Shown here piece by piece: positions 1 through 64,000 of a DNA stretch of 64,000 nt. How positions within the stretch are numbered: position 1 is the first letter of the stretch; each line of letters begins with the position of its first letter. The stretch covers positions 60,042 to 124,041 of the forward strand of contig JAGHTU010000004.1 in NCBI GenBank assembly GCA_018065185.1, written 5' to 3'. Below the pieces are notes generated by a model that was not told the origin of the DNA, did no database searches, and was given only the letters and a program-made list of their open reading frames with translations. Made by a program: the position numbers and the translations under genes. Source of the stretch: Candidatus Equicola faecalis. Its GTDB lineage: Bacteria > Bacteroidota > Bacteroidia > Bacteroidales > Bacteroidaceae.

Positions 1-561
1 TACCGTTATCAGCAGGACTTCAGGGAATGCTACAACGGTTGTCTGCAACGTGGCGTCCGTCCGATACTCTGCGGAGGTTCCGGACTTTACATTGAGTCCG
101 TCATCAACTCTTTCATCATTCCCGACAAGAAGAATGAGGAACAACGCCAGATCAGACACCGCGACAGACCGTTGAGCATGGGAGAAAAAGGAGAGAGAAT
201 CCCAACAGTGATCATCGGCCTACAGATTGACCGCGAACTGCGCAGGGAAAAGATTTCTCTGCGACTGAAGGAACGTCTCGAACAAGGGATGGTGGAAGAA
301 ATCAAAGAACTCCTAAAGACAGTACCTGCTGAGAAACTCATCTACTATGGACTGGAATATAAATATGTAACGGAATACGTTATCGGCACCCTGACCTACG
401 AAGAGATGTTCTCTCAGTTAGAGATAGCGATACACCAGTTTGCAAAACGCCAAATGACATGGTTTAGAGGTATGCAACGGCGTGGCATGCAGATACACTG
501 GATTGAGGCATCGCTGAAGATGGAAGAGAAAGTGTCACAAGCAATGAGACTGATAGTATAA
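1..561 (+). CDS. miaA: tRNA dimethylallyltransferase, 5' end outside the window
   Basis: Frame 1 is open from base 1. It has PILCGGSGLYIES, RLEQGMVEE, YGLEYK and the C-terminal HQFAKRQMTWFR motif typical of MiaA. Confidence 0.9.
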   Translation, partial: YRYQQDFRECYNGCLQRGVRPILCGGSGLYIESVINSFIIPDKKNEEQRQIRHRDRPLSMGEKGERIPTVIIGLQIDRELRREKISLRLKERLEQGMVEEIKELLKTVPAEKLIYYGLEYKYVTEYVIGTLTYEEMFSQLEIAIHQFAKRQMTWFRGMQRRGMQIHWIEASLKMEEKVSQAMRLIV

Positions 562-588
562 CACCGCGAAGGCGGTCTGCCCCATCTC

Positions 589-1599
589 TTAATGCAGGAT
601 AAAGAACAAGAGTTCTTTCATCAGTTCGCCAGCCGGAGTGTTCGGGTTGTCCAGTCCTTTCGACTTGGCATCAATCTCGCGGAGTTTATGTATTATCTGT
701 AACGTCTTACCTGCAGAATAGTTGCGCAGTCCGTCATAATAATTGCGCGCCATCCATGATGAGATTCCGAGCCACTCCCCTATCCCACGGGCATCTTTCA
801 CCGGAGAATAATGCGCCTGCATCAGCATGGCGAAATACTGAAACAGGAGAGGAAGGATGGAATACACACTCCCTGCCTTTGGGTTCTTATCGAAATAATC
901 GGCTATTTGATTTGCTTTGAACACATTTTTTGAGATGATGGCATCACGAAGTTCAAAGGCATTAAAATCCTTGTTGACACCGATTTTCTCCTCTACGAGT
1001 TCTGGCGTCACGCGCCGATTATCACCGTCCAGTCCTATCTTCAACTTATCCAGTTCTGACGTGAGCCGGTTAAGGTCGCTCCCAATAGCATCGGCTATTA
1101 TCCCTGCGGTCTTATTATCTATAGCAATGGAATCTTCCTGAAGGTAGAATATGATGAAGCCGGGCAGTTCCTGCTCCTTCACCTTCTTACTTTCGAGCAT
1201 CGCCACGGAGTCATTCTTTTCCAGCAATGACGTCAGACGTTTCCGCTTGTCCAGACTGCCGTTCTTATGGCAGAACACCAACAGGGTCGATGGCATCGGA
1301 TGAGCGATATATGCCTCCAGAGCATCCGTATTCTTAATCCCCTGTGCTTCGCGCACTATGATGACCTGCCTTTCTGCCATCATCGGATAGCGCTTGGCCA
1401 TGCTCAGCAGTTCCTCCATCGTGATGTCAGCCCCGAAGACGACAGTCTGATTGAAACCCTGCTCTTCCTCCGTAAGCACATTATGCTCTATATAGTCAGC
1501 CACCTTATCTATATAATACGACTCCTCGCCCATAAGATAATATATGGGAAAGTATCGCTGTGCCTGTAGGTCACGCATCATGGCATTATAGGTCTGCAT
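589..1599 (-). CDS. holA: DNA polymerase III delta subunit
   Basis: 336 aa with PIYYLMGEESYYID, AKRYPMMAERQVIIVREAQ and SELDKL, the Bacteroidetes HolA pattern. Confidence 0.9.
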   Translation of the reverse strand: MQTYNAMMRDLQAQRYFPIYYLMGEESYYIDKVADYIEHNVLTEEEQGFNQTVVFGADITMEELLSMAKRYPMMAERQVIIVREAQGIKNTDALEAYIAHPMPSTLLVFCHKNGSLDKRKRLTSLLEKNDSVAMLESKKVKEQELPGFIIFYLQEDSIAIDNKTAGIIADAIGSDLNRLTSELDKLKIGLDGDNRRVTPELVEEKIGVNKDFNAFELRDAIISKNVFKANQIADYFDKNPKAGSVYSILPLLFQYFAMLMQAHYSPVKDARGIGEWLGISSWMARNYYDGLRNYSAGKTLQIIHKLREIDAKSKGLDNPNTPAGELMKELLFFILH

Positions 1600-1982
1600 A
1601 ATCGGGTAGTGTGGTTAAAAATTCATATTTTCCCTCATTCACAACACAGCACATCAGGCTTTGCCCGTTTGTCATCACAAGATATTTAACACCGAGTATG
1701 CTGTTGTAGTCGAGCAACTGATTGAACACTTTTTGCGACAACTGAACCGTAGGAGCCTTATATTCAATTATCATAAATGGTGTGAGTGTCTTTGAATACA
1801 ACACCGTATCGCACCGTAGCTTTTTCACACCGCATTTCAGTTCCACTTCATTTGCCATCAGCCCTTGCGGATAGCCTTTTTCGGCGATGAGATAAGCTAC
1901 AAAATGCTGTCTAACCCCTTCCTCTGGAGTCAGAGCAACATATTTACGGCGCAACACGTCAAACACCTGTTTACATCTCATC
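1586..1982 (-). CDS. HsdR N-terminal-like (HSDR_N_2) domain protein, conserved neighbour of holA
   Basis: FDVLRRKYVALTPEExVRQ, RCDTV, IIEYKAP, QLLDYN and MTNG motifs. The start is probably the ATG at about 1982, overlapping the upstream stop. Confidence 0.75.
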
Positions 1983-2843
1983 CTCTGACGGAATATCAGC
2001 CTCACTGGCATCAGGCACTATCGGAGCCACCTTTGGCTCTGCCGTCTTACGCACCGTCTTACGTTTTGGTTTTTCCTGAGCAGGAACTGAGATTCCTGCC
2101 AATTCCGGATCGACAAGTATTCTTCCGCAGTATTCACAGACGATAATCTTCTTGTGCATCTTTATGTCCAACTGACGCTGTGGAGGTATCTGGGCAAAGC
2201 ATCCGCCACAAGCATCACGCTGAATAGGCACGATACCGAGACCATTACGCACGTTCTTACGTATGCGCTTAAATGATGTCAGCAGACGCGGTTCTATCTT
2301 TGCTTCAAGTTCCACGACATCGGCTTTCAGCGTTTCTTCCTCCTGACGTGTCTCTTCCACAATCTCGTTCAGCTCCTTACGCTTCACTTCAAGGTCTGAT
2401 TTGCGCTCTTTCATATTCGCCTTTGCCTGTTCCAGCTCTTCCTGCTTCACCTCCAGACGTTTGTTGCCTTCACGGATTTTTTTCTGGGCGAGTTCTATTT
2501 CGAGCGACTGAAATTCTATCTCCTTGCTGAGCGTATCGTATTCGCGATTGTTCTTGACATCATTAAGTTGTTGTTTGTAGCGCTCCACAGTCTCATTGGA
2601 GAGCACTATCTCATTATTCTTTTCGCTGATGGCAGTATTTATTTCCTTTATCTCAGCCTTTATCTTCTCTACGCGTGTATTGAGACCTTCCAGTTCGTCT
2701 TCAAGGTCTTGCACCTCAAGTGGCAATTCGCCTCTAAGAGCACGTTTCTCGTCAATTGCAGTAAGTGTCTGCTGCAGTTTATAAAGTAGTTTCAATCTCT
2801 CCTCGACAGTCATCTCTGTCGGATTCACATTTGTAGTTTCCAT
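1971..2843 (-). CDS. Coiled-coil protein with C4 zinc ribbon (DUF164/zf-RING_7 family)
   Basis: Long coiled coil followed by CGGC and CEYCGRIL. Lies next to a Nif3 gene, as is usual for this family. Confidence 0.85.
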   Translation of the reverse strand: METTNVNPTEMTVEERLKLLYKLQQTLTAIDEKRALRGELPLEVQDLEDELEGLNTRVEKIKAEIKEINTAISEKNNEIVLSNETVERYKQQLNDVKNNREYDTLSKEIEFQSLEIELAQKKIREGNKRLEVKQEELEQAKANMKERKSDLEVKRKELNEIVEETRQEEETLKADVVELEAKIEPRLLTSFKRIRKNVRNGLGIVPIQRDACGGCFAQIPPQRQLDIKMHKKIIVCEYCGRILVDPELAGISVPAQEKPKRKTVRKTAEPKVAPIVPDASEADIPSEDEM

Positions 2844-2867
2844 TATTATTTATTTTTTATTGGTTTA

Positions 2868-3662
2868 TTATATCACAACTATAGGATTGGTGCAGGTTAT
2901 AGCCATTACTATTTTCATTTGTGGATAGGCAACAGCGAGAATCTCACGGAACACCTCCTGTGTGAACTGCTCCGACTCATAATGCCCCATCACGGCTATC
3001 TGTATCTCATCCTCATGACCGAAGTATTCGTGATAGTGCATCTCGCCTGTGAGGAACGCATCTGCCCCCTGCCGTATCGCTTCATCAAGCATGAATGCTC
3101 CTGCACCGCCACACATCGCCACAGTCCTGACTTCCTTACGGTTGCAACGGTTCGTCATGAGTGCCTGTATCGAGAAACGCTCTTTCAGCATCTGCAGAAA
3201 CTCTGCTGTAGGCATCGGATGAGGCAGGATGCCGATAGCTCCGCCACCGTTTTCCACAGGCGAAGCATCTGAACAGACCGCCTGCAAGGGTTTGACAGCA
3301 GTCAGTTCTATCTTCTCTGCCATGCGGAAGTTCACGCCACCATGCGCATTGTCCATATTCGTATGCATCGAGATGACGGAAATATCATTCTTTATGCACA
3401 TGCGTATCGTGCGCTGCACATAATCCGCATCACTCACGCATTTCACCCCACGGAAAAGCAGAGGATGATGCGACACAATCAGGTTGCACCCCTCACGCTG
3501 TGCCTCGCGCACGATATCCTCGTTTACGTCAAGACACAATAATACCCCTGATACATCCGTCTCTGTCAATCCTATCTGCAAGCCGGCATTATCCCAGTCT
3601 TCCTGCAGTGGCAGAGGCGCGAACTTCTCAAGGGTCACTAAAACATCCTTTATCCTTGCCAC
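2868..3662 (-). CDS. Nif3-like dinuclear metal centre protein
   Basis: EDWDNAGLQIG, SHHPLLF, HTNMD and GHYESE motifs. The start is probably the GTG at 3662. Confidence 0.9.
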   Translation of the reverse strand: MARIKDVLVTLEKFAPLPLQEDWDNAGLQIGLTETDVSGVLLCLDVNEDIVREAQREGCNLIVSHHPLLFRGVKCVSDADYVQRTIRMCIKNDISVISMHTNMDNAHGGVNFRMAEKIELTAVKPLQAVCSDASPVENGGGAIGILPHPMPTAEFLQMLKERFSIQALMTNRCNRKEVRTVAMCGGAGAFMLDEAIRQGADAFLTGEMHYHEYFGHEDEIQIAVMGHYESEQFTQEVFREILAVAYPQMKIVMAITCTNPIVVI

Positions 3663-3914
3663 GCTCCTTGCGTAAAATTTTATAGTGCAAAAATAATGAA
3701 AGCAGAGAGTAATACAAAATAAAAACGCATAAAATTTCTCTAACACCTTATTAAAACGTGCGTGCGCGCACGCGCGCGCGAGAGAGAAGCCTCTCCTTTT
3801 AGGGAAGGGTTTGGGATAGGCTACTTCGCTCTGCGAGTCATTGGCTCTGCCACTTCGATAGTCGAAGAAACATTAATAAGGACTGCGAGAAATTGAAAAG
3901 CGAGAGACGGAAAC

Positions 3915-4243
3915 CGGATTCCCATCAAGGGAAATTTGGATACCCATCGAAGGGATTCCGTATAACCATCGAAGGGGTCTCGTATAACCATCGAAGGGAT
4001 GCCATAGAGGGCATCAGGAGACCCTCTCGACAGCATCAGAACACCCCCAAGAAAGCACCGAGGAATCCCTTCGATTGGAACAGATATTCCGCGACTTCGG
4101 AGGCTGAAAACCAAGCGTGCGTTTGACCTCTCACAAACGATGGGAAGAGGAGGCACAAACGAGCGTTTGTCGAAGCCCAAACGAGCGTTTGTCGAAGCCC
4201 AATCGAGCGTTTGTCGAAAAGCAATCGTGCGTTTGTCGAAAAA
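3915..4243 (+). repeat. Dispersed non-coding element family A, copy 1, with two 4 x 22-bp arrays
   Basis: Arrays at 3921-4008 (CCATCGAAGGG core) and 4156-4243 (CAAACGAGCGTTTGTCGAAGCC). A closely similar inverted copy lies at 53205-53532. Confidence 0.9.
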
Positions 4244-4497
4244 CATACATCCATTTGTCGTTTTTAGATGCTTTAGGCACACGAAAGTAGTATCGGATTT
4301 GAGGTGTTTTACCAACATTTAGGTGGGTTCCATAAATTATATTGAGATGATTTTAGATTTATTTTTGAACAGATTTCATTAATTGACGAAAGCCTATAAT
4401 AGGATACTAAAAGGTACCAACGAATCAAAATTCATGAGAAAAACACGAAAGTAATTGAATATAAATCACTAATTTTGTAGCGTTATTTATCCATGAC

Positions 4498-4728
4498 ATG
4501 GAAGATATTAATCGAATAAAATTGGTTTTAGTAGAGAAGAAACGCACAGCAAAGTGGTTGTCTGAGGAAATGGGTGTCAATCCCTCGACTGTGAGTAAGT
4601 GGTGCACCAACTCGTCTCAACCAGACCTTGGTAGCTTGCTTAAGATTGCGGACCTTCTTAAGGTTGACATCAAAGAGCTACTCGTAAGAGAATACAAACA
4701 TTTTCTCCTATCTCAAGAGTCAAAGTAA
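4498..4728 (+). CDS. XRE-family HTH transcriptional regulator, possible R-M controller
   Basis: NRIKLVLVEKKRTAKWLSEEMGVNPSTVSKWCTNSSQP. A TAATTTTG -7 element sits at about 4470. Confidence 0.9.
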   Translation: MEDINRIKLVLVEKKRTAKWLSEEMGVNPSTVSKWCTNSSQPDLGSLLKIADLLKVDIKELLVREYKHFLLSQESK

Positions 4729-4868
4729 AAGGTTATGGATTATACGAGTGGATTACATATCAAGTCGGTGAAGGATGTTGTAACATATAATATCACTTTG
4801 CATTCGTACGTAAGTAGGAGTTGATTTGGTTCATCGAATAGTGAAAATGAAAACAAAACCACAAATCA

Positions 4869-4994
4869 ATGATGCAACAAGAGAACATCCCAATAAAAGT
4901 AGGATTGCTTGAGCTCCTCTATGGCAGTCAGGGAACACAGTTTGTGATTCCTGCCTATCAGCGTAATTATACTTGGGTGGCGATAAATAAATAA
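4869..4994 (+). pseudogene. N-terminal remnant of a DUF262 (GmrS/ParB-like) gene
   Basis: Hand translation gives MMQQENIPIKVGLLELLYGSQGTQFVIPAYQRNYTWVAINK*. FVIPxYQRxYxW is the DUF262 N-terminal motif. It stops 2 nt before the methylase ATG. Confidence 0.8.
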
Positions 4995-4996
4995 CT

Positions 4997-6205
4997 ATGG
5001 CTAAGAAAAAATATAAAATAGCATCTCTGTTTTCAGGTTGTGGAGGCCTTGATTTAGGCTTTTCTGGCGGCTTTAGTTTTCTTGGAAATGATTACAAACG
5101 ACTAAACACAACAATTGTTTTTGCAAATGATTTTGATTCAGACGCATGTAAATGCTATAATGCGAATCAACTATTGGTTAATGATGGAGAGACCTGTTTA
5201 TTAGAGGACATTCGGGATATTGATGCCAATAGCATTCCTGATTTCGATATATTGCTTGCAGGCTTTCCATGTCAGCCGTTTTCAAATGCTGGAAACAGAA
5301 AAGGTGTTAATGATGACAATGGTAGAGGAACTTTGTTTGAAGAATGTGAAAGGATAATACGAGCGAAAATAAAATCCAATAAACGCCCCCAAGCATTCTT
5401 ATTTGAAAATGTTAGAGGAATTCTTTCTTCAAAAATGCCAGATGGAGAAACCTCTGTTCCACAAGAAATTCAGAAAAGGATGGAATCTTTAGGGTACGGC
5501 GTTAGTATGAAACTTGTCTGCTCAAGTGATTACGGTGTTCCTCAACAAAGATATAGAGTGCTAATTATTGGCATTGATAAGCAATTGGGGAAGAGTCCTT
5601 TCGATTTTAATTCTTTAATGGATGTGGTTAAACAATCACATATTCCATCTAAATTGATGGGAAATGATGAAAAATTACTGTTAGGCTACGTGTTAAAAGG
5701 GGTTCATGAACACGAGGATGATGTCGTGTGGGATTATAGTGCCACAACGCAAAAAACAGTTGAACTAATTGGATGCTGTCAACATGGACAGAAAGCAATG
5801 GATTTTTTTTATGATGGCTATTCAAAACAAGATTTACCAGCTGTCGTTTTTGAAGGTCGTTCATGGAAAAATATTCCATACGAAAAGCTCTCTCCGCGTT
5901 TTAAAAAGATAGCGGATGACCCGAAAAAATATCATGCACCAAAGTTTTTTAGACGGTTTGCTTTCGGTGAAATCAATGGCACTATTACAGCTTCTGCTCA
6001 ACCAGAAAATTGTGGTATTACTCACCCTGTTGAAAATAGACGTTATTCTGTCCGTGAGATTGCAAGAATACAATCGTTTCCAGATGAATTTAGGTTTAAC
6101 GCAATCCCGTTGCAGTCACAGTATAAAGTTATTGGCAATGCTGTCCCTCCCGTAATGGCATGGGTTGTTGCAACAGCGTTGTTGAATCATTTACAAGATA
6201 AATAA
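4997..6205 (+). CDS. DNA (cytosine-5)-methyltransferase
   Basis: Motif I SLFSGCGG, IV GFPCQPFS, VI FENVRG, VIII PQQRYRV, IX-X REIARIQSFP and IGNAVPP. Confidence 0.95.
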   Translation: MAKKKYKIASLFSGCGGLDLGFSGGFSFLGNDYKRLNTTIVFANDFDSDACKCYNANQLLVNDGETCLLEDIRDIDANSIPDFDILLAGFPCQPFSNAGNRKGVNDDNGRGTLFEECERIIRAKIKSNKRPQAFLFENVRGILSSKMPDGETSVPQEIQKRMESLGYGVSMKLVCSSDYGVPQQRYRVLIIGIDKQLGKSPFDFNSLMDVVKQSHIPSKLMGNDEKLLLGYVLKGVHEHEDDVVWDYSATTQKTVELIGCCQHGQKAMDFFYDGYSKQDLPAVVFEGRSWKNIPYEKLSPRFKKIADDPKKYHAPKFFRRFAFGEINGTITASAQPENCGITHPVENRRYSVREIARIQSFPDEFRFNAIPLQSQYKVIGNAVPPVMAWVVATALLNHLQDK

Positions 6206-6213
6206 GGATTATT

Positions 6214-8043
6214 ATGGCATATTTGGCAAAATCAACTGTATTAAAAGCTTATCAATTACTCTCTAATATTGATACTGATAAACGTCAAGGACTTACTCAA
6301 AAGGTCAGTGCATTAAAATATGCATCTGCGTTAGACAGATACTATCTGTTTCACAATCAAAATTGCAATTTAAAACAATCGGTAAATAAAGATTTGTTTG
6401 CATCTTATGTCGGTGAAATCGTAAAAATCAATAACGAACAATGCACAAAAGATTTCTTTTTAGGTGTTTCGGCAAATGGTCGGGATTTTGATTGCGGTAG
6501 CAATTTCTTTTCACAGTCTTCGGTAAAAGATTCGAGAACAAATCCTTACGAAACTTTTTTGTATCCCAAACGATCAGGTTGGCAACCGGTAATGGATGTT
6601 AAGGATCAAGAGCTTATATTTCGTTCTGATTATCTACCTGATGTTTTCTCATTTTATTTGGGAACCTCTGAATTGAGATTGGCTTTTATAATTTGGCTTT
6701 TGCGTTTTACTGAAATTGGGGAAGAAAATTTGGATGGATTAAGATTATCATTAATTAATACCTTTTCAAATATTTTTTGTAATGCTCTTTATATAGATGC
6801 TGTAAACCATGTTGATACCTCTTATATCGAATTTGACAATGAAATGTGTCAGTTGAGCCAAGAAGATATTCTTTCTTTATTTAATTCAAGTAAAAAACAC
6901 TCATGTGAAAGCCCGTTATCAGCGAATATTCCTTTCCAGCAAATCTTCTACGGTGCTCCAGGCACAGGAAAGTCTCATGCCATCAATGAATTGACAGAGG
7001 GCGAAAGCGTGATTCGTACGACTTTCCATCCTGATAGTGATTATTCAACCTTTGTTGGTGCATATAAGCCAACAATGGGATTGTTGCCTATCTGTGATGA
7101 ATTGGGGCAGCCGATGAAGATTGGCAGCACAGTCCTTCATAAGGAGCAGATTATCTACGAGTTTGTTGACCAGGCTTTCTTGCAAGCATACGTACAAGCA
7201 TGGAAATACTATGCAGAGAATAGCGATGATGCAAAGAAACAGTATCTTGTGATTGAAGAAATTAACCGTGGCAACTGTGCACAGATATTCGGCGACCTCT
7301 TCCAGTTGCTTGACCGTAACGACTATGGTTTCTCTGTATATCCTATCAATGCTGATAAGGATATGAAGAAGCAATTGGAAAAGGCATTCAAGAAGGATGG
7401 CAAGACTATCACCATCGAAGGAGCTGACAAAATAAATGCTCTTTATAAGGGTAAAGATGTGGTGAGCCAAGTACTCTCTGGTGACATTCTTTTATTGCCT
7501 GACAACCTCTACATCTGGGCAACAATGAATACCAGTGACCAAAGCCTGTTCCCTATTGATTCCGCCTTCAAACGCAGATGGGAATGGCAGTATATGCCTA
7601 TTGACAAGGGCTACGATGCCAGCGGTCAGGAAATCAAGTGGGCGATTGAAGGCGCCACCAAAAAGTTTGATTGGTGGTCTTTCCTCGAAAAGATAAATGC
7701 CCAGATTGGTGAAGCTACCCAATCGGAGGATAAGAAACTGGGATTCTTCTTCTGCAAGGCTTCTGATGGTGTTATCTCTGCCGAGAAGTTTGTAGGAAAG
7801 GTTATCTTCTATCTCTGGAATGACGTATTCAAGAACAACGGTTTTGATGGTCCTATCTTCAAGGATGTTGATGGAACGGAATTGTCATTCTCAAAATTCT
7901 ACAAATCAGACTCTAAAGGTAATGCCATCGTACAGAAGGATAAGGTAGAGTTGTTCTTAACGAATCTTGAGGTAGAATCTTCAGAAAAAAGTGATAAGAT
8001 AGACCGAGAAGCAGAGATTTCTACAACGATAATAGAACAATGA
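6214..8043 (+). CDS. McrB/LlaJI.R1-like AAA+ NTPase restriction subunit with an unrecognised N-terminal domain
   Basis: Walker A GAPGTGKS, TFHPDSDYSTFVG, Walker B IEEINRGN, McrB signature ATMNTSD and DSAFKRRW. Confidence 0.9.
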   Translation: MAYLAKSTVLKAYQLLSNIDTDKRQGLTQKVSALKYASALDRYYLFHNQNCNLKQSVNKDLFASYVGEIVKINNEQCTKDFFLGVSANGRDFDCGSNFFSQSSVKDSRTNPYETFLYPKRSGWQPVMDVKDQELIFRSDYLPDVFSFYLGTSELRLAFIIWLLRFTEIGEENLDGLRLSLINTFSNIFCNALYIDAVNHVDTSYIEFDNEMCQLSQEDILSLFNSSKKHSCESPLSANIPFQQIFYGAPGTGKSHAINELTEGESVIRTTFHPDSDYSTFVGAYKPTMGLLPICDELGQPMKIGSTVLHKEQIIYEFVDQAFLQAYVQAWKYYAENSDDAKKQYLVIEEINRGNCAQIFGDLFQLLDRNDYGFSVYPINADKDMKKQLEKAFKKDGKTITIEGADKINALYKGKDVVSQVLSGDILLLPDNLYIWATMNTSDQSLFPIDSAFKRRWEWQYMPIDKGYDASGQEIKWAIEGATKKFDWWSFLEKINAQIGEATQSEDKKLGFFFCKASDGVISAEKFVGKVIFYLWNDVFKNNGFDGPIFKDVDGTELSFSKFYKSDSKGNAIVQKDKVELFLTNLEVESSEKSDKIDREAEISTTIIEQ

Positions 8044-9614
8044 CAAAAGAAGAGTTCATAGAGTTATGCCGTTGTGGCGAAACTACGAAGGTACAATATA
8101 AAGAGTGCTTCACCACTCAGACGAAGATAGCACAAGAGATGGTGGCTTTTGCCAATACACATGGCGGGGTTATCCTTTTTGGCGTGAAGGATAAGACTGG
8201 TGATATGCTTGGACTTTCCTTCAAGCAATTACAAGACATAGGCTTGGAATTAGGAAATACAGCAAATGAGCAAGTGAAACCAGCCATATACATCGAGACT
8301 GAGGTAGTGAAGGTTGACGAGAATCGCTTTCTTGTGTGCCACATAGCCGAAGGGCGCAATAAACCCTACAAAACCAACAATGGCGAGATATGGGTGAAAC
8401 AGGGACAAGATAAGCGTCGTGTGACTGAGAATTCTGAGATTTTGGAGTTGTTTCAAGATTCTGGCTCATATTATGCCGAGGAAGCTGTCATCAAGGGAAG
8501 TTCTGTGGACGACCTCGAAAAGACACTCCTACGTGACTATTTCCTGAAAGTTTACGGCAAAGCTATAGAAGATTTTGACCAACCTTTGGAATTGATGCTA
8601 CGCAGTCTTAGCATAATGAATGATAAAGGTGAACTGACTCGTGCAGGTGTTCTTTACTTTGGTAAACACCCTCAGTTATTTGAACGTAGTTTCAAGATAA
8701 AGGCAGTGGCATTTGTCGGTAACAGCATTGGCGGAAGCCAGTATATTGACAGTCGAGACATAGAGGGCACTGTCCCTTGGATGTTCCGTGAGGGAATGGC
8801 ATTCTTGAAATCCATGCTGCATCATCGTCAAGAGGGCCAGAACTTCAACAGTGTTGGCGTGCTTGAAATTCCTGAGGTCGTATTGGAGGAGTTGCTACAA
8901 AATGCATTGGTACACATTGACCTACTTCATCCAGCCGCTGTGCGTCTGCTTGTCTTTGAAAATCGTATTGAGATAATAAATCCTGGCAAACTTTATGGTG
9001 GTTTGAAAGTAGAAGACATCAGGCTTGGTGCCTCAAAGCAACGCAATCCGTTAATGGCAGACTTTGCAGCAAAGACGATGATATACCGAGGTTTAGGTAG
9101 TGGTATCGTAAGAGCCTTGCGTGAGAATGTTGTCATAGATTTCATTAATGAAGACGATGCCAACCAGTTCCGTGTAATCATTTGGCGTACTACCCAAAAG
9201 GAGGTAATAGATGCCCAACGGGCAGAGCTCGCTACCCAAAAGAGTGATATTTTTGCCGAAGTAACTACCCAAAAGAATCTTTCTGCCATACAAAAGGAAG
9301 AGAAAAATAACGTTGATGCCATACAAAAGAGAGAAGAGTACATACAAAAGACCATACAAATGAGCGTTGATGCCATACAAAAGGGCATACAAAAGGTTTT
9401 GACAGAACGCAATCAGTCAATAACCGAGATTCAGATGTCTGTACTTCTTTATTTTGCCAAACACCCGACAGCATCAAGAAAAGATTATGTAAATGCTATA
9501 GAAGGTGCCACGGAAGGTGGTACAATTTCTGCAATAGGTCGTTTGCAGGAACTTGGTATTCTGAAACGTCAAGACGGAAAGAAAAACGGTTACTGGGTTG
9601 TTTTGTTTGAATAA
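8040..9614 (+). CDS. AlbA_2 (Schlafen-like) + HATPase_c_4 + C-terminal wHTH protein
   Basis: AFANTHGGVILFGVKD, ELLQNALVH, RIEIINPG, RNPLMA and GSGI, then an xxQK low-complexity linker and a C-terminal GYWVV wHTH end. Confidence 0.85.
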   Translation: MTKEEFIELCRCGETTKVQYKECFTTQTKIAQEMVAFANTHGGVILFGVKDKTGDMLGLSFKQLQDIGLELGNTANEQVKPAIYIETEVVKVDENRFLVCHIAEGRNKPYKTNNGEIWVKQGQDKRRVTENSEILELFQDSGSYYAEEAVIKGSSVDDLEKTLLRDYFLKVYGKAIEDFDQPLELMLRSLSIMNDKGELTRAGVLYFGKHPQLFERSFKIKAVAFVGNSIGGSQYIDSRDIEGTVPWMFREGMAFLKSMLHHRQEGQNFNSVGVLEIPEVVLEELLQNALVHIDLLHPAAVRLLVFENRIEIINPGKLYGGLKVEDIRLGASKQRNPLMADFAAKTMIYRGLGSGIVRALRENVVIDFINEDDANQFRVIIWRTTQKEVIDAQRAELATQKSDIFAEVTTQKNLSAIQKEEKNNVDAIQKREEYIQKTIQMSVDAIQKGIQKVLTERNQSITEIQMSVLLYFAKHPTASRKDYVNAIEGATEGGTISAIGRLQELGILKRQDGKKNGYWVVLFE

Positions 9615-9637
9615 AAATCATATAGATAAGGCATAAT

Positions 9638-11788
9638 ATGCGCATAATCATTGAAGAACATAAATATGCAGCCGCTGATGTGAAGGACGTCCTGAAGGGC
9701 ATTGACGCTCTTGAGAACGTTGAGGGATATGTCAGTGTGAACTATGTCGGCTATTTCTACAATACCGACAAGGATGTTCGTGACTGCGTGTTTATCCTTC
9801 CCAAGGTGTTATTGGAGGATGTGGATGGCAAGGAACTTGTCTTTGGCAAATATGCGCCAGAAGAGATTATCAATCTTGATGCCTATAATCCTCTCACTCA
9901 GCAAGAGAAGGACTTCATCTATGAGTTTGCCGTATGGATATACCGTGCAATCGTTGTGTTCCATAACGACAAGCGGAACAAGACAAGCATCGTCTATCAC
10001 AAGAAAATTGCTGAAGTTGGCAAGGGAGGCAAGCATCTGAGTAACACCTTTCTTGATATTCTATTGTCATTGGTGCAGTTTAACAAGGACAACCAGGATT
10101 TCTTCTTTTATGTTCTACGCAATATTCATGCTGGCTTCAACAAGATAAACTGGAACCGCACAATAGCGACAACTCCGGCTATCATCCAAGATGGTAACGC
10201 CGTGTATCTTTGTCCTGTAAACAAGAAGAGACAAATCAACTTTGACGAAGAATTACTTGTCATTTTCTTCTCTATCTTGAACTATATCCATGACCATTAC
10301 GGATTTCCCGTTGACATCAACTGCAACTTTGATCTGATAACAGGTAAACAGTTCAAGGTCTATTTGAACGGTATGGGCAAGATGCGTCTGAAGCAGATAA
10401 AGTACAAATATTTCTCTGACAAGGCGCTGGAATTGTGGGATTTGTGTTACGCCTTCTTTGATTCTGCCCGGCAAATATATGTAAGTTCGGAACAGAAGGA
10501 ATACCTCCTAGTCAAGAACTTTAACATAGTCTTTGAGTCAATCATTGATGAGCTGGTTGGTGACAGAAACATCCCTGCTGGATTGAAGGAGCAAGATGAT
10601 GGCAAGCGTATTGACCACATGTATAGTTACCAAGGATTGACCACATACGAAGAGGATAAGCCTATATACTACATCGGTGACTCAAAGTATTATAAGCGTG
10701 GCAACCAGATTGGCAAGGAGTCTGTATATAAGCAGTTCACATATGCAAGGAATGTCATCCAGTGGAACCTGAACCTGTTTATGGATGGAGAGCCAGAGGA
10801 TAACGAATGGAAAACAAAAGTAGGAAAGTTGCGTGATGATGTCACTGAGGGCTACAACGTGATACCAAACTTCTTCATCAGCGCAAGGCTAAACAAGGAA
10901 CTGAGCTATAAGGATGAAGTTGAGATAACAGATAAGCAGAAAACTCACTTCTCCAACAGTCACTTTGAAAACAGGCTCTTTGACCGTGATACGCTGCTCA
11001 TCTGCCACTATGATGTGAATTTCTTATATGTCATATCGCTCTATGCGCGAAACAACAGTCTTCAGAAGGATGCCTGGAAAAAGGACGTACGAGCCAAGTT
11101 CCGCTCCGAGATACAGAGGATGCTGACGGAACAATACGACTTCTACGCTATGCAAGCGCACCCAAATGTGGATGCAAAGACCTATCTGAAGGAAAACTTC
11201 CAACAGACTCTCGGCAAAATCTATACTCCCTTTGGCAATGATGAGGTTTTCTCACTGGCTCTTGACAAAGAAGATCCAGAGGGAAACAACGAAGCATTGC
11301 TGACAGAACTGCGCAAGCATTTCTTTGTAGTGGAGAATGGAATTGGCGAGAATCCTGAGCCAGCAATGGCGAAAATTATTGACGAAGAAGGACATTTGTA
11401 TCAATCAGATTCGTCTGTAGATAAAAACGAAAAATGCGTTCTCACGGGCTATGTTCCAAAGACTGATAGCGAGTTTGATAGTTTCAATGAGTGCAAGGGC
11501 AAACGCTTCGATATGAAGTACATCCCTTCCATCAACCTCATGGCTGTAAAGTACTTTATGCCTATGGTGGATGGTTTCGTTGATGGTTATTACAAGGTGA
11601 AATCCATGTCGTTCAAGACCGTAAAAGAAGTGGATGCAGATGGAAATCAGAAAGAGACTATGATGCTTCACCTCTCTTTGGGTGACTTTATTAGGTTAGG
11701 AGAAGAAAGAGTTTTCTTCTACAAAGCAAAAATGACAGCTGGTCAGCTTCATTCTATAGCAAAGATTGAGGATGATTATTCAATATAA
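9638..11788 (+). CDS. LlaJI-family (McrC-like) restriction endonuclease subunit
   Basis: YVGYFYN, FILPKV, INWNRTI, FESIIDELVG, PD-(D/E)xK-like IDH...IGDSKYY and KQFTY. Lies downstream of the McrB-like gene. Confidence 0.85.
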   Translation: MRIIIEEHKYAAADVKDVLKGIDALENVEGYVSVNYVGYFYNTDKDVRDCVFILPKVLLEDVDGKELVFGKYAPEEIINLDAYNPLTQQEKDFIYEFAVWIYRAIVVFHNDKRNKTSIVYHKKIAEVGKGGKHLSNTFLDILLSLVQFNKDNQDFFFYVLRNIHAGFNKINWNRTIATTPAIIQDGNAVYLCPVNKKRQINFDEELLVIFFSILNYIHDHYGFPVDINCNFDLITGKQFKVYLNGMGKMRLKQIKYKYFSDKALELWDLCYAFFDSARQIYVSSEQKEYLLVKNFNIVFESIIDELVGDRNIPAGLKEQDDGKRIDHMYSYQGLTTYEEDKPIYYIGDSKYYKRGNQIGKESVYKQFTYARNVIQWNLNLFMDGEPEDNEWKTKVGKLRDDVTEGYNVIPNFFISARLNKELSYKDEVEITDKQKTHFSNSHFENRLFDRDTLLICHYDVNFLYVISLYARNNSLQKDAWKKDVRAKFRSEIQRMLTEQYDFYAMQAHPNVDAKTYLKENFQQTLGKIYTPFGNDEVFSLALDKEDPEGNNEALLTELRKHFFVVENGIGENPEPAMAKIIDEEGHLYQSDSSVDKNEKCVLTGYVPKTDSEFDSFNECKGKRFDMKYIPSINLMAVKYFMPMVDGFVDGYYKVKSMSFKTVKEVDADGNQKETMMLHLSLGDFIRLGEERVFFYKAKMTAGQLHSIAKIEDDYSI

Positions 11789-11948
11789 TTCTTGAGGAAT
11801 GGTTAAAAATAGACTTGTTGATATAGAAATTGATAATGTCTCTTCTGAAAGACTTAATAGGCAGAGCAACATACAAACCGTTTTCGCAAACAGGCCATTA
11901 CTTGACAAAAATTATGGCAACTATATACGGAAATAACAAATAAATAAG

Positions 11949-11956
11949 TACCTTTG
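11949..11956 (+). promoter_or_regulatory. Bacteroidetes sigma-A -7 element for ppdK
   Basis: TACCTTTG matches TAnnTTTG, about 55 nt upstream of the ATG. Confidence 0.6.
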
Positions 11957-12011
11957 CAAGTCTTAAAAGAAAACTTAATTTTACACTAACAATAATAATA
12001 TTACAACTATT

Positions 12012-14732
12012 ATGGCTACAAAAAGAGTTTACACCTTCGGAAACGGAAAAGCCGAAGGAAATGCAAACATGCGAGAGCAGCTCGGCGGTAAAGGTGCCAA
12101 CTTGGCAGAAATGAACCTTATCGGCGTACCAGTGCCTCCTGGTTTCACTATCACTACCGACACTTGTAATGAATATTACGAAGTGGGACAGACAAAAATC
12201 ATGAAACTGCTCAACGATGACGTTATGGCAGCTGTCAAGCATATCGAGGGCTTGATGAACTGCAAGTTCGGAGATGCAGAAAACCCATTGTTGGTAAGTG
12301 TACGTTCAGGCGCACGCGCTTCTATGCCGGGCATGATGGACACTATCCTCAACCTCGGTCTGAATGACGTTGTGGCAGAAGGTATGTGTAAGAAGACACA
12401 GAACCCTCATTTCGTATATGACTCCTATCGCCGTTTCGTACAGATGTATGGTGACGTCGTATTGGGCATGAAGCCAGTAAACAAGACAGACATTGACCCA
12501 TTCGAGAAGATAATCGAAAGCGTAAAGAAAGAACAGGGCGTAGTGCTTGACAAGGACCTCTCTGTAGAATCTCTGAAAAAGCTCGTCGTTCTCTTCAAGA
12601 CAGCCATCAAGGAGCAGACAGGCGAGGAATTCCCAGAAGACCCTATCGTTCAGCTCTGGGGTGCTATATGTGCTGTGTTCCGCAGCTGGATGAATGAGCG
12701 CGCTATCCTCTATCGTAAGATGGAAGGAATACCTGATGAATGGGGTACTGCCGTATCAGTAATGGCAATGGTGTTCGGCAACATGGGCGACACATCTGCA
12801 ACAGGCGTATGCTTCTCACGCGATGCTGCAACAGGCGAAGACCTGTTCAATGGCGAATATCTCGTTAACGCACAGGGAGAAGACGTTGTGGCTGGCATCC
12901 GCACACCTCAGCAAATTACAAAGATTGGTTCACAGCGTTGGGCTGAACGTGCAGGAATATCAGAAGAAGAGCGCGTGGCAAAATATCCTTCTATGGAAGA
13001 AGCAATGCCAGAAATCTACAAACAGCTCGATGACCTGCAAACGAAACTCGAAAACCACTATCATGATATGCAGGATATGGAGTTCACCGTACAGGAAGGC
13101 AAACTTTGGTTCTTGCAGACACGTAACGGTAAACGTACAGGTACAGCAATGGTGAAAATCGCTATGGACCTCCTCAAGCAAGGTCTCATTGACGAAAAGA
13201 CAGCCATCATGCGTTGCGAGCCACAGAAACTTGACGAACTGTTGCATCCTGTATTCGACAAAGCTGCACTTCAGAAGGCAAAAGTCATCACACAGGGTCT
13301 GCCAGCAAGTCCGGGCGCAGCATGCGGTCAGATAGTATTCTTTGCTGACGATGCTGAGCAGTGGCACAACGACGGTCACAAGGTGGTGATGGTACGTATT
13401 GAGACCAGTCCGGAAGACCTCGCAGGTATGGCATCTGCAGAGGGTATTCTCACAGCACGTGGCGGTATGACAAGCCATGCTGCCGTTGTAGCACGCGGCA
13501 TGGGTAAATGTTGTGTCAGCGGTGCTGGTGGCATCAATGTTGACTACAAGACACGCACCGTAGAAATTGACGGTAACGTATATAAGGAAGGCGACTATAT
13601 CTCATTGAACGGTTCTACAGGTCAGGTATATGCTGGCGAAATCCAGACAAAGGCAGCCGAACTCAGTGGTGACTTCAAGGCTTTGATGGAGCTCTGCGAC
13701 AAATATACAAAGTTGCAGGTACGCACAAATGCCGACACACCACGCGATGCACAGTTGGCACGCGAATTTGGTGCAAAGGGTATCGGTCTGACACGTACGG
13801 AACACATGTTCTTTGAGGACAAGAAAATCATCGCCATGCGCGAGATGATTCTTGCCGACTCTGTTGAAGGTCGTGAGAAAGCACTTGCAAAACTGCTCCC
13901 TTACCAGAAAGCAGACTTCAAGGGCATCCTCGAAGCTATGGACGGCTGTCCTGTAAACATCCGTCTCCTTGACCCACCTCTCCACGAGTTTGTACCTCAC
14001 GATCAGGCAGGTCAGGAAATAATGGCAAAAGAAATGGGCGTTGACGTTAAGGAAATCAAGAAGCGCGTTGCTTCATTGGCAGAAAACAACCCAATGCTCG
14101 GTCACCGCGGTTGCCGTCTGGGTATTACTTTCCCTGAAATCACAGCCATGCAGACACGCGCCATCCTCAGCGCAGCATGCGAACTGAAAAAGGAAGGCAA
14201 GAACCCTATGCCGGAAATCATGGTGCCACTCATCGGTATCCTGTATGAGTTGAAACAGCAGAAGTCTATCATCGAAAAGGTTGCTAAGGAAGTGTTCGAA
14301 GAATACGGAATCGAAGTTGAGTTTGAGATTGGTACGATGATTGAAATACCACGTGCGGCTCTGACTGCTGACCGTATCGCAACAGAGGCACAGTACTTCT
14401 CATTTGGTACAAACGACCTCACGCAGATGACATTCGGCTATTCACGTGACGACATCGCAAGCTTCCTCCCAGCATATCTGGACAAGAAGATTCTGAAGGT
14501 TGACCCATTCCAGGTGCTCGACCAGAAGGGTGTCGGTCAGCTCATCAAGATGGCTGTAGAAAAGGGTCGTGGCATCCGTCCAAATCTCCGCACAGGTATC
14601 TGCGGCGAACACGGAGGCGAACCATCATCAGTTAAGTTCTGCGCAAAGATTGGTATGAACTACGCAAGTTGCTCACCATTCCGCGTACCTATTGCACGCC
14701 TCGCCGCCGCGCAGGCAGCAGTTGAGGAGTAA
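12012..14732 (+). CDS. ppdK: Pyruvate, phosphate dikinase
   Basis: GGKGANLAEM, LLVSVRSGA, phospho-His motif GGMTSHAAVVARG and GICGEHGG. Confidence 0.97.
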   Translation: MATKRVYTFGNGKAEGNANMREQLGGKGANLAEMNLIGVPVPPGFTITTDTCNEYYEVGQTKIMKLLNDDVMAAVKHIEGLMNCKFGDAENPLLVSVRSGARASMPGMMDTILNLGLNDVVAEGMCKKTQNPHFVYDSYRRFVQMYGDVVLGMKPVNKTDIDPFEKIIESVKKEQGVVLDKDLSVESLKKLVVLFKTAIKEQTGEEFPEDPIVQLWGAICAVFRSWMNERAILYRKMEGIPDEWGTAVSVMAMVFGNMGDTSATGVCFSRDAATGEDLFNGEYLVNAQGEDVVAGIRTPQQITKIGSQRWAERAGISEEERVAKYPSMEEAMPEIYKQLDDLQTKLENHYHDMQDMEFTVQEGKLWFLQTRNGKRTGTAMVKIAMDLLKQGLIDEKTAIMRCEPQKLDELLHPVFDKAALQKAKVITQGLPASPGAACGQIVFFADDAEQWHNDGHKVVMVRIETSPEDLAGMASAEGILTARGGMTSHAAVVARGMGKCCVSGAGGINVDYKTRTVEIDGNVYKEGDYISLNGSTGQVYAGEIQTKAAELSGDFKALMELCDKYTKLQVRTNADTPRDAQLAREFGAKGIGLTRTEHMFFEDKKIIAMREMILADSVEGREKALAKLLPYQKADFKGILEAMDGCPVNIRLLDPPLHEFVPHDQAGQEIMAKEMGVDVKEIKKRVASLAENNPMLGHRGCRLGITFPEITAMQTRAILSAACELKKEGKNPMPEIMVPLIGILYELKQQKSIIEKVAKEVFEEYGIEVEFEIGTMIEIPRAALTADRIATEAQYFSFGTNDLTQMTFGYSRDDIASFLPAYLDKKILKVDPFQVLDQKGVGQLIKMAVEKGRGIRPNLRTGICGEHGGEPSSVKFCAKIGMNYASCSPFRVPIARLAAAQAAVEE

Positions 14733-14758
14733 ACTGAAAATACAAAATTACAACATAT

Positions 14759-14797
14759 AGGGCAAGCATAAAAACAAATGCTTGCCCTTCGTTTTTC
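14759..14797 (+). terminator. Intrinsic terminator after ppdK
   Basis: AGGGCAAGCAT-loop-ATGCTTGCCCT followed by a T-rich tract. Confidence 0.75.
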
Positions 14798-14919
14798 ATC
14801 ACATTTTCAAATCATTTAATCCTCATTACGATACAAGTATAATAGACAATACACCTATCATGTTCGCCCATGATAAGAAGCAAAAGAAATAGGATAGTCT
14901 TCCTATCCTATTAACCTTG

Positions 14920-14992
<73 letters not shown>

Positions 14993-15100
14993 TTTCAAAT
15001 AAAGCGAATGCAAAAGTAGTGCTATTTGAAGATATTGCCAAATAAAAAGGAAGTAAAATATTTTTATTATCAAATGTTTTGCCAATCAAAAAAAAGATTG

Positions 15101-15108
15101 TACATTTG
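15101..15108 (+). promoter_or_regulatory. -7 element for the tRNA Gly-Leu-Leu-Gly operon
   Basis: TACATTTG matches TAnnTTTG, about 35 nt before the first tRNA. Confidence 0.6.
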
Positions 15109-15141
15109 CATCCGCATTTGTAGAAATGCTCTCACAAAAAT

Positions 15142-15214
15142 GCGGAAATAGCTCAGTTGGTAGAGCACAACCTTGCCAAGGTTGGGGTCGCGGGTCCGAG
15201 TCCCGTTTTCCGCT
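15142..15214 (+). tRNA. tRNA-Gly(GCC)
   Basis: GCGGAAATAGCTCAGTTGGTAGAGC, anticodon arm CAACC-TTGCCAA-GGTTG, 3' end TTTCCGCT. Confidence 0.95.
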
Positions 15215-15235
15215 CTTTGATTTACTGAAAAGTTT

Positions 15236-15317
15236 GCCCTGGTGGCGGAATTGGTAGACGCGCACGTTTCAGGTGCGTGTGCAGCAATGCGTGAAGGTTC
15301 GAGTCCTTTCCAGGGCA
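15236..15317 (+). tRNA. tRNA-Leu(CAG)
   Basis: GCCCTGGTGGCGGAATTGGTAGACGC, anticodon loop TTCAGGT, long variable arm, GGTTCGAGTCC. Confidence 0.95.
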
Positions 15318-15343
15318 CCTACAAATAACAAAATCTCTAAAAT

Positions 15344-15427
15344 GGGGAGGTGGCGGAATTGGTAGACGCGCTACTTTGAGGGGGTAGTGTCAATTGCGAC
15401 GTGGGAGTTCGAGTCTCCTCCTCCTCA
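15344..15427 (+). tRNA. tRNA-Leu(GAG)
   Basis: GGGGAGGTGGCGGAATTGGTAGACGC, anticodon loop TTGAGGG, variable arm, GTTCGAGTC. Confidence 0.95.
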
Positions 15428-15470
15428 CTTTACAAGATTTTGCTTGCGGTATTTCGCAAAAAGAAAGAAC

Positions 15471-15507
15471 GCGGAAATAGCTCAGTTGGTAGAGCACAAC
15501 CTTGCCA
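15471..15507 (+). pseudogene. 5' half of tRNA-Gly(GCC), broken at the anticodon loop
   Basis: Identical to the first 37 nt of the two full tRNA-Gly genes, then diverges. Confidence 0.85.
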
Positions 15508-15576
15508 CAAAAGAAAAAGGGTTCAACCTTGGCAAGGAGTTTTATCAAGACAAGCATAACGCAAAAAAGAAAGAAC

Positions 15577-15649
15577 GCGGAAATAGCTCAGTTGGTAGAG
15601 CACAACCTTGCCAAGGTTGGGGTCGCGGGTCCGAGTCCCGTTTTCCGCT
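15577..15649 (+). tRNA. tRNA-Gly(GCC), second copy
   Basis: Same sequence as 15142-15214. Confidence 0.95.
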
Positions 15650-15714
15650 CTTTCACAAAAACAAGTTTTATTTTATTGATTTATTTTTATTGATTAAAAC
15701 CTCCGTTGTGTTTT

Positions 15715-16248
15715 ATGAATTTGTATCTACGTTATTTTGATCAAGAGACATTGGTAGAGAACGCCGATGAAGCTATTGATTTTCTTCATTCCATTCCACA
15801 GATATCCTTAACAGCAGATCTTGAGAATGACATTAGAGAATACGCCATCAGTAGTAACAATTATCCAAAGCGATATAAGATACGTCCGCGCATCTACTTT
15901 ATCATCATAAAGACCGATGCACAGACCATGCAGGAGTTCAAGGAGCATAGGACAGTACAGTTGCCAGCAAAAGAATCATACGCAGTGCCCCCACTCTCAA
16001 TGTTGCTTCAACACAAAGACGGTTGGTATGAAGGTTCCCTTGACTTCAAGCGTGTAACAACGATTCCTGGCAGCACCAAGTGTCAATATATTGACACAAA
16101 TGTCATTATCCGTTGTAAAGCCACATGTGGGCAGGAATGTTACGACCGCATCGTGGAATATCTCCGTACAAGAGTGGATTCCCGAAGCCAGTTCCCTGCT
16201 GCTAAAGGGAAGAATTTCTCTTTCAAGTATCTCGGCATGTGGAAATAA
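15715..16248 (+). CDS. Hypothetical protein, probably conserved in Bacteroidales
   Basis: MNLYLRYFDQETLV to FKYLGMWK, an ORF of about 177 aa filling the gap between the tRNAs and a terminator. Confidence 0.75.
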   Translation: MNLYLRYFDQETLVENADEAIDFLHSIPQISLTADLENDIREYAISSNNYPKRYKIRPRIYFIIIKTDAQTMQEFKEHRTVQLPAKESYAVPPLSMLLQHKDGWYEGSLDFKRVTTIPGSTKCQYIDTNVIIRCKATCGQECYDRIVEYLRTRVDSRSQFPAAKGKNFSFKYLGMWK

Positions 16249-16323
16249 TACGTTTATAATCCCCACCCACCAATAAGTACGTATCGGAAGAGGCTTTGTT
16301 TCTTCCGATTTTTTTTGCAACCT

Positions 16324-16361
16324 AAAAAAATCCTTCGGAGCAAAGCTCCAAAGGATTTTTT
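16324..16361. terminator. Bidirectional intrinsic terminator between convergent genes
   Basis: AAAAAAATCCTTCGGAGC-AAA-GCTCCAAAGGATTTTTT. Confidence 0.75.
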
Positions 16362-16391
16362 ATTGAAAAGTAATGTAATGTCCTAAGTGTT

Positions 16392-19300
16392 TCAGATTGT
16401 AGCATCTGCACTCCAGTCCTCACCAGCCTTACGCACATAAGAGTTATAACGCAAGTGAGCCATGCGTTCTGCTTCCTTGAAGAGTTCGTCTGCCTCTTCC
16501 GGCTTTGCTTTCTTCAACGACAGATAACGCACCTCGCCCATAAGGAAGTCCTGGAATTTATCCCACTGCGGTTCCTTTGAATCGAGAGAGAACGGATTCT
16601 TGCCCTCTTCTGCCAACGTAGGGTTGAAACGCCACAGATGCCAGTAACCACACTCAACTGCACGACGCTCTTCTTCTTGACTGCGTCCCATACCACCCTT
16701 GATCTTCAACCCATGATTGATACAAGGAGCATAAGCGATGATTACTGATGGTCCGTGATAAGCCTCAGCCTCACGGATAGCCTTCAATGTCTGTGCATTA
16801 TCGGCACCCATTGCTATCTGTGCCACATATACATAGCCGTATGTTGTGGCAATCATACCGAGGTCTTTCTTGCGGATACGCTTACCCTGAGCAGCGAACT
16901 GTGCTATTGCACCAAGTGGTGTAGCCTTTGACGACTGACCACCAGTGTTGGAGTAAACCTCAGTGTCAAGCACAAGGATATTCACGTCTTCGCCAGATGC
17001 TATCACATGGTCAAGACCGCCATAACCGATATCGTAACTTGCACCGTCACCACCGATAATCCAGTTTGAACGCTTTACAAGATAATGGTCTAATGTCTGC
17101 AACTCCTTGCATACAGGGCAACCCTTTGCTGCACTTTCTGCGATGAGTGGCTTGAGTTTCGCTGCTGCTACCTTTGAAGCATCAGCATCATCTTTTGCCT
17201 CGATCCATTCTTGAGCAGCAGCTTTATATTCTGCTGAAGTCTTGTCTGAAGCAATCATTTCGTTGAGCAATACGATGATGCGCTCCTTCATCTTCTTGCA
17301 ACCGAGAGCCATACCGAGACCGAACTCACAGAAATCTTCAAACAGGGAATTGTTGAATACAGGACCCTGCCCCTTTTCATTCTTGCAATATGGCGTCGAA
17401 GGCACTGCTGCGGAATAGATGGAAGAACAACCCGTTGCATTAGCAATCATCTGACGGTCTCCAAAGAGTTGTGCGATGAGTTTCACGTATGGTGTCTCGC
17501 CACATCCTGCACATGCACCGGAGAACTCGAAGAGCGGTGTTGCAAACTGTGAATTCTTCGGGCTCTGCTTGATATCTACGAGGTCTTGCTTGGTATGAAC
17601 CTTCTTAACGAGGTAATCCCAGTTAGCATCGTCCTTGCCTGCTCCACTGAATGGCACCATCTTCAAAGCCTTACCAGTCTTAGGGTTGCCCGGACAAACA
17701 TCCTCACAATTGCCACAAGCCAAACAGTCAAGTGCACTGATACCAATAGTAAAGTGCATACCCTTCATTGCAGCCGGTGCTTTCATCTCAATGGTTGCCC
17801 CTTCAAAACCTTTCACCTCATTATCGTCAAGAACGAATGGGCGAATACATCCGTGAGGACACACATAAGCACACTTGTTGCACTGAATACAGTTGTCTGC
17901 ATCCCACACCGGCACGAAAGCACCGACACCACGCTTCTCGTATGCTGCAGTACCAACCATCCATGAACCATCAATAGTGTCGTTGTTTACAAAATCTGAA
18001 ACCTTCAACAAATCACCATTTTGAGCATTCATAGGGCGAACAAGCTCTTTTACGAACTTTGGCTCATCATTTTCTTGTTTAGCCTCGTCAGCAAGGTTTG
18101 CCCAAGCAGCATCGACAGGAAGCTCCTTATATTCACCACCACGGTCAACAGCTGCATAGTTCTTGTTCACAACGTCTTCTCCCTTGTTGCCGTATGACTT
18201 GACGATGAATTTCTTCATCTGCTCCACAGCCAGTTCAACAGGGATAACGCCTGTGATGCGGAAGAATGCACTCTGAAGGATGGTGTTCGTACGATTGCCA
18301 AGACCTATCTCCTGTGCTATCTTCGTAGCATTGATGTAATAAACCTTTATGTTCTTCTGTGCAAAGACACGCTTCACCTTATTAGGTATGAACTTCACGA
18401 GTTCCTCTCCTTCAAACACCGTATTGAGCAGGAACGTACCGTTTGGCTGAATGCCGCGCGTCACGTCATACATATTCAAATAAGCCTGAACGTGACAAGC
18501 CACGAAATTAGGAGTATTCACAAGATATGTGGAACGTATCGGAGTGTCACCGAAACGCAAGTGCGAACAAGTGAAACCACCGGATTTCTTTGAGTCGTAT
18601 GAGAAATATGCCTGACAATACTTGTCTGTATTGTCACCGATTATCTTCACACTGTTCTTGTTGGCTCCGACAGTACCGTCTGCTCCCAGTCCGTAGAACT
18701 TAGCCTCAAACATGCCCTTGCCACCAAGTGCCATTTCCTCAACCTTCGGCAGTGAAGTGAACGTGACGTCATCGACGATGCCAAGCGTAAAGTGGTCTTT
18801 CGGCTGTGGCAACTCAAGGTTGTTGAATACAGAGATAATCTGTGCTGGAGTAGTGTCGCGTGAACCGAGACCATAACGTCCACCGACAATCTCCGGACGA
18901 TTCTCCACATTATAATATGCGTTCTTTATGTCAAGATACAATGGCTCTGCATCTGCACCCGGCTCCTTTGTACGGTCGAGCACAGCGATGCGCTTTACTG
19001 TCTTTGGCACTGCTGCCAACAGATGCTTCACAGAGAATGGGCGGAAGAGGTGTACACTTATCATACCCACCTTCTTACCATTGGCATTGAGGTGGTCAAT
19101 AGCCTCACGCGCTGCCTCTGTAGCAGAACCCATAAGGATGATAATCTTATCTGCATCCTCTGCTCCGTAATATGAGAAGAGATGATATTCACGTCCACAG
19201 ACCTTTGAAATCTTACCCATCAACTCCTCTACTGCCTCTGGCACAGCATCGTAATATTTGTTCGAAGCCTCACGATGAGTGAAGAATGTCTCTGGGTTTT

Positions 19301-19964
19301 CATTCGTACCACGTGTGACAGGACGCTCTGGCGTCAGGGCACGGTCGCGGAAACGCTTCACGTCAGCCTCATCCACCAATGGCAGTATGTCCTCGTTGTC
19401 AAGACGCTCTATCTTATGGTATTCGTGAGATGTACGGAAACCATCAAAGAAATTGATGAACGGTACAGAGCATTTCAATGCTGCCAAATGTGCCACTGCC
19501 GTAAGGTCCATAACTTCCTGCACAGAACCTTCACACAGCATGGCGAAACCTGTCTGACGACAAGCCATCACGTCCTGATGGTCACCAAAGATATTCAACG
19601 AATGTGAAGCCAATGAACGTGCCGACACGTCAAAGACACATGGCAACAACTCACCTGCAATCTTGTACATGTTCGGAATCATCAGCAGAAGTCCCTGTGA
19701 TGCGGTGAAAGTGGTGGTCAATGCGCCTGCCTGCAGAGAGCCGTGTACGGCACCAGCAGCACCTGCCTCCGACTGCATTTCCTGCACAGACACGGTCTGC
19801 CCCCACAGGTTTTTGCGGCCGCGTGCAGCCCATTCGTCAACGTGCTCCGCCATCGGAGAAGACGGAGTGATAGGATAGATGGCAGCGACCTCACTGAACA
19901 TATAACTGATATGAGCAGCAGCCTCGTTACCGTCACAAGTGATAAATTTCTTTTCTTTTGCCAT
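16392..19964 (-). CDS. nifJ: Pyruvate:ferredoxin (flavodoxin) oxidoreductase
   Basis: YPITPSS, GLGADGTVGANK, two CxxCxxCxxxCP ferredoxin motifs and the TPP-binding GGDG...DTEVYSNTGGQ motif. Confidence 0.97.
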   Translation of the reverse strand: MAKEKKFITCDGNEAAAHISYMFSEVAAIYPITPSSPMAEHVDEWAARGRKNLWGQTVSVQEMQSEAGAAGAVHGSLQAGALTTTFTASQGLLLMIPNMYKIAGELLPCVFDVSARSLASHSLNIFGDHQDVMACRQTGFAMLCEGSVQEVMDLTAVAHLAALKCSVPFINFFDGFRTSHEYHKIERLDNEDILPLVDEADVKRFRDRALTPERPVTRGTNENPETFFTHREASNKYYDAVPEAVEELMGKISKVCGREYHLFSYYGAEDADKIIILMGSATEAAREAIDHLNANGKKVGMISVHLFRPFSVKHLLAAVPKTVKRIAVLDRTKEPGADAEPLYLDIKNAYYNVENRPEIVGGRYGLGSRDTTPAQIISVFNNLELPQPKDHFTLGIVDDVTFTSLPKVEEMALGGKGMFEAKFYGLGADGTVGANKNSVKIIGDNTDKYCQAYFSYDSKKSGGFTCSHLRFGDTPIRSTYLVNTPNFVACHVQAYLNMYDVTRGIQPNGTFLLNTVFEGEELVKFIPNKVKRVFAQKNIKVYYINATKIAQEIGLGNRTNTILQSAFFRITGVIPVELAVEQMKKFIVKSYGNKGEDVVNKNYAAVDRGGEYKELPVDAAWANLADEAKQENDEPKFVKELVRPMNAQNGDLLKVSDFVNNDTIDGSWMVGTAAYEKRGVGAFVPVWDADNCIQCNKCAYVCPHGCIRPFVLDDNEVKGFEGATIEMKAPAAMKGMHFTIGISALDCLACGNCEDVCPGNPKTGKALKMVPFSGAGKDDANWDYLVKKVHTKQDLVDIKQSPKNSQFATPLFEFSGACAGCGETPYVKLIAQLFGDRQMIANATGCSSIYSAAVPSTPYCKNEKGQGPVFNNSLFEDFCEFGLGMALGCKKMKERIIVLLNEMIASDKTSAEYKAAAQEWIEAKDDADASKVAAAKLKPLIAESAAKGCPVCKELQTLDHYLVKRSNWIIGGDGASYDIGYGGLDHVIASGEDVNILVLDTEVYSNTGGQSSKATPLGAIAQFAAQGKRIRKKDLGMIATTYGYVYVAQIAMGADNAQTLKAIREAEAYHGPSVIIAYAPCINHGLKIKGGMGRSQEEERRAVECGYWHLWRFNPTLAEEGKNPFSLDSKEPQWDKFQDFLMGEVRYLSLKKAKPEEADELFKEAERMAHLRYNSYVRKAGEDWSADATI

Positions 19965-20082
19965 TTTTCTGTAATATTATAGCATGTATAATCTTATAAA
20001 TTCCTTGAAAAATTCAATATGTGGCAAAGGTAATAAAAAAAATCTGTAACTTTGGAAACTAAAAAAAGAAAAAAATAAGGAA

Positions 20083-21303
20083 ATGAGTGCAAACAGAATA
20101 TCAGAAAAGACCCTGATTTCAGGCGGAAAATATAACACTCAATTGTTGTATTTCACTTGCTCCTCATTGAGCAGTGATGACGAGTGGCTCTTTCTGATGT
20201 CCGACCGCAGTGGTGCACCTAACGTCTTTGCCCACAACCTTAAGAGCGGTGAGGAACGCCAACTCACACACAACGTGCATGGGACGCTCAAAAGTTATGT
20301 CTATTTCGATTGCACTCCTCACATCGGTCTTGGGAAAGCGTCCGTATGTCTCGACCCACATCAAAAGATTGTATATTACATTCAGGACGATAAAATCTAT
20401 AAGGTGGGGCTTGATGCACAGCCACAATATCTTGCAGACATTCCCCACGACCGCGTGACAGCCTTCACGCATGTGAGCCTTGACGGAAAGAAACTGTGCG
20501 TGCCGATGACCGATGCACGAGCTTTGGATTACGACCCACAGACGGAAGGCAGCGGACTTGACCGCCGTCCTGTTTACAACATTGACGGCCGTGTACAGAG
20601 AGAGTCTCTCAGCAGTTATCTGTGTGTCTATGACACCGAGACGGGAGCGCTCCTTTACGAAAAGCGAATCCCGAAATGCTGGATCACTCACGTCCAGTTC
20701 AACCCCATAAATTCGGACATAATAATGTACAATCACGAATGGCCTGAACAGGACTGTGGCATTCGCCGCATCTGGATTTACGACCATGCAAAAGACGCCT
20801 ACACAAATATCCGCAAGGACGGAGCCGAAGACTGGGTGTGCCATGAGATGTGGAGCGATGATGGGAGCGTTATCATCTATCACGGTGGTTATGCTAACGG
20901 GCTGGCTATGGTGGGACGCTATGAGATGCTGACGGCAAAGAGGACGGAAATCAGTCTGCCTGCCGACTACAACGCTTATGGGCATTTCACGATGGACCAT
21001 CAGCAGATGCTCTGTTGCGATGGGTATTTCAAGTTTCCTGACGATGTAAAGAAAGTGCGCGAAAACAGCACCGACAATGGTCCCGACCCGCACAAGAAAG
21101 ATGGGGAATATATCTCGCGCGTCATTCCCGACTGGGAGGGCAGAACGCTCACGTGGATTCCGCTCTGTAAGCACAACAGCGACTGGCTCGGACAGGACGC
21201 TCACCCCCACCCTATCTATAGTCATAGTGGCGACCGCATCTTCTTCAATTCGCGAGAAGACAAATATGTGCAGGTTTTCTCAATTGAGACTAATGAGTTA
21301 TGA
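20083..21303 (+). CDS. Oligogalacturonate lyase-like (PL22/Ogl) beta-propeller protein
   Basis: LYFT, FMSDRSG, HVQFNP, YNHE, HEMWSDDG and AHPHPIYS match the Ogl pattern. No signal peptide. Confidence 0.7.
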   Translation: MSANRISEKTLISGGKYNTQLLYFTCSSLSSDDEWLFLMSDRSGAPNVFAHNLKSGEERQLTHNVHGTLKSYVYFDCTPHIGLGKASVCLDPHQKIVYYIQDDKIYKVGLDAQPQYLADIPHDRVTAFTHVSLDGKKLCVPMTDARALDYDPQTEGSGLDRRPVYNIDGRVQRESLSSYLCVYDTETGALLYEKRIPKCWITHVQFNPINSDIIMYNHEWPEQDCGIRRIWIYDHAKDAYTNIRKDGAEDWVCHEMWSDDGSVIIYHGGYANGLAMVGRYEMLTAKRTEISLPADYNAYGHFTMDHQQMLCCDGYFKFPDDVKKVRENSTDNGPDPHKKDGEYISRVIPDWEGRTLTWIPLCKHNSDWLGQDAHPHPIYSHSGDRIFFNSREDKYVQVFSIETNEL

Positions 21304-21643
21304 GTTATAAGTTATGAATTATAAGGACTCCGAGCTTTGCTCGCCTGAGCACTCACTGGAGCGCAAGAATGAGTTACGCCCCTCCCTCGGGAGGGTTGGG
21401 GAGGGGCTCTCTGCGTAGCATCTGCAAGGTGCGTCTCTGCCCTCTGCGTACAAAATTCATAAGACTGCGCAAGCAGTCGTGAAGAAGAACAGACAACAAG
21501 CGTAAATTTATTTATAGATTGGAGGCTGTTATGCTTCACAGAAAGTTCACAGAACTTTGAATTTTGCTCTGCGAGGAACAAGAAACAAGAAGCAGAAATA
21601 AGAAACGAGAAACCAATATAAATAATTAATAAACCTTTTCATC

Positions 21644-22381
21644 ATGAAAATTATAATACGATTCTTTTATTGTCTCTATCAGATTTGTATCGCCTTACCA
21701 TTGATGCTGATTGCCACGATGCTGACCGCCATCACCACCATCATCGGTTGCTCGTTTGGGAGTGGCGACTTCTGGAGTTATTACCCACCGGCAGTCTGGT
21801 CGCGCCTGTGTTGCTGGGTATTCTTCCTTCCTGTCAAGGTGGAAGGTAGGGAGCATTTGAAGAAGGGGCAGTCGTACATCTTTGTTGCCAACCATCAGGG
21901 GGTGTTTGACATCTGGATGCTTTACGGCTTCCTTGGCAAGAACTTCAAATGGATGATGAAGAAAGAGTTGCGCAAGATTCCTCTTGTGGGGAAGGCGTGT
22001 GAGAAGGCAAATCATCTCTTTATTGAGCGTGGCAACACTGTTGAGACCACGAAAGCCCTTGAGCGTGCGCGTGAGATTTTGCGCAGTGGTATGTCTGTTT
22101 GCGTCTTTCCAGAGGGCACGAGGACAAAAACGGGCAATATAGGGCATTTCAAGCGCGGTGCTTATATCTTGGCAAAAGACATTCAATTGCCCGTTGTCCC
22201 CATCACCATCAATGGCTCATACGATGTGCTTCCCACGACAAGGGGCATTTCGTTTGTCAAGTGGCATCGTCTGAGCCTCACCATCCACGCCCCTATCCCT
22301 TACGATGAAGGGCAAGAGATGAAAGACCTGATGGACGAAAGCCGTAGCATCATTGAATCGGGGTTGTTGGAGAAAGAGTAA
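21644..22381 (+). CDS. plsC: 1-acyl-sn-glycerol-3-phosphate acyltransferase (PlsC family)
   Basis: ANHQGVFD and VFPEGTRT motifs. Confidence 0.85.
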   Translation: MKIIIRFFYCLYQICIALPLMLIATMLTAITTIIGCSFGSGDFWSYYPPAVWSRLCCWVFFLPVKVEGREHLKKGQSYIFVANHQGVFDIWMLYGFLGKNFKWMMKKELRKIPLVGKACEKANHLFIERGNTVETTKALERAREILRSGMSVCVFPEGTRTKTGNIGHFKRGAYILAKDIQLPVVPITINGSYDVLPTTRGISFVKWHRLSLTIHAPIPYDEGQEMKDLMDESRSIIESGLLEKE

Positions 22382-22405
22382 GAGATTTTTAGCATATGTA
22401 GATAC

Positions 22406-22657
22406 TTATTGACTATCGCGCATGACTTCTGCATAAAACCGATTTAACTGAAACAGCATTACATCCAAACTATATCGCAGATAGTTTTCTGCATCCCTGA
22501 TTTCTGTTGAAAGGTACATATTCCGTCTCATCGTTACTTCTGCTTCGCGCTCAACTTCATCGTATTTATACAACAGCTCGGTCGGATTTTCCCAATTCAG
22601 TTCGTTTACAATTCTTTTCATCAAACACATTTCATCAGGCTCATCCATTTGGCACAA
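22406..22657 (-). CDS. Small hypothetical protein or gene remnant at the distal end of the island
   Basis: 83-aa ORF 17 nt downstream of the PP2C gene on the same strand. No recognisable motif. Confidence 0.4.
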   Translation of the reverse strand: MCQMDEPDEMCLMKRIVNELNWENPTELLYKYDEVEREAEVTMRRNMYLSTEIRDAENYLRYSLDVMLFQLNRFYAEVMRDSQ

Positions 22658-22674
22658 ATAAACTACTATTGGCT

Positions 22675-23487
22675 TTACATGGAGAAATGCATAATAGCCA
22701 TAGAATAATCATCATTTGCTATAACCTTTTGGTTTAGAAGCTTTGTTATGTGTTTCCTAAAATTATAATCGTGAGATATACTATTAAATAAGGGATTAAC
22801 GACTTGACCAAAATTATCTATTTTTCGATTCAATGCACTCAAAATAAAATTCTCATTTTTAGTCCTTGATTCAATTGCAGTCTTCAATTCATTATCATAA
22901 AGACCTTTGTTTGCGATACAATACGATGACAATATATAATGTGCCAACGCATCGCTACATATAAAAACAACATCATCTGTGCCGATACTGAAAGTACCAC
23001 ATTTAAAGCCTTTAGGGTTCAGCTCATCTTTACTGTTTATTAAATATGGTGCAGAATTAAAATCAACCAGTGCTCCAAAACTATGTTCTAATAGTCCTAT
23101 TTTACGATTATAGTGGAATACAACACTATCCCCATACGCCATCCAATTAACATTCCCATTAACATACCAAGCACATGCGAGTGTAGCAAATGAACCCTCG
23201 TCATAGAACTTATCCAAGAACATGCCGCCTATCTTTTTTGCTTCATCTTCACATTCGAGATAGAAAGGTTCCCAAATAGTTTCAATCCATGAGTCTAATC
23301 GGTCAAATGAAGTAATTGGTGTTGACGGAAGGTTGTTTATCAGATACTCTGACCATCGTTCTGCAAATACGCCACCGCCTCCTGCACCGTCAGAAACCGC
23401 GATAAGATTCCCTTTTGCTATTACAGAATCTTCATTGACAGATGGTTCAAGAATCTTACCTATTGACGATACTTTGAGTTTATACAT
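22675..23487 (-). CDS. PP2C-like protein phosphatase (TerY-P triad type)
   Basis: Metal-binding motifs NEDS, AVSDGAGG, YGDS, ICSDAL and NDDYS. Overlaps the upstream gene by 8 nt. Confidence 0.85.
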   Translation of the reverse strand: MYKLKVSSIGKILEPSVNEDSVIAKGNLIAVSDGAGGGGVFAERWSEYLINNLPSTPITSFDRLDSWIETIWEPFYLECEDEAKKIGGMFLDKFYDEGSFATLACAWYVNGNVNWMAYGDSVVFHYNRKIGLLEHSFGALVDFNSAPYLINSKDELNPKGFKCGTFSIGTDDVVFICSDALAHYILSSYCIANKGLYDNELKTAIESRTKNENFILSALNRKIDNFGQVVNPLFNSISHDYNFRKHITKLLNQKVIANDDYSMAIMHFSM

Positions 23488-24931
23488 TTGCTTTTGAGAT
23501 GTTTGTCGGTGTACCGATATCCATTAATTGAATAAGAGTAGTCATATCTGCATTTACAGCCATTGCAGAATGTCGTTCTTTTCTATTATCATTGAGATAA
23601 GTTGAAATATCATCATTATATCTCAGTGGCAATAGACTTGACATATCAAATAGGATTTTACCATAAGAGTTTTCGCCCAGTTCGGCTTTAGAAATTGGGA
23701 ATGCGACTACGCCATCCCCATTTCCTGGCACAATATGAATATTGAACAGCAAGACATTACCATCATTCGTAAACATGGACTTTATCTCATTTGCCTTCTG
23801 TGTAACAGACTCCACTGTTGCACCATTGAAAATGCCGTCTGTTATGTTAATGATAGTAGGAGGGTAACAATCTTGGTTTTGATGCTTCATCATCCAATCA
23901 TCAAGCAATTCTCTTGCTTTATCTAGAGCTCTATGGACAAAGGTGCTTCTGCCATCACTTCTTGCCTCTACCCACTGAACTTTCTCTACCTCTTTTACAA
24001 CAACTCCTCTACGGGTTCTTTTTTCTTCACGAGTAATTATCTTTTTATATGGATGATCACGTAATTCTTCTGGAGTAACAAAGGATTTGCCTTCAAGCTC
24101 TCCCTGCCAACCGAAATAGGATTCTCTTCCATATCCGATAACAGCTATATCATAATAATTTCTAACCTCTATTGATTTTATACAGCGTAAAACCAGCTCA
24201 TTTATTGTTCTATTAACAATTCTTGCAGCAGCTTCAGCCAACGTCATTTCTTCACCAAACAAACTTGTTTTGTTTCGCATTGAAATAGATTGGTCTATCA
24301 AGAAGATGAACGCAGTTGGATTGCCTCGTGAGATTTGCGCAGTATAGGCTTCCTTGCCAAGTAACTGATTTGGGTTCGATGGAAGAGGAATACCAAAGTT
24401 CGATATATTAGTAATTGCTTCCAACGGAATAAAATTCTTTACGAGAACTTCTGCTTGGAAGTATTTTTGTTCATCTTCAGGCAAATCAAAATGTTTTCTC
24501 ACTTTTAAAGCGGAAAAATGTATATTGTCTAATGCCGACAGGGAACTACCGACCTGAGCGCCATCGCGAGTGGCATTACGATCTGCATATTTCGTATACT
24601 TCCATCCAACAACTGCTGGATCAATTTCCAAAATCACAGGATTTGATATTCTTCCATCCTTCATTGCAACGAACATCATTGGATGCTGTCGGGTAAAACT
24701 TACACGGACATAGTTCTGTAAGCCATCACGTAAATCTAACTGACGTGACAGCTCTCCACCTCCAGGTTTTCTGATAGTTATACCTTTTTCCTTGCAATCC
24801 ATCCATGAGTATAGACCTCCGTTCTTTATAATGGACTCCAGATTATCTCTATCCGTAAAGTGATATAATTTGTTTATACCATTTTTCTTTAGAATGTCTA
24901 AAAAATCTTGATAGTTTTGTTTTGTTGTCAT
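23480..24931 (-). CDS. Fusion of a DarT (DUF4433) DNA ADP-ribosyltransferase domain and a TerY-like vWA domain
   Basis: aa 1-180 has LYHFTDRDNLESIIKNGGLYS, YVRVSF...HPMMF and QAEVLV (catalytic Glu). aa 190-483 has YTAQISRGNPTAFIFLIDQSISM (MIDAS DxSxS), YYDIAVIGY, INITDG and LLFNIHI. Confidence 0.85.
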   Translation of the reverse strand: MTTKQNYQDFLDILKKNGINKLYHFTDRDNLESIIKNGGLYSWMDCKEKGITIRKPGGGELSRQLDLRDGLQNYVRVSFTRQHPMMFVAMKDGRISNPVILEIDPAVVGWKYTKYADRNATRDGAQVGSSLSALDNIHFSALKVRKHFDLPEDEQKYFQAEVLVKNFIPLEAITNISNFGIPLPSNPNQLLGKEAYTAQISRGNPTAFIFLIDQSISMRNKTSLFGEEMTLAEAAARIVNRTINELVLRCIKSIEVRNYYDIAVIGYGRESYFGWQGELEGKSFVTPEELRDHPYKKIITREEKRTRRGVVVKEVEKVQWVEARSDGRSTFVHRALDKARELLDDWMMKHQNQDCYPPTIINITDGIFNGATVESVTQKANEIKSMFTNDGNVLLFNIHIVPGNGDGVVAFPISKAELGENSYGKILFDMSSLLPLRYNDDISTYLNDNRKERHSAMAVNADMTTLIQLMDIGTPTNISKANV

Positions 24932-24934
24932 ATG

Positions 24935-25543
24935 TTAGTCATTAAATAATGTCAATTGTATGTTATCCGAAGACGTATTCTCATCTTTTTTGCTACTAAA
25001 GGGGTATATCCCTTCAACATACGCTTTTATAAGAAAAGCATGAGAAAGTGGTTTTGAAGGATCATCCACATCACAATTTGTTGCATAGTCAAGTAGTACG
25101 ATTGTCTTCATCTTACTCAATTCACGTAAACGTTCAATAATGTTGTGAACCTTATTTTCAAGTACCCATTTGTATGCAGGAAGATAGATCTGGTGTCTTG
25201 CTTCTATGTAACCAAGCAGTTCACTTCCATTTACCCCTTTCCTATGTCCCAGAGGCTTTCCGTATTTTCGTACAGTTCTTTTAAGACCTGCCATTGTTGT
25301 ATTTGTGAATAGCGATGTGTCAACATCACAAGTTTCAAATACCTTTAACCCTTGCCATATGGCTTCAACACAGGATGCCGTAACACCTTCAGAAAAAGGC
25401 ACTGGAATATTTCCATGAGGATAAAATGGACTAAGTTTCACAATTGTATCCTTTGCTTGACTCGTTACATCTGCAATTATGACATTTGGATATTTCTTTA
25501 AGATATTCTCAGGCTTCTTTCTATGTGATTCTATTATTATCAT
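24935..25543 (-). CDS. DUF6939-like protein, NADAR/YbiA-like putative ADP-ribosylhydrolase
   Basis: LSPFYPHGNIPVP and SCVEAIWQGLKVFE resemble the NADAR LSNFY and SVEHxxQAxKF motifs. Ends 3 nt before the DarT-vWA gene. Confidence 0.65.
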   Translation of the reverse strand: MIIIESHRKKPENILKKYPNVIIADVTSQAKDTIVKLSPFYPHGNIPVPFSEGVTASCVEAIWQGLKVFETCDVDTSLFTNTTMAGLKRTVRKYGKPLGHRKGVNGSELLGYIEARHQIYLPAYKWVLENKVHNIIERLRELSKMKTIVLLDYATNCDVDDPSKPLSHAFLIKAYVEGIYPFSSKKDENTSSDNIQLTLFND

Positions 25544-25745
25544 AAATAGTCCTCTCGAATAAATGGATTATAAAAAATAAAAAGATACTTTCATCACGCA
25601 TTTTAAAGACGACATCAAAATTACCATTGCTCATTATTGGATTACTTTCATAGTCAAGAATAGGGCATAAATGAGTGAGTGTAGCAAAATTGTTTTCTGC
25701 ATGCAAAATTGAGTCAATATATTCTAATATAAGTGAATAATTCAT
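25521..25745 (-). pseudogene. Truncated paralogue of the kinase N-terminus
   Basis: MNYSLILEYIDSILHAENNFATLTHLCPILDYESNPIMSNGNFDVVFKM aligns without gaps to the kinase's MKYPIISDYIDSIMSAEENFATLINLRPVLDNEGHPIMSSGNFAVVFKM, then similarity is lost. Confidence 0.85.
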
Positions 25746-25748
25746 ATA

Positions 25749-26411
25749 CTATTCATTAATATCTTTAGTCATTCTTGCTATTTCGTTTACTCCTTCCAAG
25801 AATCTGTAAATAAACAACATCGATGAACGCAAAGTCTCTATACTAATACTAGCAGAAAAAAGTTTCCCTTTGCTTTTACCTAATTGTCGATTTACAAGAT
25901 GACTGTAGCGAAAAGCAGTAGAATCCGGGTCATATTTTTCAAATTCAAGGATCAACTTTCGTATTTTCTTTGTTATGTTATCTGCTTGCATATAGGGGGT
26001 AAGCATTTCCCATAGACTTTCTAAACCATGTTTCTTCAAGTCGTCAATGTTCACGCCTGTTTTGAATAATAATATAGATTCCTTCATTATATTCTCCATG
26101 TAGATACGGAAACAATAAAGCGCAGGAAAAATATACGAATCCTTTATCAGATTGTTCTTGCAATATTTGCAAACGCCCAATAGGTTAATAGCAACGCTGG
26201 CATAACCAATAGAGAATTTTAAAGAATCCAATTCTCCATTGTTGATGATGCTATCAGACGAAAATGCTGAAGACTGAAACATAAAATCTGGAATATTATC
26301 CATTTTTAATGCATCAATATCTTCACAAGAAATATGAAGCACATCTTTTATGATGTCACTCCTTAACCTTTTCTTGTACCTCTTCAAAAAATGTTTTTTG
26401 TATTTATTCAT
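25749..26411 (-). CDS. Hypothetical protein with a HEPN-like helical pattern
   Basis: FPALYCFRIYMENIMK, KHGLESLW and DPDSTAFRY follow the ExxxK / HxLxxL / RY pattern of HEPN-fold proteins. Confidence 0.5.
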   Translation of the reverse strand: MNKYKKHFLKRYKKRLRSDIIKDVLHISCEDIDALKMDNIPDFMFQSSAFSSDSIINNGELDSLKFSIGYASVAINLLGVCKYCKNNLIKDSYIFPALYCFRIYMENIMKESILLFKTGVNIDDLKKHGLESLWEMLTPYMQADNITKKIRKLILEFEKYDPDSTAFRYSHLVNRQLGKSKGKLFSASISIETLRSSMLFIYRFLEGVNEIARMTKDINE

Positions 26412-26417
26412 TTTGCT

Positions 26418-28331
26418 TTATTCTTCGTGATAATCAAGTTTGTAGTATGATTGATACTTTCCTTTCTTTTTATACTCAATCACATTAATCATGGCTGGTG
26501 TTATTTTTCCGCCTTTTATGATTGAGGAGTGAGTAATCGCAAATGAGACATTTTCAGAAATAGTCTTGCATGAGATATGAAAGAACCTGTTCTCATCTTC
26601 TGTCTTTACTTTAATATCACCAATACTATTGATTTCGTCAATACATAATTTTCGCTCACTGAATATTACATATTCTTCTTCTCTTTCATCAAAGGTATCA
26701 ATCACCTCAAACGATCTGGAGTGTGAATTTTCCCTATTTTGTATATCATTCACCTTGTCTGAAAAATGTTTGGCTAAGAATATATTGCGAGCCTTACTTC
26801 TTCTATATAAATTAGCAAGCCACCAACATGCTTCTTTACTGTTGGTTGACGCTTTTGTGAACCAGAATATTGCTTTATTTAAGTCTTGTCGTTGTCCCAA
26901 TTTATGCAAAAGTCCATTTTCACCAAACACTCCATGGTCATACCAATGTCCCAAGATGCATTGAGCATCGGAGTTGTTCATATTGGCAGCTTTCGTAAAA
27001 AGTCTTAGAGCTTCATTTCCATCTCTTGGAACGCCCCTACCTTCATTGTAACATTGAGCTAACATTACAATTGGGATTGAGTCTTCTTTTTGTGCAAGGC
27101 ATTCTTTGAGCAATTGTACTCCTCTATTATAATCTTGTTTAAAAGGGTACCATGCTCTAATCAATTGAACAGCAAGATACAATTTGGCATCATAATAACC
27201 GCATTTAACAGCTTCTTCTAGGCACTTAACCTGAGTGTTATAATGTTTATTATGAAGATGATGCATCATATAGATGGCGAAATAGTTTTCTCCGACATCC
27301 ATGCCTTTTTTGATTCTATCATCACATAGTTTGATATATTCCTCATACTTATTCTCTTTTTTGTACTTTATGGCTTGTTTAATGATGCTATCGAAATGGT
27401 GCGTTGAATTGACATAAGTATTTGGGGCGGATATTTTCAATCTATTAAAGCTGTACTCTGACAAGCGTTTTCCTGAATAAACTTCCAAAAACAAACTAAC
27501 CAAAGTACATATCTGACTATCTGACAACATCTTGGAAACGATACGGAATGCGCCACTCTCTCCGAGATCTAAATAGTCTTTTTGTGCAAACAGCAATCGT
27601 TCTCCACCTGTAAAATCGTGGTACAAAGAAGGTGAATTAATAATGGCTTTCAATGATAACAGAATTGTACAAATAGAAAAATCATCTAAATGTTCATCAA
27701 ATTCGGTTGTTGTTCTATAAGGATGCTGATAATCAGGTGAACCTATTTCTTTAGCCTCTTGACCTTTCATTTCCGGAACATACATTCCGTCATAATCAAC
27801 CAACACTAGTTCTCCATTGTCAGTAACAAGAATGTTATCAGGTTTTAGATCTCCATGTGCAATAGGCGAAGAAATTAACCATTTTGATAATTGATAGAAA
27901 CGGAAAAACAAAGTGTTCAATTCTGCATTGTTATCAATGTTCTTTGCGATATATCTATCCAAAGTTAATCCATCCACCCAATCCATAACAAGCACAGGGT
28001 AGTCTGTCTCTAAACTTTGTTTAGTATTGACAAATAATTCATATTCGTAATAATGGACATTCAATAGATATGGTGACTTTAGCCAGTCTAACTGACGTGA
28101 AATCATACTATAAGACTCGCTTCTTGTTTGTTGGTCTTTTGTGAAGCATTTTACGGCATATTCCTTTCTGCTTTCTACATCTATCATTTTGAACACAACT
28201 GCGAAATTGCCACTACTCATTATTGGATGTCCCTCGTTGTCAAGGACAGGACGAAGGTTTATTAGTGTAGCAAAATTTTCCTCTGCTGACATTATAGAAT
28301 CAATATAATCAGAGATTATAGGATATTTCAT
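26418..28331 (-). CDS. Ser/Thr protein kinase with Sel1-like repeats and a small beta-rich C-terminal domain
   Basis: GNFAVVFK, YAVKCF, MDWVDG, HGDLKPDNIL and LVDYDG. Sel1 repeats include LAQCYNEGRGVPRDGNEALRLFTKAANMNNSDAQCILGHWY. Confidence 0.9.
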   Translation of the reverse strand: MKYPIISDYIDSIMSAEENFATLINLRPVLDNEGHPIMSSGNFAVVFKMIDVESRKEYAVKCFTKDQQTRSESYSMISRQLDWLKSPYLLNVHYYEYELFVNTKQSLETDYPVLVMDWVDGLTLDRYIAKNIDNNAELNTLFFRFYQLSKWLISSPIAHGDLKPDNILVTDNGELVLVDYDGMYVPEMKGQEAKEIGSPDYQHPYRTTTEFDEHLDDFSICTILLSLKAIINSPSLYHDFTGGERLLFAQKDYLDLGESGAFRIVSKMLSDSQICTLVSLFLEVYSGKRLSEYSFNRLKISAPNTYVNSTHHFDSIIKQAIKYKKENKYEEYIKLCDDRIKKGMDVGENYFAIYMMHHLHNKHYNTQVKCLEEAVKCGYYDAKLYLAVQLIRAWYPFKQDYNRGVQLLKECLAQKEDSIPIVMLAQCYNEGRGVPRDGNEALRLFTKAANMNNSDAQCILGHWYDHGVFGENGLLHKLGQRQDLNKAIFWFTKASTNSKEACWWLANLYRRSKARNIFLAKHFSDKVNDIQNRENSHSRSFEVIDTFDEREEEYVIFSERKLCIDEINSIGDIKVKTEDENRFFHISCKTISENVSFAITHSSIIKGGKITPAMINVIEYKKKGKYQSYYKLDYHEE

Positions 28332-28343
28332 AAGACGTTATTT

Positions 28344-28622
28344 TTAGAATGGTAAATCATCTGAAGTGTCATCACTATCATTCTTAAATGTATAACCCCA
28401 CGTATGAAGTTTTTTGATTATTTGAGCAAGCCTATTGACTTCATCTATTGACTGAGTTCTTGCATCAATTTTCTTTAAGTTCAGCGCATACTTGAATGTA
28501 CTATTTCCAATACTTGTCACAGAATTTGGAATAATTATTTCTCCAGATGCTATTGTATCGCAACGCATCAAGACCTTTTCTGTCTCATCAAACGTTAAAA
28601 ATTCACGATTATCCATGCTCAT
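28344..28622 (-). CDS. Short protein with one BspA-type LRR unit and an acidic DDLPF tail, possibly internally deleted
   Basis: IIIPNSVTSIGNSTF and C-terminus SDDTSDDLPF. The start is set at ATG 28622 because the promoter lies inside the longer ORF call. Confidence 0.6.
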   Translation of the reverse strand: MSMDNREFLTFDETEKVLMRCDTIASGEIIIPNSVTSIGNSTFKYALNLKKIDARTQSIDEVNRLAQIIKKLHTWGYTFKNDSDDTSDDLPF

Positions 28623-28655
28623 ATTGTTTTCTTTCTGTAATGGTGCTTCCTTTTG

Positions 28656-28663
28656 CAAATTTA
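28656..28663 (-). promoter_or_regulatory. -7 element for the kinase/DarT-vWA operon
   Basis: Minus-strand TAAATTTG(CA) matches TAnnTTTG, 34 nt before ATG 28622. Confidence 0.6.
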
Positions 28664-28809
28664 GTGCATAGCAAGAATAAAACAATAATAATTTTTATCA
28701 ATTATCACCTGTTATTTTCTAGGCTTATTATTTTCTTTTTCCCATCATCTATGATGAGACGCTTATCGGTGTGGAATGTGGGAAGATCACAGAGTAGGCT
28801 CTGTCCAAG

Positions 28810-29080
28810 GTTTTTCCCATCTTTGCCTCGTCGTCTTCCGCTCGTTGCCTACAAATCATCACGATCATTTGATAAAATCATCGTGATCATTTAGGTAAAT
28901 CATCGCGATCATTTAGGCAAATCATCACGATCATTTGGAGGCTCCGTTGGGTTGGCGTTGAGGCTTCGGTTGTTTGACTTCGAAGTATCGTATGGTTAAA
29001 GGTGATTCTTACACAGTTGAAGATCGCCACATTTTGGCTCGTTGATGACCTTTGCACACTTAATTTTCGTTGAACTTACG
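28810..29080 (+). repeat. Dispersed non-coding element family B, copy 1, with a 4 x 22-bp array
   Basis: AAATCATC(A/G)(C/T)GATCATTT units at 28853, 28875, 28897 and 28919. The flanks match 63402-63659 in reverse. Confidence 0.9.
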
Positions 29081-29122
29081 CCATAGGTGGATTCTATATA
29101 AAAGAGGGGGTACAACTATCGA

Positions 29123-29286
29123 TAAATCGCTGTTTTCCAATCCTTGCCTCGTCGTCTTCCGCTCGTTGCCTACAAATCGTCGTGACAATTCGAGCAAATC
29201 GTCGTGACAAGTTGAGTAAATCGTCGTGACAAGTTAGGCAAATCGTCGTGACGATTTGGGGGCTCTGTTGGTTTGACCTTGAGGCA
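29123..29286 (+). repeat. Dispersed element family B, copy 2 (partial, tandem)
   Basis: Same leader TTGCCTCGTCGTCTTCCGCTCGTTGCCTAC, then AAATCGTCGTGAC units at 29174, 29196, 29218 and 29240. Confidence 0.9.
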
Positions 29287-29322
29287 AAGATGAGTTATTA
29301 GTTATAAAACGAGAAATTAAAA

Positions 29323-29385
29323 CAATTGTCAATTATCAATTATCAATTGTCAATTATCAATTATCAATTGTCAATTATCAATTGT
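29323..29385. repeat. Heptamer tandem repeat (CAATTRT)9 overlapping the mfd 3' end
   Basis: Nine units of CAATTGT or CAATTAT counted directly. Confidence 0.95.
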
Positions 29386-32300
29386 CTAAGCACCTCGATG
29401 GCTTGGCTGACGGAAGCAACAGAGGAAATGGAGATGATGCGTTTTCCTTTGACTTCCTTTATCTGGCAGCGGCGCGGATTAGTGGCGATGAACTGCAACA
29501 AGGCATCGAAAGCCTGACTCTGATAGTATGGGCTGTCGTTGTTCGTTACCAACCCGAGATTCATCCGTCCCTGCTTCAGCATGATGCGCTCAATGCCCAG
29601 TCTTACTCCTCGCTGGCGGAGAAGCACCACCCTCATGAGGTCTTCGCCCACAGAAGGCACCTCGCCAAAGCGGTCGATGAGCCTTGCACGGAAACGCTCC
29701 ACCTCATCGGCAGACTTCAAGGAGTCAAGTTCACGATAGAGCATCATCCTCTCGCCCGAAGAAGGCACATAACTCTCAGGGAAATACATCTCAAGGTCGG
29801 TCTCGAGCGAACAGTCGGAGACAAACGTCATGGAGTTGTCCGTAGCGGCTTCGCCCTCTGCCACAGCCATCACATCGCTCTCCTCATTGCGTATCTCTGC
29901 CACAGCCTCGGAGAGAATCTTCTGGTAAGTCTCATATCCCAAATCGGCGATGAAACCGCTCTGCTCCGAGCCGAGCAGATTGCCTGCCCCACGGATGTCG
30001 AGGTCTTGCATGGCAAGATGAATGCCACTGCCAAGGTCGGAGAAATTCTCGATGGCTTCCAAGCGTCGCCGTGCATCGAGAGGCAACGCGCTCAGTGGCG
30101 GAGCCAAGAGATAACAGAACGCCTTGCGATTGCCACGCCCCACACGTCCGCGCATCTGGTGCAGGTCGGAAAGCCCAAAGTGTTGCGCATTGTTGATGAT
30201 GATGGTGTTTGCGTTTGGAATGTCTATGCCGTTCTCAACGATAGTGGTGGAAAGCAACACATCATAATCGTAATTGACAAAGCCCATGATGATGTTCTCC
30301 AGTTCCTCAGGCTTCATCTGCCCATGCCCGATGGCGATGCGACACTCTGGCAGACGTCTTTTCACCGTATTATACAAGTCGTCAAGAGAATTGATGCGGT
30401 TGCTCACAAAGAACACCTGCCCGTTTCTGTCCATCTCAAAACGTATAGCGTCGGCTATAAGGTCGGCATCAAACGTATGCACCTCAGTCTGTATCGGATA
30501 GCGGTTAGGCGGTGGGGTCTGTATGACGCTCATATCGCGCGCGCCCATCAGAGAGAACTGCAAGGTGCGCGGAATCGGCGTTGCACTCATCGTGATGGTA
30601 TCGACATTAGTCTTTATCTGGCGCAATTTCTCTTTTACAGCGACACCGAACTTCTGTTCCTCATCGATGATGAGCAAACCAAGGTCGTGGAAATGCACCG
30701 TCTTGCTTATCAGTTTATGAGTGCCGATGATGATGTCTATCTTCCCCTGTTGCAGGTCTTGCAGGAGTGCGGTGGTTTTCTTTGCAGAGCGCGCACGCGA
30801 GAGATAATCCACCCTGACGGGGAGGTCACGCAGTCGCTCGGAGAATGTCTTGTAATGCTGGAACGCCAAGACCGTGGTGGGCACGAGCACCGCCACCTGC
30901 TTCCCATCGCACGCCGCCTTGAATGCCGCACGCACCGCCACCTCCGTCTTGCCGAAGCCTACATCGCCACAGATAAGGCGGTCCATCGGTTGAGGACGCT
31001 CCATATCAGCCTTGACATCGTTTGTGGCTTTGAGCTGGTCAGGCGTGTCTTCATAGAGAAAACTTGCTTCCAGTTCGTGTTGCATGAAACAGTCGGAGGA
31101 AAAGGCAAACCCTTTGGCGCGACGTCTTGTGGCGTAAAGGCGTATCAGGTCGCGAGCAATGTCTTTTATCTTCTTCTTTGTACGCGCCTTGAGATTTTCC
31201 CACGCCCCAGTGCCCAATCGGCTCAACTTGACGTTCTCCGCCCCTTCCTTACCCTTATATTTAGAAACCTTGTGCAAGGAGTGGATGGAGACGTAAATGG
31301 TGTCGTTGTTCTGATAGCCGATTTTTATCATCTCCTGAAATCCGTCTCCCTGTGGCAGACGCACAAGGCCTTCGAAGCGACCGATGCCATGGTCAACATG
31401 CACGATGAAATCGCCCACTTCAAACTGTTGCAACTCTTTCAGCGTGAGAGCCACCTTACCGCTACGCACCTTCTCCGAGCGGAGGTTATACTTATGGAAA
31501 CGGTCGAAAATCTGATGATCCGTAAAGAAGCAGGCTTTTAAGTCGCCGTCCACGAACCCCTCATGTAGCGTCCGTTCAACGGGAGTGAAAGTGATGAAGC
31601 GCGACTGTTCTTCAAAAATATCCTTCAACCGCTGGTGTTGCTTACTGCTGTCGGCAAGGATAAAGATGCGGTAGGAACGGTTGATATAGTCCTCAAGCGT
31701 CTCTTTCAGCAGGTCGAAATTCTTATGAAACAGCGGTTGCGCCACAGTGTTGAAACGATACGCACCATCTCCGCCCTGAGACTTCGCTCGGATGTCAATA
31801 CGGCGCATCGATTTGGCACGCCTCTGGAAGTCTTCATCCTCCACGCTGTCGCATATAAAGCGAAAGTCACGAGTGACGAGGAGCGTATCATCGGGCATGA
31901 TGTCAATGATGGACGATGTCTCAAGAGCCTCCTCATCGCCCTCTGCCGAGGCATCAATGTTGCCGACAATCTCTATTGCCTCCAACTCCTGAAGGGAAAG
32001 TTGCGTCTGCACATCAAAAGTGCGGATGGAATCCACATCATCACCGAAGAAATCCACGCGGAACGGATATTCACTGCTGAAGGAGAACACATCGACGATG
32101 CCTCCACGCATGGCATACTGCCCGGGCTCATAGACGTAATCCACCTCCATAAACCCCATCTCGTCAAGCCTTGTTGCGATGGCAGTCATCTTCATCCTCT
32201 CGCCATGACGAACCGTCAGGATATTCTTCAAGAGCGAACCTTCCTTCCTCACCCTCTCGCTCACAGCATCGGGATAGGAGATGATGAACGTTGCAGCGTC

Positions 32301-32672
32301 TCTTTCATCATCATCATCATCGCGCGCCAGACGCGCCAGCACCTGCGTGCGCAATATCTCGCCACCAGCATCGCGCTGTGCCGATGCTCGGCTGTGGCGA
32401 CGGAATGGCGAGGCGAAGAACAGCACGTTCACATCGCCCTGCAACTGGCATAAATCATGATAGAAATAGCCGGCTTCCTCCTCATCGTTGAGGATGATGA
32501 AAAAAGTCTTTGCTCCGACATCGCAAGAAATGGAAGAAAGGGCGACAGGCAGAGACGATGCCTGCAGACCAAAAAGAGTGATGACCTTCTTCCTCCCCTG
32601 ACGTATCTCATCGGCGAGCAAGTCCACCATCGGCAAACGCCGATACATCCTGCGCAACATCTCTATCTCCAT
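29364..32672 (-). CDS. mfd: Transcription-repair coupling factor
   Basis: [55 protein letters not shown] and [12 protein letters not shown]. Confidence 0.97.
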
Positions 32673-32763
32673 GCGGTGCAAAAGTAATTATTTTTTCATC
32701 ATATATTGTCATTCGAGATAATTTAGTAACTTTGGCACATATTAACTATCATATCTAAAAAAG

Positions 32764-33984
32764 ATGAAGAAAACTTTATTTACCATTTGTGCATGGATGC
32801 TCGTCTCGGTATGCTACGCAGCAGACGTCGTAGTGAGCGTGACTAACAAAGAAGATGTGCAACGTCAGGAACTCGTAGAGATAGATGCTACACAAATATA
32901 CAAAAGACTGGACATCAAACAGGGGAAAAACTTTATCGTCAGGAATGCACTCAATCAGGAAGTGTCCTATCAGGAGACTTATGACGGGAAGATTCTGCTC
33001 GACGTTGCCGTGCGCCCACAGGGGACGGCAGTGTTCACCTTCTCCAAAGGCACACCACGCCCGATGCAGGACTTCGTGAAAGGTCGCCACTATCCGGAGC
33101 GTGTGGATGACATTGCGTGGGAAAACGACCGTGGAGCATATCGTCTTTATGGTCCTGCCCTACAGGCAAGTGGTGAACAGGCATTCGGCAACGATGTGTG
33201 GGCAAAGAACACACCCGACTTGGAAGTGGAAAAGCGTTATCGCACAGAACTTGACAATCACCCGATGATACAACAGTTGCTGAAAGAAGGCAAGAAAGAA
33301 GAAGCAGCAGCAATGGAGGAAGCCACCACCTACCACTTCGACCATGGTTACGGGCTGGACTGCTACAAGGTGGGGCCGTCACTCGGTTGTGGCACACCGG
33401 CAATACTCCTCGCTGGTGAGATAAAATACCCTTATTGCTACAAGACATACAAGATTCTCGACAATGGTCCGTTGCGCTTTACGGTAGAGTTGACATATAA
33501 TAAGGAGAACATCGGAACAGAGCGCGACATCGTGGAGCATCGCATATTGAGTTGCGACAAGGGGTCTAATTATAATAAGGTGACAGTGTGGTACGATGGT
33601 TTCAAGCATCCTTTTGAGGTGTGTGCCGGCATAGTCGTACACAACGAAGACACAAAGAGCCTTGAATGTGGAGACGGTTTCATCCTCTATGCCGACCCGA
33701 CAGATAACCCGACAAAGCAGAATTTCCAAATCTATACAGGCGTCATCTTCCCTATGGATGGAGTGAAGACGGAATTTACTACACTCGGCCACAATGCCAA
33801 CACGGCAAAAGGCATTGCCGGCCATCTGATAGGTCACAAGATGATGCAACCGCAGGAGAGGTTCACATATTACTTTGGTAGCGCATGGAGCAAATATGAT
33901 GTGCGTAATTTCCACGAGTGGCGACTTCGCACACACACCACCATCGACGCCATCAAAACACCATTACAGGTATGCATAAAATGA
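32764..33984 (+). CDS. DUF4861-family exported protein
   Basis: Signal peptide, DDIAWENDRGAYRLYGP and DCYKVGPSLGCG. Confidence 0.75.
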   Translation: MKKTLFTICAWMLVSVCYAADVVVSVTNKEDVQRQELVEIDATQIYKRLDIKQGKNFIVRNALNQEVSYQETYDGKILLDVAVRPQGTAVFTFSKGTPRPMQDFVKGRHYPERVDDIAWENDRGAYRLYGPALQASGEQAFGNDVWAKNTPDLEVEKRYRTELDNHPMIQQLLKEGKKEEAAAMEEATTYHFDHGYGLDCYKVGPSLGCGTPAILLAGEIKYPYCYKTYKILDNGPLRFTVELTYNKENIGTERDIVEHRILSCDKGSNYNKVTVWYDGFKHPFEVCAGIVVHNEDTKSLECGDGFILYADPTDNPTKQNFQIYTGVIFPMDGVKTEFTTLGHNANTAKGIAGHLIGHKMMQPQERFTYYFGSAWSKYDVRNFHEWRLRTHTTIDAIKTPLQVCIK

Positions 33985-34844
33985 TGTTCTCAGGTCTTGG
34001 CACAGCACTCCTCACGCCGTTTTGCGAGAATGGCGATATTGACTACGATGCCCTGTCGCGCATCATAGAATGTCAGATAGCAGGAGGTGCTGACTTCCTG
34101 TGCATTCTTGCCACGACCGCCGAGACACCTACGCTGACACTACGGGAGAAAGCAGAACTGCGCTCGTTCATCACACGACAGGTGCGAGGGCGGCTACCGA
34201 TCGTCGCCGGCTGTGGAGGAAATTCCACCCGAGCGGTCTGCGAGGAACTCTCTGCCACCGACTGGAAGGACATTGATGCCATCCTCAGCGTAGTGCCATA
34301 CTACAACAAACCATCACAGGAAGGGCTTTTTCAGCATTTCACCACCATCGGCAAGGCATCGCCACTGCCCGTGATGCTGTATAACGTGCCGAGTCGCACC
34401 GGCGTCAACATGACGGCAGACACCACCCTGCGCATAGCGCGCGAATGCGAAAACGTCATAGCCATCAAAGAAGCAAGTGGCGACATGGAGCAAATCCGAA
34501 GAATCATTGAGCAGTGTCCAGAACATTTCAAGGTGTTCAGCGGAGATGATGCTCTGGCTCTTGACATCATGCGCATGGGCGGAGAAGGAGTGATCTCTGT
34601 CATTGCCAACGGCATGATAAGAGAGTTTGCGAAAATGATTCATCTTGCCCAAGAAGGACAATTCGAAGATGCAACAAGCATCAACAGCCGATTCGCTCCG
34701 CTTTATCCACTAATGTTCTGTGATGGCAATCCGGCTGGGATAAAAGCACTCATGTCGCAAAAGGGAATGTTAGGAAACACACTCCGACTTCCTCTTGTGA
34801 CGGCAACACAGCAGACACAACAGAAAATACAAGAACTCATTTAG
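33981..34844 (+). CDS. dapA: 4-hydroxy-tetrahydrodipicolinate synthase
   Basis: GTALLTPF, TTAETPTL, PYYNKPSQEG, YNVPSRTG, IKEASG and SGDD. Confidence 0.9.
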   Translation: MMFSGLGTALLTPFCENGDIDYDALSRIIECQIAGGADFLCILATTAETPTLTLREKAELRSFITRQVRGRLPIVAGCGGNSTRAVCEELSATDWKDIDAILSVVPYYNKPSQEGLFQHFTTIGKASPLPVMLYNVPSRTGVNMTADTTLRIARECENVIAIKEASGDMEQIRRIIEQCPEHFKVFSGDDALALDIMRMGGEGVISVIANGMIREFAKMIHLAQEGQFEDATSINSRFAPLYPLMFCDGNPAGIKALMSQKGMLGNTLRLPLVTATQQTQQKIQELI

Positions 34845-34854
34845 ACACAATACA

Positions 34855-36087
34855 ATGAAACGAACACTGACCATCACACTCTGCCTCATCTCATCGCTTT
34901 GCGGTTTTGCTCAAAGCCTTGAAGTGACAGTAACCAACCCCATGAAAGGACAGCGTAATGACGTGCCTGTGGTGATAAACATCGAGAAACATCATGCACG
35001 TAGCGCGACAGTCACCCTCGGCACGAAGGAAATACCATGCCAGTTGGACGACCTCAATGGCGATGGCATCTTTGATGAATTATGCTTTTTGGCTGATTTC
35101 AGCGATAAAGGTAAGCAGATTTATAAGGTTGCACTCTCAAGCCGTGGCGAGATGCGCAACTACCCTGCTCGCGTCTATGCCGAAATGTTGCTCAATCACC
35201 CAAAACAGAAAAACCAACGGCAGACAAACTATATTTCCTCACTCACCACCGAGGGAAAAGCCGACATTTACAACTGCCTTCAGCATCACGGACCTGCATT
35301 CGAGAGTGAGTTGGCTGCCTACCGCATATACTTCGACAAACGACAGACAGTGGATATTTATGCCAAGTATCATAAAGGGCTGGAACTGCATCAGACACAG
35401 TTCTACCCGACACGAGAAGAACTCAACGAGGGTTTCGGCGATGACTGTCTGTGGGTGGGTTCAACACTTGGGCTCGGCACGCTACGCGGATGGAACGGAG
35501 AAAAACCGACTTTCCTTGATGATGTCAAATCACGCACCGAGCGCATCATTGCCTACGGACCATTACGCACCATCGTAGAAGTCGTGGATGAGAAGTGGAA
35601 CACAGGCAACGTCGGGCGCAACGAAGTAAACATGACCACACGTTACACCCTCTATGGCGGACATCGGGACGTGCAGGTGGACATCACACTGCAAGACGCA
35701 CAATGCTCTCCAGCTGAGGATGGTTACACCCTCTGCACCGGCATCATCAACGTAAAGAACTCAACAGAATATACCGACGACAAAGGGCTTCGTGGCTGTT
35801 GGGGCACTGACTGGCCAGTGAGCGAAAAGGACAGTATCGGTCATAAACGCGAGACCGTAGGGCTGGGCATCTGCATCCCGCCGAAGTATCTGCTGAAGCA
35901 GTTGCCGAAAGATAAAGACAACTACGCCATGTTAGTCACTCCGCAAAATGGCGAACTGCATTATAACATCTGCTTTGCCAGCGACAACGAGGACTTTGGC
36001 TATCATAGCGACAAGGCGTTCTATGCTTTCTTGAAAGAGTGGCGTAAGGGGTTGGACAATCCTGTGAAAATAACTATTGGCAATTGA
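34855..36087 (+). CDS. DUF4861-family exported protein, second paralogue
   Basis: Signal peptide, QLDDLNGDG, HHGPAFESELAAYRIYFD, VGSTLGLG and GPLRTIVEV. Confidence 0.7.
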   Translation: MKRTLTITLCLISSLCGFAQSLEVTVTNPMKGQRNDVPVVINIEKHHARSATVTLGTKEIPCQLDDLNGDGIFDELCFLADFSDKGKQIYKVALSSRGEMRNYPARVYAEMLLNHPKQKNQRQTNYISSLTTEGKADIYNCLQHHGPAFESELAAYRIYFDKRQTVDIYAKYHKGLELHQTQFYPTREELNEGFGDDCLWVGSTLGLGTLRGWNGEKPTFLDDVKSRTERIIAYGPLRTIVEVVDEKWNTGNVGRNEVNMTTRYTLYGGHRDVQVDITLQDAQCSPAEDGYTLCTGIINVKNSTEYTDDKGLRGCWGTDWPVSEKDSIGHKRETVGLGICIPPKYLLKQLPKDKDNYAMLVTPQNGELHYNICFASDNEDFGYHSDKAFYAFLKEWRKGLDNPVKITIGN

Positions 36088-37100
36088 AAACCACCGTCAT
36101 CATACTCAACTGGAATGGGAAGGAAATGTTACGGCGTTATCTCCCTGTTCTCTTGCATTGCACACAGGAGGCTATCATTTGCGTTGCCGACAACGCATCC
36201 TCAGACGGTAGTCTGGAGATGTTGCAGGCAGAGTTTCCACAAGTCAAAACCATACGTCTTGACCGGAACTATGGCTTTGCCGAAGGTTACAATCGGGCAT
36301 TACAGACTGTGGAGACCAAATATGCCGTACTGCTTAATTCTGATGTTGAGGTGGAAGATGGTTGGCTTTCTCCTCTTGAGGAATTTATGGATGAGCATAG
36401 CCAATGTGCTGCTTGCCAACCGAAATTACGCTCGGTAAAATCACGAGATAGGTTTGAATATGCTGGTGCGGCTGGAGGTTTCCTTGACCGCTACGGCTAT
36501 CCGTTCTGTCGCGGTCGTCTGTTTGAGAGGGTGGAACGAGACGAAGGTCAATATGATGATGCTTGTCGCGTGATGTGGGCAACAGGAGCAGCGATGATGG
36601 TGCGGATGGATGATTATAATGCTGTCGGTGGACTTGATGCAAAATTCTTTGCGCACAATGAGGAGATAGACCTATGTTGGCGTCTGCAACTCATCGGTAA
36701 GGAGATTTGGTGCGTGCCACAAAGTGTGGTCTTTCACGTGGGAGGAGCAACCCTCAGCAAAGGCAATCCGCGAAAGACCTACCTCAATTTCCGAAACAAC
36801 CTGCTGATGCTGTACAAGAATCTGCCACAAGAAGAGTTAGCGACAGTGATGCGCATACGCTACTGCCTCGATTATATGGCAGCATGGCAGGCACTTATTC
36901 TCCACGGACATTGGAGAGACTTCAAGGCAATCTATAAGGCGCGTCATGATTTTCAGCGGATGAAAGCCGACTACCGCACGGTGCGCCAACAGATACAGCA
37001 AAATGCTGTGGGGACAGCCCTCATCACACCTGTATCTATCGTTTCTCTGTATTTTCTAAAAGGCGTCCGCACGTTCTCTGCCATACGGCCATTGAAATAA
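36084..37100 (+). CDS. Family 2 glycosyltransferase
   Basis: VIILNWNG, VADNASSDGS, NYGFAEGYN, LLNSD and EEIDLCWR. Confidence 0.9.
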   Translation: MKTTVIILNWNGKEMLRRYLPVLLHCTQEAIICVADNASSDGSLEMLQAEFPQVKTIRLDRNYGFAEGYNRALQTVETKYAVLLNSDVEVEDGWLSPLEEFMDEHSQCAACQPKLRSVKSRDRFEYAGAAGGFLDRYGYPFCRGRLFERVERDEGQYDDACRVMWATGAAMMVRMDDYNAVGGLDAKFFAHNEEIDLCWRLQLIGKEIWCVPQSVVFHVGGATLSKGNPRKTYLNFRNNLLMLYKNLPQEELATVMRIRYCLDYMAAWQALILHGHWRDFKAIYKARHDFQRMKADYRTVRQQIQQNAVGTALITPVSIVSLYFLKGVRTFSAIRPLK

Positions 37101-37226
37101 CAACGTCTTTTTATACCCATCGGAATGACAGATTGCTTTTCTGAATGTAATGCTGAAAAGAGTTTTGTATAGTGGAAAGAAAATAGTAATTTTGCACGGA
37201 TATAGAAAATAACGGCAAAACAGACT

Positions 37227-39695
37227 ATGAATATATCTTATAAATGGCTCAAGGATTATCTTGACTTTGACCTTACGCCACAGGAAGTGGCAGACGCTAT
37301 TACATCGACAGGTTTGGAAGTGGATGCACTTGAAGAAGTGCAGAGCATAAAAGGTGGTTTGAAAGGATTGTATGTAGGGGAAGTCCTCACATGTGAGGAG
37401 CATCCTGACTCAGACCATCTGCATGTAACTACCGTTGACCTCGGGAAAGATGAACCGTCACAGATTGTGTGTGGAGCGCCAAACGTGGCAAAAGGTCAGA
37501 AGGTGATAGTGGCAGACATCGGGTGTGTACTCTATGACGGCGACAAGGAATTTGTCATAAAGAAATCAAAACTGCGTGGCGTACCATCAAATGGTATGAT
37601 ATGCGCTGAAGACGAAATAGGCATCGGTACTTCTCATGACGGCATCATCGTGCTTCCGCAAGATGCACAGGTGGGAATGCCGGCAGCAGAATACTATCAT
37701 TTAGAGAGCGACTGGCTCATTGAGGTAGATATTACAGCCAACCGTGCTGACGGCTTGTCACATTATGGCGTGGCACGCGACCTGTATGCATGGATGCTGA
37801 GCAATGGTAGGAAGGCGACATTGAGACGCCCATCGTGTGAGGGTTTTGCGACAGACAACCATGATTGTGAGATAAAGGTGACGGTAAGAAATGAAGAAGC
37901 CTGCCCACGTTATGCTGCAGTGAGCATCACCGACTGCGAAGTAAAAGAAAGCCCAGAATGGCTCAAAGCACGCCTCAACACCATAGGTCTGCGCCCGATA
38001 AACAACATCGTTGACATCACAAACTATATAATGATGTCATACGGTCAGCCATTACACTGCTTTGATGCAGACATGATAGAGGGTGGAGAAATCATCGTTG
38101 AGACAAAGCCGGAAGGCACTCCTTTCGTAACGCTTGACGGTGAGGAGCACAAACTCTCGGCAAGAGACCTCGCTATCTGCAACCAGAAAGAAGCAATGTG
38201 TATTGCAGGAGTGTTCGGGGGGAAAGGAAGCGGAACGTATGCAACGACAAAGAATGTCGTGCTTGAGAGTGCTTATTTCAACCCGACATGGATAAGAAAA
38301 TCAGCACGTCGCCACGGATTGAGCACAGATGCAAGTTATCGCTTTGAGCGTGGCGTTGATCCTAACGGCACAATATACGCGCTTAAGCAGGCAGCACTGA
38401 TGTGTAAGGAACTTGCAGGCGGTAAGATATCAATGGATATTGTAGATGTCTATCCGAATCCTATCAAACCAGCGAAAGTGGCACTTTCGTATGATTATAT
38501 AAACACACTCGTAGGAAAGATTATCCCACAAGACAGGGTAAAGGCTATCGTCACCTCGCTGGAGATGAAGATAACGAATGAGACACTGGATGGTTTAGAA
38601 TTAGAAATCCCAACATACAGAGTAGATGTCACGCGCCCATGCGACGTTGTGGAAGATATTCTGCGCATCTATGGTTACAATAATGTGGAAATACCAACAG
38701 CACTCAAAAGTTCGCTCACGACGAAGACCGATGAGGACGCTCACCACAAGATGGAGAATATCATCAGCGAACAGTTAGTGGGAGCAGGGTTCAACGAAAT
38801 TCTAAATAATTCACTCACAAAGAGTGATTACTACAGCACTCTCGCTACATATCCACAAGAGGCATGTGTAAGATTGATGAACCCACTGAGTTCTGACCTA
38901 AACGTACTGCGACAGACACTCCTATTCGGTGGTTTGGAAAGCATCGCGCACAATGCCAACCGTAAGAATGGCGATGTCCGTTTCTTTGAGTTTGGCAACT
39001 GCTATCACCACAATGACAAGGTGGAAGTAAGCGAAGAGGAAAGTCCGCTGAAACGCTATACGGAAGAGACTCACCTCGGCATGTGGATGAGCGGAAAGAA
39101 CATCATCGGCAGTTGGGCACATGCTGACGAAGAATCATCGTTCTATATGCTCAAGGCACAGACAGATAACGTATTTGCACGTGTGGGCATTAACCCGAAT
39201 ACAATCATAACAAAAGCATCGGAAAACGACATCTTCTCGCAGGGGCTTGCCATCTGTAACAGAGGCGGAAAAGTGCTGGCAGAAGTGGGAATCGTTAGTG
39301 CAGCACTGCAAAAGAGATTCGGGATAAGCAATAAAGTGTATTTCGCAGACATCAACTGGACTGCACTTATGAAGGCTATAAGGAAAAATGTCGTCTCATT
39401 CCACGAAATAAGCAAATTCCCTGCAGTGAGCCGCGACTTGGCATTGCTCATTGACTCAAACATCGAGTTTGCACGCATTGAGGAAGTGGCACGACAGACA
39501 GAGAAAAAACTTCTAAAGAAAGTGCAACTCTTCGATGTCTATGAGGGAAAGAACTTACCAGACGGAAAGAAAAGTTACGCTGTGAACTTTATCCTGCAAG
39601 ACGAACAGCAGACACTCAACGACAGGAAGATTGATGATATCATGAACCGCCTCATCGCCCAACTGAAGAAACAGTTAGGTGCAGAATTAAGGTAA
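37227..39695 (+). CDS. pheT: Phenylalanine-tRNA ligase beta subunit
   Basis: MNISYKWL, IVCGAPNV, ITANRAD, RPINNIVDITNY, RFERGVD and FPAVSRDLA. Confidence 0.97.
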   Translation: MNISYKWLKDYLDFDLTPQEVADAITSTGLEVDALEEVQSIKGGLKGLYVGEVLTCEEHPDSDHLHVTTVDLGKDEPSQIVCGAPNVAKGQKVIVADIGCVLYDGDKEFVIKKSKLRGVPSNGMICAEDEIGIGTSHDGIIVLPQDAQVGMPAAEYYHLESDWLIEVDITANRADGLSHYGVARDLYAWMLSNGRKATLRRPSCEGFATDNHDCEIKVTVRNEEACPRYAAVSITDCEVKESPEWLKARLNTIGLRPINNIVDITNYIMMSYGQPLHCFDADMIEGGEIIVETKPEGTPFVTLDGEEHKLSARDLAICNQKEAMCIAGVFGGKGSGTYATTKNVVLESAYFNPTWIRKSARRHGLSTDASYRFERGVDPNGTIYALKQAALMCKELAGGKISMDIVDVYPNPIKPAKVALSYDYINTLVGKIIPQDRVKAIVTSLEMKITNETLDGLELEIPTYRVDVTRPCDVVEDILRIYGYNNVEIPTALKSSLTTKTDEDAHHKMENIISEQLVGAGFNEILNNSLTKSDYYSTLATYPQEACVRLMNPLSSDLNVLRQTLLFGGLESIAHNANRKNGDVRFFEFGNCYHHNDKVEVSEEESPLKRYTEETHLGMWMSGKNIIGSWAHADEESSFYMLKAQTDNVFARVGINPNTIITKASENDIFSQGLAICNRGGKVLAEVGIVSAALQKRFGISNKVYFADINWTALMKAIRKNVVSFHEISKFPAVSRDLALLIDSNIEFARIEEVARQTEKKLLKKVQLFDVYEGKNLPDGKKSYAVNFILQDEQQTLNDRKIDDIMNRLIAQLKKQLGAELR

Positions 39696-39749
39696 TTTAT
39701 AATTAAAGTTATTGACCATTGACGATTGACATTATAAAATAAAAATAAT

Positions 39750-40481
39750 ATGGGAAGAGCATTTGAATATCGCAAAGCGACAAAACTGAAGAGATGGGGT
39801 CACATGGCCCGCACATTTACTAAAATCGGCAAACAGATAGCAATAGCGGTAAAGGCTGGTGGTCCTGATCCGGATACTAACCCGACACTTCGTTCCATCA
39901 TCGCCACAGCAAAGCGTGAGAACATGCCGAAAGACAATATCGAACGCGCCATCAAGAACGCACAGGGCAAGGACCAGAGCGACTACAAGGCAATGACGTA
40001 TGAAGGATACGGACCTCACGGAGTAGCAATCTTCGTTGATACACTCACCGACAATCCAACAAGAACTGTCGGCGATGTGCGCTCGGTATTCAACAAGTTC
40101 GACGGGAATATGGGTACACAAGGTAGTCTTTCGTTCCTGTTCGACCACAAATGCGTCTTCACTTTCAAGAAAAAGGAAGGCATTGATATGGACGACCTTA
40201 TCCTTGACCTCATCGACTATGGTGTGGAAGAAGACTTTGATGAAGACGAGGAAGAAGGCACACTCACCATCTATGGCGACCCAAAGAGTTTCGGTGCCAT
40301 CCAGAAACACCTCGAGGAAGAAGGTTTTGAAGGTGTCGGTGGAGAGTTCACCTACATCCCTAACGACCTAAAAGACGTGACGCCGGAACAGCGTGAGACC
40401 ATTGATAAGATGGTTGAGAAACTGGAAGACTTTGAAGACGTTCAAACCGTCTTCACAAATATGAAACCGGAGGAGGCATAG
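39750..40481 (+). CDS. YebC/PmpR family protein
   Basis: MGRAFEYRKA, GGPDPDTNPTLR and YEGYGPHGVA. Confidence 0.95.
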   Translation: MGRAFEYRKATKLKRWGHMARTFTKIGKQIAIAVKAGGPDPDTNPTLRSIIATAKRENMPKDNIERAIKNAQGKDQSDYKAMTYEGYGPHGVAIFVDTLTDNPTRTVGDVRSVFNKFDGNMGTQGSLSFLFDHKCVFTFKKKEGIDMDDLILDLIDYGVEEDFDEDEEEGTLTIYGDPKSFGAIQKHLEEEGFEGVGGEFTYIPNDLKDVTPEQRETIDKMVEKLEDFEDVQTVFTNMKPEEA

Positions 40482-40888
40482 TGAAACGACAAATAATAGT
40501 GTTATTAGTATGCTTTGCAGGAATGATGTGCACAACATCATGTCAAGAGTCATTGCCAGAGCGTTGCCAAAGAGAAGCAAAGGAATACACGGAGAAGAAT
40601 TGTCCGGTGAAAGTGGAGAATAATGTCATTCTCGATAGTATGACGTTTGACAGGAAGACCCTGACAATAAACTATTTCTATACTCTGGAAAACGAGCTTG
40701 ATGATGAGACGGTGATCGACACACAGGCAGACAACCTGCATACGCTTATGCTTAATGCACTGAAGAATGCCACAAACATAAAACTCTACAAGGAGAACGG
40801 TTACAATTTTCACTATATCTACCTCAGCAGAAAAGACAACAGGAAGAAACTACTTGATATCCTGCTAAAGAAAGAGGATTACCAATGA
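40481..40888 (+). CDS. Hypothetical lipoprotein
   Basis: Hydrophobic signal ending TTSC. Overlaps both neighbouring genes. Confidence 0.7.
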
Positions 40889-42666
40889 ATAGGATAAGAA
40901 ACTTCTGTATTATCGCGCATATTGACCATGGCAAGTCAACACTTGCCGACCGTCTGCTGGAATTCACCAAGACGATAGAGGTGACAGAAGGACAGATGCT
41001 TGACGATATGGACCTTGAGCGTGAGCGTGGCATCACCATCAAGAGCCATGCCATACAGATGGAATACACCTATAAAGAAGATAAATACATTCTCAACCTC
41101 ATTGACACTCCGGGACATGTAGATTTCTCATACGAGGTCAGTCGAAGCATTGCCTCCTGTGAAGGTGCATTGCTTGTGGTCGATGCCACACAAGGAGTAC
41201 AAGCACAAACCATCTCAAACCTTTACATGGCTATTGACCACGATTTGGAAATTATTCCAGTCATCAACAAGATTGACATGCCAAGTGCAATGCCTGATGA
41301 GGTGGAAGACGAGATTGTTGAATTGCTCGGTTGCAGTCATGACGAGGTGATACGCGCAAGTGGAAAGACCGGCGAGGGAGTGGAAGACATACTGAACGCT
41401 GTCGTTGAACGCATCCCACATCCCGAAGGGGATAAAGACGCACCTCTGCAGGCTCTCATCTTTGACTCTGTATTCAACTCATTCCGTGGCATAATAGCAT
41501 ATTTCAAGGTGCTGAACGGTAGCATCCGTCAGGGTGATAAAGTAAAATTCTTCAATACCGGTATGGAATACGTCGCTGATGAGATAGGAATACTGAAAAT
41601 GGACATGATGCCACAAAAGGAACTGAAAACAGGTGATGTAGGTTACATCATCAGTGGCATCAAGGACAGTGCAGAAGTAAAAGTCGGTGACACCATCACA
41701 CACGTCGGACGCCCATGCAGTACAGCCATCGAAGGATTTGAGGAAGTAAAACCAATGGTCTTTGCCGGTGTTTACCCGATAGACCCGACCGACTATGAGA
41801 ACCTGCGTGCATCACTCGAAAAACTACAGCTCAACGATGCTTCACTGACATTCATGCCAGAATCATCAGTGGCACTAGGCTTCGGTTTCCGTTGTGGTTT
41901 CCTCGGTCTGCTTCACATGGAAATCGTGCAGGAACGACTTGACCGCGAATATGACATGGATGTCATCACCACCGTTCCGAATGTATCATACATGGTCTAT
42001 ACCAAACAGGGGGAAGCAATGGAAGTGCACAACCCTTCCGGACTGCCCGACCTGACAATGATAGACCACATCGAAGAGCCTTATATCCGCTCTACGGTCA
42101 TCACCGACACACGTTTCATCGGACCGATAATGACTCTGTGTCTCGGCAAGCGTGGTGAACTGATAAAGCAAGAATATATCAGTGGCAACCGCGTGGAGAT
42201 ACACTACCTGTTGCCTTTGGGCGAGATAGTCATCGACTTCTACGACAAACTGAAGAGTATCTCAAAAGGATATGCTTCATTTGATTATCATTTTGACAGT
42301 TTCAGACCATCGAGACTTGCAAAACTTGACATCCTGCTGAATGGAGAACCAGTGGATGCGCTGTCAACGTTAACGCATACTGACAATGCCGTGACCCTCG
42401 GTCGCCGTATGTGCGAAAAACTGAAGGAGCTCATTCCGCGGCAACAATTTGACATTGCCATACAGGCAGCCATAGGAGCAAAAATCATTGCCCGTGAGAC
42501 CATTAAATGCGTACGCAAAGACGTGACGGCAAAGTGTTATGGCGGTGACGTGACACGAAAACGCAAACTCCTCGAGAAACAAAAGCGAGGAAAGAAACGC
42601 ATGAAGCAGATAGGCAATGTGGAAGTGCCACAAAAAGCATTCCTTGCTGTCTTGAAACTTGATTAA
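40885..42666 (+). CDS. lepA: Translation elongation factor 4
   Basis: [33 protein letters not shown] and KCYGGD. Confidence 0.98.
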
Positions 42667-42698
42667 AAGACAAAGCCAAACAAGAAATATATATTACT

Positions 42699-43301
42699 AT
42701 GAGAAAGTTATCATCATCACTCAACACAAAGCGAGACGTGGCCCGCGAACTTGCCAGAAGGTACAGTACAATGACATTTGAGGAATTGGACAAACTTGAA
42801 GAGATGCTCATTCCAAAGTCCTTCCGCAAAGGAGAGATGATAATAGCGAAGGGAGACATCTGCACCGGACCGCTATGGATAGACAGCGGACTTGTGCGGG
42901 AGTTTTACATCAAAAACGGCAAGGAAGTGACCGAACACTTAGCTACGGAACAGAATATCGTGATGTCTATTGAAAGTCTTTTTCACGAGAAGCCATCAAC
43001 ACTACAGATTGAAGCATTAGAACCGACTATCGTTTATGAACTGCCTAAAGACCAACTTGAAGCAGTGGCAATGCATTCGGTTAACATACAGATTTTATAC
43101 AGGAAGATTCTTGAAGAGTCACTTATTACCTGTCAGCAACATGCCGATCTTGTACGCTTTGAATCTGCAGCCGACCGCTACAGACGACTGATGCAGGAAC
43201 AACCGGAATTATTCCTGCGTGTGCCACTGACACACATTGCTAGTTTCCTGCAGATGACGCCTGAGACCCTGTCCCGTGTACGATCCACTGTATTATGCTA
43301 A
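42699..43301 (+). CDS. Crp/Fnr family transcriptional regulator
   Basis: cNMP-binding domain plus C-terminal IASFLQMTPETLSRVR. Confidence 0.9.
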   Translation: MRKLSSSLNTKRDVARELARRYSTMTFEELDKLEEMLIPKSFRKGEMIIAKGDICTGPLWIDSGLVREFYIKNGKEVTEHLATEQNIVMSIESLFHEKPSTLQIEALEPTIVYELPKDQLEAVAMHSVNIQILYRKILEESLITCQQHADLVRFESAADRYRRLMQEQPELFLRVPLTHIASFLQMTPETLSRVRSTVLC

Positions 43302-43327
43302 TAACTGAAAACACAATATGGTAAACG

Positions 43328-43360
43328 AATAAAAGCGCTTCGTAATGAAGCGCTTTTATT
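43328..43360. terminator. Bidirectional terminator
   Basis: AATAAAAGCGCTTC-GTAAT-GAAGCGCTTTTATT, a perfect inverted repeat between convergent genes. Confidence 0.85.
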
Positions 43361-43408
43361 AATTTCCATATACATGTTAAACCAAATAATGAGGTCTTTG
43401 GGTTTAAT

Positions 43409-45085
43409 TCAATGATATAAGAACCTTCGGATAGACTTCTTTGCCGTCTTCTCAAACTCCTCATCGCGCAGTTCTATCTTTGTCACTTTCGAATAGGCTG
43501 GCATCTGCTCATTGAGCGTCACAAGATTTTCATCCATAACAACCTGCAAATCGGATCTATCTAGCCCATCATTTGCTGCTTCATCATAATCAGGATAGAC
43601 CAAAGCAATCAGTTTTTCATCGCGTTGCACCACCACACATTCCGTAACGAAAGGAAGCGATGATAGTTTATCTTCTATCTCCTCAGGATAGATGTTCTGC
43701 CCATTTGCTCCGAGCAGCATATTCTTGCAACGCCCCTTAATGAAGATGTTACCTTCGTTGTCAATAACACCAAGATCGCCAGTGCGTAACCATCCATCAT
43801 CAGTAAATACCCTTTTCGTTTCTTCTTCATTCTTATAATAACCCGTCATCACATTTAAGCCACGCACAAGGATTTCTCCCGGCACCTTGCGAGGTTTTGC
43901 GCTATCAATACGCAGCTCCATATTCCTTACCACCTTGCCACAACTACCGCTAGGTGTCTCTTTCCAGTCAGCATAGCATATAATCGGTGCACATTCCGTA
44001 GCTCCGTAACCGACAGTGAATGGGAAATCTATCTGATGAAGAAAATCTTCCACCTCCTTATTCATTGCTGCACCACCAATGATGATTTCATAGAATGCCC
44101 CACCCAAACTCTCGCGCAATTTCTGACATATCTTCTCCCTGACTTTTAGACGCACGGCTGGAGTATTCATAAGAATCTTCATACGTGGCGTTTGCAGACT
44201 AGGGAAGACACGTTTACGTATTATCTTTTCCAAAATGAGAGGCACGGAAACAATAAGGAACGGTTTCACCTCACTCAACGCCTTCGTGATGATGGCAGGT
44301 GATGGCACACGAGTCAGGCAGTTGATATGCACTCCATTACAGAACTCAAAAATCAGTTCAAAAGCCATTCCATACATATGAGCCATCGGAAGCATACTGA
44401 TACTTTGCAACTCAGGACGGACAACACCATGCATCACATTATTAGCAAAATCAAGATTGCTCCACAAGGCACGATAAGGCAACATCACGCCTTTGGAATG
44501 ACCTGTCGTACCACTTGTATAATTTATCATTGCCAATTCATCCGCATCCTGCTCCTTATAATAGTGAATGTCACCCTCTGTAAACCGTTCCGGATATTTC
44601 TTTCCGAACAGAGCATTCAAGTTCTTACGTGCATAAGTTAGATGTTCCGACCGTGACTCTAGCAGACTGAAATCCGGAATGTTCAATATACCCTCAAGAT
44701 GTGGCATCTCCTTTGGCGTGATAATGGTTTTGACATAATCGCCCACAAACAATAGCTTTGCATCACTGTGATTTACGCAATTATGTATCTGCTCCATAGT
44801 AAACTCATGTAAGAGAGGCACAACCACAGCACCATAAGTCAGGGTTGCAAAGAACACTACGGCCCAATTTGCCGAATTTCTGCCACAAATAGCAATTTTG
44901 TCACCACGCTTCACACCTGTCTCTTCAAACAAGATATGAAGCTTCTCTATCTTCCTTGCTACATCTTTATAATATAAAGTCTTGTCTTTATAGTCGGATA
45001 TTGATGCTAAATCCCAATAATTCTTCACAGCCTCCTCTATGAGGGCGTTGAAACTTCCAATTTCTTCTTTCTTAGGAATAGGCAT
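43409..45085 (-). CDS. Long-chain acyl-CoA synthetase (AMP-binding)
   Basis: YTSGTTGHSKG, GYGATE, TGDLG and GQNIYPEEIE. Confidence 0.9.
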   Translation of the reverse strand: MPIPKKEEIGSFNALIEEAVKNYWDLASISDYKDKTLYYKDVARKIEKLHILFEETGVKRGDKIAICGRNSANWAVVFFATLTYGAVVVPLLHEFTMEQIHNCVNHSDAKLLFVGDYVKTIITPKEMPHLEGILNIPDFSLLESRSEHLTYARKNLNALFGKKYPERFTEGDIHYYKEQDADELAMINYTSGTTGHSKGVMLPYRALWSNLDFANNVMHGVVRPELQSISMLPMAHMYGMAFELIFEFCNGVHINCLTRVPSPAIITKALSEVKPFLIVSVPLILEKIIRKRVFPSLQTPRMKILMNTPAVRLKVREKICQKLRESLGGAFYEIIIGGAAMNKEVEDFLHQIDFPFTVGYGATECAPIICYADWKETPSGSCGKVVRNMELRIDSAKPRKVPGEILVRGLNVMTGYYKNEEETKRVFTDDGWLRTGDLGVIDNEGNIFIKGRCKNMLLGANGQNIYPEEIEDKLSSLPFVTECVVVQRDEKLIALVYPDYDEAANDGLDRSDLQVVMDENLVTLNEQMPAYSKVTKIELRDEEFEKTAKKSIRRFLYH

Positions 45086-45268
45086 TGCACAAATTTTATT
45101 TATTTGTGCAAATTTACATCTTTTTGCACAAACAAAACCATTTTTGTGCAAGAAATGGTTTATATCTTACTTTTAGAACAATATTACCATAAAATAAGCC
45201 AAAAATACAGAATCATTTCTTCGTAAACAGCGTTTACAAAGGGACAGAAATAAGCGTAATTTCAAAAA

Positions 45269-46957
45269 TTACTTGTAAAGGAAACGGCGAATGGACTTTT
45301 TAGCAGTCTTCTCAAACTCCTCGTCACGCAATTCTATCTTTGCCACTTTTGAATAGGTTGGCATCTGGGCATTGAGAGTAGGCAAATTCTCCTGCGTCAT
45401 GAGCGCTTGCAGATCCTTTTTATCCAGCCCCATCTTGGCGGCTTCATCATAATCAGGATAGACCAATGCCACGAGTAGCTGTTTTCTCTGCACAACAATG
45501 CTTTCAAGCACAAACGGTAAGGAATTCAGTTTATCCTCTATCTCCTCCGGATAGATGTTTTGCCCATTACTGCTGAGCAACATATTCTTTATCCTTCCTT
45601 TGATATATAGGAATCCGCCTTCTGAAATCACACCAAGATCGCCCGTATGATACCATCCGTCTTTATCTATGGCTTTCTTTGTCTCTTCCTCATTCTTATA
45701 ATAGCCGAGCATTACGTTCAGACCACGCACGAGGATTTCACCTGGATAGTTCTGTGGGTCGTTACTGTCAATGCGCACCTCAATATTCGTCACTGGACGC
45801 CCACAACATCCGGCTTCCATATCTGTATAATAAGAATAGGCGATGAGCGGAGCACATTCGGTTGCACCATATCCGACACAATAAGGTATTTCCATATCTT
45901 TCAGGAAGTCTTCCACCTCTGCATTCAGTGCCGCACCTCCCATCACAAGCTGGCAGAACTGTCCGCCTAAGGCATGAATAAATTGTGAACGAATCTTGTT
46001 CTTTACTTTCTTACGTAGCGTAGGAGTGTGCAGAAGCAGTTTCATACGATGAGTCTGTATCTTCGGAAAAATCTTCTTCCGGACAATTTTCTCCACCACC
46101 ATCGGCACGGTAATAATGAGTGTTGGCTTCTTATCCGTCAGCATACCGATGAGTAATGCAGGTGATGGAGCGCGATTTAGGAACCACACCTGACGCCCCT
46201 GTGTGAACGGATAAATCACGTCAAATGCCAAACCAAACATATGTGCCAAAGGCAACATACTGACAAAGTTCTCGCCAGGCATCAACTGTGACCCCATCTC
46301 TTCCCATGCAAAATTCAGATTGCTCCACATGGCACGGTAAGGAATCATCACACCTTTTGGTGTGCCTGTCGTACCGCTAGTATAATTTATTAATGCAAGC
46401 TCATTGCTATCCTCTTCGATATAATAACTCACATCCGCCTTCGTGAAACGCTCCGGATACTGTTTGCCGAACATTGCATTAAGGTTTTGCCGTGCAAACG
46501 CCAGTTTTTCATTACGGCACACGAAAAGACTAAAATCCGGGATATTGATTATTCCTTCCAAATTCGGCATTTCGTCAGGCGAGATAACGGTTTTCACATA
46601 GTCGCCGACAAAGAGCAAGCGTGCATCACTATGGTTCACACAATTATGTATCTGCTCAGGTGTAAATTCATTCAACAGCGGCACAGCCACAGCCCCATAA
46701 GTCCATATCGCGAAAATAGAGCATGCCCAATTACCCGTACTTCTACCACAAAGTGCTATCTTATCGCCACGTTCTATTCCGCTCTCACGGAAAAGGATGT
46801 GTAACTTTTCTATCTTGCGTGCCACATCATGGTATTGTAATGTCACACCCTTATAGTCAGAAAAAGCATTCAAATTCCAATGCTTGATAATTGCATCCTG
46901 CAGATATTTATTAAAACTCGGCACTTCCGAAGCTTTTAATATTTCCTTGCTTCTCAT
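45269..46957 (-). CDS. Long-chain acyl-CoA synthetase (AMP-binding), tandem paralogue
   Basis: YTSGTTGTPKG, GYGATE and TGDLG. Colinear with the downstream paralogue. Confidence 0.9.
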   Translation of the reverse strand: MRSKEILKASEVPSFNKYLQDAIIKHWNLNAFSDYKGVTLQYHDVARKIEKLHILFRESGIERGDKIALCGRSTGNWACSIFAIWTYGAVAVPLLNEFTPEQIHNCVNHSDARLLFVGDYVKTVISPDEMPNLEGIINIPDFSLFVCRNEKLAFARQNLNAMFGKQYPERFTKADVSYYIEEDSNELALINYTSGTTGTPKGVMIPYRAMWSNLNFAWEEMGSQLMPGENFVSMLPLAHMFGLAFDVIYPFTQGRQVWFLNRAPSPALLIGMLTDKKPTLIITVPMVVEKIVRKKIFPKIQTHRMKLLLHTPTLRKKVKNKIRSQFIHALGGQFCQLVMGGAALNAEVEDFLKDMEIPYCVGYGATECAPLIAYSYYTDMEAGCCGRPVTNIEVRIDSNDPQNYPGEILVRGLNVMLGYYKNEEETKKAIDKDGWYHTGDLGVISEGGFLYIKGRIKNMLLSSNGQNIYPEEIEDKLNSLPFVLESIVVQRKQLLVALVYPDYDEAAKMGLDKKDLQALMTQENLPTLNAQMPTYSKVAKIELRDEEFEKTAKKSIRRFLYK

Positions 46958-47172
46958 TTTTTGACAACCAGCTATCTTGCTTCTCAAAACTTTCCGATTA
47001 TTTTCTGCACAAACATATAGTAAAACGTGCAATAATTGGTCGGTTTTTCAAAATTATTGTTCAATAAGTTTTATTTCCATGCAAAGGTAAGTAAAAAATG
47101 GCATTTTACGAGAGTTAGATTCCATTTTCCTGTACCATTACATTTTTTTAACCTTTCAAGAAAAGGGAAAGA

Positions 47173-48411
47173 TTATTCATATCGCATACTCTTTGCAGGA
47201 GATATGCGCGAGATAATCTGACTCGGTATTATCTCTATCAGAACGATGATGAGAATCACGGCAAGATTCAAGGCTATCATCAGCGACCAATCAATAACGA
47301 CTGGCACGTTGTCTATATAATAGTTTTCAGCATCAAGACGGACAAAATGTGTATATTTCTGCAATAGACAGAAGCCCAATCCCAGCACATCTCCAATCAG
47401 CACGCCACGCCCGATGATGAATGCAGCAAACCAAATAAAGATGCGTCGGATGCCGCCATTATTATAACCGAGCGATTTGAAAAGCCCTATCATCTGGGTG
47501 CGTTCAAGGATGATTATCAGCAGACCACTTATCATCGTAAAGCCTGACACACACACCATCAGCGCGAGTATTATCCACAAGTTGAGGTCAAGCAAGCCTA
47601 ACCATGCGAAAATGCCTGGATAGACATCCGCCAAAGAGCGTACAGAGCAGTTAGTGCCACGTAGCGTATTGCGCAGTGCCTCGGCACACTCTTCCCTACC
47701 CTCATCAGAATTGTCTTTTGCCATTACCTCAAGCCCCGTACATTGGGACGGCGTCCAACCGTTAAGTCGCCGTGCAGTATAGGCATCCGTAAATGCCAGC
47801 ATCTTATCATAATGCGACATATTGGTGCGATAAATACCACAAATGGTAAAACGCCGTGCCCTCACACCATTGTCTGAGATGAAATATGCAAACACGCGCT
47901 CACCACATTTTAGGCGCAGGGCATCTGCCATTATCTTTGATATCACGATACGGTTTGATGCGCTACTGTCACTGAATGCCGTCATACTGCCTTCCACAAG
48001 ATTTGAGGCTATAAAAGTCGTGTCGTAATCTTCACCCACGCCCTCAAAGACTATCCCCATAAAGTCAGCATCTGTTTTCAGCACTCCCTGCACCGTGCTG
48101 TATCGTTGCACATGGCGTACGCCTGATGTCCTGCGTACAGCCGTCATCAAGGAGTCGTTGGATGCCATTGGCTCATTCACTCCATACTGTAAAGCGGTGA
48201 AGTTGCGTATCTGCACATCACCTGCCAGCCCACTCACCTTATTCTTCACACTTGCCTTAAAGCCAAGCACCACGCATACGGTAATAATCATCACCATAAG
48301 TCCGATAGCCACCCCTGCGGTAGCTATACGGATAGCAGGTTTACTGACGCGACGTTTGGCATCATCACCTCCGTAATACAATCTGCGTGCAATAAAGAAT
48401 GAGTGTGACAT
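47173..48411 (-). CDS. LolC/E-like (FtsX/MacB family) ABC transporter permease
   Basis: FFIARRLY, N-terminal TM helix, periplasmic domain and ILERTQMIGLFKSLG. Confidence 0.88.
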   Translation of the reverse strand: MSHSFFIARRLYYGGDDAKRRVSKPAIRIATAGVAIGLMVMIITVCVVLGFKASVKNKVSGLAGDVQIRNFTALQYGVNEPMASNDSLMTAVRRTSGVRHVQRYSTVQGVLKTDADFMGIVFEGVGEDYDTTFIASNLVEGSMTAFSDSSASNRIVISKIMADALRLKCGERVFAYFISDNGVRARRFTICGIYRTNMSHYDKMLAFTDAYTARRLNGWTPSQCTGLEVMAKDNSDEGREECAEALRNTLRGTNCSVRSLADVYPGIFAWLGLLDLNLWIILALMVCVSGFTMISGLLIIILERTQMIGLFKSLGYNNGGIRRIFIWFAAFIIGRGVLIGDVLGLGFCLLQKYTHFVRLDAENYYIDNVPVVIDWSLMIALNLAVILIIVLIEIIPSQIISRISPAKSMRYE

Positions 48412-48439
48412 TTTCAGCTATTGACCATCGTAAGAGTCA

Positions 48440-49639
48440 TCAGTTTGTCCTTCCCGGATATGCTTCAAGGGCTTTAGCAAGCAGAAAGAGAGCCCTTATC
48501 AGGTCTTCTTTCTTCAGGACATAGGCAATGCGCACTTGGTTGCGTCCCGAGCCCGGAGTGGTATAGAAGCCTGCGGCAGGAGCCGTCATCACCGTCTCGC
48601 CCTCATAGTTGAAGTCCGACAGACACCAGGCACAGAACTTTTCGCTGTCATCCACCGGCAGTTGCGCCACGGTATAGAATGCACCCATCGGCACTGGAGA
48701 ATATACACCTGGAATGCGATTTAAGCCATCAATGAGGCATTTCCTGCGCTCCACATACTCGTCATACACCTCACGTGAATACTCCTCCGGAGCATCTAAT
48801 GATGCTTCGGCTGCCACCTGACCGATGAGTGGTGGCGAAAGACGCGCCTGACAGAACTTCATCACAGCCTTACGCACCTCTTCATTCTTCGTTATCAATG
48901 CTCCAATGCGTATGCCGCATTCGGAATAGCGTTTTGACACAGAGTCTATCAGCACCACGTTGTCCTCTATTCCGTCTAAATGGAAAGCACTTATATATGG
49001 TGAACCGGTATAGATAAACTCACGATACACCTCATCTGAAAAGAGATACAGGTCATATTTCTTCACAAGGTCGCGAATCTGGTTCATCTCGCGCCGTGTA
49101 TAGAGGTAACCTGTAGGGTTGTTAGGGTTGCAGATGAGTATGGCGCGTGTATGTTCGTTGATAAGTTCCTCGAATTTCTCCACTTTCGGCAGGGAGAACC
49201 CCTCGTCTATTGTCGTGGCAATAGTGCGTATCTTCGCTCCTGCTGCTATGGCGAATGCCATATAGTTGGCGTAAGCCGGCTCAGGCACGATAATCTCATC
49301 GCCCGGGTTCAGACACGAAAGGAAAGCAAAGAGCACCGCCTCACTGCCTCCTGAGGTGATTATTATATCCTCAGCCGTCACATTGATATTATAGGTCTTG
49401 TAGTACCCCACCAGTTTTTCACGATAATGTTTATAACCTTGTGAAGGGCTATATTCCAACACTTTCATATCAATATTGTGTATGGCATCTATCGCCACCT
49501 GTGGCGTAGGGAGGTCTGGCTGACCAATATTGAGATGGTACACCTTGATGCCCCTTTCCTTTGCTGCATTAGCCAGTGGGGCAAGTTTCCGTATCGGTGA
49601 CTGTGGCATTTCTTCGCCACGCTGTGATATCTTCGGCAT
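48440..49639 (-). CDS. PLP-dependent class I/II aminotransferase (aspartate aminotransferase-like)
   Basis: LNIGQPD, CNPNNPTG, SDEVYREF and SVSKRYSECGIRIG. Confidence 0.92.
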   Translation of the reverse strand: MPKISQRGEEMPQSPIRKLAPLANAAKERGIKVYHLNIGQPDLPTPQVAIDAIHNIDMKVLEYSPSQGYKHYREKLVGYYKTYNINVTAEDIIITSGGSEAVLFAFLSCLNPGDEIIVPEPAYANYMAFAIAAGAKIRTIATTIDEGFSLPKVEKFEELINEHTRAILICNPNNPTGYLYTRREMNQIRDLVKKYDLYLFSDEVYREFIYTGSPYISAFHLDGIEDNVVLIDSVSKRYSECGIRIGALITKNEEVRKAVMKFCQARLSPPLIGQVAAEASLDAPEEYSREVYDEYVERRKCLIDGLNRIPGVYSPVPMGAFYTVAQLPVDDSEKFCAWCLSDFNYEGETVMTAPAAGFYTTPGSGRNQVRIAYVLKKEDLIRALFLLAKALEAYPGRTN

Positions 49640-49755
49640 TTCTTTATCTTAAATCCGTAATTTTGGCTTTGTCCAAATTTGGCTTCGCACTAATTTTCCG
49701 ATGCAAAGATAAATAAAATACAAAGAAACTATACATAACGCAATAAAGTAAACAC

Positions 49756-49792
49756 AAAAATAAAAACCTCAGGCGATTCACATCGGCTGAGG
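49756..49792 (-). terminator. Minus-strand hairpin with GUGA tetraloop and U-tract
   Basis: Minus strand reads CCTCAGCCGAT-GTGA-ATCGCCTGAGG-TTTTTATTTTT. Confidence 0.7.
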
Positions 49793-50374
49793 CTCAATAG
49801 TGTTCAAAATTAATATTTAAATGAAAATGAAATTTAATTCGAACAACTAGCGAAAGCCAATATCCAATTGACAAAGAAACCTAGCCACAAAAAAACATGA
49901 GCTGAGTTCTTATTTTAGTTCAAAGGTTTACCACAACCGCAAGCACAAATAGAGAATAAAAGCTCATGTCGATAAACAACATGAGCGCTGCTAATATTCT
50001 TTGTGCTTAATTCAATATGTGGTAATTTCTGAACTACACAAATAAAAGCTAACGCTTTTTCTTTATATACCGATATCAAAGCCACTGCTTTGGATTTATA
50101 ACTATTGGCTGACTTTTCATAAGTCATTTTTATTTGCACAACAATCATTTATCGAGTGTAAAATTAGAACAATCTGAACATAATACAAAATAAAAATACC
50201 TGAGTTCAAACACGAAACGCAATCGAGGAGAAGAATTTGAGCCGGGCGGCTTTGCCGATTGTTTCTAACACGAAGATACTGATTTTTTCAGAAACTGGAC
50301 TTTTTCCATCCAAATAACCGAATAACTTTGTTAGCATCCAAGGAATGAGTATCTTTGCAGAAATAACAGAAGCA

Positions 50375-50626
50375 ATGAAGAAGCCCCTTTTACTCATACT
50401 CACATCCATAATATGTTTTGCTGGCTGCAAGAAAGAAGACCCAGAACAGGTGGCAGATGGCTTTGAGATGGCTGTTACGCCTTCAAACCAATCACGTTTC
50501 TTTCGCGCACATGCGGTAGCAGGATATCCTAATTCCTTATTGGACTATTTTGAGGAACGAAACTTGATTTTCAGTGCTTATTGGTACTTTTGTACAAAAT
50601 GTGCGTGCTACCCCTGTTATGGATAA
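50375..50626 (+). pseudogene. Lipoprotein gene fragment
   Basis: MKKPLLLILTSIICFAGC lipobox signal, followed by a short C-terminus that does not look like a folded domain. Confidence 0.5.
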
Positions 50627-50703
50627 CGAAGGAAAGGTTATGGAGAGGCACACGGTCTTGAAGCTGCTGAAATAGCAGTAATTGTAAACCCCATCAAAAC
50701 GCA

Positions 50704-51726
50704 ATGAGTATGAATGAGAATTCGCGCAGTCTGTATCTTGACAACTTGAAGCTGTTTCTGACCCTGCTGGTCATCTTCCATCATGCCGGCCAGGCATATG
50801 GAAACGGAGGCGGCTGGGCTTATACACCAAGCAATACCGCGGAGTTCCTGCCCTGGATCTGGCATTTCTTCTCCGTAAATGCCGGCTTCTTCATGGGCAT
50901 GTTCTTCCTGATCTCAGGATACTTCGTTCCCCAAAGCTATGACAGACAGGGCGGCAAGGTCTTCGTCAGAAAAAAGCTCGTGCGACTCGGCATCCCTTTG
51001 CTTTTCATGGGAGCGATAACTTCTGCCATAACCAGGACGCTGGAGCCCGCTCACATGTGGTTCGTGGAAAACCTTCTTGTATTCTGCCTTCTGTACGCCC
51101 TCATCAGAACCTTCTGCAAATCGGCACCGGAGGATTGCGAATCAAAGCCCACAATCCCCGGATTGCTCATCCTTGGACTGATCATGGGAGTCGGTAGCTA
51201 CTTCATCCGCAAGGTAAGCCCGCAGGACAACTGGATAATGGTTCCCCTCAAGATAGAGCCCGCCCACTGCCTGCAGTATGTCATGATGTTTGCCATAGGT
51301 GTTCTGTCCGGCCGTTTCAAATGGTTCGAGAAGATGAGCAATACCACCGGCGCCGTTTCCCTTTCGATCGGCGCTGTCCTGGCCGCCGGAATGTATTCAC
51401 TCGGCGACAACCCATGGAGCGGATTCATCTGGGACTGGTATGGCATATATGAGTCCCTGATGTGCGTATTCATCTGCTTCGGCCTGGTATGGCTGTTCAG
51501 GGAATGCTTTTCATCGTCGTCAAAGTTCATGAAATGGTGTGCAGAGCAGTCATACGGAGCATATGTCTTCCACCTGCTGACAATGCTTGGAATCCAATTC
51601 GCCACCGACGGCATCTGGATGGGAGCCTTCGGAAAATTCATGTTCATCGGCATATCAACGACGATTGTCTCCTTTGTGCTCACATGGCTGGTCCGCCTGG
51701 TTCCCGGAGTAAAGAGAGTCCTGTAA
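50704..51726 (+). CDS. Acyltransferase family 3 membrane protein (OpgC/MdoC-like)
   Basis: YLDNLK, LVIFHH, FMGMFFLISGYF, RLGIP, HMWFV and SYGAYVFH, with about 10 TM segments. Confidence 0.88.
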   Translation: MSMNENSRSLYLDNLKLFLTLLVIFHHAGQAYGNGGGWAYTPSNTAEFLPWIWHFFSVNAGFFMGMFFLISGYFVPQSYDRQGGKVFVRKKLVRLGIPLLFMGAITSAITRTLEPAHMWFVENLLVFCLLYALIRTFCKSAPEDCESKPTIPGLLILGLIMGVGSYFIRKVSPQDNWIMVPLKIEPAHCLQYVMMFAIGVLSGRFKWFEKMSNTTGAVSLSIGAVLAAGMYSLGDNPWSGFIWDWYGIYESLMCVFICFGLVWLFRECFSSSSKFMKWCAEQSYGAYVFHLLTMLGIQFATDGIWMGAFGKFMFIGISTTIVSFVLTWLVRLVPGVKRVL

Positions 51727-51941
51727 ATTTATGTTCAAGTATTCAATTTGTATGAATAATCAGGGAAAAAATTAACGGAAGAATTCAAGACACAAACAGC
51801 ATCACTACCCTTACCATAAAGACTCACAGAAAGCACCTGCGCCGCAGGTGTTTATTTGTTTTCCCAACGTAGCCATCAAAGGGTGGTGGGTGGGTCGCAA
51901 ACGTACATCGTTTACGCCTGCCTAACAACATCAGTTGTGGT

Positions 51942-52922
51942 TTACACAAAAGCCCCTGCATCCAGCCCGGTCGACTTGCTGAACACCTGATTCGGAGAGA
52001 GGAATCCGTGCCTTTTCCGCGGCCTTTCATTCAGTTTGCGCTCTACTTCTTCGAGGAACTCCTGCGTGATGTTCGTGAAATCGGAGCCCTTCGGAATATA
52101 CTGTCGTATGAGTCCGTTGGTGTTTTCATTGGCTCCACGCTCCCAGGAATGGTAAGGTCTGGCAAAGAAGAAGCCCACATCCGTTACTCTTGAGACGCGT
52201 TCGTGCTCAGCGAACTGCAAACCATTGTCAGCGGTGATGGTCTTCACGAGGTCATACAGCTTGAGACATTCGAGAATGCCGATGATCTGGTCGGCGGCTT
52301 CCGCAGCGGTCGGGTTCTGGAGCTTTCTGAGCCAGACTTTCCCGGTCTTCCTGTCGTTCAACGTAAGGATATGCTGGGAACGAGCAGCTCCGACAATAGT
52401 ATTTACCTCGTAATCACCGATTCGTTTCTTCCTGTCAACGATTTTCGGCCTTTCGGAGATGTCAATTCTGTTCGGGATTGTGCCCCGTTTCTTTCTCAGT
52501 GCCCCGCGCTTCTTGTGCCGCCGGCCACGATGACGCAAATGCTTGTACAGTTCGCCTCCGTGGGCTTTGTCCCACCAGATATACTGATATATCGTCTCGT
52601 GCGATACCATCTTAATACCCTGCCTGCGACATACTCCCACTATCTGCTCGGGGCTGTAATCCATAAGAATCATCTCATCCACCTTCTTCCTGACATCTTC
52701 CTTGAACCTGCGTGGCAGATGGCGGCAACGCCAGCGGTGGGCAGCCCTCTCCTGGGCTATCCTCGGCTTGTAACATCTGTATCTGCTATAGCCATTTCTC
52801 TGAATCTCCCTTGTGATGGTTGACGGATGGACGTTGAGATATTCGGCTATCTCCTTCTTTGTACATCCGGCTTCCAGTTTTGCAGCGATCTGATACCGCT
52901 GCCACTCTCTTAAATGCGTCAT
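51942..52922 (-). CDS. IS30-family transposase, first catalytic Asp apparently replaced by Asn
   Basis: HTH HPSTITREIQRN, SPEQI, SHETIYQYI, GDYEVNTIVG, TADNG, PYHSWERGANENTNGLIRQY and LNERPRK. Confidence 0.95.
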   Translation of the reverse strand: MTHLREWQRYQIAAKLEAGCTKKEIAEYLNVHPSTITREIQRNGYSRYRCYKPRIAQERAAHRWRCRHLPRRFKEDVRKKVDEMILMDYSPEQIVGVCRRQGIKMVSHETIYQYIWWDKAHGGELYKHLRHRGRRHKKRGALRKKRGTIPNRIDISERPKIVDRKKRIGDYEVNTIVGAARSQHILTLNDRKTGKVWLRKLQNPTAAEAADQIIGILECLKLYDLVKTITADNGLQFAEHERVSRVTDVGFFFARPYHSWERGANENTNGLIRQYIPKGSDFTNITQEFLEEVERKLNERPRKRHGFLSPNQVFSKSTGLDAGAFV

Positions 52923-53204
52923 TTTTGAACCTGTTTTGCGAGCAGACCACCCCGATGTAAAGATTTATACTCAATATAAACCTTTATCTCACAGATTCTT
53001 TCTCAAAAATTGCGTTTACAAGTTGAAAACGGCATACATTTTCTTTACAAGCGTTGGCTCACCTGACTTAAGCCTTATACATAAGGTACGCGCGCGTGCG
53101 CGCGAGGACATATAAGATATATAGAAGACTCTCCAAATCTCCCCAAAGGGAAGCTTTAACACCACTTGATTTTCCACACCCGAAATCATCAAACTTTAGG
53201 TTGC

Positions 53205-53532
53205 TTTTTGACAAACGCACGATTGCCTTTCGACAAACGCTCGATTAGGCTTCGACAAGCGCTCGTTTAAGCCTCGACAAACGCTCGTTTGTGCCTCGTC
53301 TTCCCATCGTTTGTGAGCAGTTAAACGCACGCTTAGTTTTCAGCCTCCAAAGTCGCGGAATATCTCTTCCAATTGAGGGGATTCTTCGGTGCTTTCTTGG
53401 GGGTGTTGCGATGCTGTCGAGAGGGTCTCCTGATGCCCTCTATGGCATCCCTTCGATGGTTATACGAGACCCCTTCGATGGTTATACGGGACTCCTTCGA
53501 TGGAAATCCAAATTTCCTTTGATGGTAATCGG
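53205..53532 (-). repeat. Dispersed non-coding element family A, copy 2 (inverted)
   Basis: Reverse complement of 3915-4243 with scattered substitutions. Both 22-bp arrays are retained. Confidence 0.9.
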
Positions 53533-53670
53533 GATTTCCCTCATCAGATATACGGTCTCCCCTTGTCAATTTTATAAAGATATGTTCTATAAATTATCTC
53601 AAGATAATTCGAGGAGAAAAGTTACAACTAGAGTATTTGTATATAAAAATGTGTATTATCTGTTTTGTTT

Positions 53671-53946
53671 CTACTTCTTGAAGAGTTCCGAATGTGTCCC
53701 AACACGTGTCAGTGATATTGTCCGCGTGTCAATGTCCCTCCATATTAGAAGAAAGTCGTTCTCCACGTGACACTCCATAAAACCCTTGAAGTCGCTTTTC
53801 AACATATGAGGAGCGTACTCATGCGGGACTTCACCTTTTTCCCTAAGCAAATCAAGTACAAACTTTAATGAAGCGAGCTTTTCAGGTCTGTTCCTATATC
53901 TTTTGAGGTCTTTCTTGAACTGCCCTGTCGGAATAAGTGTCCACAT
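53671..53946 (-). CDS. yafQ: Type II toxin, YafQ family mRNA interferase
   Basis: QFKKDLKR, HML, ECHVENDFLLIW and RVGTHSELF. Confidence 0.92.
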   Translation of the reverse strand: MWTLIPTGQFKKDLKRYRNRPEKLASLKFVLDLLREKGEVPHEYAPHMLKSDFKGFMECHVENDFLLIWRDIDTRTISLTRVGTHSELFKK

Positions 53947-53948
53947 AG

Positions 53949-54206
53949 TTACAATGAAGCTATAAATTCATCCCACTTGGAAAGATCCAACGCCTCGCCC
54001 TTGCCTGTCATAGCTTCTTTCATTGCAGCAATGGTAATCTCGTTCGGCTCATCATAAGCAACAGACATAAGAACTCTCTCAACATAATTATTAAGGCTTC
54101 TATTCTCTCTGTGGGCTTTTACCTTGAGCCTTTCAAGCAAATCATTATCCAAACGGAAAGCTGTCTGCTTCTTTTTTGCAACTGCTACATTCATATCAAA
54201 ACTCAT
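53949..54206 (-). CDS. Cognate antitoxin, ribbon-helix-helix type
   Basis: QTAFRLDNDLLERLK, RSLNNYVE and PNEITIAAMKEA. Ends 2 nt before the toxin gene. Confidence 0.85.
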   Translation of the reverse strand: MSFDMNVAVAKKKQTAFRLDNDLLERLKVKAHRENRSLNNYVERVLMSVAYDEPNEITIAAMKEAMTGKGEALDLSKWDEFIASL

Positions 54207-54442
54207 TATTCAGTACAAATGTATAACACTTTGCACACATATCCAAATATTACGCTGATTTTTAATGTTATGGCAGACAGGAGACTTTGCAGGTGAGCCA
54301 AATTTTCTTTTTTGCTGAGGTTTTTCGTCAGATGCACTAACTCTATTAATGCTTACAAATAAAATCTAAAAATACAAGTATTATTTGGCTTTGTCTTCGC
54401 TTTGCACTAATTTTGCAGTCGCAAATTTATTTATTGAAGACT

Positions 54443-54524
54443 GCGCCTGTGGCGGAATTGGCAGACGCGCTAGACTTAGGATCTAGTGTCTTACGACGTG
54501 CAGGTTCGATTCCTGTCAGGCGCA
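54443..54524 (+). tRNA. tRNA-Leu(TAG)
   Basis: GCGCCTGTGGCGGAATTGGCAGACGC, CTAGA-CTTAGGA-TCTAG, GGTTCGATTCC and CAGGCGCA. Confidence 0.95.
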
Positions 54525-54561
54525 CTCTTTATTGTATTATTTCTATTGTAATAGGTTTTAG

Positions 54562-55563
54562 ATGAAAGTTGCGATAGTAGGTGCAAGTGGTGCAGTAGGT
54601 CAGGAATTCCTACGTGTCTTAGAAGAAAGAAATTTTCCCATTGATGATTTAGTACTTTTCGGATCCGAGCGTAGTGCAGGCACGAAATATCCGTTCAAGG
54701 GCAAGGAATACGAAGTAAAACTGCTTCAGCACAACGATGACTTCAAGAATATTGACATAGCTTTCACATCTGCCAGTGCAGGAGTGTCGCGCGAATATGC
54801 CGAGACCATCACGCGCTACGGATGCTTGATGATAGACAACTCCAAGGCGTTCCGTATGCAGGAAGACGTGCCGCTCGTGGTGCCTGAGTGTAATGCAGAA
54901 GATGCCCTTGTGCATCCGCGTAACATCATCGCCAACCCGAACTGCACCACGATAATGATGGTGACAGCCCTCCAGCCACTAGAGAACATCAGTCACATCA
55001 AGCGCATTCACGTGGCAAGTTACCAGAGTGCGAGCGGTGCCGGTGCAACTGCAATGGCAGAACTGCAACAGCAATACGCCGAGATAGGAGAAGGAAGACC
55101 TGTAACGATAAACAAATTCCAATACCAGTTGGCTTACAACGTCATTCCGCAGATAGACGTCTTCATGGACAGCGGTTACACGATGGAAGAAGAAAAGATG
55201 TTCAACGAGACACGCAAGATAATGCATTCCGACGTGTTGTGCTCTGCCATGTGCGTAAGGGTGAGCACGCTACGTTCCCACTCCGAGAGCGTATGGATAG
55301 AGACGGAACGTCCTATCAGCGTAGAGGAAGCGCAGAAAGCCATATCTGCTGCCCCAGGATGCACACTCTGTGACGACCCTGAGCACCGCATCTATCCCAT
55401 GCCACTTGACACGGCAGGAAAAGACGACGTGTTCGTGGGGCGCATAAGGAAAGACTTGGCTTGCGAAAACGGACTGACCTTCTGGCTCAGTAGCGACCAG
55501 ATACGCAAAGGGGCAGCCCTGAATGCCGTACAGATAGCCGAAGTGGTGATAGGTGCAAACTGA
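54562..55563 (+). CDS. asd: Aspartate-semialdehyde dehydrogenase
   Basis: [23 protein letters not shown] and [14 protein letters not shown]. Confidence 0.96.
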
Positions 55564-55644
55564 CAATCAACAATTGACAGTTTCCAGCGCTTGAAGTCGT
55601 AATAGCTATTTTAATTATTAATTGTTAATTATTAATTTATTATC

Positions 55645-57750
55645 TTGTTCTCACTGCCTATCACCGACCCCACATGGATTTTCTTCACCGTACTGATGAT
55701 AATCCTCTTTGCGCCGATGGTGATGCGCCGTCTGCGCATACCGCATATCATAGGGATGATTCTGGCAGGTGTCGTGATTGGTCCGCATGCGGCAAACGTG
55801 CTTGACCGCGATAGTTCGTTTGAAATCTTCGGACAGGTAGGACTTTATTATATCATGTTCCTTGCAGCCCTTGAGATGGACACAAGGGCACTGGTGAAGA
55901 ACGTCGGGAAATACCTTATGTTCGGTATTGCCACATTCCTGATACCTTTCATATTGGCATGGGGGGCAAGCCGAATGTTTCTGCACTACACACCGCAACA
56001 GAGTCTGCTGTTTTCTGCCCTGCTATCTTCCAACACCCTCATAGCCTACCCTATCATCAGTCGTTACGGACTGGGGCGGAAAAAGAGCGTGAGCCTCAGC
56101 GTGGGAGGTTCCATGATAGCCCTATTGCTTTCGCTCATCATAGTGGCAGGCATAGCCACATCATTTGAAGACGATGACGTGGTAATGGCATGGAGCTTGT
56201 TTGCAATAAAAATCATCGCTTTCGGTGTGGTAATGATATTGTTCGTGCCACGTCTGACGCGCGTATTCCTGCGGTATTATTCTGATTCCGTGACACAATT
56301 CATCTATGTACTCGGCATAATGTTCCTCTCATCTGCATTGGCAGAGGTGTGTGGCATAGAAGGTGTGCTCGGCGCATTCATCGCCGGACTGATAATGAAC
56401 CGCTATATTCCGCATGTGTCACCACTGATGAATAGGATAGAATTTGTGGGCAATGCACTGTTCATACCTTATTTCCTTATCGGTGTGGGTATGCTGATTG
56501 ACATCAAGACGATGTATCACGGCATCAAGACATGGCAGATTGTGGGCATTATGGTGATAGTTGGCACCATCGGCAAGGCACTAGCAGCCTACCTGACGAG
56601 TTGGGTGTTGCACATGAAAAAGAACGACGGGACAATGATTTTCGGCTTGACCTCGGCACATGCAGCAGGAGCGATAGCCATCATAATGGTGGGAATGAGA
56701 CTTGAGACAGCACCCGGCAAATACCTGATGGACAATGGTATTCTGAACGGTGTCGTGATAATGATTCTTATCACCTGCATCATCTCAGGAATGGTGACAG
56801 AGAGCGCAGCACGGCGCACAGCACTCGAAGACAAACGGGAAGATGACAGCGCGGAAACCACTGATGCTGATGACGAGAAAATACTACTTCCCGTAAAAAG
56901 CGAAGCCTCTGCAGAACATCTGCTTGACCTGGGAGCGATGATGTGCAACCATAGCCTTAACCGTGGTCTTATAGCACTGAATGTCGTCTATGACGATGCC
57001 GACAGCGGTGTGCATCAGCGCGAGGGGCGCATCATGCTTGAACGTATGATGAAGCAGGCAGCCGGAATGGATGTCAGGATACAGACACAAAGCCGACTGG
57101 CATCAAACGTGGCAAACGGCATAGTGCATGCCTTCAAGGAATACGATGCCAGCGAACTCATTGTGGGATGTAACGGCTTTGAATCTCCACGGGCAAACTC
57201 GCTCGGCAACACCCTTGACAGCCTGATTTCACAGCTCAACAGACAGATTATCATCACCCGAATCTTCCGCCCACTGAACACCATACGCATGATTGACGTG
57301 GTGGTGCCACAGAAAGCGGAATATGAACAGGGATTCTACCGCTGGGCAGAGCGTCTGGCACGTCTATCAGAAAACTTGTCATGCCGTATGACGTTCCATT
57401 GCAGTGGCAGATCGGCACAAATGATAGCGAATTACATGGCTCATCGTCATGCTGATGTGACGTTTACCATTGAGGAGTTCACATCTTCTGACAACATCCA
57501 AGAACTGAACATAAAAGAAGACCATCTGCTTGTGTTGGTAGTGGCACGTCGTGGAACACTGTCCTATTCCTCGCACTTTGAGAAACTGCCGACAGTCATC
57601 TCGCAGACCTACCCACAACACAGCATCCTGATGCTCTTCCCTGATCAGTATGGTCTGCCTATAGACGAAATCACATTTACTGCCCCTCTTGCACAGGACG
57701 AGAAAAGCGGATGGGCAATCCTAAGACGATTCTTTACAAAACGCAAATGA
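55645..57750 (+). CDS. Cation:proton antiporter (CPA2) with C-terminal USP-like domain
   Basis: About 12 TM segments, LRIPHIIGMILAGVVIGP, GAFIAGL and FIPYFLIGVG, then a soluble C-terminal domain. Confidence 0.88.
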   Translation: MFSLPITDPTWIFFTVLMIILFAPMVMRRLRIPHIIGMILAGVVIGPHAANVLDRDSSFEIFGQVGLYYIMFLAALEMDTRALVKNVGKYLMFGIATFLIPFILAWGASRMFLHYTPQQSLLFSALLSSNTLIAYPIISRYGLGRKKSVSLSVGGSMIALLLSLIIVAGIATSFEDDDVVMAWSLFAIKIIAFGVVMILFVPRLTRVFLRYYSDSVTQFIYVLGIMFLSSALAEVCGIEGVLGAFIAGLIMNRYIPHVSPLMNRIEFVGNALFIPYFLIGVGMLIDIKTMYHGIKTWQIVGIMVIVGTIGKALAAYLTSWVLHMKKNDGTMIFGLTSAHAAGAIAIIMVGMRLETAPGKYLMDNGILNGVVIMILITCIISGMVTESAARRTALEDKREDDSAETTDADDEKILLPVKSEASAEHLLDLGAMMCNHSLNRGLIALNVVYDDADSGVHQREGRIMLERMMKQAAGMDVRIQTQSRLASNVANGIVHAFKEYDASELIVGCNGFESPRANSLGNTLDSLISQLNRQIIITRIFRPLNTIRMIDVVVPQKAEYEQGFYRWAERLARLSENLSCRMTFHCSGRSAQMIANYMAHRHADVTFTIEEFTSSDNIQELNIKEDHLLVLVVARRGTLSYSSHFEKLPTVISQTYPQHSILMLFPDQYGLPIDEITFTAPLAQDEKSGWAILRRFFTKRK

Positions 57751-58631
57751 TAAGACAGAACTCATTAAAAGCATGGGTGCTCGCTGCACGTCCCAAGACA
57801 CTCACGGCAGCAGCCTCACCGGTGGCTGTAGGTGCGGCATACGCCATATCACAATATGGGGAACAGGCATACGCAGACTATACACCCATCATCTTGTGCT
57901 TCGCCTTTGCACTAATAATGCAGATAAATGCCAACTTCATAAACGACTATTACGACTTCCTTCGTGGCTCAGATAGGACTGACCGTTTGGGACCAGAACG
58001 TGCATGCGCACAAGGGTGGGTGACAGAGAAAGCCATGAAATCCGCAATACTGACGACATCGATATGCTCATGCCTCGTAGGATTGCCGTTGGTCTTTTAT
58101 GGTGGTTGGTGGCTGATAATAATAGGTGCAATATGCGTGGCAGGAGCGTACCTCTACACCACACGCCTCTCATATAAGGGAGGGGGAGATGTGATGGTGC
58201 TTATGTGCTTCGGCATAATCCCTGTGGTGTTCACCGCCTACTGCATGATGCAGAGATTCGACGGGTGGATGTTCCTGCTGGGGTTGGCAATGGGACTCGT
58301 CACAGACGACCTGCTGATGATTAACAACTACCGCGACCGCGAACAGGACGCTCTCAGTGGAAAGCGGACACTTGCCGTGCGACTGACACCGCGTGCATCA
58401 GTGCAACTGTACTGGTATCTTGGCAGTTTCGGTGCAGTAATTGCATACATCATACTATGGTATTTGAATGACCGCTACTGCCTGCTCATCATCATCTATC
58501 TGCTTATCCATTTCTTCACATTCAAGAAGATGCGACACCTTGACGGCAAGGCACTGAATGCCATCCTCGCCAAGACGGCGCGCAACATTTTCATCTTTGC
58601 CATCGTGGTGTGTGTGGCATTATTACTATAG
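57747..58631 (+). CDS. menA: 1,4-dihydroxy-2-naphthoate polyprenyltransferase
   Basis: AARPKTL, NFINDYYD and NNYRDREQDALSGKRTLAVR. Confidence 0.92.
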   Translation: MIRQNSLKAWVLAARPKTLTAAASPVAVGAAYAISQYGEQAYADYTPIILCFAFALIMQINANFINDYYDFLRGSDRTDRLGPERACAQGWVTEKAMKSAILTTSICSCLVGLPLVFYGGWWLIIIGAICVAGAYLYTTRLSYKGGGDVMVLMCFGIIPVVFTAYCMMQRFDGWMFLLGLAMGLVTDDLLMINNYRDREQDALSGKRTLAVRLTPRASVQLYWYLGSFGAVIAYIILWYLNDRYCLLIIIYLLIHFFTFKKMRHLDGKALNAILAKTARNIFIFAIVVCVALLL

Positions 58632-58635
58632 AATC

Positions 58636-59328
58636 ATGGCAAAAAAGGAATTTGTCAACCGCATGTTTGACGACATTGCACCAACCTACGACCGTCTAAA
58701 TCATCTCCTTTCGATGGACGTGGATAAGGCGTGGAGACGGAAAGCCGTAAGAGCCATCATGGCAGGACACCCCTCACAGGTGGCCGACCTTGCATGTGGC
58801 ACAGCCGACTTCTCCATCGCACTTGCACGAGCAGGAGTGGAGGAAGTCATCGGCTATGACATCTCGGAAGGTATGCTGAAGGTGGGGCGAGAGAAAGTTG
58901 ACAACCTCGGGCTTGCCGACCACATCCGACTGGAGAATGGCGACTCGGAATGTCTGCCCCTTGCCGACGGCAGCGTAGATGCCGTGACCGTGGCTTTCGG
59001 CATCCGCAACTTCGAGCACAAGGACATCGGCCTGCGCGAGATGCACCGCATACTGCGACCGAGAGGGCGCGTCTGCGTACTGGAACTGTCCGTGCCACAA
59101 TGCCGCCTGATACGTGAACTTTATAAACTATACTTCCTCCATATACTGCCGTTCTTTGGCGGGCTTGTGTCTGGCAACCGCGAAGCTTACCGTTATCTGC
59201 CTGTCTCGGTGATAAACTTTCCACCTCCTGCAGAATTTATGGAGATGATGAAAAAAGCAGGCTTCCATAACGTGGAAACCCGCTCGTTCACATTCGGTCT
59301 CTGCCGTATGTATCTCGGTGAGGTTTGA
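58636..59328 (+). CDS. menG: Demethylmenaquinone methyltransferase (UbiE/MenG)
   Basis: MFDDIAPTYDRLNHLLS, DLACGTAD, VAFGIRNF and AYRYLP. Confidence 0.92.
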   Translation: MAKKEFVNRMFDDIAPTYDRLNHLLSMDVDKAWRRKAVRAIMAGHPSQVADLACGTADFSIALARAGVEEVIGYDISEGMLKVGREKVDNLGLADHIRLENGDSECLPLADGSVDAVTVAFGIRNFEHKDIGLREMHRILRPRGRVCVLELSVPQCRLIRELYKLYFLHILPFFGGLVSGNREAYRYLPVSVINFPPPAEFMEMMKKAGFHNVETRSFTFGLCRMYLGEV

Positions 59329-59349
59329 GACGCCCTTCTATCTTATGCT

Positions 59350-61023
59350 CTAAACATTTTTATAGTCTTCAAGGTCTTCAGCGCGGAAAGTCTTGATGAA
59401 AGCATAACAACGCTCCACCTCGCTCTGTGCCAGTCGCATGAAGACACGGCTTGTCTTTCCGAACAGTTCCGGTGCACGCGAAGCATCATCAGCAAGCATT
59501 TGGGCAAGCAGGATGTTACCTGTCATGTCATACAGACTGCGACCGAGGAAATCCAGCACCTCTTTTGAGTCGAATGTCTTTACCATCTCTACGGCATCGG
59601 CGTACTTTTCAATAATCGCGGTAAAATCGCCATTATCCATCTCTCGCATCATATCAAGGTAAGTACCATTGGTAATATACCTCAACGCAGCCACCACCTG
59701 CAACTGTGTCGTCCCCTCATAGATGGAGAAGATACGTGCATCACGATACAGTCGCTGACTCTTGTACTCCATGATGAAGCCCGAACCGCCATGTATCTGT
59801 ATCGCATCATACGCACATTGGTTGGCATATTCCGATGTCATGCCCTTTGCTATTGGTGTCAAAGCATCAGCAAGGCGTGAATACTTCTTCTGTTCCTGCC
59901 TCTCCTCCGTAGTGAGTTTCCGCTCGTGAGAGATGTCTTCAAGGTTCTTATATATATCGACGTAACGTGCCGTCATATAAAGGACAGAACGTCCTGCATC
60001 AAGTTTGGCTTTTATGCGCGTAAGCATGTCATAGACAGCAGGGAAATCCTTTATCACGGTGTCAAACTGCTTTCGCTCACCGGCATATTTCACCGCCTCG
60101 TTGTATGCCTCCTGACATACACCTACGCTTTGGGCTGCAATACCAAGACGCGCACCGTTCATCAGCGACATCACGTATTTGATGAGCCCCAACCGTGTGC
60201 TGCCACACAGTTCTGCCTTTGCATTCTTAAAGACCAACTCACACGTAGGTGAGCCATGTATGCCCAGTTTATGCTCAATATGGCGCACATTGACGCCACC
60301 CGTCCGCTTGTCGTAGATGAACATTGATAGTCCGCGCCCGTCACGCGTACCCTCTTCCGAACGTGCAAGCACGAGATGAACATCTGAGTCGCCATTGGTG
60401 ATGAAGCGTTTCACACCATTTAGACGCCAACACTGCTCATCATCGTCATAAGTAGCCTTCAACATGACGCGCTGTAGGTCACTGCCAGCATCCGGCTCGG
60501 TGAGGTCCATTGACATTGTTGCCCCTTGGCAGATGCGCGGAATGTATCGCTGTCGTTGATCTTCAGAGCCGAACTCATAGAGCGTGTCAATACACGACTG
60601 CAACGACCAGATATTTTGAAACCCAGCATCGGCAGCAGCCACAATCTCGCTCAACATGGAAAAGGCAACGATAGGGAAATTCATGCCACCATAACGCCGT
60701 GGCATACTCACGCCATTCAGCCCAGCCTTATTCATCGCTTCCAGATTCTCGAATGTCTTTGAGGCGTAAATCATACGACCGTCTTCCAGATGCGGACCTT
60801 CCTCGTCCACACTCTCGCTGTTCGGCGCGATGATGTTGGCTGCCACATCACCGGCAATCTCCATCACAAGGTCATAATTCTCCAAAGCCTCTTCCAAACT
60901 GGCAGGGGCTTCCTTATATTGGTCTTTATCTCTATAATCCACTTCTTTCAGTTCCACAATCCTCTTCATCAGCGGATGAGCGAGGTGGAATTTCAATTCA
61001 GGATGATCGCTATAATAATTCAT
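59350..61023 (-). CDS. Acyl-CoA dehydrogenase
   Basis: MDLTEPDAGSD, GVKRFITNG, KLGIHGSPT, IQIHGGSG and IYEGTTQLQ. Confidence 0.93.
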   Translation of the reverse strand: MNYYSDHPELKFHLAHPLMKRIVELKEVDYRDKDQYKEAPASLEEALENYDLVMEIAGDVAANIIAPNSESVDEEGPHLEDGRMIYASKTFENLEAMNKAGLNGVSMPRRYGGMNFPIVAFSMLSEIVAAADAGFQNIWSLQSCIDTLYEFGSEDQRQRYIPRICQGATMSMDLTEPDAGSDLQRVMLKATYDDDEQCWRLNGVKRFITNGDSDVHLVLARSEEGTRDGRGLSMFIYDKRTGGVNVRHIEHKLGIHGSPTCELVFKNAKAELCGSTRLGLIKYVMSLMNGARLGIAAQSVGVCQEAYNEAVKYAGERKQFDTVIKDFPAVYDMLTRIKAKLDAGRSVLYMTARYVDIYKNLEDISHERKLTTEERQEQKKYSRLADALTPIAKGMTSEYANQCAYDAIQIHGGSGFIMEYKSQRLYRDARIFSIYEGTTQLQVVAALRYITNGTYLDMMREMDNGDFTAIIEKYADAVEMVKTFDSKEVLDFLGRSLYDMTGNILLAQMLADDASRAPELFGKTSRVFMRLAQSEVERCYAFIKTFRAEDLEDYKNV

Positions 61024-61036
61024 AATTGATAATTTA

Positions 61037-62050
61037 TCATTTGAGTGCTGCCATCATCTTCGGCAACACGTCTTCTACACTTCCTGTTATCACATAGTCG
61101 GCAATAGCGTTTATCGGTGCTTCTTCATCAGTATTGACGGAGATGATGATGCTTGAATCCTGCATACCGGCAATGTGCTGAATCTGCCCGCTTATGCCAC
61201 AAGCAATATACACTTTAGGATGAACGGTGACACCCGTCTGCCCTATTTGACGGTCATGTTCGCAGAACCCCGCATCCACGGCAGCGCGACTCGCACCCAC
61301 CTCGCCATGAAGCATCTCTGCCAGCGTGTGGAGCATCTCAAAGTTCTCTTTACTGCCCACACCGAAGCCACCAGCCACTATCACCTGTGCCCCGCCGAGA
61401 TTATTACCGTTCTTCTTCACTTCGCGCTTCAGCACTTTTACCACGCAAGCTTCAGGCGACACATACTCTGCCACATCGTGATACACGACCTTAGCATCCT
61501 CGCGACTCATGTCTCCTTCTGCCTTCCTCATCACTCCCGGACGGACAGTCGCCATCTGCGGACGGTTGTCGGGATTGACAATCGTTGCGATGATGTTGCC
61601 TCCGAAAGCAGGGCGTATCTGGTAGAGCAGGTTCTCGTAGTGACGCCCACTCTTGCGGTCGTCATGTGGACCGATTTCGAGTGCCGTACAGTCTGCCGTA
61701 AGTCCGCTCTTCAATGCCGACGACACACGTGGTCCGAGGTCGCGCCCCATCACCGTTGCTCCCATAAGGCACACCTGCGGTTTCTCCTGGCGAAAGAGGT
61801 TGATCAGCACCTCAGCATGAGGCAACGTGGTGTATGGCGCGAGACACTCCGCGTCAAACACATGCAACACATCCACACCAAAGGGCAGTATTTGACGCTC
61901 CACATAGTCTTTTATCCCACTGCCAGCAACCACTGCCTCCAGTTCGCATCCGAGCGTATCTGCCAACTGGCGTCCCTTGCTCAGCAACTCAAATGACACC
62001 TCGCTGACATCTATCCCATCTATCTCGCAATAAACGAATATATTATTCAT
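61037..62050 (-). CDS. etfA: Electron transfer flavoprotein alpha subunit
   Basis: GLTADCT, RPAFGGN, GASRAAVD, QIGQTG and GISGQIQH. Confidence 0.95.
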   Translation of the reverse strand: MNNIFVYCEIDGIDVSEVSFELLSKGRQLADTLGCELEAVVAGSGIKDYVERQILPFGVDVLHVFDAECLAPYTTLPHAEVLINLFRQEKPQVCLMGATVMGRDLGPRVSSALKSGLTADCTALEIGPHDDRKSGRHYENLLYQIRPAFGGNIIATIVNPDNRPQMATVRPGVMRKAEGDMSREDAKVVYHDVAEYVSPEACVVKVLKREVKKNGNNLGGAQVIVAGGFGVGSKENFEMLHTLAEMLHGEVGASRAAVDAGFCEHDRQIGQTGVTVHPKVYIACGISGQIQHIAGMQDSSIIISVNTDEEAPINAIADYVITGSVEDVLPKMMAALK

Positions 62051-62094
62051 ACAAAATGTTTTCTTAGGTTTTGCGTTTTGGGTATTTCACACCC

Positions 62095-62886
62095 CTATAT
62101 TATTTTCTTCTCCTGTAACTCTGTGATAAGGCTCTTGATATCTTCCTCATCGGCAGACAACCTCTTTACCTCTTTTGCTTGAAACACAATGTTCTGTATA
62201 GCTTTCACCTTTGTTGGTGACCCACTGAGCCCACACTGCTGTTCATCACCATCAATATCGTTCACGCTCAACTGCATCACCTCACAATGCTTCTCTGCCA
62301 TAGTGCGCCGTGCATTACGCGGACGGCACGCAGGAGCACTGCCTGTAACAGTCACCACACATGGCATCGGCACTTCCACCACTTCCACACCGGTGTCGAT
62401 ATGGCGCGTTATCGTCAGCACGTCGCCATTGACCTTCACATCCTCGGCATACGTCACCTGCGGAAGCGACAGTTTCTCTGCCACTTGCGGACCCACCTGT
62501 GCCGTATCGCCATCTATCGCCTGACGTCCACCGATGATGATGTCCGGCACACCCAGTTTCTTGATTGCCGTTGCCAAAGCGTATGACGTGGCAAGCGTGT
62601 CGGCACCGGCAAACAGCCTGTCGGTGAGTAGCCATCCCTTATCGGCACCGCGGAACATACCCTCGCGCACTATCTCCTCAGCACGCGGAGGACCCATCGT
62701 GAGCACGGACACTTCCGTATCGGGGTTAGCATCTTTTATTCTCAAGGCCTGCTCCAATGCGTTCATATCATCGGGGTTGAATACTGCCGAAAGGGCACTA
62801 CGATTTATCGTGCCTTCTTCGGTCATTGCGTCCTTCCCCACATTGCGCGTGTCAGGCACCTGTTTTGCAAGTACTATAATCTTCAT
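62095..62886 (-). CDS. etfB: Electron transfer flavoprotein beta subunit
   Basis: KQVPDT, ADTLATS, AIDGDTAQVGP and GLSGSPT. The start is probably MKIIV at 62886. Confidence 0.95.
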   Translation of the reverse strand: MKIIVLAKQVPDTRNVGKDAMTEEGTINRSALSAVFNPDDMNALEQALRIKDANPDTEVSVLTMGPPRAEEIVREGMFRGADKGWLLTDRLFAGADTLATSYALATAIKKLGVPDIIIGGRQAIDGDTAQVGPQVAEKLSLPQVTYAEDVKVNGDVLTITRHIDTGVEVVEVPMPCVVTVTGSAPACRPRNARRTMAEKHCEVMQLSVNDIDGDEQQCGLSGSPTKVKAIQNIVFQAKEVKRLSADEEDIKSLITELQEKKII

Positions 62887-63305
62887 CTCATCTGCTTTAT
62901 TTTCTGTTTTTTCTGTTTTTTCCAATTATAAATATATGATAAGCCTAATATCGGTGTAAGAATTAATATGAAGTGTAATCGGGGTGTATCATCCATAACA
63001 TACTGCACAATAGCTCCAACAATCAATACTTCAAATAAGGAAATAGCATCTTCCGATTCGGTATTTATATATTTATACTCACTCTGCTTAAGTTGTTTTA
63101 CACCTTGAAAAGCACATATAAGCAATACTACTGCCATTGTACCCAAACAACCATAAATAAGATAATTTTCAACATCAGGGGCATATTTTTTCACAACAGA
63201 TTGTGCTACAAGAAAGTAAAAAAGAATAAGTTTGAAAAGACACTCTAAAATGTCCTGCATGACGGTATTATGCTGAGGATGTTGTTGCTTTTCTATGCTT
63301 TCCAT
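62883..63305 (-). CDS. Hypothetical membrane protein
   Basis: AT-rich 140-aa ORF with about 4 hydrophobic segments and an ATGA overlap with etfB. Confidence 0.55.
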   Translation of the reverse strand: MESIEKQQHPQHNTVMQDILECLFKLILFYFLVAQSVVKKYAPDVENYLIYGCLGTMAVVLLICAFQGVKQLKQSEYKYINTESEDAISLFEVLIVGAIVQYVMDDTPRLHFILILTPILGLSYIYNWKKQKKQKIKQMR

Positions 63306-63401
63306 ATTCCGATTTTAAGTCTTTCTCTGCAAATATACTTATTCTTTGAAAACTGAACAAAACATTTCACAGGATATTATCTTAAAGCAATTATATAGTC
63401 A

Positions 63402-63659
63402 CGCAAGTTCAACGAAAACTAAAGTAAGCAGAGAACATCAACAAGCCGAAATGCGACGGTCTTCAACTATGTAAGAACCACCTTTATCCATACGATGCCT
63501 CAAGGTAGAACCAACAGAGCCTCCAAATGATCGCGATGATTTACCCAAATGATCGCGATGATTTACCTAAATGATCACGATGATTTCATCAAATGATCAC
63601 GATCATTTAGAGGCTCCGAGCGGAAGACGGCGAGGCAAGGATGAGAAAACAGCGATTTA
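63402..63659 (-). repeat. Dispersed element family B, copy 3 (inverted)
   Basis: AAATGATC(G/A)CGAT(G/C)ATTT units at 63525, 63547, 63569 and 63591. The flanks are reverse complements of 28810-28850 and 28984-29080. Confidence 0.9.
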
Positions 63660-63793
63660 CTGATGGTTACAGAAATGATTTTAATGTGAATTAGTCAAGC
63701 TTACATTATAGTTAAGATAACATAAAAGAATACTCTTCTTTTTGCGTTTTATTTATATTCTATCTATATTTGCGGTTCAAATATAGTTTGACA

Positions 63794-64000
63794 ATGCGTA
63801 CAATGATGGAAAAAAGGTATTATTATAAGGTAGCGTTTCTACTGGTAATCTTAATGCAAACGGTGATGGCGCAAGGGCAGACGTTGACCCTTGACGAATG
63901 CCGCCAGTTGGCACTGAAGAACAACAAGACACTGCAGACGGCACGGATGCAGCAGGACATTGCCGAAGACGCACGGAAGATAGCACGCACGCAGTATCTG
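63794..64000 (+). CDS. TolC-family outer membrane efflux protein, runs off the window
   Basis: Hand translation gives a signal peptide, then QTLTLDECRQLALKNNKTLQ...ARTQYL. Confidence 0.8.
   Translation, partial: MRTMMEKRYYYKVAFLLVILMQTVMAQGQTLTLDECRQLALKNNKTLQTARMQQDIAEDARKIARTQYL

Follow-up and report, generated by a model that had tools for sequence, protein, structure and literature searches.

A mobile four-part cassette was found in the window (the whole stretch of 64,000 nucleotides that was analysed), in which the vWA protein of a TerY-P triad is fused to a DarT1-type domain and accompanied by a gene of predicted NADAR fold. We consider it a phosphorylation-gated anti-phage system, with a probability just above one half (about 0.52). 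The observations cover which genes are present, the fusion, conservation, catalytic residues that are intact, the mobility of the cassette and the diversity of the sensor tails, and from them we infer phospho-gating of DarT and a role in phage defence. TerY-P and DarTG1 are known separately; new here is the TerY-P vWA fused to a DarT1-type domain together with the NADAR-fold gene. As the preliminary description had supposed, the combined architecture is not described in the literature searched; it may be listed in Anantharaman 2012 or Gao 2020 or in the supplements to either. The search for TerY-P with DarT returned only general surveys, judged by title and abstract, and in the same literature no papers were obtained for DUF4433 with vWA, for TerY with NADAR, ART, kinase and phosphatase, or for TerY with anti-phage, vWA, phosphorylation and Bacteroid. 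The features are as follows.

22370..28758, no strand assigned: entire variable cassette, missing from a related strain (bridging contig)
22406..22657, minus: 83-aa ORF of the insertion slot (strain contigs)
22675..23487, minus: core, TerY-P-family PP2C phosphatase; gene overlaps the vWA stop; predicted vWA-hairpin binder (PADLOC)
23480..24931, minus: core, DarT1-type ADP-ribosyltransferase (aa 1-180) plus TerY vWA (aa ~193-478) with intact MIDAS (PF14487 and TerY profiles)
24935..25543, minus: core, DUF6939, NADAR-fold, predicted ADP-ribose eraser/antitoxin (DUF6939 profile, fold)
25521..25745, minus: scar, 5' remnant of a kinase gene (74 aa), ~2.66 kb lost (952 aa in locus L001)
25749..26411, minus: accessory HEPN-like gene between kinase slots (ESM-Atlas neighbours)
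26418..28331, minus: core, Ser/Thr kinase of the TerY-P (STK_OB) family with Sel1-repeat tail, likely sensor (Pfam Pkinase and Sel1, PADLOC)
28344..28619, minus: scar, 3' remnant of a kinase-LRR gene (843 aa in L001), now behind a different LRR-type start
28656..28663, minus: candidate Bacteroidota -7 promoter element TAAATTTG (motif match)

The eight ORFs are all minus-strand genes, and their order, coordinates and close packing (spacings of 12, 6, 3, -23, 3, -8 and 17 nt, that is, gaps of at most 17 nt or overlaps) agree with the preliminary description, as does the AT-richness of the run (GC of 0.349 in the cassette, against 0.48-0.51 in its flanks and 0.448 genome-wide). That all eight genes belong to one system was excluded by the homologue survey, the comparison with L001 and the strain contigs, which leave a core of four parts, together with two scars, an accessory gene and a slot gene. 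The 74-aa ORF had been read correctly as a kinase remnant, its counterpart in L001 being a full kinase of 952 aa, and positions 6692-9353 of L001 are absent at the window junction 25588/25578. The LRR/DDLPF mini-gene, taken before for a part of the system, is a scar of the 843-aa kinase-LRR gene of L001; it is 69% identical to residues 780-843 of that kinase and its DNA homology to L001 stops at window position 28498. Both pieces are deletion remnants of full L001-type kinases. The small 83-aa ORF also has to be removed from the system, being part of the insertion slot: homologues were found in 0/80 loci, nothing in Pfam, PADLOC, NCBIfam or PHROG matches it, the contigs from runs X1-X3 have it and diverge at 22663, and in near-identical strains it is accompanied by different downstream sequence. 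The HEPN-like label is backed by its ESM-Atlas neighbours, which are HEPN proteins (score 0.94), but the gene is accessory, with homologues in only 3/80 loci. Pfam, NCBIfam, PADLOC and PHROG give no match for its product, and where the HEPN Rx4-6H motif was sought the sequence has only R-x2-H (RYSH).

That the cassette is mobile is shown by its low GC, its patchy occurrence and an empty site. One contig of run X7 connects 22369 to 28759 with 77 letters in between; the evidence for the empty site consists of this bridging contig and of loose ends, the lack of cassette depth in runs X1-X3, X6 and X7 carrying no weight in it. The exact empty site was not found in other species of the genus, two of which have plsC and mfd co-directional with one intervening gene, while the two genes are convergent here. 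The cassette was present in ~3.5% of the sampled genomes of the window's family (14/400), and none of the 16 matches on PLSDB plasmids covers the fusion at full length. Upstream of the gene run, the only minus-strand match to TAAATTTG, a candidate Bacteroidota -7 element, is that at 28656-28663, with a TTG ~19 nt further upstream. The motif itself is real, but five further minus-strand matches lie within the run and the window, where the motif is common, holds 63 against 43.6 expected, so that one promoter driving the run, as proposed before, is no more than plausible.

The DarT-vWA fusion stands as originally recognised, with matches to PF14487 (2.1e-34, Pfam) and to TerY (3.6e-52, PADLOC) in one protein. 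The best PDB match of the DarT domain, both by sequence (3.3e-9) and by fold, is E. coli C7 DarT1 (8baq). Residues N119 and E161 of DarT and D213, S215, S217, T330 and D365 of the MIDAS are conserved in 80/80 loci, M86 of DarT having formed part of the pattern used to search for loci. The guanine-binding Asn, the Met and the catalytic Glu of DarT1 are all kept, and by these guanine-type residues the domain is of DarT1 type. The loop equivalent to R52/D54 is shifted by one residue and variable: an Arg following D66 is retained at +2 or +3 in most loci, and the D54 equivalent varies. For the fusion, AF2 gave a mediocre model (pLDDT 68), which served for fold calls only.

The adjacent gene product matches DUF6939 (2.9e-78), a family of 969 representative proteins at E<=0.001 to which the literature searched gives no paper and no assigned function. 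Its model (AF2 pLDDT 94) predicts a NADAR fold, and the three best fold matches are all NADARs (8bat, Z9.9; 2b3w, Z7.8; 8bau, Z7.0), which bears out the NADAR-like identity given to the gene earlier. The nearest is the G. lovleyi DarT1 antitoxin, with 19-21% identity to 8bat. Searched by sequence against the PDB the protein found nothing, and its profile found only 8bat, at E 0.45; two DUF6939 relatives pass the Pfam NADAR-DarT1 cut-off and the window protein stays below it. E60, K67, K88 and D152 are invariant (76/76), and E60-x6-K67 with D152 would be equivalent to E88/K95/D171, as mapped by spacing and a weak alignment. The family thereby gains a probable function as a NADAR-fold eraser/antitoxin. 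DUF6939 had no match in 50,697 GenBank phages; large viral contigs carry orphan DUF6939 genes that keep E/K/D, in one case alongside a major head protein.

The kinase-Sel1 gene was confirmed by Pfam (Pkinase and Sel1) and by PADLOC STK_OB (1.1e-55; aa 1-270, profile positions 1-268). The match ends at position 268 of 562, with a Sel1 tail here and the C-terminal OB fold or zinc ribbon absent. D161 of the HGD motif, N166 and D179 are conserved in 88/88 kinase domains. Loci carry up to 4 kinases, mostly upstream, whose tails in relatives are of LRR, Sel1, WG or TM type or a second kinase, and tails of 86 kinases fall into 74 clusters. The kinases thus seem to form a variable multi-sensor array, an aspect beyond the preliminary description, as is the use of the DarT-NADAR pair by Zorya-like operons. 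Swappable sensor kinases likely switch the toxin on upon phage infection.

The call of a PP2C phosphatase was sustained by PADLOC PP2C (5.1e-11) and by its metal-binding Asp residues (D20, D33 and D179 kept in 75/75, D259 and D260 in 74/75). The protein has no Pfam match, and its profile found no sequence match in the PDB. The vWA and PP2C genes overlap in the window, and an overlap of -4 was found in 49 loci. Complex prediction for PP2C with the vWA hairpin gave 0.65 versus 0.18 for the best control, the mark used being reached by 116/157 solved pairs and by 2/215 mismatched pairs; model runs had at least 62% of contacts in common and partner pLDDT of at least 87. PP2C is thus predicted to bind the conserved vWA hairpin. 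At the interface, vWA T306 is conserved in 80/80, and PP2C W72, Y76, K93 and Y95 in 75/75. The hairpin Arg is missing from 3 vWAs without PP2C, and T306 is not retained in two free vWAs of the same PP2C type. Confident contacts come only from vWA residues 201-318 and none from DarT, so the model contains no direct block of the active site.

This absence of DarT contacts would also suit two parallel arms that share an operon and a polypeptide, with DarT under NADAR alone, as in DarTG1, the triad having its own output and the fusion serving co-localisation or co-expression. The distribution of the genes bears on this view in both directions. All four parts occur together in 47/48 GTDB loci with enough flank, NADAR and PP2C adjoin 14/14 intact fusions in the family-wide sample, and 61/62 metagenome loci anchored on NADAR and with room contain the fusion, so that the predicted co-occurrence in other genomes was borne out. 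Every selected locus (80/80) has an intact fusion, as do 14/16 close vWA loci that could be judged. In a TerY locus (G202), DarT is fused instead to a PP2C-like domain, beside NADAR, a free TerY and PP2C; this second fusion is apparently a separate recruitment (AU p 0.035, for a grouping picked after the tree was seen). PP2C and NADAR are present at every locus with room. Against these points, one close triad (G863, vWA 69% identical) outlives the loss of both DarT and NADAR, which are never present in more distant Bacteroidales triads, and the DarT-DUF6939 pair occurs without kinase or PP2C in Zorya-like operons (L100, L181, L219, L222) and in other fusions (L091, L094). The pair therefore does not need phospho-control everywhere and is a portable module shared with Zorya-like operons; for Zorya with DarT and NADAR, the available literature offered an editorial only. 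DarT divergence tracks the other genes weakly (Mantel rho 0.17-0.30, versus 0.50-0.56 among NADAR, PP2C and kinase and for vWA-PP2C), and dS of DarT to L001 is 0.036 versus 0.35-0.93 elsewhere, which indicates that DarT recombines as a module. dN/dS to L001 is 0.055-0.13 for vWA, NADAR, PP2C and kinase. We judge independent arms unlikely, though by no means negligible.

In the preferred, phosphorylation-gated reading, PP2C at rest would sit on the vWA hairpin, as predicted, and hold the fusion dephosphorylated, while NADAR would erase leaky guanine-ADP-ribose marks. During infection, a phage protein or envelope signal would be bound by the variable LRR/Sel1/WG tail of one kinase, which would then phosphorylate vWA or PP2C; candidate phosphosites are T306, which is invariant and lies at the docking tip, or the GT-P-T tail at the C terminus. 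DarT activity would then exceed that of the eraser, and ADP-ribosylated ssDNA would stall phage replication. Losses follow the pattern predicted for a kinase that activates, with PP2C and NADAR as restraints: both loci without NADAR (G294 and G1051) have a broken DarT, PP2C is never lost where there is room, and L002 has no kinase within 10 kb. In the E. coli yegL/K/I cluster, the partner kinase of PphC is a substrate of this phosphatase and in turn phosphorylates it, with no detectable effect of that phosphorylation on PphC activity (10.1101/303594).

The decay of DarT upon NADAR loss and the mobility of the cassette would also fit an addiction or growth-arrest module that retains a mobile signalling cassette, or a non-phage stress response, with no phage defence; the earliest link made for TerY-P triads was to tellurite/metal stress (cited in PMC10542128). 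We regard this as improbable: the hypervariable, duplicated LRR/Sel1 tails fit an arms race, and the viral orphan DUF6939 genes resemble AdfN, a known phage counter-defence (PMC11825919). Least probable is another polarity or substrate (the kinase as killing effector with ADP-ribosylation upstream or on protein or RNA, or dephosphorylation activating DarT), which the available text of PMC10542128, naming no effector besides the kinase triad for stand-alone TerY-P, and the shifted R52/D54-equivalent loop would allow, but against which stand the retained DarT1 residues, a partner nearest to a DarT1 antitoxin, and kinase loss in L002 with no PP2C loss seen.

The claim of one combined system is supported in part, by co-occurrence, NADAR fold, TerY-P triad and predicted PP2C-vWA binding, but its gene count falls to four core genes. 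All three triad proteins match PADLOC TerY-P profiles (about 1e-55, 4e-52 and 5e-11), as anticipated, with intact MIDAS, PP2C and kinase motifs and with vWA and PP2C coupled; E. coli YegL/PphC/YegI is a related cluster. Unlike TerY-P, which protects against Autographiviridae with the majority of cells surviving (10.1101/2022.08.12.503731), the vWA here bears a DarT domain, a NADAR gene is added, and the kinases, up to 4 per locus and mostly upstream, have LRR/Sel1/WG/TM tails in place of the OB fold/zinc ribbon. DarTG1 defends by ADP-ribosylation of phage DNA (PMC11825919) and its antitoxin is a NADAR (PMC11543638). The present DarT is likewise nearest to E. coli C7 DarT1, with equivalents of M71/N104/E152, and its NADAR-fold partner, nearest to the G. 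lovleyi antitoxin, has E-x6-K and a C-terminal Asp; DarTG1, however, is a stand-alone pair with an unfused toxin, whereas here the toxin is vWA-fused in a four-part operon and the antitoxin comes from a separate family. CoCoNuT types II and III-A also attach a TerY-P triad to a nucleic-acid-attacking effector with a predicted phospho-switch, but theirs is a separately encoded McrBC/HEPN/helicase (PMC10542128), and here it is a vWA-fused ADP-ribosyltransferase with its own eraser.

Tentatively, at somewhat less than even odds, the cassette may be an innate-immune circuit akin to a receptor-kinase repertoire, in which an extensible array of kinases with exchangeable LRR/TPR sensors acts through one vWA scaffold, phosphorylation of which would release a DNA-ADP-ribosylating writer. 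The operon would chain two reversible marks, phosphate on protein and ADP-ribose on DNA, and encode a separate eraser for either. If true, this would name the output of the TerY-P switch, provide a DarT with a defined trigger, and establish DUF6939 as a new family of NADAR antitoxins, borrowed by large viruses for counter-defence. The available parts of the literature examined give no explanation of the route from TerY-P to defence or of the DarT trigger on infection; since the natural fusion couples both and its read-out would be ADP-ribosylated DNA, both questions are testable in one construct. The sensor tails offer a ready collection of candidate receptors for phage patterns in gut Bacteroidales.

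The preliminary description had proposed one packed, same-strand gene run. Eight minus-strand ORFs were indeed found at 22406-28685 in the order proposed (LRR mini-gene, kinase, HEPN-like gene, kinase remnant, DUF6939, DarT-TerY fusion, PP2C, small ORF), with intergenic gaps of 12, 6, 3, -23, 3, -8 and 17 nt and a GC content of 0.349 versus 0.448 for the genome. A promoter-like TAAATTTG does occur, but matches to its motif number 63 across the window. The likeness of kinase, vWA and PP2C to the TerY-P triad was borne out by profile matches.

Core proteins encoded in the cassette
Minus strand, 637 aa: kinase with Sel1 repeats (TerY-P kinase profile, 1.1e-55)
Minus strand, 202 aa: DUF6939 (domain search)
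Minus strand, 483 aa: DarT and TerY fusion (PF14487, 2.1e-34; TerY, 3.6e-52)
Minus strand, 270 aa: PP2C (TerY-P PP2C profile, 5.1e-11)

The relative locus L001, whose fusion is 96% identical to the window's, carries three intact kinases (843, 637 and 952 aa). Because the window has kept no more of the first than its final 64 codons, and of the third just the opening ~52, the LRR mini-gene and the 74-aa kinase remnant, which match the 3' end of the 843-aa and the 5' end of the 952-aa kinase, respectively, are scars, and both were rejected as working parts. The HEPN-like gene occurs in 3/80 loci and the small ORF goes with the slot, so that of the eight-gene system first proposed the four co-occurring core parts stand. 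One contig from sequencing run X7 represents an empty site, in which 22369 is connected to 28759 through 77 intervening letters. Contigs from X1-X3 (one study) include the small ORF and then diverge at 22663. The locus is a slot whose cassette varies. Two copies of a 153-bp repeat dispersed in the genome (28812-28964 and 29133-29285, 80% identical) and a short tandem array (29326-29385) are located between the cassette and mfd. The genes plsC (21644-22381) and mfd (29364-32681) are convergent here and co-directional in two same-genus genomes (L220, L221), a rearrangement near the slot.

A GTDB scan with the fusion as query gave 171 relatives, of which the best 80, selected for closeness and two DarT motifs, were kept. 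Among these, the full fusion was present in 80/80, DUF6939 in 76/80, PP2C in 78/80 and a kinase in 59/80; a contig edge ends all four loci without DUF6939 and both without PP2C. Of the 48 loci whose flanks extend at least 4 kb upstream and at least 1 kb downstream, 47 bore out the predicted co-occurrence in other genomes, the sole exception (L002) being without the kinase. Record titles were nearly all Bacteroidales, and other labels on a few MAG contigs may be binning errors. In the converse test, which started from DUF6939 and used the best 80 of 591 metagenome matches, the fusion was found in 72/80 loci and in 61/62 with room, and a kinase in 37/39 with room. A vWA search of 400 family genomes, with no DarT-motif condition, gave 24 matches: 14 intact fusions, all adjoined by NADAR and PP2C, one broken fusion, one close triad without DarT, one contig edge, three distant triads without DarT, and four weak matches left out of the gene scan. 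These GTDB sets are overlapping and related, hence not independent. Among 400 genomes of the order, seven carry DUF6939 (three full systems, one PP2C-DarT variant, two other DarT fusions and one DUF6939-NADAR fusion). AlbA_2/ATPase-like genes are a recurrent feature within the operon or next to it, seen in 14/80 loci (e.g. L001 12547-14088), and an A1S_2505-family/DUF1810 gene follows PP2C in 23/80 (L038 12312-13562 and 22 others), with ADP-ribosylglycohydrolase and NrtR/NUDIX genes recurring nearby.

In 49 loci there is a 4-nt overlap between PP2C and the vWA stop. The PP2C-vWA complex model scored 0.65 versus 0.18 for the best control, a mark reached by 116/157 solved and 2/215 mismatched pairs, counts that are only rough for our own alignments; runs have at least 62% of contacts in common, with a partner pLDDT of 87 or higher. 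The modelling supports binding of PP2C to the vWA, with a predicted contact between the hairpin tip K304-R308 and PP2C 69-76, 87-96 and 153-155. Both sides of this contact are conserved. Free vWAs with the same PP2C type retain the tip Arg, which is missing from three vWAs without PP2C. None of the confident contacts in this model involves DarT residues. Across loci, the MIDAS residues and the catalytic residues of PP2C and kinase vary little or not at all.

By sequence and by fold, the best solved match of the DarT domain is E. coli C7 DarT1, in which M71, N104 (guanine-binding; His in DarT2) and E152 are described as essential (in the part of PMC11543638 consulted). They align to M86, N119 and E161, the latter two kept in 80/80 fusions. 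The DarT-coding segment (24392-24931 versus L001 10001-10540) has a dS of 0.036 against 0.35-0.93 for neighbouring genes, which suggests a recent exchange of this domain alone. The dN/dS of the other system genes versus L001 is 0.055-0.13; for DarT, dS is too low to give a meaningful ratio.

The NADAR-like identity proposed for DUF6939 was supported: the three top fold matches of its model (pLDDT 94) are all NADARs (8bat, Z 9.9, rmsd 4.4, 163 aligned; 2b3w, Z 7.8; 8bau, Z 7.0), the next row falling to Z 5.6. Foldseek gave an E of 1e-3 for the model, and the E88/K95 spacing of the NADAR antitoxin is repeated in E60-x6-K67. E60, K67, K88 and D152 are found in 76/76 proteins. The Pfam NADAR-DarT1 cut-off was passed by 2 of 26 longer relatives scanned, several of which are fused to PARG, NADAR or NUDIX domains. 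In two relatives without NADAR, DarT is broken: by an internal stop and an altered HPMM motif in G294, whose genome (98% complete) yielded no DUF6939, and into three pieces in G1051. DUF6939 also occurs without DarT, either as a fusion with a canonical NADAR or in a cluster that includes NADAR, ADP-ribosylglycohydrolase-like and sirtuin-like genes (L093 8647-9876; L099 6721-10878), and on ten viral contigs (L182-L191, around position 8000; L187 around 3100). Several of these measure 95-200 kb, a major head protein is encoded on L189 and some resemble giant viruses; the E/K/D motifs are intact in 6/6 inspected. By analogy with AdfN, the viral orphans are candidate counter-defence proteins.

The DarT-DUF6939 pair is found without a kinase within other fusions and upstream of ZorA/ZorB-like genes (ZorB to 5e-15).

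Zorya-like operons (coiled-coil-DarT fusion, DUF6939, ZorA-like, ZorB-like)
L100 7531-11930
L181 6769-10953
L219 6826-11020
L222 6278-10400

These operons carry the same DarT/NADAR module on a different defence chassis; in L219 an A1S_2505-family/DUF1810 gene follows (3821-5071). Conversely, G863 retains a close triad but has neither DarT nor NADAR, and DarT co-diverges only weakly with the remaining system genes. From these observations the pair is a portable effector, and action of DarT-NADAR and the TerY-P triad in parallel, without gating, is a serious rival. The parts are arranged in a second way in G202 (L095 1-4131), where a PP2C-like domain is fused to DarT, followed by DUF6939, a free TerY vWA and PP2C; its DarT stands apart from vWA-fused DarTs in a 28-sequence tree (AU test p 0.035, for a grouping chosen after the tree was seen).

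The gated reading is the most likely, and we give it a probability slightly above one half (about 0.52). Kinase tails would sense infection, phosphorylation of vWA or PP2C would release DarT, ADP-ribosylation of ssDNA guanines would stall phage replication, and PP2C and NADAR would reset both marks. The proposed polarity of the switch derives only from the loss pattern. Each step is plausible by analogy, because in the portions of the sources consulted TerY-P protects without general cell death (10.1101/2022.08.12.503731; PMC7699616), DarTG1 is a phage defence (PMC11825919) and PphC/YegI show cross-activity (10.1101/303594). Although likened to both in working, the window system lacks the kinase-tail feature defining TerY-P and the stand-alone pair defining DarTG1. 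Control of a separate effector by a TerY-P triad has already been proposed for CoCoNuTs (PMC10542128, in part), the portion of PMC11125620 seen mentions neither kinase, vWA, DUF nor Bacteroid, and the literature searched, which did not extend to the original TerY-P papers and supplements, holds no description of a DarT-TerY vWA fusion.

Kinase number varies: of the 40 loci that have 9 kb or more of upstream sequence, one has none, 19 have one, 14 two, five three and one four. The kinase domains are ~62% identical, and their 86 tails fall into 74 clusters, typed by simple motifs as LRR (37), Sel1 (17), both (4), WG (6), TM (3), second kinase (2) and other (17); Pfam, applied to 26 of these, confirmed LRR_5, Sel1 and WG tails. 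A trio of kinase, vWA and degenerate kinase/WG-repeat genes without PP2C was also observed in three same-genus genomes, where its chromosomal position is conserved (L202 7751-11353, L203 7057-10810, L204 7229-10856).

Follow-up and report, generated by a model that had tools for sequence, protein, structure and literature searches.

In the stretch of DNA analysed here (the window; 64,000 nucleotides from Candidatus Equicola faecalis), one open reading frame joins a DarT-family ADP-ribosyltransferase (ART) to a TerY-type vWA domain. Is this fusion real, what does its DarT half modify, and what does it do in an operon with kinase and phosphatase genes? The relevant features are as follows.

22675..23487, minus strand: PP2C-type phosphatase of the TerY-P triad (PADLOC PP2C, E 5e-11)
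23480..24931, minus strand: DarT-TerY fusion gene, 483 aa (ORF, Pfam, PADLOC, AlphaFold model)
23480..24355, minus strand: TerY-type vWA domain, aa 193-483, full MIDAS (PADLOC TerY, vWA fold)
23501..23515, minus strand: candidate phospho-acceptor or docking tail G473-T474-P475-T476-N477, invariant, C-terminal (inferred)
24356..24394, minus strand: proline-rich linker, aa 180-192, short, variable, of low model confidence
24395..24931, minus strand: DarT-family ADP-ribosyltransferase domain, aa 1-179 (PF14487, alignment with E. coli C7 DarT1, tree)
24449..24451, minus strand: codon of Glu161, predicted to be catalytic (equivalent to DarT1 E152; Glu in 188/188)
24935..25543, minus strand: DUF6939, 202 aa, predicted NADAR-fold ADP-ribose eraser (antitoxin) (PF22075)
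25521..25745, minus strand: 74-aa stub of a second kinase, a deletion remnant (colinearity with locus L001)
25749..26411, minus strand: HEPN-like accessory gene, 220 aa, not core (Atlas look-alikes HEPN, score 0.94)
26418..28331, minus strand: Ser/Thr kinase with C-terminal Sel1 repeats, 637 aa (PADLOC STK_OB, E 1e-55; Pkinase, Sel1)
28344..28685, minus strand: 113-aa remnant, corresponding to the C-terminus of a gene with LRRs (longer in L001)

The reading frame of the fusion has no internal stops over its 483 codons. The elements named in the original prediction are present, namely YHFT (aa 23-26), NLESI (30-34), GGL (38-40), YVRVSF (74-79) and QAEVLV (159-164) in the DarT half, the linker GIPLPSNPN (180-188), and a complete MIDAS (D213-x-S215-x-S217, T330, T364-D365-G366) in the vWA half. 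PADLOC identifies the latter as TerY (PDLC02224, aa 195-475, E 4e-52), as proposed, and finds DarT over aa 20-176 (E 4e-18). The expected N-terminal ART fold is borne out by Pfam (PF14487 over aa 23-200, E 2e-34, 119 bits at a cut-off of 22.5) and by structure comparison of the AlphaFold model of the fusion (pLDDT 83.9, pTM 0.77), in which both DarT (7omy, Z 16.7) and vWA (Z 18.7) chains were matched. An assembly artefact, which the prediction had allowed for, was rejected, given the near-full-length homologues (the best 120 listed cover 97-100% of the query and are 67-96% identical to it) and the joining of DarT and vWA in a single ORF at 68 of 70 related GTDB loci, nearly all from Bacteroidales; these loci are kin, not independent samples. 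The two exceptions are a TerY-only locus (L061) and one cut at the contig start (L065). Of the 16 strongest TerY matches in 401 genomes of the family, 15 are fusions, as judged by open-frame length. The fusion is therefore real.

The conserved operon, a TerY-P triad to which a DarT effector has been added, consists of one or more Ser/Thr kinase genes, DUF6939, DarT-TerY and PP2C. PADLOC lists TerY-P among its systems, and the triad was described by Anantharaman (2012) and Gao (2020), as cited in PMC11090510. Common to both are a TerY vWA with full MIDAS, PP2C, the same kinase family and organisation in one operon, whereas here TerY has an N-terminal DarT, the DUF6939 gene is inserted, and the kinase has an LRR, Sel1 or CLec C-terminus where the known triads have an OB-fold or zinc ribbon. 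The PP2C gene overlaps the stop of the fusion by 8 nt and was found in 70/70 loci. The TerY MIDAS positions D213, S215, S217, T330 and D365 are conserved in 188/188 sequences, as are G, T, P and T of the C-terminal tail, where pLDDT falls below 50 (473-483). Gly-Ser/Thr is also terminal in all seven distant TerY proteins listed. Judging from this conservation, the GTPT tail is a candidate kinase site in TerY.

The kinase is present in 36 of the 38 loci with at least 4 kb upstream, often in two or three copies, and the catalytic loop and DYDG/DFDG are retained in 63/63 kinases. The STK_OB model was matched at positions 1-268 of 562 only: neither the OB-fold of the anti-phage form nor the zinc ribbon of the CoCoNuT form was found at the kinase C-terminus, which carries Sel1, LRR, FGE or other tails. 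Among 58 tails, LRR_5 occurs in 37, Sel1 in 10 and FGE-sulfatase in four, and in L010 and L024 a diversity-generating retroelement (DGR) acts on a CLec tail; these tails are hypervariable and swappable. No membrane segment was predicted by hydropathy in the 637-aa kinase. DGR-diversified CLec sensors have been described in multicellular bacteria (PMC10907252), likewise with a C-terminal FGE/CLec on a signalling protein, DGR-mutated and proposed to sense invaders; the portion of that paper available to us does not mention TerY, Bacteroidota or ADP-ribosylation. The window is colinear with L001 except for L001 positions 4691-7354, which encode a 952-aa kinase there and correspond to a deletion of about 2.7 kb in the window. 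The HEPN-like gene has a homologue in just 2/70 loci.

The DarT half had been assigned to the DarT1 (guanine-modifying) rather than the DarT2 type. Its key residues are H24-F25-T26, D66, R76, S78, M85, R94, N119 and Q159-x-E161. Conservation was counted in 188 sequences (150 representatives for the wider clade): E161 is retained in 188/188, N119 in 187/188, M85 in 187/187 and HFT in 184/184 of those covered. DarT1 of E. coli C7 requires E152, N104 and M71 (PMC11543638), and the counterparts of its S63, M71, N104 and E152 are S78, M85, N119 and E161. The domain thus shares with DarTG1 the ART fold, H-F-T, Ser for Tyr, Met, Asn and Q-x-E. With DarTG2 (Thermus, M. tuberculosis; macrodomain antitoxin) it has the fold and the PM motif in common, whereas the H-Y-E tyrosine is replaced by Ser78, the thymine-holding His of the base site by Asn119, and there is no adjacent macro gene. 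The DarT2 type was rejected on residues, partner and tree, where DarT2 forms a separate branch (99/94); NF048013 scores 51 bits, below its cut-off of 150. The assignment therefore stands for the active site (Ser78, Asn119, no macrodomain partner) but not for canonical DarT1. Identity to E. coli C7 DarT1 is about 25%, the C-terminus is shorter, and the domain belongs to a third branch (96/89), apart from those of DarT1 and DarT2; the DarT1 branch (100/99) contains L145, which matches 8baq at E 3e-34. The guanine contacts K74/Y75 of DarT1 are absent, being V88/A89 or A89/M90 by alignment register, that is V, A or M in both registers. There is no clear equivalent of the catalytic pair R52/D54: the aligned L67, R68 and D69 vary, D69 (aligned to the essential D54) being Asp in just 16/150 sequences of the wider clade, and D66 and R76 are conserved alternatives. 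The Foldseek comparison suggested in the original prediction went against it, ranking DarT2 chains (E 8e-8) above DarT1 (E 2e-5).

The DarT domain is under purifying selection, with dN/dS of 0.00-0.07 in the five locus pairs, of eight, that allowed the calculation; the value of 0.39 between the window and L001 is based on 10 differences only. A dead DarT scaffold was rejected on residue invariance and dN/dS. Guanine specificity is likely, and guanine in DNA is somewhat more probable than not as the target. One alternative, which we consider distinctly unlikely, is that the active transferase modifies something else, be it a different base, RNA or one of the triad proteins, and that the mark is a signal or a different poison. 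Consistent with this are the invariant D66, R76 and R94 that the third branch has of its own, the missing K74/Y75, the divergence of DUF6939 from other NADARs, and the removal of cytidine-ADPr and RNA marks by some NADARs, reported in PMC12945103. However, the base-holding Asn119 is of the DarT1 type, and five members of the branch are paired with NADARs of the PF22397 type, a family hydrolysing guanine-ADPr; one of these five matches the G. lovleyi NADAR at E 1e-60.

The NADAR-like neighbour noted in the original prediction is DUF6939 (PF22075), and structure matches back the NADAR fold. The best match of its model (pLDDT 90.9) is G. lovleyi DarT1-NADAR (Z 9.8, 164 residues, rmsd 4.2), followed by YbiA (Z 7.8) and P. 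nicotianae NADAR (Z 7.0); thus, among 48,161 chains, NADAR/YbiA take the first three places, and the following row has Z 5.2. In Foldseek, G. lovleyi DarT1-NADAR is the sole row at probability 1.0 (E 1.8e-3). Comparison of the DUF6939 profile with PDB sequences gave nothing meaningful, so the NADAR link comes from folding only; in a weak profile match with NADAR (probability 10.6%, E 0.003), E60, K67 and K88 are placed on the ExxxQxxK and AK motifs. The essential antitoxin residues E88, K95, K115 and D171 have candidate counterparts in E60, K67, K88 and D152, kept in 56/56 DUF6939 sequences, the equivalence of Asp152 and D171 being assigned from motif order, without superposition. By its predicted fold, DUF6939 is a divergent NADAR. 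An adjacent predicted NADAR-fold gene with such candidate E/K/K/D counterparts is another feature in common with DarTG1, whereas here the antitoxin belongs to PF22075, not PF22397, and is placed upstream, and the toxin is fused to vWA and embedded in a kinase operon. No PF22397 gene was found in the genome itself (89% complete), and we found no mention of DUF6939 in the literature. A stand-alone DUF6939 gene lies among NADAR, macro, ARH, Sir2 and Tpt1 genes in L075.

DUF6939 accompanies the fusion in 61 of 62 evaluable loci. The TerY-only triads L061, L079, L080 and L081 have neither DarT nor DUF6939, and all three fusion loci found to lack DUF6939 have damaged DarT genes: L055 is the only one of the 188 sequences without Asn119, DarT of L082 is internally split, and that of L165 is split and carries M85E. 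The genome of L055 is an incomplete MAG, and therefore its DUF6939 could be unassembled. Outside Bacteroidota, the nearest plasmid-borne DarTs are followed by PF22397 NADAR-DarT1 genes in all four cases examined. In L136 and L160, a DarT of the same branch with most catalytic residues has neither DUF6939 nor NADAR within 12 kb; L159 and L164, with a divergent DarT and no DUF6939, were dropped as orphans because of an ARH gene in the same gene run, and L157, truncated by the contig edge, was not evaluable. Very probably, the operon encodes an active transferase paired with an eraser.

The pair also occurs in other settings. In L155 and L158 it is present without any TerY-P, so the kinase is dispensable for its persistence; in L076 and L128 it precedes ZorA/ZorB-like genes (Zorya-like); elsewhere it is met with unrelated N-terminal domains; and in L161, DarT is joined to a PP2C-like protein followed by DUF6939, TerY and PP2C. 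The third DarT branch is thus a plug-in effector (TerY-P, PP2C, ZorAB). The original prediction noted that characterised DarT toxins are stand-alone proteins; in this branch, however, fusion is usual, as 137 of 150 representatives carry at least 60 extra residues, and what is new is the wiring of DarT to the TerY-P triad. No published DarT-TerY fusion was found in the literature, and the architecture may be listed in earlier work, above all Anantharaman (2012). DarHTG/DarG3 (PMC13069673) is a similar case in which DarT has acquired additional essential modules and novel families of eraser, with a helicase and an ARH-fold eraser there, and a phospho-switch and a predicted NADAR-fold eraser here.

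These settings bear on a second alternative, that DarT and DUF6939 are an ordinary DarTG1-like toxin-antitoxin hitch-hiking on TerY-P, the kinase signalling to another target and the fusion merely coupling expression or making the locus addictive. The varied company of the pair, the frequency of fusion to something in the clade and the persistence of TerY-P triads without DarT all agree with it, as does the result of a two-hybrid test in which DarG1 and DarT1 did not associate (PMC11825919), so that balance by erasure may suffice. On the other hand, many families have the fusion as a fixed feature with a short linker, L161 provides a second arrangement joining DarT to a triad protein, and the model, with a pTM of 0.77, gives a hint that the two domains pack in a defined way. 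We consider hitch-hiking unlikely.

We lean slightly towards a TerY-P operon whose DarT-carrying vWA protein is used for kinase-triggered, eraser-reversed ADP-ribosylation of invader DNA, likely in defence. The LRR, Sel1 or CLec tail of the kinase would bind a cytoplasmic ligand of phage or other foreign origin; the kinase would then phosphorylate TerY, most plausibly at the invariant GTPT tail, and phosphorylated TerY would free or position the attached DarT, PP2C resetting the switch. DarT would move ADP-ribose from NAD+ onto single-stranded DNA, with guanine N2 as the most likely site, and stall replication, and DUF6939 may enzymatically strip basal marks as a type IV antitoxin. For the gating by kinase and PP2C, the chances appear even. 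A bolder version, in which swappable and sometimes DGR-hypermutated sensor kinases phosphorylate the vWA scaffold to free a third-class DarT with base-recognition chemistry of its own, reversed by DUF6939, is less likely than not.

A role in defence is probable from the genomic evidence. TerY-P has been reported as anti-phage (cited in PMC11090510), and DarT on the vWA protein of the triad, with the predicted eraser adjacent, makes the anti-phage reading likely. In comparison, it is very unlikely that the operon serves stress or growth control by marking the host chromosome reversibly. TerY-P has been proposed as a metal-sensing switch (also cited in PMC11090510), and the M. tuberculosis DarTG is described as controlling replication and gene expression; but the operon is patchily distributed over many chromosomal sites and of low GC content (35% vs 47-49%), and the Zorya-like context, like the hypervariable or DGR-mutated tails of the kinases, is in keeping with an arms race. 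The matches listed for 30 relatives included none to the fusion gene (13 weak matches fell outside the list), and no clean empty site was seen, plsC being beyond mfd in the congeners traced. A search of sequencing runs gave no RNA holder among those listed, and only small shares.

We found no paper naming the output of the TerY-P phospho-switch. Conversely, the lack of DarG1-DarT1 association in one test raises the question of how infection switches on NADAR-paired DarTs. The operon joins an easily assayed output, DNA ADP-ribosylation, and the TerY-P switch in one polypeptide, and thus both are directly testable. DUF6939 gains a predicted function, and a third DarT branch is defined. If true, the proposed mechanism would be phosphorylation-gated DNA ADP-ribosylation; it would show one way to activate a DarT toxin, assign a defined effector to TerY-P and, in gut Bacteroidales, link a DGR-diversified sensor to a predicted DNA-modifying toxin.

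The original prediction described a DarT domain fused in frame to a TerY-like vWA domain, and every motif it named is present in the ORF:

23480-24931, minus strand, DarT-TerY fusion ORF, 483 aa

DarT occupies residues 23-200 (Pfam) and TerY residues 195-475 (PADLOC). The AlphaFold model of the fusion (58 input sequences, pLDDT 83.9, pTM 0.77) matches DarT and vWA structures. An assembly artefact is ruled out as the source of the fusion, because the best 120 of 2674 homologues (not all of the 2674 are fusions) are full length and both domains lie in a single ORF in 68 of 70 related GTDB loci. Record titles, taken at face value, are mostly Bacteroidales, with a few Firmicutes or Chloroflexi bin names. 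Among 401 genomes of the family, 16 have a very strong TerY match, 15 of them in frames of at least 484 aa.

The fusion lies in an island of 35% GC between flanks of 47-49%. Eight same-strand ORFs, spaced by -23 to +17 nt, encode an LRR remnant, kinase-Sel1, a HEPN-like gene, a kinase stub, DUF6939, DarT-TerY, PP2C and an 83-aa ORF. PADLOC assigns all three parts of the TerY-P triad (TerY, PP2C, STK_OB) in the window, and through these core parts the operon belongs to TerY-P. The core order among relatives is kinase(s), DUF6939, DarT-TerY, PP2C. All 70 loci have PP2C, and 36 of the 38 with at least 4 kb upstream have a kinase (two or three kinases in 17). Among the 62 fused loci with 500 nt or more upstream, DUF6939 occurs in 61 (directly upstream in 58). 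These counts overstate independence, since the loci are kin. A deletion of about 2.7 kb in the window relative to L001, a colinear relative, has left a 74-aa stub of a second kinase; the first kinase is intact. The right island edge (about 28809-29291) carries two dispersed repeats (180-270 bp), possibly MITE-like elements, which also occur in several copies at other places in the genome. DUF1810-containing proteins (8/70 loci) and ARH-family genes recur downstream in related loci:

L058:10245-11510, accessory gene (DUF1810-containing or ARH-family)
L095:6325-7587, accessory gene (same classes)
L043:10383-11327, accessory gene (same classes)

DarT appears to be an active enzyme. Across 188 fusion sequences (from 68 loci and 120 proteins) E161 is invariant and N119 is kept in 187; M85 and H24-F25-T26 are kept wherever covered. 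Their DarT1 counterparts are E152, N104, M71 and H17-F18-T19, the first three of which are reported as essential (PMC11543638). The dN/dS of DarT is 0.00-0.07 in five locus pairs, with three further pairs saturated, and 0.39 between the window and L001, from 10 differences. Synonymous divergence between window 24395-24931 and L001:8001-8540 is 0.04 in DarT, versus 0.36 in vWA and 0.49 in DUF6939, a pattern suggestive of recent recombination in the DarT part.

An unrooted tree of 44 DarT domains (12 of 26 rows of set A3, 15 macrodomain-paired after exclusion of stop-containing and near-duplicate rows, 12 NADAR-paired, 5 others) has three supported branches: canonical DarT1 (100/99), to which L145, a match to E. 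coli C7 DarT1 (E 3e-34), belongs; the DarT2 side with its macrodomain partners (99/94); and a third containing the query (96/89). The proposed DarT1 rather than DarT2 type holds for the Ser, Asn and Met, which the third branch shares with DarT1, but not for canonical DarT1, as K74/Y75 are absent. The system is predicted to work like DarTG1, although its DarT domain fails two tests of a canonical DarT1 and is not one. Among 150 wider third-branch representatives the position aligned with D54 is Asp in only 16; conserved instead are D66 (145), R76 (138) and R94 (143), which may replace R52, D54 and K74. The fold is not decisive, because Foldseek ranks DarT2 chains above DarT1 for the fusion model. 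Five third-branch DarTs adjoin PF22397-type DarT1 NADARs, one of which matches the G. lovleyi NADAR (E 1e-60), and this partner gene favours guanine as the target base. A DarT with another acceptor seems improbable.

DUF6939 is the likely eraser of the DarT mark. The top three matches of its model (pLDDT 90.9) among 48,161 chains are NADAR/YbiA, the best being the DarT1 antitoxin 8bat (Z 9.8; Foldseek E 1.8e-3). A weak profile match (probability 10.6%) places E60, K67 and K88 on the NADAR counterparts of E88, K95 and K115, and D152 is paired with D171 by motif order alone. All four are invariant in 56/56 DUF6939, and all four counterparts are reported as required for rescue in DarG1 (PMC11543638). 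In one Atlas DUF6939 cluster 17% of members also match PF22397. A stand-alone DUF6939 lies within a large ADP-ribose gene cluster, in which no DarT was seen:

L075:1899-15748, NAD/ADP-ribose cluster: NAPRTase, two or three ARH-type genes, NADAR, DUF6939, Sir2, Tpt1, two macro domains

An Rhs protein is encoded two genes upstream of DUF6939 on a Bartonella plasmid (L134:1-4498), where DUF6939 may confer immunity to an ADP-ribosylating toxin.

Both DarT and DUF6939 are missing from four TerY-only triads. All three fusion loci that lack DUF6939 are damaged: L055 is the only fusion with N119 changed, L082 is split, and L165 is split and carries M85E. DUF6939 was not found in the genomes of the four triads and L055 (0/5, two having no completeness figure). 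In an order-wide draw of 400 other genomes, not chosen for TerY, third-branch DarT occurs in ten: DUF6939 is adjacent in six, and the others are the broken L165, a locus with a nearby ARH gene, a locus that ends at a contig edge, and L160. The last has no eraser gene within 12 kb and mostly intact DarT residues, and thus counts against a strict pairing rule. The co-loss pattern fits a toxin-antitoxin link. That the two are a toxin-antitoxin pair merely hitch-hiking on the triad is unlikely in our estimate; DarT is joined to triad proteins in two ways, to TerY and, in L161, to a PP2C-like domain, which suggests a link to the triad complex as such.

L161:1-4131, PP2C-like domain fused to third-branch DarT, then DUF6939, TerY, second PP2C

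Judging by its architectures, the third DarT branch is a plug-in domain. At least 60 extra residues are present in 137/150 representatives, with TerY-like vWA in 10/150; other partners (88 of the 150 scanned) include LRR_5, Sel1, TPR, WG and FGE domains. In L076 and L128 the DarT-DUF6939 pair precedes ZorA/ZorB-like genes (ZorB matches strong, ZorA weak). The order in this variant is DarT, DUF6939 (in L164 a downstream ARH gene instead), ZorA-like and ZorB-like genes:

L076:6531-10930, Zorya-like variant, DarT coiled-coil-rich or with long N-terminus
L128:5278-9400, Zorya-like variant, same
L164:3318-8423, Zorya-like variant, same

Two very long proteins, of 1565 and 1948 aa (L137:3500-8879, L140:2935-9464), contain a DarT-like region and precede a 230-aa gene starting like a macro domain; these loci may be similar to helicase-linked DarT systems. 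Published DarT variants already include some with added modules (DarHTG, PMC13069673). The literature searched contains no description of the DarT-TerY fusion or DUF6939; supplements may list the architecture.

The catalytic loop is kept in 63/63 kinases, and 57/63 lack any hydrophobic segment beyond the kinase domain. Tails (58 of 61 scanned) are LRR_5 in 37, Sel1 in 10 (2 with both), FGE-sulfatase in 4, and Fib_succ_major, Lcl_C and a second kinase domain in one each; six had no match. The final 140 nt of the kinase-FGE gene recur in L010 and L024, downstream of both an HRDC gene and a reverse transcriptase gene. Template adenines account for 94% (of 17) and 95% (of 20) of the substitutions, respectively, which is the signature of a diversity-generating retroelement. 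Here the retroelement targets the kinase's FGE/CLec tail; the repeat test was negative for the rest of the 70 loci.

L010:4451-8022, retroelement (HRDC gene, reverse transcriptase, template repeat)
L024:356-3709, retroelement (same parts)

The same reverse transcriptase family also lies beside the operon in L029 and L014. CLec/FGE domains have been proposed as sensors (PMC10907252). Distant TerY-PP2C-kinase triads without DarT (L085-L089) are in several cases preceded by an ORF of about 1100 aa and short proteins with Cys motifs, a conflict-system-like context of another kind.

Operon anatomy, conservation, fold and co-occurrence come from the data; ligand, phosphorylation, gating, base and phage protection we infer. 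Host growth control is a very improbable role. By a modest margin of belief we favour sensor-kinase-gated DNA ADP-ribosylation for defence. Ligand binding would activate the kinase, which would phosphorylate TerY, plausibly on its invariant, low-confidence GTPT tail; DarT would then mark ssDNA, PP2C would reset the switch and DUF6939 the mark.

Follow-up and report, generated by a model that had tools for sequence, protein, structure and literature searches.

A predicted NADAR-fold protein of the DUF6939 family with a clamp-binding-like tail, encoded beside a DarT-vWA gene in Candidatus Equicola faecalis

In the DarTG1 system, the NADAR antitoxin of E. coli C7 needs the residues E88, K95, K115 and D171, according to the available part of the report of Schuller et al. 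(PMC11543638). All four NADAR types tested by Cihlova et al. hydrolyse guanine-ADP-ribose (G-ADPr); YbiA and the T4 NADAR do so in vitro and do not rescue cells from DarT1 toxicity, and a sigma70-linked NADAR of EPEC rescues them partially. The basis of this difference is left unexplained in the accessible part of that paper (PMC11125620). T4 AdfN was suggested to need a stabilising or localising factor (Johannesman et al., PMC11825919), and the localisation of erasers matters for the phage, AdfM going to the phage nucleus (Morgan et al., PMC13309987); both papers were available in part. Transposases are known to bind the sliding clamp through C-terminal motifs (PMC3971601), and pentamer and hexamer classes of clamp motif have been described (bioRxiv 10.64898/2026.05.27.728225), again in the accessible portions of these texts. 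A clamp-like NADAR tail is not mentioned in the available parts of PMC11543638, PMC11125620 and PMC11825919, nor is a link between DarG and the clamp in those of PMC12170906 and PMC9967889.

The window analysed here is a stretch of 64,000 nucleotides from a contig of Candidatus Equicola faecalis. The gene under study (24935..25543, minus strand) encodes a protein of 202 aa that was assigned to the Pfam family DUF6939 (PF22075; residues 6–172, E = 2.9e-78, 261.7 bits against a cut-off of 27). The Pfam match, a fold model and alignments allow us to predict that this protein is a NADAR-fold ADP-ribose glycohydrolase acting as an antitoxin. No matching model was found in NCBIfam or PADLOC. The family is represented by 7363 hits at 90% clustering. 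An earlier note, made from the sequence alone, had placed a DUF6939-like gene directly before a DarT-vWA gene and had pointed to the motifs LSPFYP and VEAIWQGLKVF and to a polar tail ending in QLTLF. All of these features were confirmed: the stop codon is separated by 3 nt from the ATG of the 483-aa DarT-vWA ORF at position 24931, the two motifs occupy residues 37–42 and 59–69, and QLTLF corresponds to residues 196–200 within the polar C-terminal tail. The codons of the clamp-binding-like motif Q196-L-T-L-F200, a designation based on motif statistics, conservation and a complex model, are located at 24944..24958 (minus strand). They are preceded by a variable linker (residues 184–195; 24959..24994, minus strand), which is predicted to be disordered from pLDDT values and the alignment of homologues.

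All genes of the surrounding cassette are located on the minus strand. In the order of transcription, these are an ORF of 113 aa with a weak LRR_5 match that resembles the C-terminal portion of a longer L001 ORF, L001 being a related locus (28344..28685); a Ser/Thr kinase of the TerY-P type with Sel1 repeats (637 aa; 26418..28331; Pfam and PADLOC STK_OB, E = 1e-55); a 220-aa accessory ORF without a family match, present in 4 of 81 loci including the window (25749..26411); a decayed remnant of a second kinase gene, 74 codons long and recognised by comparison with L001 (25521..25745); the DUF6939 gene; a gene whose product carries a DarT ADP-ribosyltransferase domain (about residues 1–180) fused to a TerY-like vWA domain (483 aa; 23480..24931); and a PP2C-type phosphatase of 270 aa (22675..23487; PADLOC PP2C, E = 5.1e-11). 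The fusion protein was recognised using profiles (PADLOC TerY, E = 4e-52; DarT, E = 4e-18), a PDB sequence search and Foldseek, and its vWA domain has the MIDAS motif DxSxS at position 213. Judging by these matches, the cassette is a TerY-P triad, namely an operon that combines vWA, PP2C and Ser/Thr kinase genes, in which the vWA protein bears a DarT domain. This embedding of the DUF6939/DarT pair was absent from the earlier note. In L001, the counterpart of the kinase remnant (4146–7004) is intact and encodes 952 aa with two kinase domains, so most of the second kinase gene has been deleted in the window. The whole cassette lies in a low-GC island (22406..28685; 33–40% GC vs 46–54% in the flanks), which is bordered by an acyltransferase gene and a gene that we take to be mfd. 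Just upstream of the mfd-like ORF, at about 29325–29390, short tandem repeats of 7 nt appeared as stacked promoter-like matches; the scan for promoters and terminators gave nothing informative.

A cassette consisting of one or more kinases, DUF6939, DarT-vWA(TerY) and PP2C is conserved in Bacteroidota. Of 81 loci (the window and 80 others, kept as the best among 144 related genome loci; several loci end at contig edges), 75 had DarT, 73 vWA, 69 PP2C and 60 a kinase. Genomes with DUF6939 above the cut-off numbered 3 of 401 at the level of the phylum, 8 of 401 for the order and 3 of 401 for the class, the phylum and order counts including the genome of the window itself; this sporadic distribution would fit a defence cassette. 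A split form, in which DarT and DUF6939 are accompanied by a free vWA protein and a PP2C-like ORF, was found in locus L229 (1–4131), and the DarT-vWA fusion is thus optional. In L022/L026 and L049 (Segatella copri), a second DUF6939 copy is located a few kb downstream, past another kinase gene. SSB-tail-like DDLPF ends were observed on kinase or LRR ORFs of the window (28344–28685) and of L001, L067, L072, L073, L074, L077 and L175. There are 11 distinct ends of this type among the locus ORFs, 6 of them on kinases, against a background of 2 of 1622 genome ORFs, one of which is probably SSB itself. These ends may be a second link to replisome partners or a decoy for them.

To evaluate the fold of the DUF6939 protein, an AlphaFold2 model was built on 96 of 270 homologues. 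Its pLDDT was 93, with values below 50 at residues 187–195. The best Foldseek match was the Geobacter lovleyi NADAR (8BAT; probability 1.00, E = 1.3e-3, which just misses E <= 0.001), followed by E. coli YbiA. In a VIA-align comparison with 48,161 chains, the top three matches were all NADARs, namely 8BAT (Z 9.7; rmsd 4.2 A over 163 aligned residues), 2B3W (Z 7.7; 7.2 A) and 8BAU (Z 7.2; 4.5 A), and the next match had Z 5.5. HHalign against 23 canonical NADARs gave a probability of 94.7 and E = 5.8e-8. The NADAR-like fold suggested by the earlier note is thus supported by the model and the profile comparison. A single-sequence PDB search found nothing meaningful for this protein, and in a PDB profile search 8BAT appeared at E 0.33, ranked under two chance RNF8 matches. 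The Pfam NADAR-DarT1 profile (PF22397) gave matches at E <= 1 to 51 of the 96 members of the family (lowest E 2e-7), the homologue P0153 lying just above its cut-off; the window protein gave no match at E <= 1. In addition, the window protein starts about 30 residues into the canonical NADAR alignment and mostly lacks the N-terminal beta-beta-alpha extension. Because the cut-off is missed and most of this extension is missing, the window protein falls outside PF22397. In the ESM Atlas, DUF6939 clusters were found, one of which contains 17% NADAR-DarT1 members.

Alignment using MAFFT and HHalign showed that E60, K67 and K88 of the DUF6939 protein correspond to E88, K95 and K115 of the C7 NADAR. 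Among the 96 members, E60 is kept in 85, K67 in 94 and K88 in 81. The position of the catalytic aspartate is ambiguous in these comparisons: D152 (92 of 96) closes the last predicted strand, and both alignments instead put D158 (72 of 96) on D171 of C7. In long homologues (16 chosen by hand and that of locus L227), there are fusions to YbiA-NADAR, PARG, NUDIX, SLOG/DprA and DUF4326 domains, which are placed in ADP-ribose processing in the accessible part of PMC9503650.

Among 123 domains of the DarT partner, H24, F25, T26 and N119 are invariant and E161 is found in 121; these residues match H17, F18, T19, N104 and E152 of the C7 DarT1. M86 (117 of 123) and S78 (121 of 123) are also conserved, so that equivalents of the DarT1-type M71/F72 and S63 are present, and N119 is the base-reading Asn of the DarT1 type, not His. 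The best PDB sequence match of DarT-vWA was DarT1 (8BAQ, E 0.0013). Foldseek with the full-length model ranked DarT2 (7OMY, E 9.8e-7) above DarT1 (8BAQ, E 2.0e-5). The guanine-contacting K74/Y75 of C7 align to A89/M90, and the R52 column is variable, without a clear counterpart. Guanine is named here as a best guess for the target base.

The earlier note had proposed that the tail of the DUF6939 protein binds the beta-clamp, and several computational results support its clamp-binding-like character. The pattern QL[SDT]LF, to which T was added since the query carries it, was found within the last 12 residues of only 2 of 1622 genome ORFs, where shuffled sequences predict 0.05, and in 0 of 44205 internal 12-mers. 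The second ORF (386 aa) is presumably an IS4-like transposase. An 807-aa ORF (G000:C66:24062-26485), which looks PglZ-like to us, has a match of the Qxx[SD]LF type near its C-terminus. A sample of 50 homologues, taken from the closest 120, has F200 without exception, while the linker columns 184–195 are unconserved and the linker varies freely in length and sequence. The tail variants include QLSLF, QLDLF and QLELF as well as the hexamer forms QLxLxL and QLxIxF, and so represent both classes of clamp motif. With one clamp pattern, composed after the tails were inspected, matches were found at 93 of 123 distinct DUF6939 ends and at none of the ends of 53 DarT-vWA, 91 PP2C and 171 kinase proteins (background: 26 of 1622 genome ORFs). 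The tail thus fits the Q-phi-x-L-F consensus in a flexible region.

Modelling of DUF6939 residues 172–202 with the DnaN of the same genome (373 aa) gave an ipSAE of 0.61, and the best of three controls reached 0.02. The ipSAE mark used is one that 116 of 157 solved complexes attain, compared with 2 of 215 mismatched pairs. The runs shared at least 83% of contacts, although the fold of the partner itself is uncertain (pLDDT 46–47), and residues 193–200 were placed on DnaN residues 174–179, 243, 248 and 365–372, which we take to be the canonical peptide pocket. QLTLF is thus predicted to dock in the DnaN peptide pocket. Because such peptide-pocket complexes have already been solved, this pass indicates likeness, not binding, and for such a textbook pair it may come from the memory of the model. 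Phosphorylation of T198 was considered as an off-switch for clamp binding and ruled out, as Asp and Glu are common at position 198.

The tail is associated with DarT. Among 176 complete genes with enough flanking sequence, 157 lie within 1.5 kb of a DarT gene, and the clamp-like tail is present in 138 of these 157 vs 1 of 18 DarT-less genes; 17 rows were left out (8 lacking WxGLK, 7 located at contig edges, 1 open and 1 without an end anchor). The single tailed DarT-less gene is a second copy on a contig with a full cassette, and one more tailed paralogue has its DarT farther off. After collapsing at 88% identity, the tail was found in 40 of 48 DarT-adjacent and 1 of 13 DarT-less genes. The independent pairs numbered 4 on a quick tree (sign test p 0.25) and 3 on a careful tree, whose bootstrap was not settled (p 0.5). 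With no pair in the opposite direction and too few pairs for significance, the coupling between tail and DarT in these sequences is suggestive. It includes a tail-less orphan (L062) nested among tailed DarT-linked members, and 19 of the 157 DarT-adjacent genes are tail-less or off-pattern, L039 and L078 being without any tail.

The motif persists in loci whose DarT lacks the vWA domain (L221, L116, L225) and in those with ZorAB-like genes after the pair. The latter arrangement, in which DarT and DUF6939 are followed directly by ZorA/ZorB-like genes, was observed in L221 (5531–9927), L116 (3769–7950) and L208 (4739–8858). PADLOC ZorB was matched at E values of 5e-15, 7e-14 and 1e-17, respectively; ZorA matches were weak in two of the loci and no match was found in L116. 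The DarTs of these loci have long N-terminal extensions. Such loci are candidates, by gene content, for a Zorya-like variant with a DarT effector.

DUF6939 genes were also observed in other contexts. In L222 (5224–12812), L207 and L227, tail-less copies occur in ADP-ribose clean-up islands, whose genes are ARG, YbiA-NADAR, Sir2, KptA, macrodomains (two in L222) and NUDIX, or are fused to YbiA-NADAR. Orphans in L209 and L211 have SMI1/KNR4 and Imm7 immunity genes as neighbours or follow an RHS gene at a distance of two genes, and may provide immunity to ADP-ribosylating interbacterial toxins. Other tail-less members were found on large viral contigs (L117-L126), including two GVMAG giant-virus records; these are candidate anti-DarT counter-defence erasers. 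A search of phages for DUF6939 gave weak matches in jumbo phages only.

The same tail pattern was found in canonical DarT1-NADARs from several phyla. It was present in 11 of 24 proteins, and 19 of 24 had either this pattern or a looser one defined post hoc (backgrounds: 26 and 90 of 1622 genome ORFs, respectively); 5 of 24 did not match even the loose pattern. The 24 distinct proteins were taken from genome samples, viral contigs, 8 of 29 plasmid hits and E. coli C7, with the exclusion of three near-duplicates, one 996-aa fusion and Psychrobacter-like orphans; for one of them (L243), the DarT partner was not detected by the DarT profile used. Their tails include QLSLF, QPSLF, QTSLF, QLDIF and QMSFF, and the C7 antitoxin ends in a degenerate QHTLI, in which Q1 and L4 alone are kept. 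The large Psychrobacter-like clade of PF22397 NADARs (P0271-P0390) has a different, conserved tail that is not clamp-like. At the one such locus examined (L232), no DarT was found within 1.5 kb.

Based on these observations, we consider it fairly probable that the locus encodes a clamp-tethered NADAR-type antitoxin that would keep host forks free of DarT adducts, the kinase/vWA/PP2C triad probably serving as its switch. DUF6939 probably acts as the antitoxin to the DarT-vWA toxin encoded next to it, and its predicted hydrolase domain would strip ADP-ribose from single-stranded DNA and so relieve toxicity. DarT would mark single-stranded DNA, which is most exposed at forks, and the conserved C-terminal QLTLF would likely hold the eraser there through the predicted binding to the DnaN sliding clamp. 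A tether of this kind would raise the local concentration of the eraser at forks, and therefore basal or triggered DarT activity would not stall host replication. The triad could be the on/off switch of the cassette, for which we infer an anti-phage function. The further proposal that host DNA would be spared while phage DNA would stay modified is plausible, if less likely than not, and applies solely to phages that bring a replisome of their own. A wider reading is likewise possible, with the odds somewhat against it: across phyla and two NADAR families, erasers would be tethered to the host clamp, so that ADP-ribose would be removed at host forks and left on phage DNA made by a phage-encoded replisome. 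This would explain why catalytically competent, untethered NADARs fail as antitoxins. The DUF6939 branch would then be a third DarT system that is connected to TerY-P or Zorya-like sensors and may have a base specificity of its own.

The motif and docking evidence is also compatible with the clamp serving as a sensor. In that case, the occupation or inhibition of DnaN by phage proteins, or the shut-off of host replication, would displace the eraser and DarT-driven death or arrest would follow as abortive infection, with no DNA spared. Many proteins compete for the one DnaN pocket and unopposed DarT1 is toxic to the host, as the partly available sources indicate. However, the cassette already includes a candidate sensor-switch, namely kinases with variable LRR/Sel1 regions and PP2C, and the motif is kept where DarT pairs with ZorAB-like genes or stands alone, a retention more in line with constant protection; we consider the sensing role of the clamp unlikely. 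Slightly less weight is given to the assumption that DUF6939 is NADAR-like and has a different ADP-ribose conjugate as its substrate (protein, RNA or a small molecule), or that DarT-vWA is a regulated signalling enzyme and not a toxin. The orphans in clean-up islands such as L222, in immunity arrays and on viral contigs would fit this assumption, as would the ambiguity of both the catalytic Asp and the DarT base. It is opposed by the proximity of DarT to 157 of 176 complete DUF6939 genes, by the near-complete conservation of H24, F25, T26, N119 and E161 in DarT, by the nearest solved structure, which is a DarT1 antitoxin, and by the activity of all four tested NADAR types on G-ADPr in the accessible part of the published work.

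The least probable of the alternatives, in our opinion, is that the hydrophobic tail binds a partner other than DnaN. This could be the toxin, perhaps through its vWA domain, or a protease recognising a C-terminal degron, the antitoxin being destroyed on infection. The tracking of the tail with DarT, the degeneracy of some tails and the binding of DarT2 by the C-terminal region of DarG2, known from a partly available source, would fit this reading. Yet the tails match the Q-phi-x-L-F or hexamer consensus and QLTLF is predicted to dock in the DnaN pocket, and the motif also occurs beside DarTs without a vWA domain (L221, L116, L225 and canonical pairs). Moreover, acidic or several extra residues often follow the motif, unlike degrons of this kind, which are free-terminus signals. 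The tether to the clamp thus continues to be the preferred reading.

This reading gives a large unannotated family, DUF6939, a specific and testable function, and it is accompanied by the description of DarT cassettes linked with TerY-P or ZorAB-like genes. A tail of five residues bears on the open question of why NADARs that are alike in vitro are unequal in cell protection (PMC11125620, in its accessible part), and on how DarT systems might spare host DNA: a C-terminal tag that also ends many DarTG1 antitoxins would explain clean host replication forks. Neither a function of DUF6939 nor a clamp-tethered DarT eraser was found described in the literature searched, a scope that left out most subscription papers and supplements, and in the search for NADAR together with clamp, the sole NADAR paper contained "clamp" as an author name. 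The family name DUF6939 itself occurred in none of the papers searched. DUF6939 members could already be counted as NADARs by de Souza & Aravind 2012 or Anantharaman 2012, or in the supplementary alignments of Schuller et al. What we regard as new is the NADAR family assignment, the DarT cassette architectures and the clamp-tether hypothesis, which reaches the studied DarTG1 system.

A comparison of the locus with DarTG1 (E. coli C7, Geobacter lovleyi; PF22397; PMC11543638, available in part) indicated that in both cases a DarT-family transferase gene adjoins a NADAR-fold gene. The E-x6-K catalytic pair and the equivalent of K115 are in register in DUF6939, equivalents of the DarT1-type N104, M71, F72, S63 and E152 are present in the window DarT, and C-terminal clamp-like tails occur on many canonical antitoxins. 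However, DUF6939 is a separate family with about 21-25% identity, mostly under the PF22397 cut-off, and is without most of the N-terminal extension. In addition, in the window the antitoxin gene is located upstream of the toxin gene, DarT is fused to vWA and K74/Y75 are not kept, and a clamp tether is not described for DarTG1 in the accessible part of PMC11543638. Similarity to the TerY-P triad (Anantharaman 2012, Gao 2020, as cited in the available part of PMC11090510) is expressed in the matches to PADLOC TerY, PP2C and STK_OB and in the DxSxS MIDAS; unlike that triad, the window vWA protein has an N-terminal DarT domain, a NADAR-like gene is inserted, and the cassette kinases, often multiple, end in Sel1/LRR regions.

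With the beta-clamp-binding proteins (Pol IV, MutS, Hda and IS transposases; PMC3971601 and bioRxiv 10.64898/2026.05.27.728225, in their accessible parts), the DUF6939 protein shares a flexible tail that terminates in Q-phi-x-L-F, the occurrence of pentamer and hexamer variants and a predicted position in the same pocket. The carrier of the motif is different, since DUF6939 is a predicted antitoxin or eraser, and no such carrier was found in the literature searched. Finally, the efficiency of the erasers AdfN (PMC11825919) and AdfM (PMC13309987) also seems to depend on location, according to the portions of these papers available. These two proteins protect phage DNA, unlike the host-side role proposed here, and the viral DUF6939 orphans examined are without the tail motif, while a prophage-like DUF6939 copy located beside DarT (L116) carries it.
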